Part shown: one piece after another, positions 1 through 64,000 of the stretch | How the letters are laid out: each line of letters opens with the position of its first letter | Numbering within the stretch: position 1 is the stretch's first letter | DNA from: a bacterium | Lineage (GTDB): Bacteria > Patescibacteriota > Minisyncoccia > Phycocordibacterales > UBA5272 | Direction: 5' to 3' | Assembly (NCBI GenBank): GCA_027482685.1 | Contig: JAIXVU010000009.1 | Span: 14,866 to 78,865, forward strand | DNA length: 64,000 bases | Notes under the pieces: generated by a model | Told to the model about the DNA's origin: nothing | The model's input: only the letters and a program-made list of their open reading frames with translations | The model's database searches: none | Translations under genes and position numbers: made by a program

Positions 1-52
1 ACTGCGGACTTCTAAGCCGTTATTCGTGGTTCGATTCCACGCGAGGGCACCA
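1..52 (+). tRNA. tRNA-Arg(TCT), 3' portion only; the 5' part lies upstream of the window
   Basis: The anticodon arm is GCGGA/CTTCTAA/GCCGT with U33, anticodon TCT and A37. The T-arm is CGTGG-TTCGATT-CCACG (25-41). The acceptor 3' strand CGAGGGC is followed by discriminator A and an encoded CCA at 50-52. Confidence 0.55.
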
Positions 53-63
53 ATTACCACACA

Positions 64-801
64 ATGAAGAAATCATTCCCCATTATTTTTGAAAATACTC
101 ACGCGCTTGCCATTGATAAGCCTGCGGGTATTATGGTGCACCCTGATGACAGACAGGATGAATATACGATAGCGGACTGGATGCGCGAGACTTACGAAGT
201 GAGGGGGATAGGCGATGATGGTCGTGAAGGAATAGTACATAGACTAGACCGTAATACAACAGGTGTGCTTATCCTTGCAAAAGATAACATTGCATATACA
301 TCCTTTAAGAAACAGTTTCGTGATCACACAACACGCAAGGTATATCGTGCAATAGTGGAGGGTCATATTAGAAATGAGACTGGAATGATATCGCTACCCA
401 TTGCACGAGCTAAGAGTGATTTTCGTAAGCGTACGGTTGTAGACATGTTTTCAAAAGATGCAAGAGGTGAAGAACGTGAAGCAGTCACACGGTACAAGGT
501 ATTGGAAAAGGTAACCTCACCTGACGGGCGTAATTATTCATATGTTGAGTGTTATCCATTAACTGGACGTACTCACCAGATACGTGCACATTTCCGCGGT
601 ATTAGGCATCCGATTATTGGGGACGATTTGTACGGATCAACAAACGGGAAAGATGTGGCTCCACGGTCTATGCTCCATGCATATAGTCTAACTCTTGATA
701 TTCCAGAGGATGTTGAAGGGAAGAAAGAGCGAACGATTATGTCTCCAGTTCCAAAAGACATGAAGGAAACACTTAAAAAACTCGGGTTTACAAGCGAATA
801 A
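64..801 (+). CDS. RluA-family pseudouridine synthase
   Basis: The 245-aa ORF has the HRLDRNTTGVLILAK motif characteristic of the RluA/RsuA catalytic core. It starts 12 nt after the upstream tRNA. Confidence 0.8.
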   Translation: MKKSFPIIFENTHALAIDKPAGIMVHPDDRQDEYTIADWMRETYEVRGIGDDGREGIVHRLDRNTTGVLILAKDNIAYTSFKKQFRDHTTRKVYRAIVEGHIRNETGMISLPIARAKSDFRKRTVVDMFSKDARGEEREAVTRYKVLEKVTSPDGRNYSYVECYPLTGRTHQIRAHFRGIRHPIIGDDLYGSTNGKDVAPRSMLHAYSLTLDIPEDVEGKKERTIMSPVPKDMKETLKKLGFTSE

Positions 802-886
802 GTATACAGTGTGCCTCTTGCGAGGGATCTCTTTTTGTGATAGTATTTGCCTACTTAGATACATTTTCTGGAATATTTCAATTTTT

Positions 887-1315
887 ATGGAAACAACAAT
901 AAAGCTAACACCGGTAGACATTGATGCTCGAAAAGCACTTGATTTTTCATCAGGAGATGTTGTTCGTGTGTGGAATAAAATTAAAGAAGCTGACGGCAAG
1001 ACTCGTTTACAGGCATTTGAAGGTATGGTGCTTGCTCGTAAGCATGGTACAGAGATCGGGGCTACGTTTACCGTTCGTAAGGTAGCATCAGGTGTAGGAG
1101 TTGAACGTGTATTCCCACTTTTCTCAGTAACAATTGATAAAGTTGAGATTGTACGCCGTGCACGCACTCGTCGTAGTAAGCTCTATTATGTTCGCGATAA
1201 GGCGCTCCGCGATGTACGTCGTAAGCTAAAGAAAGATACTCGTGTTGTGAAGAAGGGAAGCACAACAACAGTAGAGGCAGCTGCTGAAGAAGTTGTCGAA
1301 GAAGTAACAGCATAG
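887..1315 (+). CDS. rplS: 50S ribosomal protein L19, with a Lys/Glu-rich C-terminal extension
   Basis: The protein begins METTIKLTPVDIDARKALDFSSGDVVRVWNKIKE...RLQAFEGMVLARKHG, which is a typical L19 core. The ATG at 887 is preferred over the ORF-track start at 809. Confidence 0.8.
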   Translation: METTIKLTPVDIDARKALDFSSGDVVRVWNKIKEADGKTRLQAFEGMVLARKHGTEIGATFTVRKVASGVGVERVFPLFSVTIDKVEIVRRARTRRSKLYYVRDKALRDVRRKLKKDTRVVKKGSTTTVEAAAEEVVEEVTA

Positions 1316-1423
1316 AGAAATTAAAGAGCGACGCCGTAGGCATCGCTCTTTAATTATTCGTTACTTTATGGTAGTATTTCAATACCTCAAGAGTTTCTTT
1401 AAAGCTTTTTGCTAATAGGAAAT

Positions 1424-1510
1424 GCCCGGGTGGCGAAATTGGTAGACGCACTACCTTGAGGTGGTAGCGCTGGCAACGGCGTGCTGGTTCAAGTCCAGTC
1501 TCGGGCACCA
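1424..1510 (+). tRNA. tRNA-Leu(GAG), class II with a long variable arm and encoded CCA
   Basis: The acceptor GCCCGGG pairs with CTCGGGC. The anticodon stem CTACC/GGTAG carries loop TTGAGGT, giving anticodon GAG. A long variable arm and the T-loop TTCAAGT are present, ending in ACCA. Confidence 0.8.
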
Positions 1511-1516
1511 AATATA

Positions 1517-1550
1517 AAAAGATGAATGTCGTAGACATTCATCTTTTTAT
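1517..1550 (+). terminator. Rho-independent terminator hairpin after tRNA-Leu
   Basis: The inverted repeat AAAGATGAATGTC/GACATTCATCTTT is followed by a T-rich tract. Confidence 0.5.
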
Positions 1551-1658
1551 ATTAATCTTTAATTACAACATATTCCTAAAATTATAAAAATGTGGTAGAG
1601 TAAAAGCCTTATTCACCACGAATAAGATATTGTTTACATTAATAAGCAGTATAGAGAT

Positions 1659-1734
1659 GGTGGCTATAGTGTAATGGTTAGCACTAGGGTTTGTGGAACC
1701 CTCAGTTCGGGTTCAAATCCCGATAGCCACACCA
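1659..1734 (+). tRNA. tRNA-His(GTG) with an extra 5' G(-1) and encoded CCA
   Basis: The acceptor GTGGCTA pairs with TAGCCAC. The anticodon stem AGGGT/ACCCT carries loop TTGTGGA, giving anticodon GTG. The T-loop is TTCAAAT, and G-1 precedes the acceptor stem. Confidence 0.8.
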
Positions 1735-1780
1735 TATGTAAAATGACTGATATCTTTTGATATCAGTCATTTTACATATG
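1733..1780. repeat. Perfect 22-bp inverted repeat with a 4-nt loop, immediately 3' of tRNA-His
   Basis: CATATGTAAAATGACTGATATC-TTTT-GATATCAGTCATTTTACATATG. Confidence 0.7.
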
Positions 1781-1911
1781 GTGCGGCTAAGCAACTGACC
1801 TGCGTCAGTTGCGTTGGGATTTGAAGGCCGCAGCTATGTTTTTCTAGCAAGAAAAACGAGCGAGGGGCGGGCTGCGAGTCCGACGAGTGGCGACGAGGAG
1901 GAACTTATAGC

Positions 1912-1928
1912 CAAATCCCGATAGCCAC
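1912..1928 (+). repeat. 17-nt direct repeat of the tRNA-His 3' end (att-site-like partial duplication)
   Basis: CAAATCCCGATAGCCAC at 1912-1928 is identical to tRNA-His positions 1714-1730. The T-arm context is lost and CCA is replaced by TGG. Confidence 0.6.
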
Positions 1929-2003
1929 TGGTGGAAAAGTAAAATAGGAGTAGAATAGAATTATGAAAATTAAAAAATTGTAGGACTTATTTCCATATCT
2001 GTA

Positions 2004-2735
2004 GTGAGTACAGCCTCACTTGTTTTTGCAGGAACGGCTTACACAGATATTATTGGAGTCACCACCTACAATGATGGTGTAACCTCTAATACAGATGCTT
2101 TCGGGTATACACGTTTTAGTAATGGTTTAACTGCGAAAACAGATGTTCTTGGTGTTACTCAGTACACTAACAGTTCAGGTGTAAATATTGGAAGTTCTTA
2201 TGTTGATGCAATAGGTGTTAGACACTTCAAATTTTCTGATGGAACCACAATAACAGCAAAAAAAGATGGTTTAGGTAATGTTATTTACAGTGACGGTAAA
2301 GGGAATTCAGGGACATCTTATACAGACAGTTTTGGGTATACGCATTACAGCGGTAATATCTTTAATGAGAATAAATGTGAGTATAATCAAACTTATAATA
2401 GTCAGAGCGGTAAGTGTGATTGTGTGAATGGGTTCACTTTTGATTCCTACATAAATAAATGTACCATTGTAGTACCAAAAAATGCCCTATCTGATTCGTG
2501 TACAACAGAAACATTAAATGTGGTTAAATCTAAGTACGGCATCTCAGAACAAGAAACTAACTTACAGTCCCTCAAAACAAAAATATCTGAGCTTCAATAT
2601 CAGAAATCTTTAGTCCCGTCTCAGGTTCAGAAAGAGTCTGTTGGTACAGGGCGTACAGACTCAGGAATTGATCCAATAATTAATGCAAGAGTTAGGGGTT
2701 TAGAGAATCAAATCAGTTTACTTAATTACAACTAG
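2004..2735 (+). CDS. Secreted or surface repeat protein with ~22-aa Thr/Gly/Tyr-rich repeats and a Cys-rich module
   Basis: The 243-aa ORF starts with GTG. It has repeats of the TDxxGxTxYxxG type and a CxC..GF Cys-rich segment. A signal-peptide-like segment KIVGLISISVVSTASLVFA is encoded in frame upstream. A separate MKIKKL mini-ORF at 1963 lies in another frame across an A6 tract. Confidence 0.5.
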   Translation: MSTASLVFAGTAYTDIIGVTTYNDGVTSNTDAFGYTRFSNGLTAKTDVLGVTQYTNSSGVNIGSSYVDAIGVRHFKFSDGTTITAKKDGLGNVIYSDGKGNSGTSYTDSFGYTHYSGNIFNENKCEYNQTYNSQSGKCDCVNGFTFDSYINKCTIVVPKNALSDSCTTETLNVVKSKYGISEQETNLQSLKTKISELQYQKSLVPSQVQKESVGTGRTDSGIDPIINARVRGLENQISLLNYN

Positions 2736-2866
2736 AAGAGAGTTACTCAAAATATAATTCTGATTTAAATTTAGTTACAAACGAATGTAACGCTCTCGGT
2801 GAAAAGGTTAAACTAAAACAGCAAGCAGAGATACTTTACGGAAAACAAAACAGTGTACAACAAGTT

Positions 2867-3436
2867 GTGGTGCCAACAATTATTGAAGGGGGTTATTTTC
2901 GGGGAACAGAGTTATTTTGTGATAACGGGTATATTAAAGATTTAAATATTTTAAAATGCACAAAAGATACCTCTGTTGCTATATGCTCTGAAACTCGAGA
3001 TCAAAACGGAATCATTGCTATGACTTGTCGCTGCTCTCTTGGTTATAAATGGTTAGGTGGTACTAAGTGTCAAAAATATAATATTCAAACTGGGGAATTG
3101 ATTGAAGAAAAACCTGTAATCGCTCAATCTATGTTAATGGCGACTTCAGTTACAAATAACATTAACCAAAATATAGCGAAATCTCCTTCTGCATCGATTA
3201 AAGTTTTTACCAGAACTCTTAAGAGGGGTATGTCTGGAAATGATGTAAAACAATTACAAATATTTCTGCAAAAACTAAACTACTTACCAAGTACGCAAGT
3301 ACCATCAACATACTTTGGAACAATAACAAGCAATGCTCTTATAAGGTTTCAAAAGGATAACAAGATACAACCCGCAGCTGGATTATTCGGACCAGCAACT
3401 CAAGCAAAACTACTTTCTTTAGTTAATGGAATATAG
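2867..3436 (+). CDS. Cys-rich protein with a C-terminal peptidoglycan-binding (PG_binding_1-like) domain; possibly the C-terminal part of a disrupted longer gene
   Basis: The C-terminus LKRGMSGNDVKQLQIFLQKLNYLPS...GTITSNALIRFQKDNKIQPAAGLFGPATQAKL matches the PGBD1 pattern. The frame is open from 2813 and has no ATG. Confidence 0.45.
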   Translation: MVPTIIEGGYFRGTELFCDNGYIKDLNILKCTKDTSVAICSETRDQNGIIAMTCRCSLGYKWLGGTKCQKYNIQTGELIEEKPVIAQSMLMATSVTNNINQNIAKSPSASIKVFTRTLKRGMSGNDVKQLQIFLQKLNYLPSTQVPSTYFGTITSNALIRFQKDNKIQPAAGLFGPATQAKLLSLVNGI

Positions 3437-3479
3437 TGTGGAAAGGAGTAGGGTAAAGCAAATAACAGGAGTAAACTAT

Positions 3480-3977
3480 ATGAATATGAATAAAATTAAA
3501 TCTATTCTAGGAAATAAAAAATTGTATATCTTGCTGTTTCTTGTCTCTTTTGCAGGAAATCTATTTTTATTATCTGTGTTAGATAAACCACAACTACCTA
3601 TTAGCAAGAGATTAATAATTGGGAATTACGCACCAACCGATACAAACGGAACACTTTATTTAGCTCATGGCGTTATTGCTTTCCGAAATAAAAGTGATCA
3701 GCCTAAAAATGCTCTTCAGATAGTAACTTTTTATGCAGACAAAGAAACAGGTAAGTTTTACCAAGACCAAAATATTTTAATTGGAGATTCTATGACCTCT
3801 TTAGGTAGAGAAGAAATGGAGCTGGTGTCTTATGATAAAAATACGAATATGATAACTCTTTCTGGTGCTGGCTGGTCAAAAGTAATAATTAACGCACCAG
3901 AGAAAAAGGTCATTGAAGCTACTGATACTACTGGTGATGTTGTCTATTTAAAAAGCACCTGGGAAATAAATAATTAA
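3480..3977 (+). CDS. Hypothetical membrane-anchored or secreted protein
   Basis: The ORF has an N-terminal hydrophobic segment LYILLFLVSFAGNLFLLSV. The start is chosen at MNMNK. Confidence 0.4.
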   Translation: MNMNKIKSILGNKKLYILLFLVSFAGNLFLLSVLDKPQLPISKRLIIGNYAPTDTNGTLYLAHGVIAFRNKSDQPKNALQIVTFYADKETGKFYQDQNILIGDSMTSLGREEMELVSYDKNTNMITLSGAGWSKVIINAPEKKVIEATDTTGDVVYLKSTWEINN

Positions 3978-4042
3978 AATATGTGAAAAAACTTATACTG
4001 CTGTCCTCCTTAAATAGAATCTATGTTTATACCAAAAAGTAT

Positions 4043-5155
4043 ATGAGAATAATAATCTTATTTTTACTTTTAACTAATCTTGTTTCAGTTACACCAACCC
4101 CATCTTTTGCTTATGGAGAATGTTCTGATTATGGACCTATGGCGATGTTGGATATTCTTACAGACAAATGTAAATGTATGTCAGGGTATGTATTTGGTAC
4201 TGGAATGCTAGGAAAACCATATTGTGTATCTGGTGATTCAGTGTGTAGTGAAAAATATGGTTATCATTCAAATTACGATAGTATAAGCGGTTCGTGTGAG
4301 TGTTCTTATGGATATATCTTTGGTAAAGACTCGATAGGTAGAACACAGTGTGTTTCTCCAGACTCTATCTGCACCGATAAATTGGGCTACAATGCTCGGT
4401 ACAACACCCTTTCAGATTCATGTGAATGTAGTTCTGGTTATATTATTAGTGGAGGCGAGTGTAAGAATGGTAATTCTGTTTGTAGAACTAAACATGGTTC
4501 GTACTCAAGCTATTCAAGTTATGATAAAACTTGTGAGTGTGATAGTGGGTATACCTTTGATGACAGTAATCAATGCGTAGAAAAACAAAATAATGTCTAT
4601 TTTATATTGAAAGAGTTGGATGTAGATAATAAAAAGGCAATAATTAGAAGTGAATATGATAGCGGTTACTACTTAATTACATATGGTAGTGGGTGTTACA
4701 ACTCTTCATTTACCAAATACTTAAGAAAACAGATAGTCGTTAATTTAGGAACTGACTACGATTTAGATACTTGGGACAAAATCGTGCTGCAAAATGATAA
4801 CGAAACGTGCGACATTAGAAGTAGAGAAAGAGCAGATTCAAGCACAACTTTAGTTGAAGAGACAGATGATTACTATTCAGCCCAAGCTGTAAACTACAAC
4901 TATAAACCAGCAGCTAATCCCGTACCTATCAAACCTCAAGGTCAAAGCGTTGAACCTAAAGCAGTTCAGAAAGAAGCTGTAATAAATAATAAGAAAAATT
5001 CGATCATAACTGCAACAACTACGACAATACAAGCAACCACAACACCAATAATATTTAGAATACAAGCAACCACAACACAGACTGCGTTAATTAAAGAAAT
5101 GTCTTTTAATGAAAAAATGAAAAAATTCTTAAGAGAGTTATGGTTTTTTAATTAA
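4043..5155 (+). CDS. Secreted Cys-rich repeat protein with five EGF-like repeats (C-x-C-xxGY-xF...C) and a Thr-rich tail
   Basis: A signal peptide MRIIILFLLLTNLVSVTPTPSFA is present. The unit CxCxSGYxFG...C repeats five times, and the C-terminus is TATTTTIQATTTP. Confidence 0.55.
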   Translation: MRIIILFLLLTNLVSVTPTPSFAYGECSDYGPMAMLDILTDKCKCMSGYVFGTGMLGKPYCVSGDSVCSEKYGYHSNYDSISGSCECSYGYIFGKDSIGRTQCVSPDSICTDKLGYNARYNTLSDSCECSSGYIISGGECKNGNSVCRTKHGSYSSYSSYDKTCECDSGYTFDDSNQCVEKQNNVYFILKELDVDNKKAIIRSEYDSGYYLITYGSGCYNSSFTKYLRKQIVVNLGTDYDLDTWDKIVLQNDNETCDIRSRERADSSTTLVEETDDYYSAQAVNYNYKPAANPVPIKPQGQSVEPKAVQKEAVINNKKNSIITATTTTIQATTTPIIFRIQATTTQTALIKEMSFNEKMKKFLRELWFFN

Positions 5156-5159
5156 AGCT

Positions 5160-5702
5160 ATGAATAGTTTTTTTAAAGCAATTCTTTATACGCTTCTAAT
5201 TATAATTAGTATTTATCTCTTAATTGCATTTTGGTTTGTTGTATTACCGTTGATACTTTTTTTATATATTTGGATTATAGTCTCAGCAAACTCAAATCAC
5301 AAAAAAATCATGGAAGAGTATAAAAATGAAGAAATCATCCCTTTAGAAAATGATATACTTCATAGTATGAACAAATCATTACTAGACATTGAAGACGTAA
5401 AACTAGAAGATTTAGACCCTAAAAACTTTGAAAGCATAAAAGTGTATTCTGAAGATGACCACTTTATGAGAAGATTAATAAAATATAAGCCAACGGAAGA
5501 GTTGTTCTTTTATGAGTTTAATGAGGAAGTTGATTATGTAAATGGTAATGATCCGCAATATAGAACCTATATACTAGTAAAAGATGAACAAGAGGCAGAT
5601 GAGATAAATAAATTAGATTTTCTCCAAATACTCAAAATTACTCCTAGGTTAATTGACGACTGGAGAGCAGACGATACAAGAACAACTAAATGGATAAGGT
5701 AA
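5160..5702 (+). CDS. Hypothetical membrane protein
   Basis: The 180-aa ORF has an N-terminal TM helix and follows the previous gene by 5 nt. Confidence 0.4.
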   Translation: MNSFFKAILYTLLIIISIYLLIAFWFVVLPLILFLYIWIIVSANSNHKKIMEEYKNEEIIPLENDILHSMNKSLLDIEDVKLEDLDPKNFESIKVYSEDDHFMRRLIKYKPTEELFFYEFNEEVDYVNGNDPQYRTYILVKDEQEADEINKLDFLQILKITPRLIDDWRADDTRTTKWIR

Positions 5703-5735
5703 AATCTTATCCAAGAAATACATAATCTATTTATT

Positions 5736-6464
5736 ATGAAAAAAGAAGTTTCTGATATTGAAGGGGCTAAGCTTATAGGTAAGCATTCGGCGTCGTTACT
5801 TGTTCAACTTTTTCCAGTACTTCTTGGAGTTAGTCCAACTTGGCAGTTATTATTTTTAACGGCTGGTGGAATGATTAATGCTTGGGGTGATTTCGGGCAA
5901 AGTAGAGTTAATGAGTTAATTAGTTTTATTTCACAACATAAAGATGAATTTATATTAGAGGTTGTGGAATCTGAAAAGTTTAAAGCGGTGTTTTTGGTGG
6001 TTCTTGAGCTCCATATGAAAGAGACTAGCGAGAGAAGAAGGAACCTTCTTAAAAATTACCTACTGAATGTCGGTAGAGACGTTCATCCTGAATTTGATGA
6101 ACATACAAAAATTATTTCAACAATGAATATAATATCTTTTCAAGAAATAGAAGTCTTACAAATTTTCAATAGTGGAGGGGTTATAGAAAATTATAAAAGA
6201 AGTCACCAAGGGACCGAAAATATGGCCTTTTCTTATGGTGGGATTGCCAGTGCTGTCTGGGACGTGACACCAAATGACCATCCATTGCGTATCCTTTTTC
6301 CAATGCAAGGACCAAGAGATAAAATGAACCAAATATTACTCTCTTTGGGTAATAAAGACTTATTATATACAATGAATGCTGATAATTTTGGTTCTGGTGA
6401 GGAAGTTAAGGTTAGAAACATTACTGAATTCGGAAAGAAATTTCTTGACTTTATTTCTGCATAA
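5736..6464 (+). CDS. Hypothetical protein
   Basis: The 242-aa ORF has no recognisable motif. Confidence 0.4.
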   Translation: MKKEVSDIEGAKLIGKHSASLLVQLFPVLLGVSPTWQLLFLTAGGMINAWGDFGQSRVNELISFISQHKDEFILEVVESEKFKAVFLVVLELHMKETSERRRNLLKNYLLNVGRDVHPEFDEHTKIISTMNIISFQEIEVLQIFNSGGVIENYKRSHQGTENMAFSYGGIASAVWDVTPNDHPLRILFPMQGPRDKMNQILLSLGNKDLLYTMNADNFGSGEEVKVRNITEFGKKFLDFISA

Positions 6465-6466
6465 GT

Positions 6467-6697
6467 ATGAATCCTCAAGGCACTTGCCCCATCTGTGGAG
6501 ATAACTATAGAAATGAAGATAAAAAGGTTGAATACCATGTAACGTATAAACCTGAAGTTACTACATACACCTGTAGTGGATGCAATTATGCAGAACACTT
6601 GGTTCAACACCCAGAAATAAAAACAACGTACTTTATGGAGAAAAGAAAAAAGCTTGTAAGAGATTGGACCCTAAAAAATAGACCACTCATTACATAA
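6467..6697 (+). CDS. Small zinc-ribbon-like protein (CxxC...CxxC)
   Basis: The 76-aa ORF carries CPICG and CSGC pairs and starts 3 nt after the previous gene. Confidence 0.4.
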   Translation: MNPQGTCPICGDNYRNEDKKVEYHVTYKPEVTTYTCSGCNYAEHLVQHPEIKTTYFMEKRKKLVRDWTLKNRPLIT

Positions 6698-6727
6698 GGT
6701 CTTACTTATTAAATTTGATTAAATTAT

Positions 6728-7426
6728 ATGAAAATTAACACTACACTCTACAAAGTTTCTTCGATTCTTTTATTCGCAATAGTTATTAGCGGTGCTACAT
6801 TAGCTTATTCAAAAGCAGAAGGTAACCAAATTCAAGTTTGTGTTAAAAAAAGCGGGCTCATCTACGTGATTGGAGACGAGTATAAAAGAAGTGATTGTAA
6901 AAAGAATGATTCATTCTTAAGCTGGAACACAGCTGGTATCCAAGGCCCCAAAGGCGAGAAAGGGGATAAAGGTAAAGACGGTTCAAGCTTAAGAATTAAA
7001 GGTCCAAATGGTGAAGATTACGGTGTGTTAATTGGGACCAGTTTTTCATCAGATGGTAGTCTAAGGTATATGTCATACCTTGAAAGTCAGGAGGCTTTGC
7101 TTACAATTGATGCTACTTACAGCGATAATGAGTTGTATATAAACCAGTACGATCTACCAAGTGGGTATATAAATTTTGATTGTCTAAACAGACCTACGAC
7201 CTCTGGTTACTACACTGGTTTCGGAAATCTTAATCGTTTTAATAACCAAGTTGTCTTTTCAGGCGTTGTTAATAACGGAACTGAATTTGTAAAAGACGGT
7301 AAGACATATGTTATGACCAAAGAGCTAAAGAAAGTTGGTGAAGAGTGCCCTGGGTTTGTTGGGTATCTTGTAAGAGAGGTGAATCTACCACAGATGAATG
7401 CCCCAGTTTTTATTAAAAGTAACTAA
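6728..7426 (+). CDS. Secreted protein with a short collagen-like G-X-Y tract
   Basis: A signal peptide is present, and GIQGPKGEKGDKGKDGS forms five consecutive GXY triplets. Confidence 0.5.
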   Translation: MKINTTLYKVSSILLFAIVISGATLAYSKAEGNQIQVCVKKSGLIYVIGDEYKRSDCKKNDSFLSWNTAGIQGPKGEKGDKGKDGSSLRIKGPNGEDYGVLIGTSFSSDGSLRYMSYLESQEALLTIDATYSDNELYINQYDLPSGYINFDCLNRPTTSGYYTGFGNLNRFNNQVVFSGVVNNGTEFVKDGKTYVMTKELKKVGEECPGFVGYLVREVNLPQMNAPVFIKSN

Positions 7427-7522
7427 TATATGCAAATATATGAAAGAGTAAAAAATTCTATTTAATTATTTCTGTGTAATCTGAGTTCTAATACTGTCTA
7501 CAACAGTACACAGAAACTAACA

Positions 7523-7545
7523 AAACCCCGAAAGGGGTTTTGTTG
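7523..7545 (+). terminator. Rho-independent terminator
   Basis: AAAACCCCGAAAGGGGTTTTGTTGT. Confidence 0.55.
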
Positions 7546-7776
7546 TGCAGCTACCGGTAACAACTAGGTGATTATTGCGTGGGTTTTAAAAAAGCTTTCT
7601 AAAAGGAAGCGTAGTGGCCATCAAACCCTATTATAACTATAATAATAAAAACATCTCTTAAAATAAAAGTATTTTTTATTTAATTGTTTTTCTGTAACCT
7701 GCTTTGTAAAAACCCCTCATACGTATATAATTACACAATATTCTCTAGATATTTAATCACTGATTTTATAATAAAT

Positions 7777-8604
7777 ATGAAAACTGAAAAAACATTTCGC
7801 AACAAATTAAGTATCGCAAAGCAGTACTTCATCAATAAAATTTACGCTGCTATTAATAATCAAAAATTAAAATCTGTTCATTTTGATTTTGATTCAAATT
7901 ACAAAGACGGCATTCTAAAACTTAATAATTTTTCTCTGTGTTGTCGTAGAGAAGATTTTCATATAATTATGGAGACGTGTATATGCGATGATTACCAAAA
8001 AATTAAAGAAATGAAAATTAAAGAAGGTGATATCGTCTTTGATTTAGGTGCTCAAATAGGAAGTTTTGCAGTTATGGCAGCCAAACTCGGAGCGAAGGTC
8101 TACTCGTTTGAACCGAACAAGACTAATTACGGATTTTTAGAAAAAAATATTAAGATAAATAATCTTGAAGGTAAGATAATTCCTTTTAATATCGGAATTT
8201 ATAGTTTTGATGGTAAGGTTGGATTAAATACCGAGACATCAAATACTGGAGGTTATTCAATCGAGAAGGATAATGAAAGCAATGGTGAAGAAATAGAGGT
8301 TAAAAAAATGTCTACAGTTATGAGTGAGAATAATATCAAGAAAATTAATCTACTTAAGATAGATGTAGAAGGGTCAGAGTTTGAAATATTTAAGGGAGAT
8401 TTTAATTCGTTGCATATAGAGAAGATTGTTGGCGAATACCACCAAAGTTGGCAAAAGCCAAACGGATACCGAGATGTCAAAAAACTACTGACAACTTATA
8501 ATGTCAGTAGATATTTTCCGACTTATTTTTACGCAATAAAAAATAAGTTTACTGTGAAACAAAATACTAAAAAACAATACCAGTATCCCGGCGCAATGCT
8601 GTAA
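7777..8604 (+). CDS. FkbM-family SAM-dependent methyltransferase
   Basis: DLGAQIGSFAVMAAKLGAKVYSFEPN and LLKIDVEGSEFEIF match the Methyltransf_21 (FkbM) motifs. The start is taken at MKTEK. Confidence 0.6.
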   Translation: MKTEKTFRNKLSIAKQYFINKIYAAINNQKLKSVHFDFDSNYKDGILKLNNFSLCCRREDFHIIMETCICDDYQKIKEMKIKEGDIVFDLGAQIGSFAVMAAKLGAKVYSFEPNKTNYGFLEKNIKINNLEGKIIPFNIGIYSFDGKVGLNTETSNTGGYSIEKDNESNGEEIEVKKMSTVMSENNIKKINLLKIDVEGSEFEIFKGDFNSLHIEKIVGEYHQSWQKPNGYRDVKKLLTTYNVSRYFPTYFYAIKNKFTVKQNTKKQYQYPGAML

Positions 8605-8802
8605 CAGAAGAATAACCAACATGTACTCTTTATACCCTATCGAGAATAGCAGAGTAGGTTGGAACCGGTATACTATAAACGTATATGAAATTTAATGAAA
8701 TACCAAAAAAGCCATAGAAGCTATAGGAAGATTTACTCAAGAGCAATTAGCAAATAGAGAAGCTAGACTCCTAGCCCGGCACTACAAAGACAACTAGAAC
8801 AG

Positions 8803-9120
8803 ATGAAGATTCTTCTTAAAGATGATATTAAAAATGCTTGCGCTCATGGATTCGATGCATTGTGTAAAGTTTTTCTAGCAGCACCACTTAGTTCACTTTG
8901 GGAAGGAACAAAAGAATTGGGAGGCGTTGTTGCTCATAACCTTTCGACAAAGAACCCCAAGAAGAAGAAAAGTTATAGTAATGTCCCTGCTGCTATGGTG
9001 ACAGAATTTTTAGCTCAGTGGGGCAAAGGAACAGTGAGTGCTGCGAAGATGGCAGGAAACTTAAGTCTTGCTCTTGGTGGGGCGACGGTACTTGGTGGAC
9101 GATATACTATAGGAAAATAA
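8803..9120 (+). CDS. Hypothetical protein
   Basis: 105-aa ORF. Confidence 0.3.
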   Translation: MKILLKDDIKNACAHGFDALCKVFLAAPLSSLWEGTKELGGVVAHNLSTKNPKKKKSYSNVPAAMVTEFLAQWGKGTVSAAKMAGNLSLALGGATVLGGRYTIGK

Positions 9121-9130
9121 TCAAATATCT

Positions 9131-9430
9131 ATGACACAACTAACCCAAGAAGAAGTTCGGGACGAAGTACTCTCACTCTATGAAGAAAAAAAAGAGGCTT
9201 TGCAAAAGTTCTCTTCAGAAATAGAGAAGATTGAAAATGAAGGAATTGATTTTTTTGAAAAGAAAGTCATTGCTATAAAAAATAAATTAGCACAAGACGC
9301 AAGTATTACGGATGATGATCTTGAGTCTAGGTATTTGGAAGAAGTTGAGACAGCCAGAAAGGAAGCTCTACAGCAAGTCGAAGAAAATATTTATGCTCTT
9401 GTCCAAGGAGCGGAGCAAGGTAACACATAA
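9131..9430 (+). CDS. Hypothetical acidic coiled-coil protein
   Basis: 99-aa ORF rich in Glu and Lys. Confidence 0.35.
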   Translation: MTQLTQEEVRDEVLSLYEEKKEALQKFSSEIEKIENEGIDFFEKKVIAIKNKLAQDASITDDDLESRYLEEVETARKEALQQVEENIYALVQGAEQGNT

Positions 9431-9620
9431 AGTGTAAAGCGGAAGAGGGAGTTTATTTTTGTATTATCTCAGCTCTAATCCCGTCTACGATAGTACACCA
9501 AATGAAAAATCTCTTTACAAGGGATTTTTCATTTGGTGTGGTTATCAAGTAATAGCGTTAAAGTATTGTTAGGTGGGATAGTGTGTACAATCATCACACT
9601 ATTGCATCGGTGTATATTTT

Positions 9621-9842
9621 TTGGTACAACACGTATATATGATTCGTAAGTACCTCATAAAAAAAGTTTTGAGTATTCTGGGTACTGCCATTGTTCAAAA
9701 GGATACCAAGATACTCTCTGTCTACCTAAAGAGAGCTATTGCAGTACTAATACTCGGAGGTATTACTATTATTGCGCTAGTTGTTGTCGCTGCTGTTACT
9801 CTTGTACAGCTCGGCGCATCTCTCTTAACTCATGTGGTATAG
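9621..9842 (+). CDS. Small hydrophobic membrane protein
   Basis: 73-aa ORF with two TM segments. Confidence 0.3.
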   Translation: MVQHVYMIRKYLIKKVLSILGTAIVQKDTKILSVYLKRAIAVLILGGITIIALVVVAAVTLVQLGASLLTHVV

Positions 9843-9853
9843 ACCATCTATCT

Positions 9854-10519
9854 ATGGATTTTTTTCGAGATAAGAAAATAGTAATAGCGACGATGCATGG
9901 AAAAGAGAAGGTGATTGCACGGTTGTTTAAAGAAGCATTTACAGGAGAGGTATTTGTGCCGGACATGTTTGACACCGATGAATTTGGCACATTTACTCGT
10001 GATAAGAAAAGGCGAGGTAACCAAATCGAAGCAGCTCGTGCAAAAGCAAGCGCAGCGCTTCTGCTCACAGATGCGGATATTGCTATAGCAAGCGAAGGGT
10101 CATTTACTCCACATCCAGATATTCCGTTTCTTTCTATTGATAGAGAGCTTGTCCTGCTTATAGATAAAGAAAAGAGATTAGAGGTAGAGGGGTATGCTGT
10201 ATCTGTCGAAACTAACTTTGCTCAAATAAAGGTAACAACACTTGCAGATGCTGTAGCATTTGCGAAGCGTGTTGGCTTCCCAGAGCATGGGGTGATTGTG
10301 CGAAGATCAAGTAGCTCTCGTACAATTTACAAAGATATCGCTACATGGGATGCATTTGAAAGCGCTATAACAAGCATGCTCGGAGGGTGGCTATCGTATA
10401 TTCATCCACGAGCTGTTTTTCTAGAGACTGATATGAGGGCGCACAAGAACCCAACGCGTATGAAGGTTATAGAGAATGCAACTAAAAATCTTATTGATAA
10501 TCTTAAAAAACTATATTGA
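9854..10519 (+). CDS. Hypothetical protein with faint Ham1/RdgB-like N-terminal resemblance (IVIATMHGKEK)
   Basis: 221-aa ORF; the family assignment is not secure. Confidence 0.35.
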   Translation: MDFFRDKKIVIATMHGKEKVIARLFKEAFTGEVFVPDMFDTDEFGTFTRDKKRRGNQIEAARAKASAALLLTDADIAIASEGSFTPHPDIPFLSIDRELVLLIDKEKRLEVEGYAVSVETNFAQIKVTTLADAVAFAKRVGFPEHGVIVRRSSSSRTIYKDIATWDAFESAITSMLGGWLSYIHPRAVFLETDMRAHKNPTRMKVIENATKNLIDNLKKLY

Positions 10520-10609
10520 ACAAGGATTTGAATAGTTAGACTGGCCTAGTTTGAAATAATATAGTTATATTGCCTGTAATACTATCTGTAGAGTATACTT
10601 AGTATTATC

Positions 10610-11257
10610 ATGACAAAAGAACAAAAACTACTTCTCCTATTCGTCCTCATAATTGCTGGATCTGGAGCGGGGCTCTATATCTCAAAGCAGATGAAACAAA
10701 ATCCAACTGATGTATCAATCTCCGTTATTAATACAACAAGCACCACACAGGTACCTCAAGCAACCACAACCAAACTAGCGCCAAATACTGAAGTTCGTGG
10801 AACTGTTTCAGCAGCCCCAATCAAACCTGCGCCAAAACCAGCACCGAAACCTGCATCATCAGGAACTTCTAACGTTGCGCCAGTAAAAGATCCTACTCCT
10901 AAACCTGCGGTGACCCAACCTACACCAGAACCTGTGGTAACAAACCCGCAAGTAAAGATAAACACAATTACAGAAAAAACAACATATAGCGTCCCATCAG
11001 GCAAAATTGAAACCATTAATGTAACTCTGGTTGTTGATGATACAGGCATTATTACCGATGCATCATTTAGCTATGACCCACCAACAGATAGAGAGTCTGT
11101 ACAGTATCTCTCTGGATTTCAAAGATCATTTAATAAAAGTGTTCTTGTTGGACAAAAGTTATCTGGAGCGAAAATACCTCGCACTGGAGGGGCGTCACTT
11201 ACAACAAATGCCTTCAACAAATTTCTCGTGACGGCAAGCACTAAGATAAATGGTTAA
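10610..11257 (+). CDS. Membrane-anchored Pro/Thr-rich secreted protein
   Basis: An N-terminal TM helix is followed by APIKPAPKPAPKPASS low-complexity sequence. Confidence 0.45.
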   Translation: MTKEQKLLLLFVLIIAGSGAGLYISKQMKQNPTDVSISVINTTSTTQVPQATTTKLAPNTEVRGTVSAAPIKPAPKPAPKPASSGTSNVAPVKDPTPKPAVTQPTPEPVVTNPQVKINTITEKTTYSVPSGKIETINVTLVVDDTGIITDASFSYDPPTDRESVQYLSGFQRSFNKSVLVGQKLSGAKIPRTGGASLTTNAFNKFLVTASTKING

Positions 11258-11272
11258 TAGTTAGTTTTCGTA

Positions 11273-12172
11273 ATGGAAAAACAGAACTATATACTTCATA
11301 CCTATGAAGCACTGGGAACAGTATGGTATATAGAAGTCTTTGACCATATATCTGATAGTAAAAAAAATGAGCTACAAAAGATTGTTATAGATTATATACA
11401 AGAGTTTGAAGCAAAGTATTCACGCTTTAGAAAGGATTCACTTCTTACACTACTTAACACAAAGCGACATATTTCCTATGATACAGGAATGGCAGAAATG
11501 CTTAAGTATGGTGAGCATATCAGATCTCTAACAAACGGCGTGTTTAACCTTTTTATTCTAGACAAGATAACAGAGAAAGGGTATGGACAAAATCTCTTAG
11601 AAAATTTCTCACCAAGAGTAGATGATGACGCTACCCTGCAATCAAAAGCCATCATTAGAGATACGGAAATTATTTTACAAGGCAGTCTATCAATAGACTT
11701 AGGAGGAATAGGTAAAGGATATCTGATTGATAGAGTAAAAGAGTTGCTTGAATCACACGGAATAAAACAATTCCTCATAAATGGTGGAGGGGATATGTAT
11801 GCGACACATCATAATAACGCGCCCATCATGGTCTATATGCAACACCCGAAAAATCATGATGAGTATATAGGTACACTTATGCTCAAAAATCAATCATTCT
11901 GTTCATCGTCATCATATATGCGTACGTGGCATCGTGAGGGAAAGAGGATGAATCATTTTATCACACGCGATGGTAAAGAGATTTGGGCGGCAAGCTATGT
12001 TGTTGGGGATACCGGAGTGGTGGCAGATGTTGCGGCAACAGTACTTACTATTTGTGCATACAACGAAAAAAAAGTAGATGTGTATGCGAAAGCTCTTGAT
12101 GTCCACTTTCTTGTGGTTCAGGATACTAATGAATTATTTGGTGATCTCAGCTACGAACCAGTTCTACAATAA
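11273..12172 (+). CDS. ApbE-family FAD:protein FMN transferase
   Basis: SIDLGGIGKGYLIDR and INGGGDMYA match ApbE motifs. Confidence 0.6.
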   Translation: MEKQNYILHTYEALGTVWYIEVFDHISDSKKNELQKIVIDYIQEFEAKYSRFRKDSLLTLLNTKRHISYDTGMAEMLKYGEHIRSLTNGVFNLFILDKITEKGYGQNLLENFSPRVDDDATLQSKAIIRDTEIILQGSLSIDLGGIGKGYLIDRVKELLESHGIKQFLINGGGDMYATHHNNAPIMVYMQHPKNHDEYIGTLMLKNQSFCSSSSYMRTWHREGKRMNHFITRDGKEIWAASYVVGDTGVVADVAATVLTICAYNEKKVDVYAKALDVHFLVVQDTNELFGDLSYEPVLQ

Positions 12173-12851
12173 ACGTGAGAGTTATCGTAGTACCTCGTTC
12201 TACTATGAAAGGTTTAGGGAGGCCATCTGCATCAATAGAGTAACCGATAATAGGTTCTATACATATATACGTATCAGGATCATCACTCCAAATACCGAAA
12301 ATAGTTAAAGGAGAAGTAAGGGTATTGTTTTCTATAGAAGCGGAGACTTTAATTGTATGCTTGTTAGATATAAGCATTGCAGATTCTGAAGAAGGTGATG
12401 ATAGAGTGATAAGCTTATCTTTTGTGTACGAGGTGTTAGAAAGCGTACTATTCCCGACAGTGACGCCCCACCCTGAAGTAACTGAAAAGTAAGGATGAAA
12501 ACCTGGACGAAGCAACGAGCTTTCCTTAAGAGATTGTAGTTTTGTAGTGGTTATTAGTTTTGCCCCAGTCTCTGTTAGCTCCTCCTCCCAAGTGGTCTCA
12601 GTTGTTATTGATCCCCAGCTTGGAGACTTTTCACCTTCAAGTATCTTATGATGTGGAAGTGTCTGATCACACGAAGTGATGCGATACTCACCATGTTTAA
12701 CTTCAAAAATCTCAGGAAGAGACTCAAAGTTCGGCAAGCAAAGGAAAGCCCCGCCACGATTTTGGCCATTACTATTTGTGTGTATCTCTGGTATGACCGC
12801 CTCCTCATCAACCTTCCACACGGTAAGAGTTCCAGTGTTTGTAAATTGCAT
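12147..12851 (-). CDS. Aldose-1-epimerase / hexose-6-phosphate mutarotase-like protein
   Basis: RGGAFLCLPNF and the HPYF motif resemble the YeaD/galactose-mutarotase family. It overlaps the 3' end of the ApbE gene convergently. Confidence 0.4.
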   Translation of the reverse strand: MQFTNTGTLTVWKVDEEAVIPEIHTNSNGQNRGGAFLCLPNFESLPEIFEVKHGEYRITSCDQTLPHHKILEGEKSPSWGSITTETTWEEELTETGAKLITTTKLQSLKESSLLRPGFHPYFSVTSGWGVTVGNSTLSNTSYTKDKLITLSSPSSESAMLISNKHTIKVSASIENNTLTSPLTIFGIWSDDPDTYICIEPIIGYSIDADGLPKPFIVERGTTITLTFIVELVRS

Positions 12852-12925
12852 ATGGTAAGTGTACCAGGTAAGATATAATACGTGTAGAATAATGAATTAA
12901 ATAAACGTCTGCTATACTTAAAATA

Positions 12926-13570
12926 TTGTATATGGAGCAAAGTAAAATCATCACTAAGAAAAAATATACACAACTTCTCATAGAAGCAATTATTCTCTTT
13001 TGTATTAGTGTGTATGTTACGCACCTTGCAAGCAGGTTCGCTGAGCTAAAGGCCAGTAATCCAGTAGATGACATAATTCTAAGTAACATCCCAGTGTATA
13101 ATTTTGAATTTTTGTTTGTACAAATGGCTATCGCACTATGTCTCTTTGTTGTGGTATTGTGCATTAAGTTTCCAAAAACTGCACCGTTTGTTCTTAAGAG
13201 TGTTGCATTGTTTATCTTTATTCGGGCTATATTTGTTTCTCTTACTCACATCGGGCCGTTTCCAACGAAACTCGAGCTTGAGTCTAATCTTCTGGATTTT
13301 ATTACGTCAGGAAATGATCTCTTTTTTTCCGGACATACAGGGCTACCTTTTCTTATTGCGCTTATCTATTGGGGGCATCCGTATGTGAGACGTCTTTTTT
13401 TAATGGCGTCTGTTGTATTTGGAGTCATTGTTCTTTTATCACATCTGCACTACTCTATTGATGTGTTTGCAGCATTTTTTATAACCTACAGTATTTACCA
13501 TATCGCGCTTAAGCTTTTCAAGGCAGACTATGTTTATTTTTCTTTAGAACAAAACAAAACGTTGCGGTGA
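12926..13570 (+). CDS. Polytopic membrane protein, possibly PAP2 superfamily
   Basis: FFSGHTGLPF and SHLHYSIDV loosely match the PAP2 PSGH / SRxxxxxHxxxD motifs. Confidence 0.35.
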   Translation: MYMEQSKIITKKKYTQLLIEAIILFCISVYVTHLASRFAELKASNPVDDIILSNIPVYNFEFLFVQMAIALCLFVVVLCIKFPKTAPFVLKSVALFIFIRAIFVSLTHIGPFPTKLELESNLLDFITSGNDLFFSGHTGLPFLIALIYWGHPYVRRLFLMASVVFGVIVLLSHLHYSIDVFAAFFITYSIYHIALKLFKADYVYFSLEQNKTLR

Positions 13571-13600
13571 CCAGACATGTGCACATGATATACTTTTGAA

Positions 13601-14008
13601 ATGAAAGACGCTGTTCCAGAGATTCATATCCATGTAGATGATCAACCACGCCTTGTACAAGAGGGGGTTTTTGTTTTTGATAATGAGGTATGGAGTACAC
13701 AGAAACGTATCGCACGCATCTACGGCAGAAGCATCCCAACAGTTAATGATCATTTAAAAAAAATATATAGCGAAAAAGAATTACTTCGTGCAGCTAGTGA
13801 GCGTATTGTGTCGGTTACACAAAAAGAAGGTAAGAAGAAAGTGGCTCGTAAGGTGCATGTGTATAACACCGATGTACTAATTGCTATTGGTTTCCGCGTT
13901 AAGGGTGAGTGGGGGAAAGAGTTTCGTATCTGGGCACGTGAGATGGTCCGGGAAAGCTACAACCCAGAAGAGCAGGTATCGCATCTTGTAAATAAAAGTA
14001 AGAGCTAG
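13601..14008 (+). CDS. RhuM-family (virulence protein RhuM-like) protein
   Basis: VHVYNTDVLIAIGFRVKGEWGKEFRIWAREMV matches the RhuM signature YNLDxIISVGYRVxS..A..FR.WAT. Confidence 0.55.
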   Translation: MKDAVPEIHIHVDDQPRLVQEGVFVFDNEVWSTQKRIARIYGRSIPTVNDHLKKIYSEKELLRAASERIVSVTQKEGKKKVARKVHVYNTDVLIAIGFRVKGEWGKEFRIWAREMVRESYNPEEQVSHLVNKSKS

Positions 14009-15606
14009 ACTCTTCGTATATGTGCTTTTAGGAAGGCAGAAGAGAGCTCTGTTTTCTTTGAGGGGTTAAAGATAGAAAGAGGATCCCAGATATTTTTTAC
14101 TTTTTTGAAAATATCTATAGTTGCTTCGTTGTAAAAGAGGGGGAGATATGGGGTATTAGCATACCCATCGCCACCTAACCCGCCTGTGGTTGCTTTATGT
14201 TTTTTTGCAAGTTTATAGATATCGTTGATGTAACGAAATATATCAGTTTCATAAGTTTCACTTTTAGGGTCAGCTAAAATAGTCACTGATAGATGTGAAC
14301 TCCCCGCATGCCCACAAATAACGTAGAGCTTGTTAATAGAAAAAAGATAACGCTCTACTTCTTTGATAAGTGTTGCATAATTATCTTTTGATGTCAGAAG
14401 TCCGTGTATAAGAGGCAGAGCAAGCTCTCGCCCTTGCACATATTCGTGTAAAATATGGGATGCAAATCCAGGAGCTGTGAATAACTTCTGTGCGGGTTCT
14501 TGTAGGTGTACTATATTTGACTCTTCTAATCCAAGTTCATGTTTTAGTTTTTTGATATGATCATACATTTTCTTGTCTACTTCAGTTGATGTCATGCCGC
14601 AAGTAGTAGCCAGTATTGTATATAAGGGTGTCGTGACGGTATTAGTATTCTGATAAACGATATTTGGATAGGATTTTTTTGCATACATTGCAAAGTGTTC
14701 ATCGTATATAAATAATGAGTCGACACCAGAAGATTCTAGCGTTGAGAGAGTCTTGTGTATATGTTCCTGAGGAACAATAAAGGCATATGTAAGAGATGAT
14801 TTTTTATACGTGCGTACTCGAAGCGTGAGTGAGGTGATGATGGCAAGAGTCCCATCACTTCCCGTAAGTTGGTCTAAGAGTTGTCGTGGTCCAATTGATG
14901 TTCCCCATATATTATAACCACTCGCGTCATCTTTATTTTGTGGTTTTGCAGCTCGTAACATAGGCTCTTCTCTTGTAAGAAGTGGAAAAAGCTCCTGATA
15001 AATGGCAAGCAATCTACCACTTGGGGTAATGCCATCTGTTATGTGATGCTCTTCACCGTTATCTAGGACAACTGTTACCCCTTCTAACCATTCACGGATT
15101 GTTCCATGATGAAATGATGATGGGGTTGTGCTCTTCGTTGCAAGTAGTCCAGCTATCGTACCTTGCTCATCATTTGAAGAAAGGATAGGGATCTCCATAT
15201 TCCACCCACGTAGTTTAGTAACTAGTGTTGCAATTGAAACACCCGCATCAACGGTTATTGTATTGTTGATCATATTTGCTCGTCGTATTTGGTTAAAGTG
15301 TCTCGACATATCAAGAATTATTCCTTCTGTTAGCGCCCCGCCTTGCTCCCCACTTTTTCCACCTGCAACACTTATAGGCATGCCGTACTCGCGGGCAAAA
15401 ATTATCACCTGTTTAATATCCGTGCTTGTTTTTGGGTAAATAACTGCTTGTGGACGGACTGAATATATACCATTGTCATGACTGTACTCACTTAGTGTTC
15501 TAAGCGAACAATCAATATCACCTGCAATACTGCTTGCAAGATCAGAGAAAAAGGGGGGAACGCTCGCGAAGAATTTAGAGACCGCTTTCATAGATGCTTT
15601 TCCCAT
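14005..15606 (-). CDS. FAD-linked oxidase (GlcD/D-lactate dehydrogenase-like)
   Basis: The 533-aa ORF has an FAD-binding PCMH-type N-terminal domain (ISVAGGKSGEQGGA) and a C-terminal oxidase domain. Confidence 0.55.
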   Translation of the reverse strand: MGKASMKAVSKFFASVPPFFSDLASSIAGDIDCSLRTLSEYSHDNGIYSVRPQAVIYPKTSTDIKQVIIFAREYGMPISVAGGKSGEQGGALTEGIILDMSRHFNQIRRANMINNTITVDAGVSIATLVTKLRGWNMEIPILSSNDEQGTIAGLLATKSTTPSSFHHGTIREWLEGVTVVLDNGEEHHITDGITPSGRLLAIYQELFPLLTREEPMLRAAKPQNKDDASGYNIWGTSIGPRQLLDQLTGSDGTLAIITSLTLRVRTYKKSSLTYAFIVPQEHIHKTLSTLESSGVDSLFIYDEHFAMYAKKSYPNIVYQNTNTVTTPLYTILATTCGMTSTEVDKKMYDHIKKLKHELGLEESNIVHLQEPAQKLFTAPGFASHILHEYVQGRELALPLIHGLLTSKDNYATLIKEVERYLFSINKLYVICGHAGSSHLSVTILADPKSETYETDIFRYINDIYKLAKKHKATTGGLGGDGYANTPYLPLFYNEATIDIFKKVKNIWDPLSIFNPSKKTELSSAFLKAHIRRV

Positions 15607-15898
15607 TTAAATAAATAAGAAAAAGTACCAAGAAAAGACAAATAAGGAAAGCGAGCGAAAGTAAAAATGTTCTAAAGAAAGAGTAAATATTCGTTTCTTT
15701 TACTTCTATGACTTCAATGTGAGAAGTCTCGGTTTTATTGTCAGGGATCTTAGTGAACTCTTCATTCATATAGTTCTTAGTATATCGTACTTCATGTCGT
15801 AATCTTATGCACATCTGTCCACATGAAAAGAATAGAGAATGGATATATACTGCATTATATAACTCACTTATTTAATAATTTATTATAAATGCCAATAT

Positions 15899-17956
15899 AT
15901 GAAATTTTTTGCTAATGCTTCTTCACTCGTGTACCGATACGTTACTGTTTTTATTGTTGTAGCTTCTCCGCTTTTCTTTATACCGAAAACAACATTTGCA
16001 CCCGAGGTTACGTATCATGTGACAATGGTTGTTGCAACGGCAATAGCACTCCTTGCGTATGTACTTTCTGCGCTCCTTAATCGCTCATGGCAGAGTATCT
16101 CTAAGCTAGAGTTTATTGCGTATACGCTTTTTAGTGCGGCAGTTATTCTCTCTGTGCTATTTGCAAAAGACCCGAAAACTGCATTTTTTGGTGAAGCACT
16201 TAATCCATTATCTGGAGCGGGACTCCTCACACTTCCTGTAATTGTGTATCTTGTGCGTGCATTACCACAAAACTACAGACGTAAATTGAAATATACTCTT
16301 GCAGCTGTTCTTGGATTCTCTGTTCTCATCTATTCAGTTGCTCTTATGCTCAAAGGTTCATTTGCAAATGCGGTAGGGCAGGTATTTAGCAACTTCTCAG
16401 CTCCAACATCATTTGCTGTATACATTGGTATTTTTGTCATCGCTCTCTTTTTCTTTGCAAAAAAAGCAAAACTTCCTCTTAAGCAGAGAATAATCGTACT
16501 TGTTGCGGGAGTAGTCTTTGCTTCATGGGCGGTTACACTTGCTACACAGCAGATTAGTCGTCCAATGTTTATCGACTCTCTTAGTGTTGGAAAAAGTGTT
16601 CTTATGAACAATGGTCCATTTGGAATCGGTGCCGGAGATTATACTCGTGCATGGCAACTTTATAGACCATCTAGTGTAATGCTATCCCCGAATTTTAATA
16701 TTGATTTCAGTCAAGGGTATAGTACTGTAACTACACTCTTTGCAACAATCGGTATTGTTGGACTACTAGCATTTTTGTTACTTACACTAAACGCACTCTA
16801 TAGTACGTACAGAAGTTACCGCGAGCTTCGTGAGCCACATGAGCATATGCTTGCTGGATTCTTGGCGATTATTCTACTCTACCTTGCTGTAGTAGCATGG
16901 GTGCTTCCTCTTAGTTACGGTATGCTTGTTCTTTGGATGGTTGTTTGTGGACTTGGTCTTGCAAAGGCAACGCTTGGAGAGTTCCATCCGAGTAAGAAGA
17001 TTGTTTATATCATGCTTCCACTTGCGCTACTTCTTCTTGTGAATGCATATGTCATCATACAGAAAACTAGAGCTATTGTTGTCTTCTCTAAAGCTCAGGA
17101 AGCATATGCGCTTTCAGGCCCGACAGCCCAAGTTGGTGCGTATATTGATGGCGCTAATAGTCTGTATGAGTATGATGCTTTTTATCGTGGTAAGGTTGAG
17201 TACATTATTGCAGAATTACGTAATCTCGTATCCCAGCCAACAAACGATCAAGAGGCTCTTAAGACTCAGTACCTTAATCGCTCTAAGGTTGCCGTTGATT
17301 CTGGTCTTAAAGCTGTAACACTTAATAGTTATAACTATCAAAACTATGTTTCTCTCGGACGAGCATACGAACTCGCTGTGCCGTTTGATAGAGAAAATGC
17401 TTTTGCGTATGCTAAGAAATCATACGAAGAAGCAATCAAACTTTATCCAGAGAATCCGTACCTCTATATCATCCTTGCTCGATTGGAAGCACAAGCAGGG
17501 ACTAAAGAAGGGGTGCGTACACAACTAACAGAAGCTCTTAATAAAAAAGAAAACTTTGCAGACGCTCTTTATCTCATGAGTCAGCTTGAAGCATCAGAAA
17601 GTAAAATTGATGAAGCTTTAAACTACGCTATTGAAGCAGTTAAAAATGCTCCTAATGATCCTCTTACCTATATTCAGGCAGGACTTCTTTACTACGGTAA
17701 GAAGGACTACCCAAATGCTGTTACTTTGCTTACTGCCGCCCTTCAGCGTGATCAAAACAATGCAACCGTAGCGTACTTCCTAGCACTTGCTCTTCGTGAT
17801 GGTGGTCGACCTGATCTTGCAAAGCCAATTGGTGATGAGCTACTTCGCCGTAACCCAGGGAACCCAGATCTTGAGGCATTTCTCAAATCTGTTACCCCTG
17901 CTCCTCCTGTTGCAACAACAACTCCAAAGACCACCAAAACCCCGCCTAAAAGATAA
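15899..17956 (+). CDS. Polytopic membrane protein with C-terminal TPR repeats (O-antigen-ligase-like + TPR)
   Basis: About 12 TM helices are followed by ~250 aa of TPR-like repeats and a Pro/Thr tail. Confidence 0.5.
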   Translation: MKFFANASSLVYRYVTVFIVVASPLFFIPKTTFAPEVTYHVTMVVATAIALLAYVLSALLNRSWQSISKLEFIAYTLFSAAVILSVLFAKDPKTAFFGEALNPLSGAGLLTLPVIVYLVRALPQNYRRKLKYTLAAVLGFSVLIYSVALMLKGSFANAVGQVFSNFSAPTSFAVYIGIFVIALFFFAKKAKLPLKQRIIVLVAGVVFASWAVTLATQQISRPMFIDSLSVGKSVLMNNGPFGIGAGDYTRAWQLYRPSSVMLSPNFNIDFSQGYSTVTTLFATIGIVGLLAFLLLTLNALYSTYRSYRELREPHEHMLAGFLAIILLYLAVVAWVLPLSYGMLVLWMVVCGLGLAKATLGEFHPSKKIVYIMLPLALLLLVNAYVIIQKTRAIVVFSKAQEAYALSGPTAQVGAYIDGANSLYEYDAFYRGKVEYIIAELRNLVSQPTNDQEALKTQYLNRSKVAVDSGLKAVTLNSYNYQNYVSLGRAYELAVPFDRENAFAYAKKSYEEAIKLYPENPYLYIILARLEAQAGTKEGVRTQLTEALNKKENFADALYLMSQLEASESKIDEALNYAIEAVKNAPNDPLTYIQAGLLYYGKKDYPNAVTLLTAALQRDQNNATVAYFLALALRDGGRPDLAKPIGDELLRRNPGNPDLEAFLKSVTPAPPVATTTPKTTKTPPKR

Positions 17957-17958
17957 TA

Positions 17959-18765
17959 ATGACGATCAATGAAATAGAATCAATTGTACAGTCTCTCTAT
18001 AAACGACATGAGAACCTAACTGAGGCGATGTTACTACTTCTGCTTGAGGCAGGAGGGTGGGAGAAAAAAACAATTAAAGAAGCTATTGCGGTATATCGTA
18101 ATCTTTATAGAAAAGAACACGAAGTAGATCAGATTGCTAAGCATTCACTTCCACCACTAATTGAAGAACCAGTTCTTCCGCTTGAAGTTGATTCACAGCA
18201 TTTGCTTGATGAAAGAACTATACACAGAATTGCGCACGAGGAACCTCACAATGAAGATCTCCTTGAGCGAGTTGATGGTGGATATCACATGAAGCAGGAG
18301 ATGCAGGCATCAAATAGTCAAATTTCTTCCATCGTACCTTCATCTTCTGAGCAACAGTCTCTCATCACACATCAAGCACCAGAACGTTCGGAACGTGACG
18401 AACTTCCACATAATCTACCACTCAAACCTTTTGAGACGACCCCGCATATCTGGTCATTTGCACGTTACAAAAGTATTTTCTTCGGAGAAGATACAGGTAG
18501 TACGTCAGAAAATAAAACACAACCTCCTCAAACTGATGCATCACAACCACGTACAGAACCCGTAGTCCACCAGAAGGAAATACATAGACAGCAAACATCT
18601 ATACGCGAAGTTTCGAGTGCTTTATCTAATCCAGATATCCACACCATCTATATAGAAAAGACCCCGCTTAGTAAGGATGATGAGAAATTAGCTCTTCTTA
18701 CAAGCTTTATGCTTCTTGCTATTTTGTTGTTACTGGGGTATATGTATAGTAATGGCAGATTATAA
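17959..18765 (+). CDS. Hypothetical protein with a C-terminal TM anchor
   Basis: 268-aa ORF that overlaps the previous stop by 1 nt. Confidence 0.4.
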   Translation: MTINEIESIVQSLYKRHENLTEAMLLLLLEAGGWEKKTIKEAIAVYRNLYRKEHEVDQIAKHSLPPLIEEPVLPLEVDSQHLLDERTIHRIAHEEPHNEDLLERVDGGYHMKQEMQASNSQISSIVPSSSEQQSLITHQAPERSERDELPHNLPLKPFETTPHIWSFARYKSIFFGEDTGSTSENKTQPPQTDASQPRTEPVVHQKEIHRQQTSIREVSSALSNPDIHTIYIEKTPLSKDDEKLALLTSFMLLAILLLLGYMYSNGRL

Positions 18766-18794
18766 GCATTACGTAGATAAATAAAACACATCAT

Positions 18795-19598
18795 ATGGAA
18801 ACATCAAATTCTAAAAAATATATCTGGAGCGCAGGTACTGTAGCTCTTATCGCTATTTCGTTTGCAGCAGTTGCTTCAGGTTTTGCAGATATGAAGTCTG
18901 CAAAGCATCCAGGAGGAACGGTCGCATCTATCACCGTATCAGGGGAGGGTGAAGTAACAGCTATACCTGATATTGCAACAGTAACATTTACTGTACGCGA
19001 ATCTGCAAAGACGGTCCCAGAAGCTCAAAAATTAACAGAAGCAAAAATCACCAAAGGTATAGAAGGACTTGCTTCGCTTAATGTTGATAAAAAGGATACT
19101 AAGACTCTTTCATATACAGTTAACCCAAAGTATGAGAATCAAGCAGATACCCCTCCATGTTTAAGAGCGCCTTGCCCAGTATCATATCCAATCTATAAAC
19201 AAGTTATTACTGGATATGAGGTTGCGCAAACTGTTCAAGTAAAAGTGAGAAAGGTTGATCAGGCAGGTGAGGTATTCGGATTACTTGGAAAAGCAAACAT
19301 AACCGAAATCACAGGACCTGACTTTACTGTAGATGATATAGAAAAAAATCAAGCTGATGCAAAGGAGAAAGCTATAACTGATGCAAAAGAAAAAGCTCGC
19401 GCGACAGCAAAAGCTCTTGGCGTGTCACTCGGATCTATTACGGCATTTAGTGAAGATAATGGGGGGTACTATCCTCAGCCAATGTATATGATGAAGGCAG
19501 AAGCATCTGCTGCAGGCGTATCACGAGATGCGGTAACGCTTCCACAAGGCGAAAGTGTTATAAAGTCTCGTGTAACAATTACCTATACACTTGATTAA
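18795..19598 (+). CDS. SIMPL-domain (DUF541) periplasmic protein
   Basis: A signal peptide is present, and the C-terminus VTLPQGESVIKSRVTITYTLD is typical of SIMPL. Confidence 0.6.
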   Translation: METSNSKKYIWSAGTVALIAISFAAVASGFADMKSAKHPGGTVASITVSGEGEVTAIPDIATVTFTVRESAKTVPEAQKLTEAKITKGIEGLASLNVDKKDTKTLSYTVNPKYENQADTPPCLRAPCPVSYPIYKQVITGYEVAQTVQVKVRKVDQAGEVFGLLGKANITEITGPDFTVDDIEKNQADAKEKAITDAKEKARATAKALGVSLGSITAFSEDNGGYYPQPMYMMKAEASAAGVSRDAVTLPQGESVIKSRVTITYTLD

Positions 19599-19630
19599 TT
19601 AATAGAGTACGTTGTTTTATAGATTAACGA

Positions 19631-19664
19631 CAGAATCTCGGCAAACCTGCCGAGATTCTGTTTA
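19631..19664 (+). terminator. Rho-independent terminator
   Basis: ACAGAATCTCGGCAAACCTGCCGAGATTCTGTTTAT. Confidence 0.55.
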
Positions 19665-19786
19665 TATTGTTGACTTTTTAGGATAAATCATATATCATTA
19701 TATCTATCAAATGCCCTCGGGGGCGTTTTTTAGAATAAAGGTTATACGTTATCCTGTGCTTATATATTCGCTATACTTACTATATT

Positions 19787-19972
19787 ATGAACAAGCTTAT
19801 TGAATACTTCAAAGAATCCCAAGCAGAATTAAAAGAAGTTGTTTTCCCAACCACTAATCAAACTATCACCTACACACTTCTTGTGATTGTTATATCTATC
19901 ATCATAGCTGTATTGCTAGGTGCTGTTGATCTTGGTCTTCGTGAAGGACTCGTCAAACTTCTCGCAAGATAG
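19787..19972 (+). CDS. secE: Preprotein translocase subunit SecE
   Basis: The 61-aa ORF has a single TM helix and the conserved position upstream of nusG. Confidence 0.75.
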   Translation: MNKLIEYFKESQAELKEVVFPTTNQTITYTLLVIVISIIIAVLLGAVDLGLREGLVKLLAR

Positions 19973-20028
19973 CGCATTGTGTTTGTATCAACTAATTACT
20001 ATTAACTATCAACTAATTAACTACCCTT

Positions 20029-20574
20029 ATGGCTAAACAAGAATTTACAGGAGAGCGTCACTGGTACGCCATCCACACCTACAGTGGTTATGAAAATGCT
20101 GTACAACGTAACCTAAAGCAACGTATTGAGTCTCTTGGTATGGAGGATAAGATTTTCAGTGTTGTTGTTCCACTTGAGAAGAAAATTAAAGTAAAAGGAA
20201 CAAAGCGTGTAGAAGTTGAGGAGAAAATATACCCTGGGTATATTCTCGTGGATATGATAGTAGATGATAATAGTTGGTATGTTGTGCGTAACACTCCGCG
20301 CGTAACAGGTTTCGTTGGTGCTGGCACTACTCCTGTACCGCTTAAGCAAGAAGAGATAGATTTTCTCTTTAGTCGTATGAACACAGGAGAGGTTGAACAT
20401 GATATATCAGTTGAGGTTGGTGAACTTGTTGGTATCATTGATGGTCCGTTTAAGGAGTTTGAAGGCAAGGTGTCAGAGGTTGATAAGGCGCGAGGTAAGC
20501 TCAAGGTGCTTGTTAATATGTTTGGGCGTGAGACACCTGTTGAGCTCGACTTTTTGCAAATAAAGAAGATTTAA
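20029..20574 (+). CDS. nusG: Transcription termination/antitermination factor NusG
   Basis: An NGN domain (HWYAIHTYSGYENAV) and a KOW motif are present, in secE-nusG-rplK synteny. Confidence 0.9.
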   Translation: MAKQEFTGERHWYAIHTYSGYENAVQRNLKQRIESLGMEDKIFSVVVPLEKKIKVKGTKRVEVEEKIYPGYILVDMIVDDNSWYVVRNTPRVTGFVGAGTTPVPLKQEEIDFLFSRMNTGEVEHDISVEVGELVGIIDGPFKEFEGKVSEVDKARGKLKVLVNMFGRETPVELDFLQIKKI

Positions 20575-20584
20575 AAATCGCTTC

Positions 20585-20670
20585 AGTCTACCCGCGTTAA
20601 GAGAGATTTTTATTCCCGCAATGTAGGTCTACTACATCTTGGTCGCAAAAATCTTTCTTGCCTTGCATTT
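20585..20670 (+). repeat. Copy R1 of an ~85-nt structured intergenic repeat family (core AATGTAGGTCTACTACATCTT)
   Basis: The conserved core is flanked by complementary arms GATTTTT...AAAAATC, directly after the nusG stop. Confidence 0.7.
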
Positions 20671-20782
20671 AAAGCAATTTTTGAAATCTTCTTGTACCAA
20701 GCTCGTGGGCTCCTTAATAGCAAATTAGCTCTTGAAATATATTAAAAAACGTGATAGAGTACTATAACTTACAAAAACGATT

Positions 20783-21196
20783 ATGGCAGGAAAGAAAATT
20801 ACAAAATACGTAAAAGTTCAGATAGAAGCGGGTAAAGCTACTCCAGCTCCTCCACTTGGTCCTGCCCTTGGTCAGGCTGGTGTTCAGATTGGAGACTTCG
20901 TTAACAAATTCAATGCTGCAACTCAAGGCAAGCAAGGCCGTATGTCAGTAAAGATCTACGTATACGAAGATCGTACATATGACTTTGTGATCAAGACCCC
21001 AACCGCGACATCTCTTGTTATGAAAGCAGCAAACGTTGCAAAGGGTAACAGTAAAGGAAATGCAGGGACTATCAGTAAAGATAAGATTCGTGAGATTGCA
21101 ACCACAAAGCTTGAAGATCTAACAGCTCACACTGTAGAGCAAGGGATGAAGATTATTGAAGGTACTGCTCGCTCTGCCGGCATCAAAGTCGTTTAG
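20783..21196 (+). CDS. rplK: 50S ribosomal protein L11
   Basis: MAGKKITKYVKVQIEAGKATPAPPLGPALGQAGV is a canonical L11 N-terminus. Confidence 0.9.
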   Translation: MAGKKITKYVKVQIEAGKATPAPPLGPALGQAGVQIGDFVNKFNAATQGKQGRMSVKIYVYEDRTYDFVIKTPTATSLVMKAANVAKGNSKGNAGTISKDKIREIATTKLEDLTAHTVEQGMKIIEGTARSAGIKVV

Positions 21197-21210
21197 CCAT
21201 AAAATAGCCA

Positions 21211-21295
21211 CCTACTTTGTCGCCGAGATATTTTTCTCGGTCAATGTAGGTCTACTACATCTCTCTCGAAAAATATCTCGGCTTCGCGTAGCTGT
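21211..21295 (+). repeat. Copy R2 of the structured intergenic repeat family
   Basis: The arms CCGAGATATTTTTC / GAAAAATATCTCGG surround the core AATGTAGGTCTACTACATCT. Confidence 0.7.
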
Positions 21296-21468
21296 CTCAT
21301 TTTCTGACTAAACATGTTTCGTATCTAAGACCGTTTTTTAATTTTATATATTTACGGTAAAACATAAACAAAACTCCGCATTAGTTGCGGAGTTTTGTTT
21401 TGCCGTGTAGGATTATCTCAGCCCCAGAAATGGGATTTCAGTTCGCTTTAAAATCAGAGGTGTACGTC

Positions 21469-22608
21469 ATGACAACTCAAAGTGTTGGTGCATTCAGTAA
21501 GGACGATCTGACGGCTTTTGTCGTCGCAGGCCGCATTGAAACCTTGGATGGGTTTGATCAAAAACACATCGGTTCTGCGTCAATTGATATTACCGTTGTA
21601 GACGGTGAGGCATACCGCGTTGAGCGCTTAGTGCGCCCGAGTGGAAAACGCGGTGAAAAAGTCCGTGATTTATTTCCTGCTTTGATGCCACGACCAGTTG
21701 AGCTTGGCACGGTACTTGTCCCAGGCGAAAAATATATCGCAAAAGCAACGCTCAACACTAACTTTCCTCCGGATGTCTATGCATATGCAAATGCCAAGTC
21801 AACAAGTGGGCGAAACATGTGTTTGTGTCGCACTCTTGCAGACGGGGTTGAGGGTTATGACACTCTGGATAGGAGGTGGAGTGGTTGGAGTGGTGAGGTC
21901 TGGCTTACAATTGAACCTCTCGTCTTCCCAATTATTCTCACAGACAAGGAATGTTATGCACAGGTGAGAGTTTTTGACGGGGATACTCGTTTCCAAGAAG
22001 AAGATTTGAGGCAAGAATTGATTAAGCAAGATTTACTGTATCGTCAAGATGGCGGTAGATATAAGCAGGGTGAGCTTGCGCTTGCTTCAGGTGATGGAAC
22101 AGTGTTCACGACGTTGTATGCAAAGGCTGGTAAGCTCGTCGGGTTTCGCGCAAGAAGGACCCGTAGACCGCTTCATCTCGAGGATAGAGGGCTTGATCCT
22201 CGTGAGTATTTCGAGCCAGTATACGCGGAGCTTGACCCAAGCGATTCAGATGGCGGGCTCATCACACTCGAACCAGGCTGGTACTACTTGCTGTCGACGA
22301 ACGAGACGCTTGATGTTCCTGAGCATTTGTGTGCTGAGCTTGTTATGCTTCATGCACGCTTCGGGTTGTTCTTCTCACACTTCGCAGGGTTCTTTGATCC
22401 TGGGTTTCGAGGAGTACCAACGCTTGAAGTGACGTGTCTTCTGCCCACCACGATGAGGCACCGTGAAGCTATCGGTTGTTTCCGCTATGAACGCATGCGC
22501 TCAGCGACTGAGTCCTATGCAAAGACGGGTAACTATAGCGGTCAGACTCGTACAACCCTCCCTAAGCAGTTTACAATGCCAGATGAGTGGCGTGCTGCTA
22601 TGGTGTGA
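21469..22608 (+). CDS. dCTP deaminase-like protein with a tandem dUTPase-fold (PF06559-type 2'-deoxycytidine 5'-triphosphate deaminase)
   Basis: The ORF is ~380-407 aa depending on start (ORF-track start 21385; alternative ATGs at 21430 and 21469). The GFFDPGFRG motif resembles the dUTPase/dCTP-deaminase GxxDxGYRG motif. The gene looks markedly GC-richer than its flanks by eye. Confidence 0.4.
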   Translation: MTTQSVGAFSKDDLTAFVVAGRIETLDGFDQKHIGSASIDITVVDGEAYRVERLVRPSGKRGEKVRDLFPALMPRPVELGTVLVPGEKYIAKATLNTNFPPDVYAYANAKSTSGRNMCLCRTLADGVEGYDTLDRRWSGWSGEVWLTIEPLVFPIILTDKECYAQVRVFDGDTRFQEEDLRQELIKQDLLYRQDGGRYKQGELALASGDGTVFTTLYAKAGKLVGFRARRTRRPLHLEDRGLDPREYFEPVYAELDPSDSDGGLITLEPGWYYLLSTNETLDVPEHLCAELVMLHARFGLFFSHFAGFFDPGFRGVPTLEVTCLLPTTMRHREAIGCFRYERMRSATESYAKTGNYSGQTRTTLPKQFTMPDEWRAAMV

Positions 22609-22677
22609 GCTCTGTTTTCCAAGCGGTCCTGTAGGGCCGCTTTTTCTTTTCTTTCTTTTTGTAGTAGAGTAGAAGGT

Positions 22678-23097
22678 ATGAAACTTTTTATAAAAAAATT
22701 ACGTAATGATGCAAGGTTGCCAACTCGTGCTCATGACGACGATGCAGGGATTGATTTATATGCGTGCGGTGAACATAAAGTTCCACCACATGCAACCGCA
22801 ATGATCCCAGCAGGTATTGCGCTTGAGATAGAAGAGGGCTATGTAGGGCTCATTTGGGACAAGTCATCAATTGGTTCTAAAAGTATGAAGACATTAGGTG
22901 GTGTTATTGACGCAGGCTATCGTGGTGAGATAACAGTAATGGTTCATAATTTGAACGATGAGCCATATACATTTGAAAACGGAAATAAAGTTGGTCAGAT
23001 GCTAATACAAAAAGTTGAATTCCCAGAAATTATAGAAGTAACTGAATTGTCAGAGTCTAAACGTGGAACAGGAGGATTCGGAAGTACTGGAAAATAG
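22678..23097 (+). CDS. dut: dUTP diphosphatase
   Basis: AGIDLYA and GVIDAGYRGEITV match dUTPase motifs; the ORF is 139 aa. Confidence 0.85.
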   Translation: MKLFIKKLRNDARLPTRAHDDDAGIDLYACGEHKVPPHATAMIPAGIALEIEEGYVGLIWDKSSIGSKSMKTLGGVIDAGYRGEITVMVHNLNDEPYTFENGNKVGQMLIQKVEFPEIIEVTELSESKRGTGGFGSTGK

Positions 23098-23187
23098 GCT
23101 TATATAGTTTTTGCAAAATCACAATCAAAAAGGTAGGATTGTGACGTACAGCTTGTATAGCTGATTGTTCCTACAGGAGATTGTAAC

Positions 23188-23748
23188 ATGTCAAAGCGTA
23201 CCGTTCAGGTAGTGTGTGCCATTTCTTCACCTGATGGAATTTTTGGTGAAGGGGATGGGTTGCCGTGGAAGTTCGGCAGACCAAACGAGGACTTCAAGAG
23301 GTTCAAAGATCTCACAGGTGAGACCACCAAGGGTTCTGTCATCATGGGACGTGCTACATGGGAATCACTACCGCTAAACTTTCGACCGCTTAAGGGACGA
23401 CAGAATATTGTCGTTACTCGTAATCTTGACTACTACGAAGAAGGCGCTGAGGTCTGCTACTCGTTAGACGAGGCGCTTGAGCGTGCAGAGTCGCCTACTA
23501 TCTCAATCATTGGTGGTAGAGAGTTGGTAAAAGAAGCGCTCGAACGGCATCTCATTGACGTTGCTCACATTACTGTGGTTGAAAAGACATTACCTTCAAC
23601 TGATGCTACGGTGTATTTTCCGCAGCTGTTATCGAGTGAGTTTCTTTTCCATCTTGCAAGCATCTCTGTTGAACAACATACACAAGCATTAGAAGATGGT
23701 GCTTTTGTTAACATTCTTTTCAAGAGATATGAACGTCGTGATACTTGA
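23188..23748 (+). CDS. folA: Dihydrofolate reductase
   Basis: GLPWKF, VIMGRATWESLP and NIVVTRN match DHFR motifs. Confidence 0.8.
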   Translation: MSKRTVQVVCAISSPDGIFGEGDGLPWKFGRPNEDFKRFKDLTGETTKGSVIMGRATWESLPLNFRPLKGRQNIVVTRNLDYYEEGAEVCYSLDEALERAESPTISIIGGRELVKEALERHLIDVAHITVVEKTLPSTDATVYFPQLLSSEFLFHLASISVEQHTQALEDGAFVNILFKRYERRDT

Positions 23749-23842
23749 ACTATCGCAGGGAAAGGGAAACGCGGCCGAGAGGCCGCGTTTTTTGTTATAA
23801 AAGAAAAGCCTTGTCCAAAGACAAGGCTTTCCACGTACAAGA

Positions 23843-24778
23843 TCAAAGCATTTCCGCCGGAATCTTTTCATGTGAACGGTATTTCTCAAGTCGAATATCA
23901 CGCATGGTGAATGAATCAATATCCGTGATATCAGGATTGAGCCAAAGTGTCGGAGCTTCAAGCGGTGTGCGAGAGAGTTGCTCTTTTACCTGGTTGCCGT
24001 GTCCACGAGTGTAGTTCTGTACTTTCTGCTCACCTTCAAGGGCAGCAAGATATACATGACAATCTTCAAGTGTCATGACCAGTTCTCCTGCAACCATGTC
24101 GACACACTGTGCAATCATGTGTAGCAATAATGCATAGCTTGCGATATTGAAGGGGACGCCAAGGAACATATCACAGGACCGCTGGTCCATTGAAAGATCC
24201 AAGAACATTTTGCCGCCTTGAGGATTGGGGCGGACAAAGAGCTGGAACTTCATGTGACAAGGTGGTAAGCACATGTCGTCAATCTCACCAGGGTTCCATG
24301 CATTCACGACATGGTAACGACTGAATGGATCATCTTTCAGTTGATTGATCACTTTCGTAATCTGGTCATAGGTTTTGCCTTGCGCATTGATCCAGTTACG
24401 CCATTGTGCCCCGTAGATGCGACCGCAGTCACCTTCAAACTTTGCTTTTCCTTGGGACGCAAACCGAGCTTGGTCATGCGTCCAGATGTTCCGTGCCTGA
24501 GGTGCTTTACCCATGTATTCATTTAGCTTGGCAAGTGATAATCTGTAACCCGAGTCTTCGCCGGCATCAAGGAACCACAGTAGTTCGGCTTTCACCACTT
24601 CAAATGCAAGGAATTTTGTGGTAACAGCAGGGAATCCTTTTAGCAAATCAAAACGCATCTGGTGTGCGAGTATCGCAGTTGTTACGCCGTTACGGGTTAC
24701 ACGCACTGACCCATTGACCATCGTCTCACGAAGTGCACCCAAGAAGACTTGTTCGTTTGGGTTAATAGAAGAGGTCAT
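23843..24778 (-). CDS. thyA: Thymidylate synthase (ThyA type)
   Basis: AHQMRFDL, LLWFL, and the active site PPCHMKFQLFV are present. The start is taken at MTSSINP, not the upstream ATG. Confidence 0.85.
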   Translation of the reverse strand: MTSSINPNEQVFLGALRETMVNGSVRVTRNGVTTAILAHQMRFDLLKGFPAVTTKFLAFEVVKAELLWFLDAGEDSGYRLSLAKLNEYMGKAPQARNIWTHDQARFASQGKAKFEGDCGRIYGAQWRNWINAQGKTYDQITKVINQLKDDPFSRYHVVNAWNPGEIDDMCLPPCHMKFQLFVRPNPQGGKMFLDLSMDQRSCDMFLGVPFNIASYALLLHMIAQCVDMVAGELVMTLEDCHVYLAALEGEQKVQNYTRGHGNQVKEQLSRTPLEAPTLWLNPDITDIDSFTMRDIRLEKYRSHEKIPAEML

Positions 24779-24943
24779 GTCTGACTCCTGTGAAAGTTGT
24801 TGAAAAATGAACTGCAAACAGCCGTATATACTGTACCGCTTTAAGCGTTGTTTAGCAATATTGCTCTATATATTAAAATTATGTACTCTTTATCTTGGAA
24901 TACAGTCATTCACTGTATGCTTACACAGTAAGGAGAAAGTACA

Positions 24944-25642
24944 ATGTTTGCAAGATTAATTGTCATTGAAGGATCTGATGGTGCGGGGAAGGAAACACAA
25001 GCCGATCTTCTGGCCGGCTCCTTCCGTTCGCAGGGTCGAACAGTTGCAAAGGTATCATTTCCTCGTTACCGAGAGACTCTGGGTGGGATGTTGATATGGG
25101 AGGTCCTCAAAAGTGATCGCGCCTATACGTATAACTTTGCAAAGAGCGACCCGAGATTGGCGAGCATGATGTATGCCGCAGACAGAAAAGAATCACTTCC
25201 TCTTCTTCGTCAACTGATTGAAAAAAACGATGTGGTCATTCTTGATCGTTACGTGGAGTCTAATCTTCTGCATCAGGGTGGCAAGTTTGCTACCGAAGAA
25301 GAGAGGATCCTGTTTGCAAAGTGGCTGTATGACCTTGAGTACGGAGATAACCATCTTCCGAAACCTCATAAGGTTGTCTATCTCTCGCTTCCATTCTGGC
25401 TGTCACGCAAACGTGCTGAGCTACGCGCAGCACAGACCGGCGGCACACTAGATGCAGTGGAGAGAGATACTGCCTACGTTAAGGCTGGGCATGAGTCAGG
25501 TCTTTTCTATGCCAATCACTTCGATTGGTCTGTAATTGATTGCCTTGAAGGCGAGAGAGAGCTTACCCGCGCAGAAGTGCACAAGAAGATATGCGACGTC
25601 GTTGACAATAGCTCGTTTACTCGCCATAAGCAGACGCCATAG
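24944..25642 (+). CDS. tmk: Thymidylate (dTMP) kinase
   Basis: The P-loop IVIEGSDGAGKETQ and LDRY motifs are present. Confidence 0.8.
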   Translation: MFARLIVIEGSDGAGKETQADLLAGSFRSQGRTVAKVSFPRYRETLGGMLIWEVLKSDRAYTYNFAKSDPRLASMMYAADRKESLPLLRQLIEKNDVVILDRYVESNLLHQGGKFATEEERILFAKWLYDLEYGDNHLPKPHKVVYLSLPFWLSRKRAELRAAQTGGTLDAVERDTAYVKAGHESGLFYANHFDWSVIDCLEGERELTRAEVHKKICDVVDNSSFTRHKQTP

Positions 25643-25728
25643 TCGTATTGCAGGCACCAGAACCCAGTTGACCTACGTCAACTGGGTTCTTTCTTTTTAT
25701 TCTCTTCTAAATACGGTACTATAGTGGA

Positions 25729-27495
25729 ATGAATGCATACACAGAAATATATAATTCTCTAAAAGAATTTGCCGGAGAGGCAAACTTTTCACTTGATATT
25801 TCTGAGAGCGTGGCGCATGGAGATTATGCAACTAACGTCGCTTTTGTTCTTAGTAAACAAAAAGGGGTGAGTCCTAAAGTATGCGCTGATGAATTGACAC
25901 AAACTCTAAAAGAAAAAATTTCGAATATTGTGAATGATATACAGGTAGCAGGTCCTGGATTTATCAACTTTTTCTTGCGAGATGATGTACTACGAAAAGA
26001 AAACGAGAGCAGTCAATTAAAATTGGTGACCAGCTATTCTGGTAAGAATATTCTTGTCGAGCACTCATCGCCAAATCTCTTCAAACCATTCTCAGTTGGA
26101 CATCTCATGAATAACATCATCGGTGAGTTTGTGGCACGAGCTGTAAAAGTAGGTGGTGCAAATGTGATGACAATGTCATTTCCGTCCGATGTATCGCTTG
26201 GTATTGCTAAGGCACTCATGATGATTGAAAGAGATATCAATAAACAAGAGATAACAATAGATTATTTTAATAATGAGCAGGAAGATGTTGTTATTAAATA
26301 TCTTGGTGAAGCATACGTAAGAGGTGTTAAAGCGTGTGAGGAAAATGAACAAAGTCTAGAAGATGCAAAAAAAGTTTTAGATAAATTATATAAACATACA
26401 AACACAGGAGGAATCATAGAAGATGAAACTTTTTATCAACTAGTTGGTCGTACGCGAATAATTAATGAGAATTATTTCAAGAAAGTTTTAGAAAGCATAG
26501 ATAGTAAGATTGATGCTTTTGTATATGAAAGTGAAGCTGGTAATGCTGGGCTAGAAATTGTTAAAGAAAATACAGGTGAAGGAAAAGTATTTACAGAAAG
26601 TGAAGGAGCTATTGTCTATATTCCACATGAAGATAGAAAAGATATTAATACGTCTGTATTTATTAATAGCCAAGGATATCCAACATATGAAGCAAAGGAT
26701 ATTGGATTAATTACTATTAAGTTTAGTGGAGCGTTTGGATTACAAAATGTTAAAGATTTTATACCAGAAGAGTCATTCTTTATAACAGACGCGGAACAGA
26801 TTTCACATTTCAAAGTGGTGTTAGATGCTGCTAGTAAACTAGGAGGTGATTGGCCAGAGTGGGTAGCAAAGAGTCACCATGTTCCACATGGACGTATGCT
26901 ATTCAAAGGAGCGAAGATGTCGAGTAGGTTAGGTGGTGTACCGCTTGCACTTGATGTGATCGGCGTTGTTGAGGAAGAGGTACGAGAACGAGCAGGTGAG
27001 AAAATTGCCCATCTTGGCGATGAGGAGAAGAAGAAGTTAGAACGTGATATAGCCCTCTCTGCGCTTCGTGTTGCAGTGCTACGTAGCAAGCCTGGGATTA
27101 ATATCAACTTTGATCCAGAGACGTCGCTATCATTTGAAGGGGACTCAGGACCATATCTTCTCTACACACACGCACGATGTAGTTCGTTGCTTGAAAAAGG
27201 CAAAGAGAAAGGATACGAGCCAATATTTGGAGATGTTGCATCTCTTCCTATCGAGCACGAGCTCGTAGCATTTGAGCTCGTACTTAAAGATGCGGTAGAG
27301 ACACTTGCTCCACAGAAGCTTGTCACGTATCTCTTCAAAGTTGCTCAGGCATTTAACTCATTTTATGGGAATACACAGATTGTTACTGATAACAAAGAAG
27401 AATCAGAGCACAGCCTCGCAATTGTAACTCGTGTGAAGTTTGTCCTCAAAGAAGGGCTCCATGTCCTTGGAATAAATGCTCCTGAGAGAATGTAG
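25729..27495 (+). CDS. argS: Arginyl-tRNA synthetase
   Basis: The 588-aa ORF has a class I core and a C-terminal DALR anticodon-binding domain. Confidence 0.8.
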   Translation: MNAYTEIYNSLKEFAGEANFSLDISESVAHGDYATNVAFVLSKQKGVSPKVCADELTQTLKEKISNIVNDIQVAGPGFINFFLRDDVLRKENESSQLKLVTSYSGKNILVEHSSPNLFKPFSVGHLMNNIIGEFVARAVKVGGANVMTMSFPSDVSLGIAKALMMIERDINKQEITIDYFNNEQEDVVIKYLGEAYVRGVKACEENEQSLEDAKKVLDKLYKHTNTGGIIEDETFYQLVGRTRIINENYFKKVLESIDSKIDAFVYESEAGNAGLEIVKENTGEGKVFTESEGAIVYIPHEDRKDINTSVFINSQGYPTYEAKDIGLITIKFSGAFGLQNVKDFIPEESFFITDAEQISHFKVVLDAASKLGGDWPEWVAKSHHVPHGRMLFKGAKMSSRLGGVPLALDVIGVVEEEVRERAGEKIAHLGDEEKKKLERDIALSALRVAVLRSKPGININFDPETSLSFEGDSGPYLLYTHARCSSLLEKGKEKGYEPIFGDVASLPIEHELVAFELVLKDAVETLAPQKLVTYLFKVAQAFNSFYGNTQIVTDNKEESEHSLAIVTRVKFVLKEGLHVLGINAPERM

Positions 27496-27546
27496 TTTCG
27501 TTTTTTATGGGACTGCTATATACTAAAAGTTATAATCTCTAAATAT

Positions 27547-28398
27547 ATGAACTTTAACGGAAAACCTCTTAGCCTTGATACAAGAGCACTTGACGCAGCG
27601 GGACTAGTTCCGATAGATACACCAGAAGCGGTAAAGGATACTCCAAAAACAGTAGCAGCAATTTTAGCAGGAGGTGACCCCGTGGAACTCGAGGCCCTTG
27701 ATGCAAAGTATGCAGTTCCTACCTCAACACCGTCTAATGTAACTCCTGAGACAGCAACTGAAGCACCTATTTCTACCCCAGAAGGGTTTAATGTTAAGCA
27801 AGCTCTAGGCAATGCTTCAACCATAGAAGAAATAATTGATATTGTTAAAAAGGGGCAAACAGATGGCATGTTTTTCGGTTACCCGGTAGATAAGGCACTA
27901 AGAGTCCTAACTGAAGGATATGGTCAGAATTTTCCTGATAGCGATGTTCAAAATGCTGTTTTTCGCTTTGAGAATAACACAGGGGCTAGAGATCTCGGTC
28001 CTACGGCTAAAGAAGAATGGTATAAAAAATACTTTGCATCCAAACAACCAATTGAAGATATTAACCCTGCAAAAGTTGCAGTGCTTGATTATAGAGAAGA
28101 GGGTATTCTAAAAGATCTTGAGACAGTAGATTGGTTAGATGGTTATGCTAATCTTTTTAGCCAACTAACAAAAGCAGATCCAGCTCAAAAACTTTCAGTC
28201 GAAAAAGTAAGAATGGCTGTTGGCGGACTTCTTGATTCCTTTAGTGGTGGAGGTCTTAGTGGTCCACTTAAAGAAATACATCTCAGAAAGTTTAATGAGG
28301 CATTAATTAAGTTGCCTTTGAGCGAGCAACAAAGGTTAAGGTATCTAAGTAACAAAAAGATTGAAGAAAAAACAAAAATTGCTAATTTTATTAAATAG
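27547..28398 (+). CDS. Hypothetical protein
   Basis: 283-aa ORF with no recognisable motif. Confidence 0.4.
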   Translation: MNFNGKPLSLDTRALDAAGLVPIDTPEAVKDTPKTVAAILAGGDPVELEALDAKYAVPTSTPSNVTPETATEAPISTPEGFNVKQALGNASTIEEIIDIVKKGQTDGMFFGYPVDKALRVLTEGYGQNFPDSDVQNAVFRFENNTGARDLGPTAKEEWYKKYFASKQPIEDINPAKVAVLDYREEGILKDLETVDWLDGYANLFSQLTKADPAQKLSVEKVRMAVGGLLDSFSGGGLSGPLKEIHLRKFNEALIKLPLSEQQRLRYLSNKKIEEKTKIANFIK

Positions 28399-28439
28399 TT
28401 AAAATTATTTTTCTTGCGTTACTATGTATGTATCTGCTA

Positions 28440-28762
28440 CTATAGAAAGATAATGCAATGAAGGGACTAATCACCCCAGAGCAGTGGGAAGAACCCCATC
28501 TCAAGTTTTGAATAATAGTAATTTCTAAACAAAGCTGGAGATGGGAAGTAGAGCCCAAGTAAATAAGCCCCCCACCAATTTTGTAAAGATACTATTGAGT
28601 AATGTATAAAGTATAGAAAATATATTTTATTGAATGAAAAATAAACTAGGACAAAATTAGTGGGGGGGAATCAAGGTGGTACCACGACAAAAAGCTTTCT
28701 TTACAAGTCGTCCTTGGAAAAGAGTTCAATACGAATTCTTTTCTGTGGACGACTTTTACTTT
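28440..28762 (+). promoter_or_regulatory. T-box riboswitch leader with an Ile (AUC) specifier upstream of ileS
   Basis: A T-box-like AATCAAGGTGGTACCACG lies at 28669-28686. The specifier context CTAATCA has codon ATC at 28470-28472. A terminator GTCGTCC...GGACGAC plus a T-run at 28707-28760 sits just before the ileS start. Confidence 0.6.
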
Positions 28763-28769
28763 TATAATC

Positions 28770-31700
28770 ATGAACGACAACAAACCAAAATCAGTTAATG
28801 AAAAAGAACTAGAGACACTTGCTTTCTGGCAAGAGAATCACATCTTTGAAAAGTCAGTTGCAACTCCCGCAGGAGATATTTCAAAAGGAGCATATTCATT
28901 TTATGATGGGCCACCATTTGCAACAGGGCTTCCTCACCATGGATCACTTATGGCAGGGACGGTGAAAGATGTTATTCCTCGGTATCAGACAATGAAAGGG
29001 AATAGTGTTCGTCGTGTGTGGGGGTGGGATTGTCATGGGCTACCGATTGAGAACTTGATTGAAAAGAAGCTCGGGTTAAGGAGTAAGAAGGATATTGAGG
29101 AATACGGAATTGATAAATTTAATCGTGATGCATATGAGAGTGTGCTAGAGTACGAGGAAGAATGGAAGAGTATTATTCCACGAGTAGGTAGATGGGTTGA
29201 TATGGAGCATCCATACAAAACAATGGATGCAACGTATACCGAAAGTATATGGTGGGCGTGGAAGACACTCTACGAGAAAGGTCTCGCATACGAAGGGAAT
29301 AAGATGATGCACATCTGTCCGAGATGTGAGACACCACTTGCACAATCTGAGGTTGGTCTTGAATATACTGATGTCACAGATATATCGGTGACGGCAAAGT
29401 TTGAGCTTGCGGATGAGCCGGGGACATTTGTTCTTGCGTGGACAACTACTCCGTGGACATTACCAGGGAATACTGCTCTTGCTGTGAATAAGGATATTAT
29501 TTATGCAAAAGTAAAAACTATTGTAGAAGGACATACATCTCATTATATTTTAGCGAAAAGTAAAATAGAAGAATATTTTAAGAATGATACCACTATAGAA
29601 ATTATAGAAGAATTTGCTGGCGATACACTTATTGGAAAATCATACAATCCAGTATTCCCATATTTTATAGACAAAGAAATTGAAAACAAAAAAAACATTT
29701 GGAAGATTTGGCATGCGGATTTTATAACAGAAGATGCAGGAACTGGTATTGCGCATGAAGCACCAGCGTTTGGTGCAGAAGATATGGAGCTTGCAAAAGC
29801 ACATAACATTCCGATTATCAAACACGTAAAAATGGACGGAACATTCACCTCTGATGTTGCAGATTTTGCCGGAATGAAAGTGAAGCAGAAAGATGATACA
29901 CAATCTGCTGATATAGAGATCATCAAATGGCTTGCACATAATGGCAAGTTATTTGAGAAGCATAAGATAATTCACTCATATCCGCTCTGTTGGAGGTGCA
30001 AGACACCGCTACTTAACTACGCAACATCATCATGGTTCGTTGATGTTCCAAAGATGAAAGATAAACTCATAGCAGAAAACCAAAAGATAGGCTGGACCCC
30101 AGAACACATTAGAGATGGGAGGTTCGGTAAGTGGCTAGAAGGCGCTCGTGAATGGGCAGTATCACGAACACGTTACTGGGGAGCACCGCTTCCTGTATGG
30201 AAGTCAGATGATGGAGATATGAAAGTTATCGGCTCACTTAAAGAGCTTGCTGAATTTTCAACCAAGAAACCAAAAAATATATATTTTGCAGTTCGTCATG
30301 GTGAGTCACTTAGTAATATCAATCATGTACTTGATACACATCGTGATCCAGATAACCATCTGACTGAACGTGGTCGCGAGCAGGCAAAACATGCAGGGGA
30401 GTTCGCAAAGACTAAAGGAGTAGATGTTATCTTGGCTTCGCCATATGTACGTACACAAGAAACAGCCACTATCATTGGTGAGCATCTAGGGGTTCCTGTT
30501 ATTACGCATGAAGATTTGCAGGAGTTTAACGTTGGTATCTTTTCAGGAAAGAGTGTTGATGATTTGCATGCGTATCAACATACAAACATTCATTCATTTG
30601 ATGACCGTATAGAAAAAGGTGAGTCATATCGTGATGTCATGTATCGTATGATGCGAGTAGTTCATGAGTGTGAAGAAAAGTATGAAGGGAAGAAAATACT
30701 TTTCGTGACACATGGCTCACCACTATGGATGTTCCAGATGACAGCAACGCTTACAACAGATGAGGACATGATGAAGGATGTGTTAAGCAAAGAAGATGTT
30801 TCACCAGCAAATGGTCATGTTTTCCACATAACACCGTATATCGTTCCGCGTGACGAAACAGGAGCCGTTAATCTCCATCGTCCATATATTGATAGTGTAG
30901 AACTTACAATTGATGGAAAGATATATAAGCGAATACCTGATGTGTTTGATTGCTGGTTTGAGTCAGGGTCCATGCCGTTTGCATCGATTCATTATCCATT
31001 TGAGAACAGAGAAGTCTTTGACAAAAATTATCCTGCAGACTTTATCGCAGAGAGCATGGACCAGACACGTGGATGGTTTTATTCATTAATCAACTTAGGT
31101 GTTGGTTTATTTGACAAAGCACCATACAAGCATGTTATTTGTAATGGCTTAATTAATGCAGCAGACGGGAAAAAGTTAAGTAAGAGTCTCAGTAACTACA
31201 CCGACCCATTACTCTTGGTCGAGAAGTTCGGTGCAGATGCCTTTAGATATTATTTAATGTCTAGCCCTGTTGTAAAAGGCGAAGGAGTTAACTTTGATGA
31301 TAAAGAGTTAGAAGATGTATACAAAAAGTGTGTGAGTCGTCTTGATAATGTTGTTCAATTGTACGAGATGAATAAACCAGAGAGTGTTGTTGCAAAAAAT
31401 ACTTCACCAAAAGTTCTTGATATCTGGATGGTATCTCGCGTTCATGAGGTGGTTCGTGATGCAACACTTGGATATGATGCGTACAAGTTAGATGAGGCGA
31501 CACGAGGGATTGCAGGCATCATTGATGATGTATCTGTGTGGTATACACGCAGGTCACGCGACCGTTTGAAGGGGGATACAGGAGTAGAAGACCAGTTGTT
31601 TGCTTACGAGACTCTGACTTATGTTCTACAGAGTCTTGCAAAAGTTATGGCACCCGTTATGCCGTTTATTGCTGAGCGGGTATATCAAGGCGCAGGCGGC

Positions 31701-32204
31701 AAAAAAGAATCAGTTCATCTAGAGAGTTGGCCAGAAGTGGGTGAAATTAATAATAATGTCCTTACATCGATGAAGCAAACTCGTGATCTTGTTTCAGAAG
31801 TATTGATGACACGAAATAAACTAAATATTCCTGTTCGACAACCACTCGCAACACTGACTATATCCTGTACAATTACAGATGAGTATCTTGATATCATTAA
31901 AGATGAAGTTAATGTCAAAAATATTATACGAGGTGATACGATGTTACTTGATACAGTGATTACCCCAGAATTACAAACTGAAGGAGATATTCGTAATCTA
32001 ATGCGCGCCATTCAAGACGCTCGTAAACAGATGGGGCTTTCACCTAGAGATGAAGTTAAACTTATAACGTCATACTCTATACCAGAGCTACATACAGCAG
32101 AACTTATGAAGACTTGTAATGTAGTACAAATAGAAAATGGAGAAGGAGAGTACAAAGCTGAGACAGTAACCGGCACTGTTGTATTTGGACTAACTAAAAT
32201 CTAA
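28770..32204 (+). CDS. ileS: Isoleucyl-tRNA synthetase (type 2) carrying an inserted histidine-phosphatase (PGAM-like) domain
   Basis: HHG/HIGH-like PHHGSLMAG, KMSKS (KLSKSLSNY), and the CP1 editing domain are present. Residues ~504-690 (nt ~30279-30836) carry the RHGESxxN and THG histidine-phosphatase motifs between WAVSRTRYWGAPLPVW and DCWFESGSMPF. Confidence 0.85.
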   Translation: MNDNKPKSVNEKELETLAFWQENHIFEKSVATPAGDISKGAYSFYDGPPFATGLPHHGSLMAGTVKDVIPRYQTMKGNSVRRVWGWDCHGLPIENLIEKKLGLRSKKDIEEYGIDKFNRDAYESVLEYEEEWKSIIPRVGRWVDMEHPYKTMDATYTESIWWAWKTLYEKGLAYEGNKMMHICPRCETPLAQSEVGLEYTDVTDISVTAKFELADEPGTFVLAWTTTPWTLPGNTALAVNKDIIYAKVKTIVEGHTSHYILAKSKIEEYFKNDTTIEIIEEFAGDTLIGKSYNPVFPYFIDKEIENKKNIWKIWHADFITEDAGTGIAHEAPAFGAEDMELAKAHNIPIIKHVKMDGTFTSDVADFAGMKVKQKDDTQSADIEIIKWLAHNGKLFEKHKIIHSYPLCWRCKTPLLNYATSSWFVDVPKMKDKLIAENQKIGWTPEHIRDGRFGKWLEGAREWAVSRTRYWGAPLPVWKSDDGDMKVIGSLKELAEFSTKKPKNIYFAVRHGESLSNINHVLDTHRDPDNHLTERGREQAKHAGEFAKTKGVDVILASPYVRTQETATIIGEHLGVPVITHEDLQEFNVGIFSGKSVDDLHAYQHTNIHSFDDRIEKGESYRDVMYRMMRVVHECEEKYEGKKILFVTHGSPLWMFQMTATLTTDEDMMKDVLSKEDVSPANGHVFHITPYIVPRDETGAVNLHRPYIDSVELTIDGKIYKRIPDVFDCWFESGSMPFASIHYPFENREVFDKNYPADFIAESMDQTRGWFYSLINLGVGLFDKAPYKHVICNGLINAADGKKLSKSLSNYTDPLLLVEKFGADAFRYYLMSSPVVKGEGVNFDDKELEDVYKKCVSRLDNVVQLYEMNKPESVVAKNTSPKVLDIWMVSRVHEVVRDATLGYDAYKLDEATRGIAGIIDDVSVWYTRRSRDRLKGDTGVEDQLFAYETLTYVLQSLAKVMAPVMPFIAERVYQGAGGKKESVHLESWPEVGEINNNVLTSMKQTRDLVSEVLMTRNKLNIPVRQPLATLTISCTITDEYLDIIKDEVNVKNIIRGDTMLLDTVITPELQTEGDIRNLMRAIQDARKQMGLSPRDEVKLITSYSIPELHTAELMKTCNVVQIENGEGEYKAETVTGTVVFGLTKI

Positions 32205-32230
32205 AGCCTACAATCTAATCTCTATCTCTC

Positions 32231-32785
32231 ATGGCTATAGAAAAATACGTCACCAAATGCATCGTCATAGATTCTTTTGATAACGGCGAACATGATAGAG
32301 TCTATAAACTTTTCACACGTGAGTTCGGTCTTGTGCTTGCTCGTGCTACGAGTGTTAGAAAGCTTGAGAGTAAACTACGTGCACATGTCATACCTCGTTC
32401 ATGCTCACTTGTTACCCTGGTGCAAGGGCGTGAGACGTGGCGATTGGTTGGAGCAGAAGGAAACCAAATAAAAGAAACGTTTATGTACGAAGTAGCAGAA
32501 CTTCTCAAGCGATTTATTCGTGGAGAGGGGGCGCATAAAAATCTATATGACAAGGTTCTTACTCTTATTGAGACAAGTAAACGCTACGATGAACAAAAGC
32601 GAAGGTTATTATTGTACTACATTCTCTTGGTTGAACTTGGATATGCGGATGCGAGAGTAATTGGTGCAAAGGATGTACAAGAATACATGAGTTGGTCTGT
32701 TGATGATCTTTACACCCACATCATCCTTGCATATACACCTGTACGAGAACATGTGCAGGCTGTGCTTAAAGAGATGCAACTATAG
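32231..32785 (+). CDS. RecO-like DNA repair protein (short form)
   Basis: The N-terminal OB-like region YKLFTREFGLVLARA resembles RecO; the ORF is 184 aa. Confidence 0.35.
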   Translation: MAIEKYVTKCIVIDSFDNGEHDRVYKLFTREFGLVLARATSVRKLESKLRAHVIPRSCSLVTLVQGRETWRLVGAEGNQIKETFMYEVAELLKRFIRGEGAHKNLYDKVLTLIETSKRYDEQKRRLLLYYILLVELGYADARVIGAKDVQEYMSWSVDDLYTHIILAYTPVREHVQAVLKEMQL

Positions 32786-32817
32786 GCGAACTTCTTGGTA
32801 TACTATAGTCCTAACAT

Positions 32818-34689
32818 ATGGACCCTCTTAAAAAACCTTCCCAAGGAAGCGCTCTAGATAGAATTGAAAATACACTGTATGATCCGAAGAAAAAACCGGA
32901 TGATTTTATGATGCATCAATCACGGGATAAAGTAGCGAAAGAGTTGCCAAGCTCTTGGGGAGATACAACTGCTGTTATTACGCCAACAACAATCAAAGAA
33001 AAAACATCACTTGGCGTAAAGTTACTTATAGTTTCAAGCATACTGCTTGTCGCATCACTATCATTTACTGCGTGGCGAGTACTGTCATCTCAAAATGTTA
33101 TTTCATCAGATAATATTGATATAGCATTACAAGTTTCTCCATACATTGAAGGAGGAGAAGATACTCCGCTGTATGTAACTCTTACGAATAAAAATAAAGT
33201 CTCTCTTGATGTTTCTTCTCTTACTGTGATGTATAAAAAAGGGGTGAGTGCCCAAGATGAAGAAGAAAAAGTAAATGATAAAAAAGATACAGGCAGTATA
33301 ATCGCAGGAGGACAGATAAACCAAACATTCATGGTTTCACTCTTTGGTAGTGAAGGAGAGTCACGAGATATTATTGTGAAGTTCGATTACAAGGTGCCTG
33401 GATCAAACGCTGTCTTTAGTAAGACAGTTTCAACATCGGTCACCATGAAAACCCCGCCTGTTGCTGTTAGTATTGATGGACCGCCTACACTTTCTGTAGG
33501 ACAGGAAGGGGTATTTTCTTTTTCTGTTAAAAACAATACAGCAAGTAGCACAAAAGAAAATCTTTTAGCGCTTACGCTTCCTAATAGTTTCGTCGTTACA
33601 AATGCTTCCCCAAAGGCGCTTAGTCGTAGTACTTCGTTTGTTGTTCCTCCGCTTGAGTCTGGAAAAATATATACAGTAACAGTAACAGGAGCATTTAATG
33701 GGACAGAGGGTGAAGTGACTACAATGAAAGCGATTGTCGGTCCAGAAGGGACTACTCCAACTGCTGTTGGTATTGTGTATGGAACACAGACATATGACGT
33801 TAAGCTCCGCACCTCCCCACTTCTTGTCACTGTAAGTCTTAATACTGATAGAGGGGTATCTGACTCACTTCGTTACGGGGATATAGCGAATCTTACTATT
33901 GCGTACAAAAATACAACAGAAACACTCATTAAAGATATTGATATTAGTGTGGCTTTACAAGGAGAAGCGATTATTGATAAGGATATTCAACCAGAGTCAG
34001 GTTACTATGATTCCGTCAAAAGAGTTATTACATGGGATGCTTCTATTCTGCCAGATTTTGGAACACTTCAACCTCAAGCAGAAAAGACTCTTCGAGTACG
34101 CGTCCCAATAGTACTTAAGGGTAACAACTCACCCAAGCTTGTGCTTGCTATTAATGGTAATGGAACTCTTGTAACAAAAAATGATATTGTTACAAAAGTA
34201 CAGAAGTCATACGCCGTACAAGGAAGTGCGAGTGTGCAAGCTCTTGCAACGTACAAAAATTCTCCAGCTCCGAATCTCGGCCCTATCCCACCAGTTGTTA
34301 ATACTGATACAACATACAACGCACGAGTCATCGTCTCTGCACAAAATGCACTTTCTGATGCATCAGTTACATTTTCGCTTCCGGTATATGTAACATGGCG
34401 TAGCATCGTTGCTGGTAACCTTGATGTCACCTATGATCCTAGATCACGTCTTGTAACATGGAATATAGGTAAAATGGAAGCTGGTAAAACAATTACCTTA
34501 AATGCAGGACTTACTTTTAAGCCATCTCAAAGTCAGGTAGGGCAAATTCCACCACTTACATCTGCTGTTATTTTAAATGCTACAGAAGAAGTATCCCGTG
34601 CGTCAATCCGTACCACTATCTCTCCTATCACAACCTCAATAGCTGGAGAAGTTTGGCCAGTTGATGAAGCTCGCGTTGTTGACAGATAG
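32818..34689 (+). CDS. Large membrane-anchored extracellular protein
   Basis: A single TM helix near residue 70 is followed by ~540 aa of beta-rich sequence. Confidence 0.45.
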   Translation: MDPLKKPSQGSALDRIENTLYDPKKKPDDFMMHQSRDKVAKELPSSWGDTTAVITPTTIKEKTSLGVKLLIVSSILLVASLSFTAWRVLSSQNVISSDNIDIALQVSPYIEGGEDTPLYVTLTNKNKVSLDVSSLTVMYKKGVSAQDEEEKVNDKKDTGSIIAGGQINQTFMVSLFGSEGESRDIIVKFDYKVPGSNAVFSKTVSTSVTMKTPPVAVSIDGPPTLSVGQEGVFSFSVKNNTASSTKENLLALTLPNSFVVTNASPKALSRSTSFVVPPLESGKIYTVTVTGAFNGTEGEVTTMKAIVGPEGTTPTAVGIVYGTQTYDVKLRTSPLLVTVSLNTDRGVSDSLRYGDIANLTIAYKNTTETLIKDIDISVALQGEAIIDKDIQPESGYYDSVKRVITWDASILPDFGTLQPQAEKTLRVRVPIVLKGNNSPKLVLAINGNGTLVTKNDIVTKVQKSYAVQGSASVQALATYKNSPAPNLGPIPPVVNTDTTYNARVIVSAQNALSDASVTFSLPVYVTWRSIVAGNLDVTYDPRSRLVTWNIGKMEAGKTITLNAGLTFKPSQSQVGQIPPLTSAVILNATEEVSRASIRTTISPITTSIAGEVWPVDEARVVDR

Positions 34690-34726
34690 TTTCTTTATGG
34701 CACCTAGGCCTTTATCGTGGTAGGAT

Positions 34727-35779
34727 ATGGATATGAAAGACACTATACGTATCACCATTAGCACAAGCACCTTTATCAAAGCTATTTTGCTTGTAATTTT
34801 GTTTGCAGGGATTTTTTATGCACACGATTTCTTTATTGCGCTTTTAGTCGCAGTCGTTTTAGCTTCTGCGGTAGAGATGCCAGTTCGGTGGCTTATGAAA
34901 TGGGGGGTTCCACGAGCTTTTGCTGTGACCCTCTTACTTGTCTCACTTATTGGTATTATTGCAAGTTTTCTATTTGTACTCCTTCCGCCACTTGCAGATG
35001 ATCTTGCACAATTTGTGAAGTCACTTCCTAAACTTCTAGAGTCTATACGCATTTTTGGAAAAGATTTAGGATTTAAAGATTTATCTCTTTCTATCCAGAG
35101 TCTTTCACAAGATATATCTAAAGGCCAGATCCTTACTGTTATTAAAAATACTCTTTTTGGTAGTAGTGGCTTCTTTGCAACAACGACTGCAGTAATAGGA
35201 GGGGTGTTTAATGTTTTGCTTACTTTTATTTTAGCGTTTTATCTAGCGCTTGAAGATAATGGGGTGCAAAAGTTTTTGAGTTTAGTTGTCCCGAAAAGAG
35301 AGGAGAAATATATTGAAGACCTCTGGAATAGATCACAGAGAAAGATTGGTCTATGGATGCAAGGACAATTATTACTTTCAATCTTTGTTGCACTTCTTGT
35401 CTATGTGCCGATGCTTGTTCTTGATATGCCATATGCAGCGCTTCTTGCAGTGCTTGCATTTTTCGGAGAGCTTATTCCAGTAGTCGGTCTTACGTTTGCT
35501 ACTATACCTGCATTATTCATCGCATATGCGACAGGTGGTGTGGAATTGCTCGGTATAGTAGCGCTCATCTACTTTATCATTGGACAACTTGAAGGTAATG
35601 TTTTGTACCCACGTGTGATGAGTAAGATGGTTGGTGTTCCATCAATAATTGTTCTAATTGGTGTTGTACTGGGGGCAAAATTTGCAGGTATATGGGGTAT
35701 CATTTTATCAGTACCACTGGCTGCTGTGTTTATGGAGCTCGCGTCTGATGTTCAGAAAAGAAAGTCACATGAAGGGTAA
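34727..35779 (+). CDS. AI-2E family (UPF0118/PerM) transporter
   Basis: The 8-TM topology and conserved C-terminal block are typical of AI-2E. Confidence 0.55.
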   Translation: MDMKDTIRITISTSTFIKAILLVILFAGIFYAHDFFIALLVAVVLASAVEMPVRWLMKWGVPRAFAVTLLLVSLIGIIASFLFVLLPPLADDLAQFVKSLPKLLESIRIFGKDLGFKDLSLSIQSLSQDISKGQILTVIKNTLFGSSGFFATTTAVIGGVFNVLLTFILAFYLALEDNGVQKFLSLVVPKREEKYIEDLWNRSQRKIGLWMQGQLLLSIFVALLVYVPMLVLDMPYAALLAVLAFFGELIPVVGLTFATIPALFIAYATGGVELLGIVALIYFIIGQLEGNVLYPRVMSKMVGVPSIIVLIGVVLGAKFAGIWGIILSVPLAAVFMELASDVQKRKSHEG

Positions 35780-37250
35780 TGATACTAAACAATTTTATAT
35801 AACTACCACACTTCCATATGTGAATTCAGATCCGCATATTGGGTTTGCTATGGAAATAATTCGCGCGGATGTTATTGCAAGATATAAGAGGTTACTTGGG
35901 AATGATGTATTTTTTAACACAGGAACTGATGAACACGGAGCAAAGATTTATGAGAATGCAGTAAAAGAAGGGGTTGAAGTTCAAGCATATGTTGACGGAT
36001 ATGCAGAGAAGTTCAAAGAGCTTACGAAAATTCTTAATATCCAAGATGTGCGTTTTATTCGCACTACTGATGAGAAGCATGTGAAAGCTGCCCAAGAAAT
36101 GTGGAAACGCTGTTATGATAACGGGTATATTTATAAGAAAACATATCAGACGAAGTACTGTGTCGGATGTGAGCTAACTAAGACAGATAGTGAGCTTGAT
36201 CATGGTAAATGCCCGATACACCCAAACCGTGAGATTGAACTGATTGATGAAGAGAATTATTTCTTTAAGTTTTCTGAGTTTCAAAAGCCATTACTTGAGT
36301 TTTATCAAAGTCATCCAGATTTTGTCGTGCCAGATTTTAGATATAATGAGATTAAGGCATTTGTTGAGCGTGGACTTGAAGACTTTTCTATCTCACGACT
36401 GAAAGAGAAGATGCCGTGGGGGGTGCCGGTGCCTAATGATGCTTGCGACAAAGGTGATGAGAATAGTCATGTGATGTATGTGTGGTTTGATGCGCTTACG
36501 AGCTACGTCTCGACACTTGGTTGGCCTAACGGAGACGACTTTACGAAGTATTGGGCGCAAGATGGAAATGATAACCGCAAGGTGATTCAGTACTGTGGTA
36601 AGGACAACCTGCGACAACAGTCTGCAATGTGGCAGGCGATGCTCATGGCATCAGGTTTACCTAATTCATCACAGATAATTATTGATGGATTCATTACAAG
36701 TGGCGGACAGAAGATGAGTAAGTCTGTTGGCAATGTCATCAGCCCGTTTGATGTTATAGAGATGTTTAAAGAAGTGACCGACTACCCAGAAGATGTTCTG
36801 CGTTTTGTGTTGCTCCATGATATTTCATCATTTGAAGATGGAGATATAACAATAGAAGGTATTAAAGAAAGTTACCAAGCACATCTTGCAAATGGAATTG
36901 GAAATCTTACAAGTCGTATCATGAAGATGGCGACAAGTAATGAAGTTCGCAGTAAAGAGCAAGAAGTAAGTAGTAAAGTTGAGATAGTAGATTTTGATCT
37001 TAATCATTCATTAAAAAAAATAATTGAAGAGATAAGTAGTATTGATGAATATATTGCCACTAATGAACCTTTCAAAGTTGTTAAGGTTGATGAGGTTAAG
37101 GGGAAAGAAATGATTGTACATTGTCTATCCTCACTTGAGTTAGTTGCAAACAGACTTGCTCTTTATCTCCCAAATACTTCAGCAAAAATTATTGAATGCA
37201 TCCGTGAGAATAAAATGCCAGAAAAGCCATTATTTGGCAGGCTTTCATAA
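35769..37250 (+). CDS. metG: Methionyl-tRNA synthetase
   Basis: YVNSDPHIGFAME is the HIGH-region equivalent, KMSKSVGNV is present, and there are four zinc-knuckle Cys. The start is ATG 35769, overlapping the previous gene by 11 nt. Confidence 0.85.
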   Translation: MKGNDTKQFYITTTLPYVNSDPHIGFAMEIIRADVIARYKRLLGNDVFFNTGTDEHGAKIYENAVKEGVEVQAYVDGYAEKFKELTKILNIQDVRFIRTTDEKHVKAAQEMWKRCYDNGYIYKKTYQTKYCVGCELTKTDSELDHGKCPIHPNREIELIDEENYFFKFSEFQKPLLEFYQSHPDFVVPDFRYNEIKAFVERGLEDFSISRLKEKMPWGVPVPNDACDKGDENSHVMYVWFDALTSYVSTLGWPNGDDFTKYWAQDGNDNRKVIQYCGKDNLRQQSAMWQAMLMASGLPNSSQIIIDGFITSGGQKMSKSVGNVISPFDVIEMFKEVTDYPEDVLRFVLLHDISSFEDGDITIEGIKESYQAHLANGIGNLTSRIMKMATSNEVRSKEQEVSSKVEIVDFDLNHSLKKIIEEISSIDEYIATNEPFKVVKVDEVKGKEMIVHCLSSLELVANRLALYLPNTSAKIIECIRENKMPEKPLFGRLS

Positions 37251-37260
37251 GTACGTTATT

Positions 37261-38115
37261 ATGAAGTACGCATTTTTTGATATACATTCGCATCTACATG
37301 ATAAAGCGTTCGACGATGCAACGAAAGAATCACGTGAGCAGGTGATAGCTGATATGAAGTCTCGTGGAGTAGGAACTATTACTGTTGGTACAGGGCTTCT
37401 AGAATCTCGTGCAGCTATCGCACTAGCTGATGCTCATGATCATATCTACGCAACTATCGGCCAACATCCATGTGACAACGTACTTGAGGAATACGATGCT
37501 GATGCATACAAGAAACTTGCAGTCCATCCACGAGTCGTCGCCATAGGTGAGTGTGGACTGGATTATCACTACATAGAAAACTTTTTCGATAAGGATGTAA
37601 AAGAGAAGGGGTTGCACTGGAACAAAGACGCTGAGAAGGAGCGACAGAAAATAATCTTTCAGAAACAAATTGATCTTGCGATAAAGGTAGGCAAGCCACT
37701 CATGCTCCATGGACGGCCGAGCAAAGGTACGATGGACGCGTATGAAGACATGTTGGATATGTTAGAAGAGGCAAAACAAAAGCATGGAGATATACTACAC
37801 GGGAACGCACATTTCTTCGTAGGGAATATCGATATCGCGGAGAGATTTATTAATATTGGATTCACAATGAGCTTCTCAGGCGTTATCACGTTTACTCATG
37901 AGTATGACGATGTTGTGAGATTTATTCCGCTTGAGATGATACACGCAGAAACAGATAGCCCGTATGCGACACCGCACCCATTTCGTGGACAGCGCAATAG
38001 TCCACTTATGGTCCAAGAGGTTGCTGCTAAGATTGCGGTACTAAGATATGATGATTTTGAAGAGGTCCGAGCTCAGTTACTTGAGAATACAAAACGGATG
38101 TTTGGTATACACTAA
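37261..38115 (+). CDS. tatD: TatD-family metal-dependent hydrolase
   Basis: FDIHSHL and GECGLDYH are present; the start is taken at MKYAFFD. Confidence 0.75.
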   Translation: MKYAFFDIHSHLHDKAFDDATKESREQVIADMKSRGVGTITVGTGLLESRAAIALADAHDHIYATIGQHPCDNVLEEYDADAYKKLAVHPRVVAIGECGLDYHYIENFFDKDVKEKGLHWNKDAEKERQKIIFQKQIDLAIKVGKPLMLHGRPSKGTMDAYEDMLDMLEEAKQKHGDILHGNAHFFVGNIDIAERFINIGFTMSFSGVITFTHEYDDVVRFIPLEMIHAETDSPYATPHPFRGQRNSPLMVQEVAAKIAVLRYDDFEEVRAQLLENTKRMFGIH

Positions 38116-38200
38116 TTCTATCGGTTGACTTTTTCTTTCTAAAAGTGCAGGATACAGGTAAATAGTTCCTGCAACCTTTTAACCTTGACGGAGGTGTGAC

Positions 38201-38473
38201 ATGGCAGATGCCAATATGAAGCAGTATTGTGTCGCAGGCTTCGTTAAGGGGCCGGTTGACAACAAAGACGGGAGTGTGACATTCTTTGTCGGAGGACGAC
38301 GTTTTGTCCTTTCCACAAAAAGTGAGCACAAGGCCAAGCTTGAAAGAGCAAGGCGTGCCCTAGTGCTTTTCACGCTCAAAGAAAACAACAACAACCCCAA
38401 GATCGCCCTTGTTTTTGAAGAGCCGTCTACCAGGTTGATTCTCCAGTACATGAGAGAGAGTGAAAAGTTATAG
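38201..38473 (+). CDS. Small hypothetical protein
   Basis: The 90-aa ORF is followed by a strong terminator (GAGCCGCCAAAGGCGGCTCTTTTCTTTT at 38488-38520). Confidence 0.4.
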   Translation: MADANMKQYCVAGFVKGPVDNKDGSVTFFVGGRRFVLSTKSEHKAKLERARRALVLFTLKENNNNPKIALVFEEPSTRLILQYMRESEKL

Positions 38474-38551
38474 ACAACAAGACCTCTCCATCGAAGAGCC
38501 GCCAAAGGCGGCTCTTTTCTTTTGCCTAAAAATGTGGTAGAGTGATGGTCT

Positions 38552-39064
38552 ATGAATGAAAATAATGAAACCATAGTAGACAGCCGTGTATATGAAATTT
38601 CTTTCATCTTTGATAACAAACTAGATGAAGAAACGGCGCTTGCAAAAAGTAACGCAATCAAGCAGTCTATTGCTACCCTAGGAGGTGGCTTCATCTCAGA
38701 AGAAGCTCCGTATTTACGAGAGCTTGCCTATGAAATGACTCGCGTTGTTAATAACGTTAATATTCGCTTCAATGTTGGATACTTTGGATGGATCAAGTTC
38801 GAACTTGATGCTGATAAAGTAAAAGACCTAGAGAAGGGGATTAAACTAGACGAAGAAGTAGTTCGCTACCTCGTTGTCCAAACCGTTCGTGAGAATACCG
38901 TGTATACAAAACGTGCTCCAGTTATTAAAGCAGAATCATTAGTAAATAATGAGACTGATGACATGATTGCAGAACTTGTAGGTGATGATGTAGCCATTGA
39001 TCCAGTTGCAGAAATTGTACCAGATGTAGTTACTACTGAGGTTACTAGCGAAGAAACAAAATAA
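38552..39064 (+). CDS. rpsF: 30S ribosomal protein S6, with an acidic C-terminal extension
   Basis: YEISFIFD...RELAYEM matches S6, in rpsF-ssb-rpsR synteny. Confidence 0.75.
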   Translation: MNENNETIVDSRVYEISFIFDNKLDEETALAKSNAIKQSIATLGGGFISEEAPYLRELAYEMTRVVNNVNIRFNVGYFGWIKFELDADKVKDLEKGIKLDEEVVRYLVVQTVRENTVYTKRAPVIKAESLVNNETDDMIAELVGDDVAIDPVAEIVPDVVTTEVTSEETK

Positions 39065-39133
39065 GGATTACACTACGTAGTAGTTATTCTGTATTTTCTA
39101 ACAACTATCAACTAGAAACTAACAACTATTATT

Positions 39134-39610
39134 ATGTACCTCAACAAAACTTTTCTTTTCGGAAATCTTACACGTGACCCAGAACAAAAGGCGCTTCCTA
39201 ACGGAACCGCGGTGACTTCTTTCTCAATTGCAACTAACCGTGTTTACAAAGATGCAAATGGTGCAAAGCAAGAACAAGTAGAATATCACAATGTTGTTGT
39301 GTTCGGACGCCAAGCAGAGACAAGTGCACAGTATCTTAAAAAAGGTCAAGGTGTTCTCATTGAAGGACGTATCCAGACGCGTAGCTGGGATGATAAGACT
39401 ACTGGTGAGAAAAAGTATCGTACAGAAATTGTAGCAGATGCAGTGCAGTTTGGGCCGAAAGGTGGTAGTTCTGGCGGAGATGCGGGGGGTTATGCACCAG
39501 CTCCACAAGGAGCTAACCCAACAGTGGCACCGAAGGCATCGAATGCTCCAGATCTCGATACCATAGATTACGGTGACTCATCCATCAATGTTGACGACAT
39601 CCCATTTTAA
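39134..39610 (+). CDS. ssb: Single-stranded DNA-binding protein
   Basis: An OB-fold, a Gly-rich linker, and the C-terminal DDIPF tail are present. Confidence 0.9.
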   Translation: MYLNKTFLFGNLTRDPEQKALPNGTAVTSFSIATNRVYKDANGAKQEQVEYHNVVVFGRQAETSAQYLKKGQGVLIEGRIQTRSWDDKTTGEKKYRTEIVADAVQFGPKGGSSGGDAGGYAPAPQGANPTVAPKASNAPDLDTIDYGDSSINVDDIPF

Positions 39611-39625
39611 CGGCCATTAGCAAAG

Positions 39626-39712
39626 CACCTACTTCGTTACAGAATGTTTTTGCTCCCGCAATGTAGGTCTACTACATCTTGGCCGCAAAAACATTCTGTG
39701 CCTCGTATCTGC
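39626..39712 (+). repeat. Copy R3 of the structured intergenic repeat family
   Basis: The arms CAGAATGTTTTTGC / GCAAAAACATTCTG surround the core AATGTAGGTCTACTACATCTT. Confidence 0.7.
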
Positions 39713-39772
39713 ATTACTACTGACAGCTAAAATAGACCCCTCAACTCACTAAGAAAATTTAATTAAACCATT

Positions 39773-39976
39773 ATGAAAAAACAAGACTACTTCAATCAAA
39801 ATAACATTAAGTTCATCGACTATAAGGATACAGAAATTCTCGTGAAGTTCATCAACCCACACGCTCGTATTCTTAATCGTCGAAAGACAGGCCTAACAGC
39901 AAAGAATCAGAGATTGCTAGCGAATGCTATTAAGAGGTCACGGTTTATGGGACTTCTTCCATACGTTGCTCATTAA
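39773..39976 (+). CDS. rpsR: 30S ribosomal protein S18
   Basis: [26 protein letters not shown] matches S18. Confidence 0.85.
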
Positions 39977-39993
39977 ACAGACAAAATTAGTTC

Positions 39994-40076
39994 ATCTACT
40001 TTGTCGCTACGTTATTTTTCTCAGTCGCCGTACTAGTATGTACGTCTTCTTCTAAAAATCCCTATGCTCCTTGTAG
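39994..40076 (+). repeat. Copy R5 (diverged) of the structured intergenic repeat family
   Basis: TACTTTGTCGC...TATTTTTC...CTAAAAATCC follows the family architecture, but the core is degenerate. Confidence 0.5.
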
Positions 40077-40234
40077 CTAAACCAATTTTCTCTGTTTAAA
40101 GAGTTTAGCAAGTAATATATAAAGTAAAACACCACTTCGTAAGAAGTGGTGTTTTACTTTGGCAAAGTTATTATTTTTTGGTAGTATGTAAAGTATTAAA
40201 CCATTAACTATTAACCACTAACTACCAACTATTT

Positions 40235-40846
40235 ATGCACCCAAAGAAAGAAAGAACATTTGTTATTCTAAAGCCTGACGCAATTCAACGCGGTCTCGTT
40301 GGAGAGATTATTAAACGTTTTGAACGTATCGGTCTTAAGATAGTTGCTATGAAGATGCATATGGTAGATGAAAAGACTCTCTGGGCTCACTACAATAAAG
40401 ATGATGCATGGTATCTGAAGAAAGGTGAGAGAATTGCTGAGAATAAAAAATCTCTCGGTCACACGATTGATAAAGAACCAATTGAATACGGCAAAGATAT
40501 TATCCGTGCCATGGTGCACTATATGTGCGCAGGACCTGTTGTATCACTTGTGATAGAGGGTAACAATTCTCAAGCAGTAGTTAAGCGTCTTGTTGGCGGC
40601 ACAGAACCAGCTACAGCAGATAGCGGAACTATCCGTGGAGATTTTGCTATAGATTCATATATGCTCTGTGACACTGATGGTTCCCGTGGTATGCGTAATC
40701 TCATTCATTGTACTGACCCAGCAGATGGAGAGGGGGCATACGATAGAGAAGTTGCTCTGTGGTTCACAAAAGAAGAATTACATGACTATCGTCTAGTAAC
40801 TGAAGCTATGTTATATGATGTAAATTTGGACGGAATTCTTGAGTAA
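40235..40846 (+). CDS. ndk: Nucleoside diphosphate kinase (long form with an insertion)
   Basis: ERTFVILKPDAIQRGLVGEII and the active-site His region NLIHCTD are present. Confidence 0.75.
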   Translation: MHPKKERTFVILKPDAIQRGLVGEIIKRFERIGLKIVAMKMHMVDEKTLWAHYNKDDAWYLKKGERIAENKKSLGHTIDKEPIEYGKDIIRAMVHYMCAGPVVSLVIEGNNSQAVVKRLVGGTEPATADSGTIRGDFAIDSYMLCDTDGSRGMRNLIHCTDPADGEGAYDREVALWFTKEELHDYRLVTEAMLYDVNLDGILE

Positions 40847-41187
40847 TTTTTATCTTTACAACACTAAAACGACCCCAAAAGGGTTGTTTTTAGTGTGTAT
40901 TCCAACTATTAACTATTTATTACCAACTATTAACCAAACTTATCCACATAACCCACAGAAAAATCTCTTTACAGACTCTTGTGTAGTTATGTGAGAGGAA
41001 TATAATAACTAATAGGTGCTTTTAGAGTAATGAACTAGTGCTTCGAAGCCGTTCTGGGGCGTGAGATTATGATAGTCGTCTTGGCGCATATCTCTCTTAT
41101 ATCACAGAATTACAGTTCATCATCAAAGTACCTCCACTATAGAAAAATCCTGATGGGTGCCATCGGGATTTTTCTTTTGTAGGAAAC

Positions 41188-41757
41188 TTATTTATGTAAC
41201 AGTTCATTAATAATTCTCGCAAGAGAACTCTCTGGCATATACTTTATGTAAGCAAATACTCCGCCAGCACTAATTCCTAGTAGTAGAATGAGTGATATAA
41301 ATACCAGTACTCCAGCATGTGATTGAGGCGCTTCATCTACTATTGGCATAACAGATATTGGGGCTTGCATTGACGGAAGAGGTTGTTGCGGAGGTGGAGC
41401 AACTTCTGCAGTCTGCGGTATTACTTGAGCAAGGGGTTCGCTTACAGGATTAGTTGTTAACGGTGAAGGTGCCTCTTGGTGTATTTCTTGATGAGATGGT
41501 TGAGCGCTAAGTATCTCTGGTGACATCTCACGGCTTGCAGGATGAATAATTACGTTAGTCGCAAGAGGGTGAGCAGGTTCCACGATATGAGCAGCTTCAG
41601 GGTGTGGGTCTGCACCTAGGCGTTTGATTTCTTCATAGATACGATTAATCTCAACAAGAGGGATACCACCTTCAAGCATCTGCTCCTTCATTGTTGCATA
41701 CGTGCCTCCTTGTTCTTTGAAAAATTTTACCGTCTGCTGTACTAGTTCTTCATTCAT
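41188..41757 (-). CDS. Pro-rich hypothetical protein with a C-terminal TM anchor
   Basis: The 189-aa ORF has a terminator hairpin downstream at ~41150-41185. Confidence 0.4.
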   Translation of the reverse strand: MNEELVQQTVKFFKEQGGTYATMKEQMLEGGIPLVEINRIYEEIKRLGADPHPEAAHIVEPAHPLATNVIIHPASREMSPEILSAQPSHQEIHQEAPSPLTTNPVSEPLAQVIPQTAEVAPPPQQPLPSMQAPISVMPIVDEAPQSHAGVLVFISLILLLGISAGGVFAYIKYMPESSLARIINELLHK

Positions 41758-42056
41758 ATACTCTTGTTTGTTAGTATAACAATCTTTTTCTATTTTTGCT
41801 TAGATAACTAACAAAAATTGAGGACTTTACTTTTTATTTCGTATAGGAGTATAATCAAGTCTAGGGTGTTTAGGTATTTTTCTGGATAAAACATCTTTGG
41901 GTTATGGAATATTGGGAACTGCACCGAGGTGCTATCCGTTTCCTACCCACCTGAATTAAAACATCAGGAAGATGTCCTAACACCCTACTAGAGAAACTGT
42001 CCTAAGAGACGGTTTTTCTTTTTGCTCGTCTCTAAATATCTTGGGTCACGTATCGC

Positions 42057-42431
42057 ATGGTATACTTTGTAACGATGCGAGCAATTTTTTTCTCTTTTTT
42101 ATATCTCCTAGTTTTAGTATCTATATCAAAGTATATTTTTGACCCAGCCCATCTATACTATGTGTTATGGTGGTTAGATATCCCAATGCATTTTTTTGGT
42201 GGGATAGGCGTCGGTCTACTTACTTTTGCAACACTTAGATTTAGTAAGCAAAAGATAACATTTCATAAAGTCGTCATTATATATCTTGCTTTTGCGCTTA
42301 CGTGGGAATTATACGAATATGTAACTGATGTGATATATGGTACTGAGATAAATACGCTTATTGATTCTATAAAAGATATTTTAGTTGGATTAGTTGGCGC
42401 GGCTGGTGTTTATTATATACAAAGAAAATAA
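42057..42431 (+). CDS. Small membrane protein
   Basis: 124-aa ORF with three TM helices. Confidence 0.35.
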   Translation: MVYFVTMRAIFFSFLYLLVLVSISKYIFDPAHLYYVLWWLDIPMHFFGGIGVGLLTFATLRFSKQKITFHKVVIIYLAFALTWELYEYVTDVIYGTEINTLIDSIKDILVGLVGAAGVYYIQRK

Positions 42432-42432
42432 T

Positions 42433-43806
42433 ATGAGTACATTTAGAGTAACGTTTGCAGGTGGTGCGCAGATGCCAACAGGGTCTAACTTCTTGATTGA
42501 ATTTGGCGGTAAGAAGGTATTGATTGATTGTGGTCTCGTTCAAGGGGAGAAATGGTCGGTTCCAATTAACCGCGAGCCTTTTACATATGATCCAGCATCT
42601 ATTGATTACCTTTTTATCACACACGCTCATTTAGATCATGTTGGCAGAATACCTAGACTTGTACGTGATGGATTTAAAGGTGTGATAGTAAGTACCGAGC
42701 CAACACGAGACATGGCAGAGCTTATCATGCTTGATTCTATGGGGTTGCTCGGTAAAGAAGCATCTCAGCAAGGTCTTGAGCCATTATACGAAGAGAGAGA
42801 TGTCTTTCAAGCAATGCACCTATGGAATACAATTCTAACGTACCAAGAGCCATATATAGTAACAACTGATCAAGGAGAAGCCGTTATTACGTTTTATGAC
42901 GCAGGTCATATTTTAGGAAGTGCGATTATTGAGATTGCGTATAAAGGTAAGAAGATTGCTTTTACCGGAGATCTTGGCAACACTCCGTCTCCTCTTATGC
43001 GTGACACAGTAACGCCTAGCAATCTAGATTATATTGTTATGGAGAGTGTGTATGGAGATAGAAATCATAAAGATAAAGACAAACGTATCGAAATTGTAAA
43101 AGAGGTTATTACTTCAACTATTACGAAAGGTGGTACTGTTCTTATACCTGCTTTTTCTATTGAGCGTACTCAAGAAATGTTGCTTGCGTTTAACGAACTT
43201 GTTGAGAGTAAGCAAATACCAGAAATACCCGTATACCTTGATTCGCCACTTGGTATCAATATTACAAAGATCTATAAAAAACACGAGAAATGGCTCAATA
43301 ATGATGTTGGAAATGCTATTAAAAGCGGGGATGATGTCTTTGCGTTTAAGGGGCTTGTACAGACTCTTACCCCAGATGAGAGTAAAGCTATTAATAATGA
43401 TACAAGGCCAAAAGTTATTATCGCTGGAAGTGGAATGAGTAACGGTGGAAGAATATTACATCATGAAGCAAGATATCTCTCTGATCCACGAAGTGCGATT
43501 GTTATTGTCGGGTATCAAAGTGTCGGAACCCTCGGTAGAAAGATAGTTGACGAACCAAAAGATGTAATCATACACGGCCAAGTTGTACCGCTTCGTGCGC
43601 GAGTTGTTAACATTCACGGTTTTTCCGCACATAAAGATTCAGATCATTTAGTATCATTTCTTGAACCGACTGCAACAACGCTAAAAAAAGTTTTTGTAGT
43701 ACTTGGCGAACCTAAGAGCGCGTATTATCTTGGACAGAGAATACACGAGACCTATGGCTTACCTATTGCTGTTCCTGAAAAAGGGGATGTAGTAGAACTT
43801 GAGTAG
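42433..43806 (+). CDS. MBL-fold beta-CASP RNA-metabolising hydrolase (RNase J/CPSF-like)
   Basis: HAHLDHVGRIP is the HxHxDH metallo-beta-lactamase motif, and a beta-CASP region is present. The start is taken at MSTFRV. Confidence 0.65.
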   Translation: MSTFRVTFAGGAQMPTGSNFLIEFGGKKVLIDCGLVQGEKWSVPINREPFTYDPASIDYLFITHAHLDHVGRIPRLVRDGFKGVIVSTEPTRDMAELIMLDSMGLLGKEASQQGLEPLYEERDVFQAMHLWNTILTYQEPYIVTTDQGEAVITFYDAGHILGSAIIEIAYKGKKIAFTGDLGNTPSPLMRDTVTPSNLDYIVMESVYGDRNHKDKDKRIEIVKEVITSTITKGGTVLIPAFSIERTQEMLLAFNELVESKQIPEIPVYLDSPLGINITKIYKKHEKWLNNDVGNAIKSGDDVFAFKGLVQTLTPDESKAINNDTRPKVIIAGSGMSNGGRILHHEARYLSDPRSAIVIVGYQSVGTLGRKIVDEPKDVIIHGQVVPLRARVVNIHGFSAHKDSDHLVSFLEPTATTLKKVFVVLGEPKSAYYLGQRIHETYGLPIAVPEKGDVVELE

Positions 43807-43864
43807 TGATAATCTTCACCACTCTCTAGAAATTATAAGTTAAAACATGTACACTAGATAAAAT

Positions 43865-44440
43865 ATGAATTCCGATCGCGTAACTATAAGTGTTTCAGGG
43901 GCAGCAGAGATAGCACACTGTGGACCGTCTGTTATTTCCATTGCAAAAGAACTTGGTCGTGAGATTGCTCGCCAAGGTGCGCAGATTATTACGGGAGCAA
44001 CAAGTGGGTTCCCGCTCTATGCTGCAGAAGGTGCAAAAGAAGCAGGAGGTGTATCGTTTGGATTATCTCCTGCTGCGAGTAAGAAAGAACACCTAGAGGT
44101 GTATCGTCTTCCCGTAAAAGCAATGGACGCTATTATCTATACCGGGTTCGGATTTCCGGGGCGTGATCTCATGCTCGTGCGGTCATCAGATGCCATTGTT
44201 ATCGGGTGTGGGCGTATTGGCACTATACATGAGTTTACTGTTGCATGGGAGGCGAATATGCCACTTGGAATCCTTGAAGGTGAATGGGCAACAGATGAGG
44301 TGATACGTAATATAATTAAGAACAGTAACAGAGAGAACCCGTACGTTATTTTCGAAAAAGATCCGAAAGTTCTGGTGGAAAAATTAATAGAGATGGTACG
44401 GACACAAGCAGTTAACGGCGAACGCGAACTTCGTCTCTAA
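43865..44440 (+). CDS. LOG/TIGR00725-like Rossmann-fold nucleotide-binding protein
   Basis: IITGATSGFPLYAAEGA and GCGRIGTIHEF resemble the SLOG/LOG family. Confidence 0.45.
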   Translation: MNSDRVTISVSGAAEIAHCGPSVISIAKELGREIARQGAQIITGATSGFPLYAAEGAKEAGGVSFGLSPAASKKEHLEVYRLPVKAMDAIIYTGFGFPGRDLMLVRSSDAIVIGCGRIGTIHEFTVAWEANMPLGILEGEWATDEVIRNIIKNSNRENPYVIFEKDPKVLVEKLIEMVRTQAVNGERELRL

Positions 44441-44454
44441 CAAAATACTACCAC

Positions 44455-44540
44455 ATGTACTTTGTCGCAATAGGATTTTTGTAAGTCATCGTAGGTCTAC
44501 TACACCTCCTTATAAAAATCCTTAGGCTTCGCGTATCTAA
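44455..44540 (+). repeat. Copy R4 of the structured intergenic repeat family
   Basis: The arms AGGATTTTT / AAAAATCCT surround the core CGTAGGTCTACTACACCTCC. Confidence 0.65.
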
Positions 44541-44675
44541 GGCGGTATTTTCTTATAGATATTTTTCAAAATAAATATTAGCATAATTACTAAACAAAAA
44601 AGCGACACCGTAGGCGTCGCTTTTTTGTTTGATATAGTTAGCTAATTCCTATCACCTAACTATCTAGTCTCTAAT

Positions 44676-45023
44676 CTATGCTTTCACCTGAGTAACGATT
44701 CTTTCAAATGTCTCTGGGTTGTCCTGTGCAAGCTCAGAAAGCATTTTACGGTTAATAACCATTCCTTTCTTTGTGAGTTTATCAATAAACACACTGTAGG
44801 TGATACCAAGCGGACGAAGACCTGCGTTTAATCTAGTTGTCCAGAGGCGACGCATGTCAGTCTTCTTATCCTTACGATGAGCAAATGCATGAGCTCCTGC
44901 GTGACGGAGAGCTACTTTTGCCTCTACTTCCTTCTTACTGCGTCCGAAACGAAAGCCTTTAGCTTGTTTGAGGACATTTCGGCGGCGCTTCATCGCCATT
45001 ATACTTCGTTTTACTCGTGACAT
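44676..45023 (-). CDS. rplT: 50S ribosomal protein L20
   Basis: MSRVKRSIMAMKRRRNVLKQAKGFRFGRSK matches L20. Confidence 0.9.
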   Translation of the reverse strand: MSRVKRSIMAMKRRRNVLKQAKGFRFGRSKKEVEAKVALRHAGAHAFAHRKDKKTDMRRLWTTRLNAGLRPLGITYSVFIDKLTKKGMVINRKMLSELAQDNPETFERIVTQVKA

Positions 45024-45064
45024 AGTAGTGTAATTAAATAAATAAGATTTCTATAACTATCGGA

Positions 45065-45253
45065 CTAGAACATACCAGGGAGGAAACGAGACTTCTCTTT
45101 TCCTGTCATAACAAAGTCTTGCCCACGCTTACCAGCGAGCTGCTTACGACGCGGTGCCTTTGCGTTGAAGTGGTTAAGACCTGGCTTGCGACCGATAATC
45201 TTCCCGTTCTTTGTGACTTTGAGGCGCTTTAGGAATGACTTGTTAGTTTTCAT
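45065..45253 (-). CDS. rpmI: 50S ribosomal protein L35
   Basis: MKTNKSFLKRLKVTKNGKI matches L35. Confidence 0.85.
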   Translation of the reverse strand: MKTNKSFLKRLKVTKNGKIIGRKPGLNHFNAKAPRRKQLAGKRGQDFVMTGKEKSRFLPGMF

Positions 45254-45473
45254 AGATTTCTAATCCGTTATAGATAGTTCGGGTATTTTATCACAGTTTA
45301 GTTGGAATATCAAGCCTTGGGGACTTTTTATAGAAGGAGTTAATGTAAGGTAAATAACCATTAAAATTGTTCTAGATACGAGGCAGGGTGGGATTTTTAG
45401 ATGGAGATGTACAAGTAGTACATTGACTGATAAAAATTACACCCTAACAAAGTAGATCGAATAATTTTAATGG

Positions 45474-45986
45474 TTATTTTGCTTTCTCGAGTACAATCAT
45501 CATTGACTTCGGAATCTTCTTCAGTGGTTCTGCGATTTTGTATTGGGCGGGGATAACAGCTAAGATACGGTCCATACGTTCACGAAGGAACTTATCGTCC
45601 ATATACTTGGTACGGCCTTTTAGCTGTAGATCAATTTTTACACGATGTCCTTCATTTATCCATTCCGCCGTTTTCTTCGCTTTAATCATAATGTCATTCT
45701 CACTAATAGACACACTGATCTGTACAGTTTTGGTTTCTGTGACATGAGCTTTTGCTTTTACTTCTTTTAATTTCTTGGACGTTTCGTATGTATACTTCCC
45801 ATAATCTGCAATACGAGCAACAGGTGGTTCTGCATGAGGGGATACTTCTATGAGATCAAGGCCTACATTCTTTGCGGCAATAAGCGCTTCTTCTTTTGTG
45901 AGTACTCCCAAGTTATCTCCATTGTGTCCAATGACGCGGAGTTTAGGTGAACGAATGCTATTGTTGATGTTTACTTTTTCTGCCAA
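45474..45986 (-). CDS. infC: Translation initiation factor IF-3
   Basis: IRSPKLRVIGHNGDNLGVLTKEEALIAAKNVGLDLIEV matches IF-3, in infC-rpmI-rplT synteny. Confidence 0.85.
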   Translation of the reverse strand: MAEKVNINNSIRSPKLRVIGHNGDNLGVLTKEEALIAAKNVGLDLIEVSPHAEPPVARIADYGKYTYETSKKLKEVKAKAHVTETKTVQISVSISENDIMIKAKKTAEWINEGHRVKIDLQLKGRTKYMDDKFLRERMDRILAVIPAQYKIAEPLKKIPKSMMIVLEKAK

Positions 45987-46049
45987 GGTGTGTTTAGTTC
46001 CTTAAAGATATCATATTACAAAGGAAGTAGCAATGATTGCTTAGATAAC

Positions 46050-46862
46050 TTATCCTCGCTTAGGAGGGAGGGGGATGAAGACGCTTGTATGCTTCTTGTA
46101 CTCTTCCCATTCATGGTTGCCTTCCCATCGTCTCTCAAGCATTGGTACACCTGAAACGAAGAGTAGAAGTCCTGTGATGAGGAAAGGAGAAAGGAATACA
46201 TACAATGACATTGTCACGCTAAAAGCTACTAGAGATATTCCCACCCACATCATTGATTCGCCGAAGTAGTTTGGGTGACGTGTATACTTCCATAGACCTT
46301 TCTTCATAATAGTCTCACCATGAAGATGTTTACGAGATACCCATGTATCTAACTGCTTATCACCAACAACTTCAAAAAAGAATCCAAATATCCATACTAG
46401 TAATCCAAGGAGGAAGAACAATGCGAACCCATTTGCAAGCGCTGTATCCATCCCAAGACTTAAAGTAAATGGAAGTAGTATGATGCTCACAATAAAACCT
46501 TGTAACATGAATATTTGCAAGTATGAACGTACGAGAAAGTAGTTCTTTCCATACATCATCCAATCGCTTCTCCATGCTTTGTAACGAAAGTCTTCTCCTT
46601 TTGGCTTGTTTCTTTTATAGATTCTATATGAGAGTCGCACACCCCAGATAATGATAAGGAGCAGTAGTATCACGCTCACTGCTGGCAAGGATTGTGACTG
46701 CAGTACAATAACAGAGAGTGCTAGCGCAGTGAAGATAAATGCAGGACCGTATGCTACATCCATGATGCTGTTATCTTTTTTTTGTTGTGCTACGAAGAAA
46801 AAGAATGTCGAATAAATAAAAATAATAAAAAGTGAAGTGAGGTATAAGCTAAGTGCTGTCAT
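46050..46862 (-). CDS. ICMT / DUF1295-like polytopic membrane methyltransferase-family protein
   Basis: The RHPNYFGE motif is present. The start is taken at MTALSLY. The ORF-track N-terminal extension up to 46973 would run through the large hairpin and is unlikely to be translated. Confidence 0.5.
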   Translation of the reverse strand: MTALSLYLTSLFIIFIYSTFFFFVAQQKKDNSIMDVAYGPAFIFTALALSVIVLQSQSLPAVSVILLLLIIIWGVRLSYRIYKRNKPKGEDFRYKAWRSDWMMYGKNYFLVRSYLQIFMLQGFIVSIILLPFTLSLGMDTALANGFALFFLLGLLVWIFGFFFEVVGDKQLDTWVSRKHLHGETIMKKGLWKYTRHPNYFGESMMWVGISLVAFSVTMSLYVFLSPFLITGLLLFVSGVPMLERRWEGNHEWEEYKKHTSVFIPLPPKRG

Positions 46863-46920
46863 AAGTATATGATAGCAGGGAATGAATGAGGAGTGAGGTG
46901 GATAAGTGTAACGCTTTAGC

Positions 46921-46937
46921 TTCCGCCCACCTCCACA
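46921..46937 (+). repeat. 17-nt exact copy of the ssrA 3' terminus in inverted orientation (candidate distal att half-site of the ssrA island)
   Basis: TTCCGCCCACCTCCACA equals the last 17 nt of the minus-strand tmRNA gene at 56843-56859, but here it reads on the plus strand. Confidence 0.6.
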
Positions 46938-46981
46938 GAAATGACAAAACCACCCGATAGGTGGTTTTGTCATTTCTGTGG
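46933..46981. repeat. Perfect 22-bp inverted repeat with a 5-nt loop
   Basis: CCACAGAAATGACAAAACCACC-CGATA-GGTGGTTTTGTCATTTCTGTGG. Confidence 0.75.
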
Positions 46982-47231
46982 AGACTACTACACGATGTTA
47001 GAACCTCTTTAATTGAAACACGAGCAATACATTTTCTAAATGTTGTTGACGATTGGGATGTTGTAGAGGAAGTTACTGAACTAACTACAACATCAATTAG
47101 AACCAATGGTTACATCTCTAAACGTTAATGAAGTTAATAATGTTATAACTAAGAAACAGTAAGGTTAGTTATGAAGATTAAGCGCGTGTTGCTTTGTTGA
47201 CTAATACTTACTATACCGATAGAATCAGACT

Positions 47232-47915
47232 ATGTTAAAAAATAAAAACCCAAGTAGAACTAGCGTTATTCTCTCTGTTCTCATTATTATTGTACTCGGA
47301 TATGCCCTTAATATAATGTTTACGAATGGAAGTTTAAGTCCAACAGGAACATCTACACAAGTTACTAATGTTCCATATACCCCCATAACACTTTCTTTAA
47401 ATGATTGGCAAAATTTTTCTGCAAAGGCTAATCAGTTCAAAAGGGATGTAACATTTTTATACCCAAAAGAACTAACAACTTCTGGTGGTGATGGTGGAGA
47501 TTCATTTTTTACAATAACATTTGACGATAAAAATAAAAATTCTCCAGCATGGACTACACCGTTTACTGGCTCAAGTACTGTTATGACTTTACGAGGGGCA
47601 GTTCTTTTAATGCGTGTGTCGACAGCATACCCCAGAGTTCCTGAATCTAAATTGCTCTATGATTATTTATCTTTTTATCCATTTACAGAGATTTATAGCA
47701 AACCAATTATTTTAGATGGAAAGAACGGGGTGACAATTAAAAGAGAAGTTACTCTATCTACTGGAGAAAAAAGATTTGAGTATTGGGCAATTTTTAAAAA
47801 TGTGGATGGTTCTGCATATGAGTTTATGATGAGAGGTGATATTTACACAAATAGTGATGATGTATTCACTCAGTTACTTCAAACTCTTAAGTGGGGAGCA
47901 AAGCCTGTCGAATAA
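47232..47915 (+). CDS. Hypothetical membrane-anchored extracytoplasmic protein (island cargo)
   Basis: The 227-aa ORF has an N-terminal TM helix and a shared bidirectional terminator AAAAGAACCCCGAAGGGTTCTT at 47918-47940. Confidence 0.45.
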   Translation: MLKNKNPSRTSVILSVLIIIVLGYALNIMFTNGSLSPTGTSTQVTNVPYTPITLSLNDWQNFSAKANQFKRDVTFLYPKELTTSGGDGGDSFFTITFDDKNKNSPAWTTPFTGSSTVMTLRGAVLLMRVSTAYPRVPESKLLYDYLSFYPFTEIYSKPIILDGKNGVTIKREVTLSTGEKRFEYWAIFKNVDGSAYEFMMRGDIYTNSDDVFTQLLQTLKWGAKPVE

Positions 47916-47954
47916 AAAAGAACCCCGAAGGGTTCTTACTACTAAGTTTTAACT

Positions 47955-49478
47955 TTAGTAGTTTGTTGAAGGGTAAAACCCAGTTGGGGGAGAGTTTGTT
48001 CTGCATCCAACTGTGTAATTTTCGATGAGTCTATTTTCTATCTGGATATTGCGAAGTGCTGGTGCGCCATCTCTAGTTCTTTGTCCGTTATGTTTGAACT
48101 GGAAATGAAGATGGACTCCATCGCTTAACCCAGTATTTCCCATTATCCCAAGCTGTTGTCCACGTCTCACTGTATCACCAACAGCAAGTGAAGATGGTGA
48201 TACCAAGTGCAGATACCAAGTAGTAAGTCCAGTGTTGATATCACCATCAAAATCATGGTCAATAACTACGTGGTTTCCGTTAGAGCTTGTGAAGCCGGAT
48301 GTAACTACACGTCCTGAAGCAGCAGCAAGGATTGGTACATTGTTAAGAATTGTATTACCTACCGCATCTTGGTATGTTCTTGCAGCAAAGTCTATCGAGT
48401 AGTAAGCAGCATCAATTGCGTGGAGTGTGTCAGCTGCTGTACCACAAAACGCTGCACCGCCAGGTTGGACTGTCTCATACCAATCTTTACCACCTGGTAA
48501 AGGCAACTTGAACGCTTCAAGAAATCTTACATCATCAAGCAAAAACCATCCTGGGACGTTACTAACAAACACAACCCCAGAGGTGCTTTGTGAACCAGCC
48601 CCAAAGGCACTTAATGGGATGAATACCTCGTACTCCGTGTTTATGGCCGCGACCCCACCAGGAACATAGTTTTCTAGATTTACTGAACCGTATGTCCCAG
48701 AAACCCCATCAGCCGCTAAACTTGCAATGAGAGACTGGTTCGTAACAGTCTTAGTGAATTTGACGGCAAGTATGCCATAGTCACTGACCGGCTGCCTGCC
48801 GGTGAATTTGTTTACGAGGTTGAGCTGCACACCACCCCAGGTATTAGTCACGTTCACATCCAGTCGACCTCCAATGGGAGATGAAACACCTGAACCCCAA
48901 TACCAAACTTGGATACTGGGTGCAACTTGCGTTTTAACCCCTTCAAAGAAGGTGATATTTCTTTCGAAACGCATCTCGTCAAAATACGCAGTGCCAACGG
49001 TAGCACTTTGTATTGAAATAAAATTGATTATCTTGTTCGCTGGAAGTGATAAGTCAGCTAGCGGGATACGCACCCAGGTCCATTGCCCTTGTGGGATGGA
49101 ATTTGTTGATGTGTAGTCTTGAACGTAGGTAGAAGCGATTGCTGGGTCGTATGCATTTATGCGCAGGTACAATTGCCCAGCGTTTGATGCGTTGTAAACA
49201 GCAAACACTAAAGATTTGTATCCAGTTGCATCAAATGGGCCATTGTTCCCGCCAGGCGAAAACCCGGCCCAAGGAGCAGTGAAATCCATGCGAATACTTC
49301 CAGAACCTTTGAATGTTGGACTTGTTGCCGGGCTGACAGGAACAGGGGAAGCTGGCCAAGACCAGCTCGCCCAACCTCCTACGAAACCATCTTCGATGAT
49401 CGATGCAGTTGCAGCTTGAGCTGCGAAAGCAGGCAACAAGAGCAGACATGTGATGATGCTCTGAAGAAACTTTTTCAT
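47955..49478 (-). CDS. Secreted M23-family (LytM-like) metallopeptidase with a large N-terminal beta-rich domain
   Basis: A signal peptide MKKFLQSIITCLLLLPAFAAQA is present. The C-terminal GNHVVIDH...WYLHL...GVHLHFQF matches the M23 HxxxD / HxH motifs. Confidence 0.7.
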   Translation of the reverse strand: MKKFLQSIITCLLLLPAFAAQAATASIIEDGFVGGWASWSWPASPVPVSPATSPTFKGSGSIRMDFTAPWAGFSPGGNNGPFDATGYKSLVFAVYNASNAGQLYLRINAYDPAIASTYVQDYTSTNSIPQGQWTWVRIPLADLSLPANKIINFISIQSATVGTAYFDEMRFERNITFFEGVKTQVAPSIQVWYWGSGVSSPIGGRLDVNVTNTWGGVQLNLVNKFTGRQPVSDYGILAVKFTKTVTNQSLIASLAADGVSGTYGSVNLENYVPGGVAAINTEYEVFIPLSAFGAGSQSTSGVVFVSNVPGWFLLDDVRFLEAFKLPLPGGKDWYETVQPGGAAFCGTAADTLHAIDAAYYSIDFAARTYQDAVGNTILNNVPILAAASGRVVTSGFTSSNGNHVVIDHDFDGDINTGLTTWYLHLVSPSSLAVGDTVRRGQQLGIMGNTGLSDGVHLHFQFKHNGQRTRDGAPALRNIQIENRLIENYTVGCRTNSPPTGFYPSTNY

Positions 49479-49617
49479 GGGGACTCCCAAGTTGAGAAAG
49501 AACAGTTCACACAGAATTGTGCAAGCCTTTAGAAGCATAGCACGTAAAAGGGGGCAGTCTTACAACTTACATATGTGGATTACTTTCACGAGTGGTTATT
49601 ATAAATTTGCAAAATGC

Positions 49618-50283
49618 TTATTTTTTTACAACATCAATAATCTTACCGTTGATAAGGAAATCATCCTGGCTCGAAATATAAATTGGTTTATGTATTGAAT
49701 TACTTGATTCGGATATAAGAGATATTCTTCCAGACGCAATATCTCTGTGGTACTTTTTTATATTTGCGTATCCGTCGAGGATAGACAGTACATAGTCTCC
49801 AGACAATGGGTTTGTATGTGTAGGGTCAACCAACACAAGGTCTCCATCCTCAATGTTCTTGTCATTAATCTTTGCCTTGTTCATTGAGTCACCCTCAACC
49901 CATAACGCAAAGTAGTTTTTATTATTTCCTAACACCTTCTTGGAAACCTTTATGTAGCCCTCTATGTTCTCTTCTGCTGTTAGGGTAGCTAGACCAGCAT
50001 TTGCGGAACCTAGGATTGGAACACTTATAGAATCTAATCCTTTTTGAGACAGGAAGGGTGTCTTTATAAGTTTGTTTTCGTTTATTTCTATTGAACGAGC
50101 TTTATTAGTTGTTTTTTCGAGATAACCAAGTTTCTGAAGATTGTTAATATGGTACTGAGCAGCTGAGGGATGGGCCATAAACTCTGAAAAGTTGTTCGCT
50201 ATCTCCTCCAAAGAGGGAGCAATATTATTCTTTTGAGCATAGGAGACAACGAAATCATACACCATTTTTTGTTTTTTGGTCAT
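49618..50283 (-). CDS. LexA/CI-like S24 peptidase repressor
   Basis: An N-terminal wHTH (YDFVVSYAQKNNIAPSLEEIANN) is combined with C-terminal S24 motifs (ALWVEGDSM with the Ser nucleophile; Lys further downstream). Confidence 0.7.
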   Translation of the reverse strand: MTKKQKMVYDFVVSYAQKNNIAPSLEEIANNFSEFMAHPSAAQYHINNLQKLGYLEKTTNKARSIEINENKLIKTPFLSQKGLDSISVPILGSANAGLATLTAEENIEGYIKVSKKVLGNNKNYFALWVEGDSMNKAKINDKNIEDGDLVLVDPTHTNPLSGDYVLSILDGYANIKKYHRDIASGRISLISESSNSIHKPIYISSQDDFLINGKIIDVVKK

Positions 50284-50289
50284 AAAAGC

Positions 50290-50328
50290 TTGACTTACAG
50301 TTTCTTTTCAAATAATATATACAGTATA
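50290..50328 (+). promoter_or_regulatory. Sigma70-like promoter (TTGACT-17-TAATAT) with an overlapping palindrome TATACAGTATA, divergent from the repressor gene
   Basis: The -35 TTGACT is at 50290-50295 and the -10 TAATAT at 50313-50318. The palindrome at 50318-50328 is a candidate operator. Confidence 0.4.
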
Positions 50329-50380
50329 CCTCATGAGAGGTCTTAAATCAACATATTAATAACTAACTTTATCCACATAT

Positions 50381-50749
50381 ATGGGAGGAGGCTCAAAACG
50401 AAAAGAAGAAGATTCGCCAATAATCAGACGACCTAGGAAGGTTGTTTCATCAGGGGCTGGGGGTGGTAGTGGTTCAGAGGGAGGTGTATCAGTTGGGGAT
50501 ATTTGTATTCCATCATTTGAAACAGCTCTTAGCAATGACATCGTAGAATTGCAGGACAACGAAGGGGTATCTCTTCGAAAAAATACCACTGGTATCTATG
50601 AAGTAATAGTGCGTGCAAAAAAGGTCGGAGAACTGAATAAGAGAATATCAAAGATGGTTACAACTTGCTTAGATACGGGGGTTACTTATTCTGGTACGGT
50701 AATCGAGAAGAAACAGAATGAATTCCTCGCACGATTTATACGAAAATAA
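50381..50749 (+). CDS. Hypothetical Gly-rich protein (island cargo operon, gene 1)
   Basis: The 122-aa ORF overlaps the next gene by 32 nt. Confidence 0.4.
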   Translation: MGGGSKRKEEDSPIIRRPRKVVSSGAGGGSGSEGGVSVGDICIPSFETALSNDIVELQDNEGVSLRKNTTGIYEVIVRAKKVGELNKRISKMVTTCLDTGVTYSGTVIEKKQNEFLARFIRK

Positions 50750-51878
50750 GCCTCCTACTTTATTCAGTCAAATGTGTAAAGTTGCTGAAGGTAATTTCTA
50801 TGATATTCCAGCTAGTAAAGCTTCGGATGTAGTTGAGGTGTGTGATTCACTCGGTAGAAAAATAGTTACATGTAATAATCCACATTTACATGAGTTCATC
50901 GATGAAGTCGGAGGTAGTCTTTCTCTAGATATTGCATTGCCAGACGTTAAGATTGAATTACCTGCATACATCCCAATTCTTGATAAGAGAACAGCACGCA
51001 TGAATAGATTTTCTATCCCTGCCGGCATTAGTGTTTTGGGAATCACACTTCAAGATATATTAAAGTCTGGTGTTACTTATAAAGCCGGAGCGTGGCATGA
51101 GCAGAAAGAAATAAAATTTGATCTTGCTATTCGTGTGGCAGATGCTTTCTATAATAAGAAAGTCATACTGTTTGCTACTGGTCCAGATACAATGATTGAA
51201 TGGTGCTGGCACCAAAGAGATGAATGTAATATGTACAAATACATCAAGGCAATGGGGTTCGACTTAATGACAGGCATTAATTTTTCAGTCATTAAAGGAG
51301 AGTGTCCTTTTGGTCAATGTTTGAACCAAAAGAAGAGCCTGTTATCTGCCTCTCTAGCTATCGACGAGGGCATCCCTGCAGTGCCTCATATTTACACTAT
51401 AGACAAAGATGATATCAATACATGGAGTGCATACTTAGAAGCAAATCCACAAGTACGACTAGTTACAATGAACTGTCAGTTACAGAAAAAGCATATTGAT
51501 ATTCAAGCCTTAATAAAAGCAATCAATATTTTAATGGAGAAGTTTCCTGATTTACATTTTCTATTAACCGGCTTTCATCTGCATAGAGCTTCTGAGTTTG
51601 GTTCAAATCTTGAAAGAATACATTTTGCCGATAAGAGTTGTGTCAAAGATGCTCAAGCACACAGGAAATTCTTTTTTGACTTTGAAACCTTGAAGATTAG
51701 CAGGCATTACTGTGATGAGTCATATGAGAAAATCGCCACTCATAACATGAATTATAGAAGAATGTATATTGAAATTTTGAAACAACGGACACTTAAGAAA
51801 TACAAAATACCAGACGAGATTATTAAATTGATTGAAACAACTTTTCATCCTACGTTTCAAAATAAAAGCGTTTCGTAG
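50718..51878 (+). CDS. Hypothetical protein (island cargo operon, gene 2)
   Basis: 386-aa ORF with no confident family assignment. Confidence 0.45.
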   Translation: MNSSHDLYENKPPTLFSQMCKVAEGNFYDIPASKASDVVEVCDSLGRKIVTCNNPHLHEFIDEVGGSLSLDIALPDVKIELPAYIPILDKRTARMNRFSIPAGISVLGITLQDILKSGVTYKAGAWHEQKEIKFDLAIRVADAFYNKKVILFATGPDTMIEWCWHQRDECNMYKYIKAMGFDLMTGINFSVIKGECPFGQCLNQKKSLLSASLAIDEGIPAVPHIYTIDKDDINTWSAYLEANPQVRLVTMNCQLQKKHIDIQALIKAINILMEKFPDLHFLLTGFHLHRASEFGSNLERIHFADKSCVKDAQAHRKFFFDFETLKISRHYCDESYEKIATHNMNYRRMYIEILKQRTLKKYKIPDEIIKLIETTFHPTFQNKSVS

Positions 51879-51974
51879 TTTACTTAATACTACATAAGTA
51901 TTAGAATTAGGTCATACAATTGAATATAAGTAGCCTAAACCAGTGAGTAATCGCTGGCATGGTGAATAAGACCG

Positions 51975-52688
51975 TTGAAGATAAAAAACCCATCATGTGG
52001 GATTTGTCTTCAACGGCCATATCTGGAAACGGATATGGAGAGCGTAAGCTCTCACTCACGTGGTGGGCTTTTTGTATTCTCACCACTTACTAAACATTAT
52101 TTTATGACTACACAGAAAAATAAAAAACATAGTGTGTGGGGATGGGTGCTAGTAGGGTTTGGGGCACTGCTTTTACTTACTAAAGCGTTCTCGCTGGCGT
52201 TACTTGTCCTACTAGGGGGCTGCCTATTAATTATCAATAAAAAAGCAAAGGTTGGAGATGGTGACAAAGAGGTGTTGAAGGCTAAAGCGAGTAAGCAACG
52301 AAAATATCTTTTTGTTTCATTTGTAATTGCATACTTTAGCTTTTCTGTATTTAACTACTTCCAAAATCTTCCTGCAGAAGAAGTGAAGACTGTTGTTTCT
52401 CCAGAGCAAAAGCAAAAAGATCTTCAAACACTAAAAGAGACTATGGCTATTCTGACAGAAAACAAACTAGCCACTTCATACGAGTTTTCAGAAAATGCAA
52501 ATGTTGTTTATGTAAGTGGCAAGTGGTACGGCTTGACAGCTCAAGAAAAGAAAGAGTTGCTAACTAGTATTGGTAATGTAAAAGATGTAGCAACTGGATA
52601 TCGTTGGTTTGAAGTAAGAGATGCTTACTCAGATGAGTTGGTTGCTAAGGTGACTGCATTCACTGGCTCGGTGGAGATTTATAAGTAA
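51975..52688 (+). CDS. Hypothetical membrane protein (island cargo operon, gene 3)
   Basis: A TM segment WVLVGFGALLLLTKAFSLALLVLLGGCLLII is present. An alternative start is at 52104. A terminator hairpin GCACCCTCTCCATTGCTGGAGAGGGTGC follows at 52869-52896. Confidence 0.45.
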   Translation: MKIKNPSCGICLQRPYLETDMESVSSHSRGGLFVFSPLTKHYFMTTQKNKKHSVWGWVLVGFGALLLLTKAFSLALLVLLGGCLLIINKKAKVGDGDKEVLKAKASKQRKYLFVSFVIAYFSFSVFNYFQNLPAEEVKTVVSPEQKQKDLQTLKETMAILTENKLATSYEFSENANVVYVSGKWYGLTAQEKKELLTSIGNVKDVATGYRWFEVRDAYSDELVAKVTAFTGSVEIYK

Positions 52689-52923
52689 AAATATATTTGT
52701 TTGTTGGTAATTGCAAGAATTAGCGTTGTACTGAATGTACCACCAGAGAGAGTTGGCTACTTGGGTTCATAAATCTACCACCTGTTTAGGATTTCTTTTG
52801 ATGCGAGTGTTCCTACGATAACGCAGGAGTTAATGAATACGTAAATAATGTGGTATTCACCACAGTTGCACCCTCTCCATTGCTGGAGAGGGTGCTTTGT
52901 GTCTGCATAGAGTGTAGTCCTCT

Positions 52924-52952
52924 ATTGATTTTAGGTGCAGTTTCGTGTATAA
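52924..52952 (+). promoter_or_regulatory. Sigma70-like promoter TTGATT-17-TATAAT
   Basis: CTATTGATTTTAGGTGCAGTTTCGTGTATAATGCG lies ~355 nt upstream of the SF3-helicase gene. Confidence 0.4.
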
Positions 52953-53308
52953 TGCGAAGCAATTAAATATACATTTAGGTTGGTGCCGTAGAGTTTTATT
53001 TCAAGACTCGCTTGTTGCCCTTCCGAGATAAGGAATCAGTCTGTATAAACAGACCCTTGTTCGGGATGCAACTTGCGAGTTTTGTTTTTTTGCACCAGAC
53101 ACCTTTTCTTGTTCTCCACTACTAATAATAAGTGGTGCATCACACTTGATAACAACTTCTATGTCAAGAGACTTAGATAGATTCAAGAGCATATACTTTG
53201 ACGAATTCAAAGAAACATTGTCTGATGAAGACGCGGAGCGTAACGCTCGGTCGCTTCTTAATCTATATGTGGCTGTGTACGGCAGTGTTTTAGATACCGT
53301 CAAGGACT

Positions 53309-54853
53309 GTGCTTAGAATAACCTTCAATCATATGAATGAATTAAAGAAGGAGCAAATCGGTGCTTCTAAAACCAAATCCGATGTGAAAGGACGTTATAC
53401 AGTTTCCCAAGTATTCCCAGACGGGAGTATTGCAGACATGATGTATTCAAGAAATACATTTAGCGGAGTGTTCGCTATTACTAGGGGTGATGATAGCCAA
53501 TTACTCGATGAGCCACTGGTTGGCCAAGATGGCAACTTAACGTTGGATGTTGAGAAAGCATGTTTCAAGCTGGTGCCAACAAAGGTTGTGCGTGACTTGG
53601 TGGACAAGAACTTTATTAACCTCGCGTCAGGGCTCGAGGCGTATGGAACAGTACAAGAGTTATACAATCAAATTCGTGAACATATACAGAAGTATGTGGT
53701 TCTTGAAGATGTGCGTTTCTACGACGTTGCAACAGGATATGTTCTCATGTCTTGGGTGTTTGATAGGTTTAACACAGTACCGTACTTACGAGTAGTAGGA
53801 GATCTAGGCACTGGCAAGTCGAGATTTCTAGAAGTGGTCGGTAAGTTGTGTAATCGCTCGATGATGGCGAGCGGTTCAATCTCTATGGCTGCTGTATTTA
53901 GGACACTCGACCTTGTACAAGGGACATTAGTGTTTGACGAAGCAGACTTCAAATCATCAGACATGTCAGATGACATAGTTAAGATTCTGAACGGTGGTCA
54001 CAAAAAAGATACACCAGTTGTCAGAATGGAACTTGTTAATGATGTACTAAAGCCAACATCGTTCCGAGTGTTTGGTCCAAAGATACTTGGTTCTCGACGT
54101 AGCTTTGGTGATACTGCACTTGAGAGTAGGTGTATAACCCAAAGACTCTTTCCGATGAGACGAGTTGAAGTGCCTGTACACCTGCCACCTACGTTTGAGA
54201 CTGATTCTCAGATGTTCAGAAACAAGTTACAGATGTTTAGACTTAACACATTTCATCGTGTGAAAGAAGATGAGAGTTCTCTCTTAGGTCTTGAGTTTCC
54301 TCGGCTTAAGCAAACAGCCCTTGCGCTTACAAGTATCGTGAAGATGGTTGGTGATGAACAATTAAAATCAGTACTTGGCTTTCTTGTTGATTACGAGAAG
54401 TCATTACTAGATAGTGTTTCAACTGATATATTTGCAGACATCTTGCTGTGCATTGCACAGCTCATGGAGTTTGATGAGTATGTTAAAAAGTCAGGAGTGA
54501 TACATATGAACACTATTGCTAACGCCTTTAACAAGCAATTCTATGATGACCATGCAGAGCGTGAGACACGTACTGTCAATACTCGCGATGGAGTGCTCTC
54601 AATACCTGGACAACGTGTATCTGCACGAAAGATAGGTAGCTATGTTGATAAGCTTGGTATAGCAAAAATGCGTGACGGACACGGAGTATGTATCCCTCTT
54701 ATATCAGAGGCTCCAAGAATTATGCAAATGGTTGAGCGTCATGGACTAATGGAGATACTCAGTAATCTTCGTAAAGAAGAAGATTACAAAAAAACTAACC
54801 CTACTAAAGTTCCCATAAGTACGTTCGTTGAAACCACAGATGCACCTTTCTAA
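53309..54853 (+). CDS. SF3-helicase-like P-loop NTPase (D5 / P4-alpha C-terminal type replication protein)
   Basis: Walker A VVGDLGTGKS, Walker B LVFDEADF, and the post-Walker-B block IVKILNGGHKKDTPVVRMEL...FRVFGPKIL resemble the LTGGD-type motif of D5/P4 helicases. Confidence 0.5.
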   Translation: MLRITFNHMNELKKEQIGASKTKSDVKGRYTVSQVFPDGSIADMMYSRNTFSGVFAITRGDDSQLLDEPLVGQDGNLTLDVEKACFKLVPTKVVRDLVDKNFINLASGLEAYGTVQELYNQIREHIQKYVVLEDVRFYDVATGYVLMSWVFDRFNTVPYLRVVGDLGTGKSRFLEVVGKLCNRSMMASGSISMAAVFRTLDLVQGTLVFDEADFKSSDMSDDIVKILNGGHKKDTPVVRMELVNDVLKPTSFRVFGPKILGSRRSFGDTALESRCITQRLFPMRRVEVPVHLPPTFETDSQMFRNKLQMFRLNTFHRVKEDESSLLGLEFPRLKQTALALTSIVKMVGDEQLKSVLGFLVDYEKSLLDSVSTDIFADILLCIAQLMEFDEYVKKSGVIHMNTIANAFNKQFYDDHAERETRTVNTRDGVLSIPGQRVSARKIGSYVDKLGIAKMRDGHGVCIPLISEAPRIMQMVERHGLMEILSNLRKEEDYKKTNPTKVPISTFVETTDAPF

Positions 54854-54996
54854 AACTAAACTATTACTTACAACTAACTAAGTCTAAGGAAAGCACTACA
54901 CGTTATAGACAGGTTCTAATTTTTTTCACCTGTACAGGAGAGGGAGTCCATATACCATTACAACTAGGTATACATACTACCAACTGATACAGATAT

Positions 54997-55179
54997 ATGA
55001 AAAAAATTACAATCTCTAGCACCAAGAAAAAAGATACTTCAAACAAGTTTCAGCCAGAACTACTTGCTAACCAGCTATTGCTTGGAAGTGAATTTAGTGA
55101 AGGTACAGAAGCACATATGAAGTATGCTCACGGTAAGCTCACAATCATTGTGGGTAAGAAGCCTAAAAACTGGGAGTGA
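54997..55179 (+). CDS. Small basic hypothetical protein upstream of the recombinase (possible excisionase / directionality factor)
   Basis: The 60-aa ORF ends 7 nt before the integrase ORF. Confidence 0.25.
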   Translation: MKKITISSTKKKDTSNKFQPELLANQLLLGSEFSEGTEAHMKYAHGKLTIIVGKKPKNWE

Positions 55180-55186
55180 GTAATGT

Positions 55187-56890
55187 GTGATAGCGAGTAC
55201 TTCGACCACAAAAATTATGTCTACATCAAACCAAAACAACACCAACTTAAAGTATGTTCTCTATGCACGTCGCTCAATTGTCGCGAATAAGACAGAGGAG
55301 GACAAAGGTATACCGTCCATTGAATCTCAACTAACTGAAGTTAGAGAACTTGCTCAAAATGAAGGGCGTGTAATTGTGAAAGAATTTAAAGAGACAATGT
55401 CAGCGAGTGAGCCAGGGATACGTCCAGAGTTTACTAAAATGATTGAGTACATTAAGTCTGGTAAAGCAAACGCAATCATTTGCTTCAAAATGGATAGATT
55501 AGCAAGAAACTCAGTTGATGAGGGAGTGATTAAACACTTACTTCAAAAAGGGAAAATACAGTGTATTCGTTCTACTGATAGAGAGTGGAGTACAGATGAC
55601 CACACACTCATCTGGTCAGTAGAGTTTGGAACTTCTACACAGTATTCTCGTGACTTGAAGAAGCACATTAAACGTGGGCAGAATGAAGCTCTACGGCGTG
55701 GGTTTAGGCCAGGGCTTGCTCCAATTGGCTACAAGAATACTAAGTACCGAGAGCAAGGCATGGACGAATCTATTGTGGTAGACGAAGAGAACTTTACGAT
55801 TCTACGCAAGATGTTTGATTATATTCTTTCGGGGAAGCATACACCATTCCAAGTGCTTAAAATCGCGACCGAGGAATGGGGAATTCGTTCTCGTAAAACA
55901 CGTCGCTACCCAAAAGGTAGACCTCTTTCAAAAGCTGCTTGGTATAGCATCCTTTCAAACCCATTCTATTATGGAGAGTTTGAGTACCCTATTGGGTCGG
56001 GGGTTTGGACGAAAGGAAAGCATAAACCACTCATTACACAGGGTGAGTTTGAAACAGTCCAGCAGATACTTAATAAAGATGCTCCTCGTCCTAAAACCCA
56101 CAATCATGCATACGTTGGTCTAATGCGTTGCGGACAATGTGGAGCTCGTGTTACTTGTGAAGCAAAGGTAAAGAAGCAGAAGAATGGTAATGTACATTAT
56201 TACTCTTATTATCATTGTACGGGGCAGGTCGACTCAAGCTGTACACAGAAGTCAGTTAGACAAGATGTCTTAGAGGAGCAAATAATCGAATTCTTTTCTT
56301 CGATGAAAATATCACACTCATTTCATGAGTGGGCTATTGCAGAACTTAAAAGTGAGTATGAGCGTGAGAGAAACGATAAGACGACCATCTTGTACAACCA
56401 GCATAGAGAGCATTTCAAGATAAAGGAAATGCTTGACCGGTTGTTTGACATGAGAGTTGCTGGGGAAATAGATTCTGATCGCTATCTTGAGGAGAAGGCA
56501 AGATTAGAAACTGAGGAGAGGAGATTAGCAGGACAGCTTGAGGTCATAAACACACGAGTTCAAACATGGGTTCATGACGCAAAACGCCTCATGACCTTCG
56601 CAGAACGAGTCATAGATGAGTTCAAGAACGGCACTATTGATAAAAAGAGGGCAATATTTGCATCTCTTGGAACAGAGCATGTCCTTTTAGACAGAAAGTT
56701 GACTGTAAAGACAGAAAAACCACTTCTTGTTATTCAAGAAATGGTTTCTGCTGCGAACGCAGTAGGTAAACCATTAGAACCTGCTACTTTCCTTAGTCTG
56801 CAAGGTCAAAATGGCAAAATACTACCTACTGGTCCACCCTTGTGGAGGTGGGCGGAATCGAACCGCCGTGTAATAAGGTATGAGATATAA
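55187..56890 (+). CDS. Large serine recombinase (phage-type integrase)
   Basis: The N-terminal resolvase catalytic domain (YARRSIV...SIESQ), the recombinase domain, the zinc ribbon CGQCGARVTC...YYSYYHC, and a coiled-coil are present. The 3' end overlaps the ssrA 3' end antisense. Confidence 0.8.
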   Translation: MIASTSTTKIMSTSNQNNTNLKYVLYARRSIVANKTEEDKGIPSIESQLTEVRELAQNEGRVIVKEFKETMSASEPGIRPEFTKMIEYIKSGKANAIICFKMDRLARNSVDEGVIKHLLQKGKIQCIRSTDREWSTDDHTLIWSVEFGTSTQYSRDLKKHIKRGQNEALRRGFRPGLAPIGYKNTKYREQGMDESIVVDEENFTILRKMFDYILSGKHTPFQVLKIATEEWGIRSRKTRRYPKGRPLSKAAWYSILSNPFYYGEFEYPIGSGVWTKGKHKPLITQGEFETVQQILNKDAPRPKTHNHAYVGLMRCGQCGARVTCEAKVKKQKNGNVHYYSYYHCTGQVDSSCTQKSVRQDVLEEQIIEFFSSMKISHSFHEWAIAELKSEYERERNDKTTILYNQHREHFKIKEMLDRLFDMRVAGEIDSDRYLEEKARLETEERRLAGQLEVINTRVQTWVHDAKRLMTFAERVIDEFKNGTIDKKRAIFASLGTEHVLLDRKLTVKTEKPLLVIQEMVSAANAVGKPLEPATFLSLQGQNGKILPTGPPLWRWAESNRRVIRYEI

Positions 56891-57356
56891 GTCTACTGTA
56901 CGTAGTTTGCTTACTTATAGAGTTTGCGAATTTGGCGATCTTCTTTGTCAAAGCTATTAATTTTATCATCACCGTACTGTATGTACGACTTTTCAAAAAT
57001 AGATGCTTTTCCTTGAAGCTCATCCAAATTCGCAAACTCTATGTTTTGCATGTATCGTCTAAAGCAAACGAAAGTGATACATGTATAGCATAATTACTTC
57101 GAACTAGTTGCTATGCAACACCTAGTTCTACATCTACTGTTATATTGCCCGCAGTCTATCCGTAGATACGAGAGAGAGGGACACCAGATCGGCCAGTATT
57201 TAGGCGAATGCTGGAACTAGACCTGCCATGTATGGCGAAGGAATAGCCTTACCAGTTGTTTTTGCAACATGGGCTCTCGAAAGGGTACGAGTTCTCGAGA
57301 AGTCTCGGTACAGCACATAGATCATATTCTTAGTATCGAAGCCAAAGATCACCCCC
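56843..57356 (-). ncRNA. ssrA: tmRNA (ssrA), unusually long at ~514 nt; CCA not encoded
   Basis: The 5' end GGGGGUGAUCUUUGGCUUCGA is consensus-like. The 3' tRNA-like domain is GGCGG-UUCGAUU-CCGCC followed by CACCUCC-A, and the acceptor has a G3:U wobble. It lies immediately downstream of smpB on the same strand. A candidate tag ORF GCA...GCAUUCGCCUAA would end in ...PAFA*. Confidence 0.65.
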
Positions 57357-57463
57357 CTAAAAATTGCGTAGCAATTTTGAAGTAGTATATAGAACGTAGC
57401 TAGGGAAGTTCCTCATCGTTGATAGCGCACTCCGTACTACCTACTGCATGCTACATACTACTT

Positions 57464-57952
57464 TTACCCCCTCATCTCCCTGCGTGCGATATCTTTCTTG
57501 ATATCTTCACGTTTGTCGCGGGCGTCTTTTTTCTTACAGACCGCGACATCACATTTGATGAGGTTATGTTTAACATACAATGACTGAGGGTGTAATGTCA
57601 AGGTCTTGGACTGTTCGTTTGCAGCGAGGGTATGTAACTCCTCTTTTTTCATTAGTAGTTTTCTTGTGCGATAGGGGTCGTAGGATTTGTCGGTATTCTT
57701 TGCTTGATAGGGTGGAATATACGACCCAACAAGAAAGGCCTCCCCGCCACGCACGATAACTTTTGCACCATCAAGTGACCCAAGCTTCTGGCGCAGGGAT
57801 TTTACTTCAAAACCATAGAGCTCAATGCCAGCATCATAGGTATCTATGGTTACATACGTGAGGTGGAGTTTACGATTATCTACTAACTTCATGAGAGACA
57901 TTCTAACATCTTTCTTTGCATTTTTCTTAATTGATATCATCTGCATAGTCAT
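57464..57952 (-). CDS. smpB: SsrA-binding protein SmpB
   Basis: GIELYGFEVKSLR and the lysine-rich C-terminal tail match SmpB. Confidence 0.85.
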   Translation of the reverse strand: MTMQMISIKKNAKKDVRMSLMKLVDNRKLHLTYVTIDTYDAGIELYGFEVKSLRQKLGSLDGAKVIVRGGEAFLVGSYIPPYQAKNTDKSYDPYRTRKLLMKKEELHTLAANEQSKTLTLHPQSLYVKHNLIKCDVAVCKKKDARDKREDIKKDIARREMRG

Positions 57953-57970
57953 TTGTGATAGAATGAAACT

Positions 57971-59911
57971 ATGGCAAAAATGAAACTACAATCACTGAAA
58001 TTATCACGAAAAAATAAAGGAAATGGGAAGTCTGGTGACAAAAATGGAGGCAAAGGATCGGATTCTCCAAAAGTTATGAGCTTCTCTCAACAGCTTATGT
58101 GGGCGTTTGTTATTTTTCTCTTCCTTGTGTGGGGATATTCTCTTGTTGGTCAATCAAGTAAAGCAACGGTGATACCGCTTTCGCAGTTTTCTTCATTTGT
58201 CAAAGAAGGGCAGATACAGACGATAACGGTAGAAGGTGATACGCTAACTGGTACAAAAAGTGATAGTAGTCTTGTAAAGGCGAAAAAAGAAAGTAGCGCA
58301 TCAGTGTTAGACACACTCTCTGCATATGGAATATCTACTAGCACGCTTGCTTCTACTACGATAACGGTAGAGACTGCACGTGGGTTATCATTCTGGGGAT
58401 CACTTATACCGATAATTCTCCCGATACTATTCCTAGCATTCATGATCTGGTGGCTTGGACGTGGTATTAAAGGTGCCAACATGCAGGCGTTATCGTTTGG
58501 TCAGTCTCGCGCAAAAGTTATCAATCCAGATGATGCAAAAGAAAAAATACTTTTCAAAGATGTAGCTGGTGCAAAAGAAGCAAAAGAAGAGCTACTTGAG
58601 ATAGTAGAGTTTCTCCGTGCTCCGAAGAAGTTCTTAGACATTGGAGCGCAGATTCCAAAAGGAGTGCTCTTAATGGGAGCCCCAGGAACAGGAAAGACAA
58701 TGCTCGCAAGAGCAGTAGCCGGAGAAGCGGGTGTGCCATTTTTCCATCTCTCAGGATCAGAGTTTGAGGAGATGTTCGTAGGAGTGGGAGCATCCCGCGT
58801 ACGTGATCTCTTTGATATGGCGAAGAAAGCAGCACCAGCTATTATCTTCATTGACGAAATAGATGCAGTAGGACGAGCACGAAGTGCTAACATTGGTGGG
58901 CAGGGTGAAGGTCGTGAGCAGACGCTTAACCAGATACTAGTTGAGATGGATGGATTTGAACCAACACAGAACCTTATCGTGATGGCAGCAACGAATAGAC
59001 CTGATGTGCTTGACCAAGCGCTACTTCGACCGGGGCGATTCGATAGGCGGGTGACACTTGATCTTCCGGATAGGGGAGACAGAGAGGCGATACTTACAGT
59101 ACACACCAAGAACAAGCCACTTGGCGAGGATGTTAATCTCAGTGTGATTGCAGAACGTACTCCAGGGTTCTCAGGTGCTGATCTCTCATCTCTTATGAAC
59201 GAAGGAGCTATTCTTGCAGCTCGTGAAGGACGTACTTCAGTTGCGCAGTATGACCTCATTCGTTCTATCGAAAAAGTAATGCTTGGTCCTGAGCGTAAGA
59301 GTCATGTATTATCTCCAAAAGAAAAGAAACTAACTGCATACCATGAAGCGGGGCATGCACTCGTTGCATCATGCTTACCGGATGCTGACCCGGTGCATAA
59401 GATATCTATCATCGCACGCGGACGAGCTGGTGGTTATACGCTTAAACTTCCACTAGATGAGAGACGTCTCATGAGTCGGGCAACATTTCTTGATGACATT
59501 GCAATGTCACTCGGTGGATATGTTGCAGAAAAAGAAATCTTCGGGGATATTACCACTGGTCCATCAAATGATCTACAGGTTGCAACACGTATGGCGCGCG
59601 ATATGGTGACAAAGTACGGTATGAGTACACTTGGTCCTGTTGCTCTTGAGTCAGATGGTCAAGCAATGTTCGGACGTGGTATGTACGATAAAGGATATAG
59701 TGAAGCGTTCAGTGAAAAGATAGACTCTGAAGTGAAGCGTATTATGGATGAAGCATGGCAGAGAGCGCGCACTATCATCATAGATAAACGAATTGCGCTA
59801 ACAGCAATTGCTGAAGAGCTTATACGTGTAGAAAATATTGAACGTGATGAGTTTGAAAAATTATTAATCTTGCACGGTATACAACCAAAGAGAAAAGAAG
59901 AAATTGTATAA
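57971..59911 (+). CDS. ftsH: ATP-dependent zinc metalloprotease FtsH
   Basis: The AAA+ Walker A GAPGTGKT, the SRH region, and the HEAGHAL zinc motif are present. A terminator follows at 59917-59950. Confidence 0.95.
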
Positions 59912-60406
59912 AAAGAAAAGGCCGCTCCACAAGGGGGCGGTCTTTTGTACAACAAGGGTGCAGACTACGCTGTCATCTTGTGTGACACGAGTCCAGCCAT
60001 GGCTTTTCCAGCAACTTCTGTTTGACGGTTGTCAATTAAGCGGAGAGCAACCGACAACTGGGCAGCGTGGTGATTTGATCTCCCGTGACACGATGTAGTC
60101 ATCGGCGCTTCAGAGGACGGACAGTCACCGCGACCGATTTTCTTGGCGCAGCGACTGTGACCAGGGACTTCGTTACAGAGGTGGATCCTTCTGCTAAAGG
60201 GGACATCTTCGTCTGAAGATAGCATGTTGGTGGTCCTTTCAATGTTAGTCTTTGTATGAGATCTACAAGGTATAGTACTATAGTACCTTGTAATTATATA
60301 TGCTAACACTTTTTATAAACTTGTAAATAATACATATTCAGGCTCTTATTTATGTTAAGTGGTAGTCTTGTTGTAAGAGGTATATTAGTAAATTAGTATT
60401 ATACTT

Positions 60407-61441
60407 GTGCGTATGTATATTATAAACAAATATGTCGACTGGGCATGTGTCGGCGGTATATCAATTCTGTTGTATATAGGTATCTGGGTAGCTGATATTA
60501 ATTTACACGACTACAACATCGCCCTCATTGCACTTATTCTCGCGAGTTTCATTAATAATCCACACTTCATTGCGTCGTATGGATTACTCTATGTCGATGA
60601 GCGTAAGAAACTATTCACAAGTGCGTATCATTTCTTTTCTGGGATAATTATTCCGGCTTTACTCATTGTAACTATTATATACGCACTCATTACAAAGAAC
60701 ATATATACAATCGGACTATTAGTTAATGCAATGTTTTTCTTTGTTGGGTTTCACTATGTGAGGCAGGTTTATGGTATCAGTCTCATCTCTCTTGCTAAGG
60801 CTCGTATCTATCTACCGCAATGGATTAAATATACGCTTAGTATCTCACTTATTCCTGCGTGGCTAGTTTCGTATTTAAATGGAGCATCCGCTATCTTTAG
60901 CAACAATACCCTTGTAGCACCCTCATATACTTTTTATAGTATTCCATACACTATGCCTGGGTTGGATCCAATTTTTAAAAATATCAATACACCGCTTTTC
61001 TTTATTGCGGTTGCTGTATGGGTTATGACTGTACTATATGTTATGGTCCGGTATAAGCAAATACCAGTAACATTTATTATTGCCTTTGTGAGTATTTCGT
61101 TATGGCATTATCCATTATTTTATAATTCAGGATACTTGTATCTTATTCCGCTATTTCACTCCTTACAGTATTTACTCATAGTTGGAGCAGTCAAGCGAAA
61201 TCAATTACAAATTACTCTTGGGTGGAAAAAATTTGTTCAGTATGTATTTAACATTTCTGCATTTGCATATTTATTCTTTTATATACTCCCTGAAGGTCTA
61301 GATAAATATATACCGTATGATAAGGCTGTGTTTGGGTCTACACTCTTTGTTGCTGTCTTTTTATTATTCATTAACATCCACCATTATTTTATTGATGCTG
61401 CTATTTGGAGGAAGGGAAGTGATATAGCAAAACTGGTATAA
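60407..61441 (+). CDS. Polytopic membrane protein of unknown function
   Basis: 344-aa ORF with ~10 TM helices. Confidence 0.45.
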   Translation: MRMYIINKYVDWACVGGISILLYIGIWVADINLHDYNIALIALILASFINNPHFIASYGLLYVDERKKLFTSAYHFFSGIIIPALLIVTIIYALITKNIYTIGLLVNAMFFFVGFHYVRQVYGISLISLAKARIYLPQWIKYTLSISLIPAWLVSYLNGASAIFSNNTLVAPSYTFYSIPYTMPGLDPIFKNINTPLFFIAVAVWVMTVLYVMVRYKQIPVTFIIAFVSISLWHYPLFYNSGYLYLIPLFHSLQYLLIVGAVKRNQLQITLGWKKFVQYVFNISAFAYLFFYILPEGLDKYIPYDKAVFGSTLFVAVFLLFINIHHYFIDAAIWRKGSDIAKLV

Positions 61442-61652
61442 ATTCTATATTTTTACTTGGAGTATCTATCTTAGTCAAAAAACTAATGAAAATTTGTTAT
61501 TGTGTAGTACAGCAGTACCTTAGTGTATGCATTTTGGTAACTTATTTACCTAATGCTCTATATTTGGTATAGTTGACGGTACTATGCACTGCACGATTGC
61601 GTCGGTATAGTTATCGTCTTATCTTGACGAATAAGCACATTGTCAGCAAAGT

Positions 61653-61725
61653 GCATCCATAGCTCAGTTGGTAGAGCCGTCGTCTTATACACGACTGGTC
61701 CCTGGTTCGAGTCCAGGTGGATGCA
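61653..61725 (+). tRNA. tRNA-Ile(UAU); CCA not encoded
   Basis: The acceptor GCATCCA pairs with TGGATGC. The D-arm is TAGCTCAGTTGGTAGAGC. The anticodon stem GTCGT/ACGAC carries loop CTTATAC, giving anticodon TAT. The T-loop is TTCGAGT. Confidence 0.7.
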
Positions 61726-61822
61726 CTTTGGGGATAAGGTGCAGATGAAATCAAAACATGATTTAGTGGACATGCTCTTGTTCCTGATTGCTCGTGTAGA
61801 TGAGAATATGTAACCAGTTAGA

Positions 61823-64000
61823 TTACTCCATATGCACACTTAGACGCTTTTCTATATGTGATGCAAGAAGAGGGTGATCGGTAAGGTGTGGATCACTATC
61901 AAGTAGTGTCTTTGCTTCGTCGCGGGCTATTTCTACTAGCTTCGGGTTCTTGATTGCCTCCATAGCGAGATCACTTATTCCCCACTGTTTACCGTCCATG
62001 AGAGCTCCTATACCACGAGCTTTCATATCAAGTTCTGCAAGCTCAAAGCCGTTTTTTGCTTCAACAAGTGACTTGAGACGGGAAGCTGTTATCTCACCTT
62101 TACTCTCAGTAAAGAGGTAACAATATGATTGGTATTCGCGTCTACCGACACGACCTCGCAGCTGGTGGAGTTGTGCTAGTCCGAAGCGATCAGCATGTTC
62201 TATAACGATAACTGTAGCGTTAGGTACATTGATACCAACTTCAACAACTGAAGTGGCGACTAGAATGTCAGATTTTTTATCTAAGAAATCTTGCATCACT
62301 TCTTCTTTTTCTTCTTTCTTCATCTTGCTATGAAGAATATCAACGATAAACTCGGGGTAGATAACATTCGCGAGCCTCTCTGCTTCTTCATGGACACTTT
62401 TTAGTATTCGCTTCTGTTTCTCTTCTTCATCTTGCTCATCAATACGCGGACATATAACATACACCTGACGACCAGCGCGTAGCTCCTCACGAATTTTGTC
62501 ATAGGTTATTGTTCGTTTAGATGAGGGGATTATTTCTGTGATGATTTTTTTGCGTTCCATCGGCATTGCATCAATTACTGTGAGATCAAGGTCACCAAAT
62601 ATTGTAAGAGCAAGTGTACGAGGTATCGGTGTTGCTGTCATAGAGAGCAGGTGAGGGAGTGTTTTGGTCAATGCGTTTTTATTTTGCGCTAATGCTTTAC
62701 GTTGTTTGACTCCGAAGCGATGCTGTTCGTCTATGATAACAAGTGCAAGTGTTGCAAACTGTACAGACTTTTGGATAAGAGCATGAGTACCTACTACGAT
62801 AGACACGCGTCCGTCAGCAAGCCATGTGAGAAGTTGCTTACGAGAAGTATCTGTTGCTTCATCAGTAGAACTTTTGCTTGGAAACTTTTTACACCCACTA
62901 CTTGTGAGAAGTCCTATCTCAATACTCGTATTTTTAAAATAGTTACAGAAGCTTTCGAAGTGTTGCTTTGCCAGAATTTCTGTAGGTGCCATATAGGCTA
63001 TCTGATAGTGACGCTTCTCTTTATCTGATGATGAGTTAATAACAGCGTGTGCGACAACCGCTGCAACGAATGTTTTACCACTTCCAACATCTCCTTCAAG
63101 CAAGCGGCCCATAGGCTCAGACCGTGCCATATCGGTTAAGATAGAGTCTATGGCGTGAAGCTGGGATTCTGTTGGAGTAAAGGGAAATGTGGCAATAAAC
63201 TGCTCTGTTGTTTTTTTTGGTGTCACGATTGTATGCGCTAGGGAGTGTTTCGCCTCTACTTTTTCTCTGTATTGCTTAAGCTGTAGATAAAAGATTTCTT
63301 CAAACGCGAAACGTTTACGAGCTGCAATTGTAAGAGATTCATTTTTAGGAAAGTGAATATAGAGAAGCGCATCGCGAAGCGTTGGTAAGTAGAGTTTTTT
63401 GAGAATAGTCTCTGGTATCGGATCAGCAACATCATCAAGCACATTACTTGCAACTATTTTTTTAAGTAATGTATAGAGGTAGTTAGAGCTAACACCTTTA
63501 GTCTCTCTGTAGACGGGGGTAAGAAATGTAACATCGTCATTTGAGCTATCACTTTTCTGGAATAAACTCTCAGCGTTTTCAGGAATAACAGAAGATGCCC
63601 GTTCAATAGATGGGTTAGAGAGAAGGAAACCGCGACTATCTTCTTGTACAATGCCTGCAACTTTTACTTTTGTACCATCAGGGTACATTTTACCTATGTA
63701 GGCTTGGTTGAACCATACACATCTAATGGTGCCTGTGTTATCTGCGATACGAGCTTCTGTCATAGGTATATGACCTTTGAAGCTTCGACGAACAGCAACC
63801 TTTTCCATAACACCATAGATAGTAATAGGTTGACCTACAGACACCTGGCCTGACCCTACAATGTCACGTAAGTCACTGTATCGTACAGGGAAGTGAAAGA
63901 GGATATCTTGGATGGTTACGAGATTTAGTTTTTGTAAACCATCTTTATGTATCTCAGTTAATCTATTGATAGAACTAAGTGGTGTAGTGAGAGTAAGTCG
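61823..64000 (-). CDS. recG: ATP-dependent DNA helicase RecG (N-terminus beyond the window end)
   Basis: The wedge/OB domain, helicase motif I GDVGSGKT, a DEQH-type motif II (IDEQH), and motif VI QLRGRVGR are present. The frame stays open upstream of the listed GTG through position 64000 (..LQKLNLVTIQDILFHFPVRYSD..). Confidence 0.8.
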   Translation of the reverse strand, partial: RLTLTTPLSSINRLTEIHKDGLQKLNLVTIQDILFHFPVRYSDLRDIVGSGQVSVGQPITIYGVMEKVAVRRSFKGHIPMTEARIADNTGTIRCVWFNQAYIGKMYPDGTKVKVAGIVQEDSRGFLLSNPSIERASSVIPENAESLFQKSDSSNDDVTFLTPVYRETKGVSSNYLYTLLKKIVASNVLDDVADPIPETILKKLYLPTLRDALLYIHFPKNESLTIAARKRFAFEEIFYLQLKQYREKVEAKHSLAHTIVTPKKTTEQFIATFPFTPTESQLHAIDSILTDMARSEPMGRLLEGDVGSGKTFVAAVVAHAVINSSSDKEKRHYQIAYMAPTEILAKQHFESFCNYFKNTSIEIGLLTSSGCKKFPSKSSTDEATDTSRKQLLTWLADGRVSIVVGTHALIQKSVQFATLALVIIDEQHRFGVKQRKALAQNKNALTKTLPHLLSMTATPIPRTLALTIFGDLDLTVIDAMPMERKKIITEIIPSSKRTITYDKIREELRAGRQVYVICPRIDEQDEEEKQKRILKSVHEEAERLANVIYPEFIVDILHSKMKKEEKEEVMQDFLDKKSDILVATSVVEVGINVPNATVIVIEHADRFGLAQLHQLRGRVGRREYQSYCYLFTESKGEITASRLKSLVEAKNGFELAELDMKARGIGALMDGKQWGISDLAMEAIKNPKLVEIARDEAKTLLDSDPHLTDHPLLASHIEKRLSVHME

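Follow-up and report, generated by a model that had tools for sequence, protein, structure and literature searches.

A repressor-linked gene pair encoding a HIRAN-like protein and a TIM-barrel enzyme, a candidate damage-derepressed defence module, in a serine-recombinase island of a Saccharibacteria-like genome

The locus raised the question of what a set of genes without a recognisable family does between a repressor gene and the recombinase of a small genomic island. It lies in a stretch of 64,000 nucleotides (the window), for which a sequence-only reading had proposed a three-gene operon carried as island cargo under a repressor-controlled promoter. All three reading frames were located on the forward strand: ORF1 (50381-50749; 122 aa), ORF2 (50718-51878; 386 aa), which overlaps ORF1 by 32 nt, and ORF3 as annotated (51975-52688; 237 aa from a TTG). 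The proposal that none belongs to a recognisable family was borne out by zero matches in Pfam, PHROGs, PADLOC and NCBIfam; against the PADLOC-DB 2.0 models no match was obtained for any of the three at E values up to 1. ORF1 and ORF2 are referred to below as the pair, related loci by L-numbers, and proteins of the family by P-numbers.

The conserved unit was found to consist of ORF1, ORF2 and the adjacent repressor, two genes and not three beyond the switch. An ORF1 homologue stood immediately upstream of every ORF2 homologue for which upstream sequence was available (23/23 distinct loci), with overlaps of 4-38 nt, and the pairing held also for DUF4417-type relatives of about 22% identity. Because ORF1 has 38 homologues and ORF2 has 16 close ones and, by profile search, 582 remote ones, both are certainly real genes, as judged from their conservation. 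The trio was not found to travel together. Among 39 loci a single homologue of ORF3 was recovered (L023:196-687; 36% identity over 111 aa), placed elsewhere in its element and not syntenic, and the third genes of the other loci were unrelated to ORF3. ORF3, not being conserved with the pair, was therefore dropped as a third component.

The gap between ORF2 and ORF3 also spoke against a single three-gene operon. It contains a full-length LOOT RNA (Rfam RF03000; 51932-52053, forward strand; model positions 1-121; 96.7 bits with a gathering threshold of 46.4), which is not part of the pair, and a hairpin followed by a T-run at 52051-52067. Because the 237-aa frame as annotated begins within the RNA, its first 43 codons are probably spurious and the start is probably the ATG at 52104, which leaves a gap of 225 nt after ORF2. 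ORF3 (52104-52688, forward strand) would then encode a membrane protein of 194 aa, in which a hydrophobic segment (about residues 11-48) precedes the C-terminal domain, and is a variable accessory gene. The LOOT RNA was also present in L001, L011, L023, L025 and L027. Counting this window, the RNA lay 42-56 nt upstream of a same-strand ORF in five of the six element lineages (here 50 nt ahead of the probable ATG of ORF3); the downstream start in L011 is ambiguous. The strong hairpin said to close the operon was confirmed at 52868-52895 on the forward strand (12-bp stem with 8 GC pairs, then TTTGTGTCTG), where, as an intrinsic-terminator-like element, it ends the ORF3 transcription unit. Beyond the hairpin, at 52925-52953, lies a promoter-like site for the next operon (TTGATT-17-TATAAT, 10/12 matched).

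Divergent from the pair, on the reverse strand at 49618-50283, is a gene for a LexA-like repressor of 221 aa. Its N-terminal LexA DNA-binding domain (PF01726, 2.7e-9) and self-cleaving S24 peptidase domain (PF00717, 5.9e-22) place it in the LexA family, and it has an Ala-Gly (..SANAGLA..), the serine motif GDSM and a Lys further downstream. The putative divergent promoter/operator region (50284-50380, read on the forward strand) holds a -35/-10-like site at 50290-50318 (promoter scan) and the palindrome TATAC-a-GTATA. The same intergenic sequence, between 49618-50283 and the ORF1 start at 50381, was near-identical in L023 and similar in L001, with the palindromes conserved. Immediately ahead of the ORF1 ATG is a putative site matching the DnaA-box consensus, TTATCCACA (50369-50377); the motif TTATCC[AC]CA is repeated upstream of ORF1, on the same strand, in six element lineages. 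From these domains and this arrangement the LexA-like protein is predicted to be the DNA-damage switch of the cassette.

Switches of this type were the rule at related loci. A damage-type switch stood beside the pair in 16 of about 21 informative loci, LexA-like in 4 lineages and an HTH_3 plus Peptidase_M78 pair, which is not found in this window, in 12 lineages. LexA-like orthologues adjoin the pair in L001, L004 and L023; in L004 the pair lies directly downstream of the LexA-like gene and both are co-directional. Repressor inactivation in response to ssDNA or RecA is established for the LexA, ImmR/ImmA, IrrE/DdrO and CapH/CapP families, and pairs of the XRE plus M78 type lift the repression of immune operons, damage regulons or mobile elements upon ssDNA sensing (PMC13228613). 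The same repressor-plus-pair unit was present without a recombinase within 10 kb at L036 and L037; the repressor therefore belongs to the cassette and not to the island. The earlier proposal of island cargo under the island's repressor thus stood for the location and fell for the repressor. As to whether integrase and repressor genes always adjoin the genes, a switch did so at most of the informative loci, and a recombinase was missing within 10 kb at L036, L037 and L039.

The carrier in this window is a serine-recombinase island of about 7-10 kb at the ssrA gene of a Saccharibacteria-like genome. The large serine recombinase (55187-56890, forward strand) has Resolvase, Recombinase and Zn_ribbon_recom domains and matches the phrog_95 integrase (6e-63). 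Its final 51 nt overlap, convergently, the 3' end of the tmRNA gene (56840-57356, reverse strand; Rfam RF00023, 65.2 bits with a gathering threshold of 47), which was missed by ARAGORN; matching geometry was seen with tRNAs in L011 and L020. On this arrangement ssrA is the predicted integration target and right boundary of the island. No convincing direct repeats were found as att sites. An inverted copy of the tmRNA 3' end (20/22) occurs at 46916-46937. Outside the cassette, the island encodes a P-loop protein of 514 aa (53309-54853, forward strand) with weak MCM P-loop similarity and a 60% identical orthologue beside the recombinase in L001, a candidate island replication helicase or initiator. 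None of the defence genes matched in PADLOC at related loci lies in this island.

ORF1 (50381-50749) had been noted as Gly-rich, and it does contain a glycine linker; beyond that, Foldseek assigned it a HIRAN-like fold. A conserved peptide at the N-terminus is joined by a disordered, Gly-rich linker to a HIRAN-like beta domain that takes up residues 38-122 at the C-terminus. In alignments A2 and A3 the peptide reads MGSGxNRKxxDxPIIRxPK, with M1 and G2 invariant, and the C-terminal domain has two invariant Cys (C42 and C96). The Met-Gly start was retained even in the partners of ORF2 relatives of about 22% identity (MGSG, MGRG, MGTN). The AF2 model had pLDDT >90 over residues 40-122, and when it was searched against the PDB with Foldseek the best 13 matches were all HLTF/Rad5 HIRAN domains (probability 1.00; E 1e-3 to 9e-3), with rmsd of 3.1-4.5 A across about 90 columns. 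At the level of sequence, ORF1 scored under the gathering score of Pfam HIRAN (PF08797; 13.8 bits vs 24.7, E 0.053), sub-threshold matches to this family occurred in just 2 of 34 homologues, and no HIRAN entry was recovered by a PDB profile search with alignment A3. The C-terminal domain is thus HIRAN-like in its predicted fold and not in its sequence.

ORF2 (50718-51878) was modelled with confidence as a TIM barrel (pLDDT 88, pTM 0.86). Its likeness to TGT enzymes, faintly suspected before, was modest and confined to the predicted fold. Against the PDB, tRNA-guanine transglycosylase was the best Foldseek match (TM about 0.45, E 2e-4), slightly above generic TIM barrels; against BFVD the best matches were phage DpdA-like proteins annotated 'queuine tRNA-ribosyltransferase', and AP-endonuclease-family TIM barrels were among the weaker viral matches. 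Alignment A1 shows conserved polar residues at the C-terminal end of the strands that form the barrel (D89, D157/E161, N188/S190, E195, H224/Y226, N252/Q254, G285), D89 and D157 being placed after strands 1 and 2 in the model; in the catalytic Asp pair of TGT/DpdA the general acid comes after an early strand. Conserved Cys are C20, C42, C52, C196 and also C253, and the family has a single invariant His. D305 aligns with the nucleophile Asp of TGT/DpdA (DMFD / VDSSSW motif); the position is D, E or N in the family, and its conservation is lost in a wider alignment of 118 sequences. The GxDhF-like segment GFDLMTGINFSV, cited earlier as a trace of TGT, was dropped, its Asp (D182) being variable in alignment A1.

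Neither Pfam nor NCBIfam gave a match of ORF2 to TGT (PF01702). Searches of PDB sequences and profiles with alignments A1, A4 and A3 returned chance matches only (sortase, AcrIC9, BNR). An hhalign comparison of A4 with an alignment of DpdA from 7 phages was co-linear yet non-significant (probability 3.4%, E 0.013), and the C-terminal CxCxxC...H zinc motif was absent from ORF2 and from alignment A1. A link to a catalogued family came through intermediate sequences. The A1 profile reached P0099-P0162 at E 1e-29 to 1e-15, and these proteins match PF14386 (DUF4417), as do 47 of the 118 members of the ORF2 family (best E 7e-11); the ORF2 of this window gave nothing against PF14386 in Pfam even at E 0.1. 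By transitive profile search, ORF2 is accordingly assigned as a homologue of the uncharacterised DUF4417, in which it would form a divergent branch of the superfamily. No functional study of DUF4417/PF14386 was found in literature searches, and the cluster names of homologues added no annotation. Searches of 50,697 phage genomes and of IMG/VR returned no homologue of ORF2 or of the DUF4417-type subfamily; with P0119 as query the phage and viral genomes gave one weak match, and the tblastn search with E. coli TGT returned mostly bacterial-type tgt genes.

The distribution of the cassette was rare and patchy across phyla, comprising Saccharibacteria MAGs and contigs with Por_Secre_tail genes (typical of Bacteroidota). 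The close ORF2 family amounts to 16 clusters at 90% identity out of 5.8 billion proteins. At L036, L037 and L039 the intact pair had 10 kb free of recombinase genes to each side, and L040 and L041 also carry it without a recombinase. Such recombinase-free cassettes were found among housekeeping genes, and their contexts differ between related genomes (L036 vs L037). Strong PADLOC matches were found near the pair in 6 of the loci tested. An AbiLi-like gene is directly divergent from the pair in L006, L015 and L039 (E 1e-76 to 7e-84); further neighbours were AbiZ-like and GajA-like genes in L006, PDC-S27 in L039 (8e-201), PDC-S02 in L036 (2e-143) and a dGTPase in L018 (5e-70). In L010 a Type III REase with a methylase lies beside the pair. 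Guilt by association with defence was judged here from about 8 loci and not by a statistical census. The earlier suggestion of an undescribed defence-like system was a fair reading, the pair being uncharacterised, not in PADLOC, and placed among known or candidate defence genes outside mobile elements.

The preferred explanation, which is held tentatively and may quite possibly be correct, is that ORF1, ORF2 and the adjacent repressor form a horizontally mobile, self-contained and new damage-derepressed module of DNA-targeting conflict or defence. The pair is a credible candidate for a new system of defence against phages or mobile elements. At rest, the architecture suggests, the divergent promoter would be silenced by the LexA-like repressor, and in relatives by an XRE repressor guarded by an M78 peptidase of the ImmA/CapP type. 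By analogy with the known switches, DNA damage or phage replication would generate ssDNA or RecA filaments and the repressor would be inactivated. ORF1 and ORF2, given their overlap, would be co-produced by translational coupling. The HIRAN-like domain of ORF1 may bind free DNA 3' ends or ss/ds junctions, while its N-terminal peptide, on the flexible glycine tether, may engage ORF2. The ORF2 barrel, with its conserved acidic active-site face, would, to go by its modelled fold, remove or exchange bases in the bound DNA, and the resulting abasic or altered sites might stop the invader from replicating, or the cell itself as an abortive outcome. A precedent is the proposal that small HIRAN proteins of bacteria act as partners that regulate HipA-type toxins (bioRxiv 10.1101/2021.04.14.439929).

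A more far-reaching form of the defence reading, in which the cassette would be the first member of a new family of defence systems, is offered with considerable doubt. A HIRAN-like sensor of 3' ends would here choose the sites at which a damage-derepressed TGT-fold enzyme attacks DNA bases, excising or exchanging them, and DUF4417 would gain its first function. In the most unusual version, the alpha-amine of the Met-Gly terminus of ORF1 could serve as the incoming nucleophile at C1', giving a covalent DNA-protein adduct. Nucleophiles at the N-terminus are found in Fpg (Pro), T4 endonuclease V (Thr) and SRAP/YedK (Cys), which provide analogues for the ORF1 N-terminus. Two points of general experience count against a damage-switched defence function: many defence systems are constitutively expressed, and ordinary mobile-element functions are also placed under ImmR/ImmA and LexA switches.

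Several other functions were weighed against the defence module. The pair might modify self DNA as a means of anti-restriction, a DpdA-like ORF2 swapping a base in the DNA of the element or host after induction, ORF1 taking the place of the ParB-like helper, and the excised element being protected in its new host. The TGT/DpdA-like fold with its phage matches agrees with this, as do the position of the pair in an induced operon of lytic direction and the DNA methylases that often neighbour it. DpdA requires the ParB-like ATPase DpdB (PMC10164549), and in actinophages dpdA directly follows a small ParB-like gene, the same layout of a small DNA-binding partner and then a barrel. Self-modification is nonetheless unlikely: no QueC, QueD, QueE, FolE or other base-synthesis gene was present in the annotated neighbourhoods of the pair, whereas phage dpdA lies inside such clusters; searches of the phage genomes and IMG/VR found no homologue; ORF2 lacks the zinc motif; and the cassette occurs in chromosomal defence islands without a mobile element. 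If instead the module served repair or tolerance of DNA damage and was carried like umuDC/rumAB, the HIRAN-like protein would recognise 3' ends that are stalled or damaged, while excision of damaged bases would fall to the barrel, which might also or clean blocked ends like Endo IV/UvdE. The consistent placement of the pair under LexA-like or IrrE/DdrO-like switches, its co-directional position behind the LexA-like gene of L004, and the AP-endonuclease-family barrels among the viral fold matches would fit, and eukaryotic HIRAN domains are cited in PMC11706625 as acting at stalled forks. Repair is distinctly unlikely, however, with so sparse and patchy a distribution, with variable contexts that are mostly mobile elements and defence islands, and with one invariant His in place of the multi-His metal site typical of Endo IV.

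An addiction or toxin-antitoxin-like stabiliser, in which ORF2 would be a toxic enzyme neutralised by ORF1 through its N-terminal peptide as an inhibitor, so keeping the small integrative element in the population, is very unlikely. Two overlapping genes with the small protein first, the minimal elements L019 and L020 with little beyond switch, pair and recombinase, and the precedent of HIRAN-containing putative antitoxins of Hip kinases are in its favour. Toxin-antitoxin operons, however, are normally autoregulated by the antitoxin and not run by a separate damage-sensing repressor; a pair repressed at rest is impossible for an addiction module; and the cassette is found outside mobile elements too. 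Also considered was an accessory role of the pair in the serine-recombinase element, either in the directionality of recombination or in replication. The pair is first in line downstream of the switch, and many Saccharibacteria loci have a serine recombinase close by, which adjoins ORF2 directly in L020 and L022. Such a role is hardly tenable; it was rejected as largely refuted by the recombinase-free cassettes, and a directionality factor would not be expected to be a TIM-barrel enzyme whose active-site face is conserved.

Should the defence module be real, it would supply the first functional context for DUF4417, a catalogued and unstudied family of hundreds of members, and for stand-alone bacterial HIRAN-like proteins, and a base-targeting TGT-fold effector would join the damage-derepressed immune operons. 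Ultra-small Saccharibacteria (CPR) genomes carry compact serine-recombinase elements, targeting tRNA or tmRNA genes, that are built around the cassette. The hypothesis is directly testable because the cassette has only two to four genes and is easily synthesised.

Of the known systems, TGT and DpdA appear to resemble ORF2 in the (beta/alpha)8 barrel, for which TGT and phage DpdA-like proteins are the best structural matches, in acidic residues after barrel strands, like their catalytic Asp residues, and in a small nucleic-acid-binding partner (putative for ORF1) encoded directly upstream. ORF2 differs from them in having no significant sequence or profile similarity and no zinc site, and in its unconserved putative nucleophile position; from DpdA it differs further in that 7-deazaguanine synthesis genes are not alongside, its partner is HIRAN-like and not ParB-like, and the pair is under a damage switch. 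Among DUF4417 proteins, the PF14386-positive P0119 has the same four-gene architecture, whereas ORF2 is on a divergent branch, carries an additional N-terminal region containing Cys, and has a stand-alone small protein as its partner instead of a ParB fusion. ORF1 is HIRAN-like in the fold of its C-terminal 85 residues and recalls HipN, one of the bacterial HIRAN partners of HipA-like kinases (HipN/HipL), in being small and two-part (a putative partner-binding part plus HIRAN) and in having its gene beside an enzyme gene in a mobile or defence context. It differs from HIRAN proteins in falling under the Pfam threshold and in its invariant Cys pair and invariant Met-Gly peptide, features not described for them, and from HipN/HipL in that its partner enzyme is a TIM barrel and not a kinase. 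Operons under regulators of the CapH/CapP, ImmR/ImmA, IrrE/DdrO and LexA types likewise stand next to, and divergent from, their repressor gene, which may or may not come with a peptidase gene. In the literature found, effectors of the HIRAN-like plus DUF4417-like kind are not among the systems reported for these regulators. The cassette differs from XRE plus M78 operons in that the switch of this window is of the one-protein LexA type.

ORF calls placed the three genes of the claimed operon where the sequence-only reading had put them: ORF1 (50381-50749, +, 122 aa), ORF2 (50718-51878, +, 386 aa) and ORF3 (51975-52688, +, 237 aa from a TTG start), with the 32-nt overlap of ORF1 and ORF2 that it had reported. 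None of the products matched a model in Pfam, PHROGs, PADLOC or NCBIfam. Close homologues of ORF2 (n = 16) were 38-72% identical to it, and 582 relatives at E up to 1e-3 came from a profile search that covered 1.84 billion representative proteins. The ORF1-ORF2 pairing is strictly conserved: an ORF1 homologue lay directly 5' of ORF2 in every locus with upstream sequence, overlapping it by 26-38 nt. Two remote ORF2 relatives of ~22% identity (P0099 and P0119) also had a small upstream partner, with overlaps of 4 and 14 nt; the partner in L040 has the same build as ORF1, while that in L041 has only the Met-Gly start in common with it.

The operon of three genes was reduced to a conserved unit of two. 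From the stop of ORF2 to 52104, where the third ORF has its first ATG, there are 225 nt, in which a full-length LOOT RNA lies (Rfam RF03000; 51932-52053, +; 96.7 bits, gathering score 46.4), and a hairpin with a T-run is found in the same gap at 52051-52067. The 237-aa ORF thus crosses an RNA gene with its first 43 codons; the real ORF3 product is likely a 194-aa protein starting at ATG 52104, with a hydrophobic stretch near residues 11-48. A homologue of ORF3 was found in one of 39 fetched loci (L023:196-687), not adjoining the pair, and the third genes at other loci were mutually unrelated. The hairpin claimed at 52869-52896 was located at 52868-52895 (12-bp stem, 8 GC pairs), and a good promoter-like site lies 3' of it (52925-52953).

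The pair is most strongly associated with a DNA-damage-type switch. In the window a LexA-like gene (49618-50283; LexA_DNA_bind 2.7e-9, Peptidase_S24 5.9e-22) is divergent from the pair. Such a gene adjoins the pair in four lineages (window, L001, L004, L023), divergently in three and co-directionally in L004; in twelve lineages a divergent HTH_3 repressor with Peptidase_M78 adjoins it. XRE-M78 pairs (ImmR/ImmA, IrrE/DdrO, CapH/CapP) sense ssDNA and thereupon lift the repression of immune operons, damage regulons or mobile elements (PMC13228613). At L036 and L037/38 the four-gene cassette lies amid housekeeping genes; its flanks differ between the two genomes, and a recombinase is absent within 10 kb. 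Por_Secre_tail genes, typical of Bacteroidota, are present on these contigs. Because the cassette is intact there, the repressor is a component of it and not merely the lysogeny switch of an island, as it had been taken to be when the genes were read as island cargo.

The LexA-like proteins of the window and of L023:5011-5676 are 83% identical, while the adjacent ORF2 and ORF1 proteins are 51% and 42% identical, which indicates that switch and effector pair have been shuffled as modules. A perfect match to the DnaA-box consensus, TTATCCACA (or TTATCCCCA), was seen 5' of ORF1 on the same strand in six element lineages (window 50369-50377, +; L001:7640; L011:6327 and 6338; L023:5761; L025:9511; L027:8277). 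In the LexA-type loci it stands directly before the ORF1 ATG, at the position that a ribosome-binding site would take; the 64-kb window holds only two copies.

The model of ORF2 (pLDDT 88, pTM 0.86) is a (beta/alpha)8 barrel that carries a beta-hairpin insert and, at its N-terminus, a helical region containing Cys. Nearly all of the 50 best Foldseek matches in the PDB were bacterial tRNA-guanine transglycosylase (TGT; E 2e-4, TMq about 0.45, ~360 aligned columns), with shorter generic TIM barrels scoring just slightly below; the best matches in the viral library were DpdA-like phage 'queuine tRNA-ribosyltransferase' proteins (E 1e-5). The barrel strands have invariant polar residues (D89, D157/E161, N188/S190, E195, H224/Y226, N252/Q254, G285) at their C-terminal ends, usually the active-site face of TIM-barrel enzymes, and the conservation is active-site-like. 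Unlike TGT, ORF2 lacks the zinc motif, and the position aligned with the TGT nucleophile is not conserved in the family. The faintly TGT-like motif that had been mentioned for the 386-aa protein was rejected, as its D182 varies in the family. An hhalign comparison of the family with a phage DpdA alignment built here gave a probability of 3.4%, so that kinship to TGT/DpdA is not shown at the sequence level. The window's ORF2 has no Pfam match of its own; 47 of 118 family members match DUF4417 (PF14386; best E 7e-11), which makes ORF2 a divergent branch of this uncharacterised superfamily, for which the literature searched reports no function.

ORF1 consists of a conserved N-terminal peptide (MGSGxNRKxxDxPIIRxPK, M1 and G2 invariant), a disordered Gly-rich linker and a C-terminal domain with two invariant Cys. 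The top 13 PDB matches of the modelled C-terminal domain (pLDDT above 90) were HIRAN domains of HLTF and Rad5. The Pfam HIRAN match was sub-threshold (E 0.053) and a PDB profile search did not recover HIRAN, so 'HIRAN-like' is meant at the level of the predicted fold.

The window's serine recombinase (55187-56890, +) is convergent into the 3' end of a tmRNA gene (56840-57356, -; Rfam RF00023, 65.2 bits; missed by ARAGORN), overlapping it by 51 nt. Its last 17 codons cross this end, which places the island at ssrA; the same geometry occurs with tRNA genes in L011 and L020. On this basis the island holds at least the LexA-like gene, ORF1, ORF2, LOOT, ORF3, a 56-aa ORF, a 514-aa P-loop protein, a 60-aa ORF and the recombinase. 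The P-loop protein (514-528 aa) is kept beside the recombinase (window 53309-54853, +; L001:1841-3394; L027:1798-3384); its sole likeness is a weak MCM-like P-loop (residues 157-195), with no family assignment. It constitutes an orphan family of its own and is probably the replication helicase or initiator of the element. A 20/22-nt copy of the tmRNA 3' end (TTAGCTTCCGCCCACCTCCACA) was seen at 46916-46937 (+), followed by a strong palindromic terminator (~46939-46976). The copy is 9.9 kb to the left of the tmRNA gene and inverted relative to it; simple integration would give a direct repeat. It could be the other end of the island, in which case the 227-aa and M23-peptidase genes would belong to the island too, or could reflect a past inversion. 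A tRNA-Ile with anticodon TAT, uncommon in bacteria, is present at 61653-61726 (+).

LOOT RNA occurs once in the window, within the island, and in five related Saccharibacteria serine-recombinase elements (L001:4695-4812, -; L011:3866-3993; L023:39-157; L025:13679-13799; L027:4670-4787); none was found in the non-Saccharibacteria loci examined. It lies 42-56 nt 5' of a same-strand ORF of variable identity in 5/6 lineages, the downstream start in L011 being ambiguous. Rfam classes it as an sRNA; it looks more like a 5' leader or cis-regulatory element of mobile elements than like an sRNA that stands alone.

The close family is hosted by Candidatus Saccharibacteria MAGs, in which the cassettes ride small elements with a large serine recombinase. 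At loci without an adjacent repressor the neighbours of the pair are defence genes by PADLOC. An AbiLi-like ATPase (E 1e-76 to 7e-84) is directly divergent from the pair at L006:6000-7268, L015:135-1421 and L039:8545-9825, and may be an alternative partner or controller instead of a chance neighbour. PADLOC also called AbiZ-like and GajA-like genes (L006), PDC-S27 (L039), PDC-S02 (L036), a dGTPase (L018) and a Type III restriction enzyme with a methylase (L010).

The analysis shows a pair that is conserved and overlaps, a damage-type repressor next to it, the folds, residue conservation like that of an active site, and neighbourhoods of defence genes and mobile elements. These are consistent with a conflict or defence module, a tentative reading to which somewhat less than even weight is given. 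Damage- or phage-derived ssDNA would inactivate the repressor, and ORF1 and ORF2 would then be co-expressed. The HIRAN-like domain of ORF1 may bind DNA 3' ends while its tethered peptide engages ORF2, whose TGT-fold barrel would remove or exchange bases in the bound DNA and block replication of invader or cell; moderate fold similarity is what suggests this last biochemical step. That the cassette is instead an SOS-type repair module seems improbable, an addiction module more so, and a factor for directionality or replication, which the loci without a recombinase largely refute, would be very surprising.

DpdA-like self-modification for anti-restriction is unlikely, if less so, and is supported by parallels with ParB. 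In the actinophage dpdA loci L032-L035 (phages of Mycobacterium, Arthrobacter, Gordonia and Rhodococcus) a ~200-aa ParB-like gene is closely followed by the DpdA-like gene; the two abut or overlap in three of the four loci, and in L032 a 40-aa ORF separates them. This layout, a small DNA-binding partner followed by a barrel enzyme, mirrors ORF1-ORF2. Against self-modification, no base-synthesis genes accompany the cassette in the annotated neighbourhoods, and the searches run found no homologue in viral contigs or phage genomes. Both the regulatory logic and the type of island belong to kinds already known; the two effectors (HIRAN-like plus DUF4417/TGT-fold) are absent from PADLOC, and a new defence family is a realistic prospect for the cassette.
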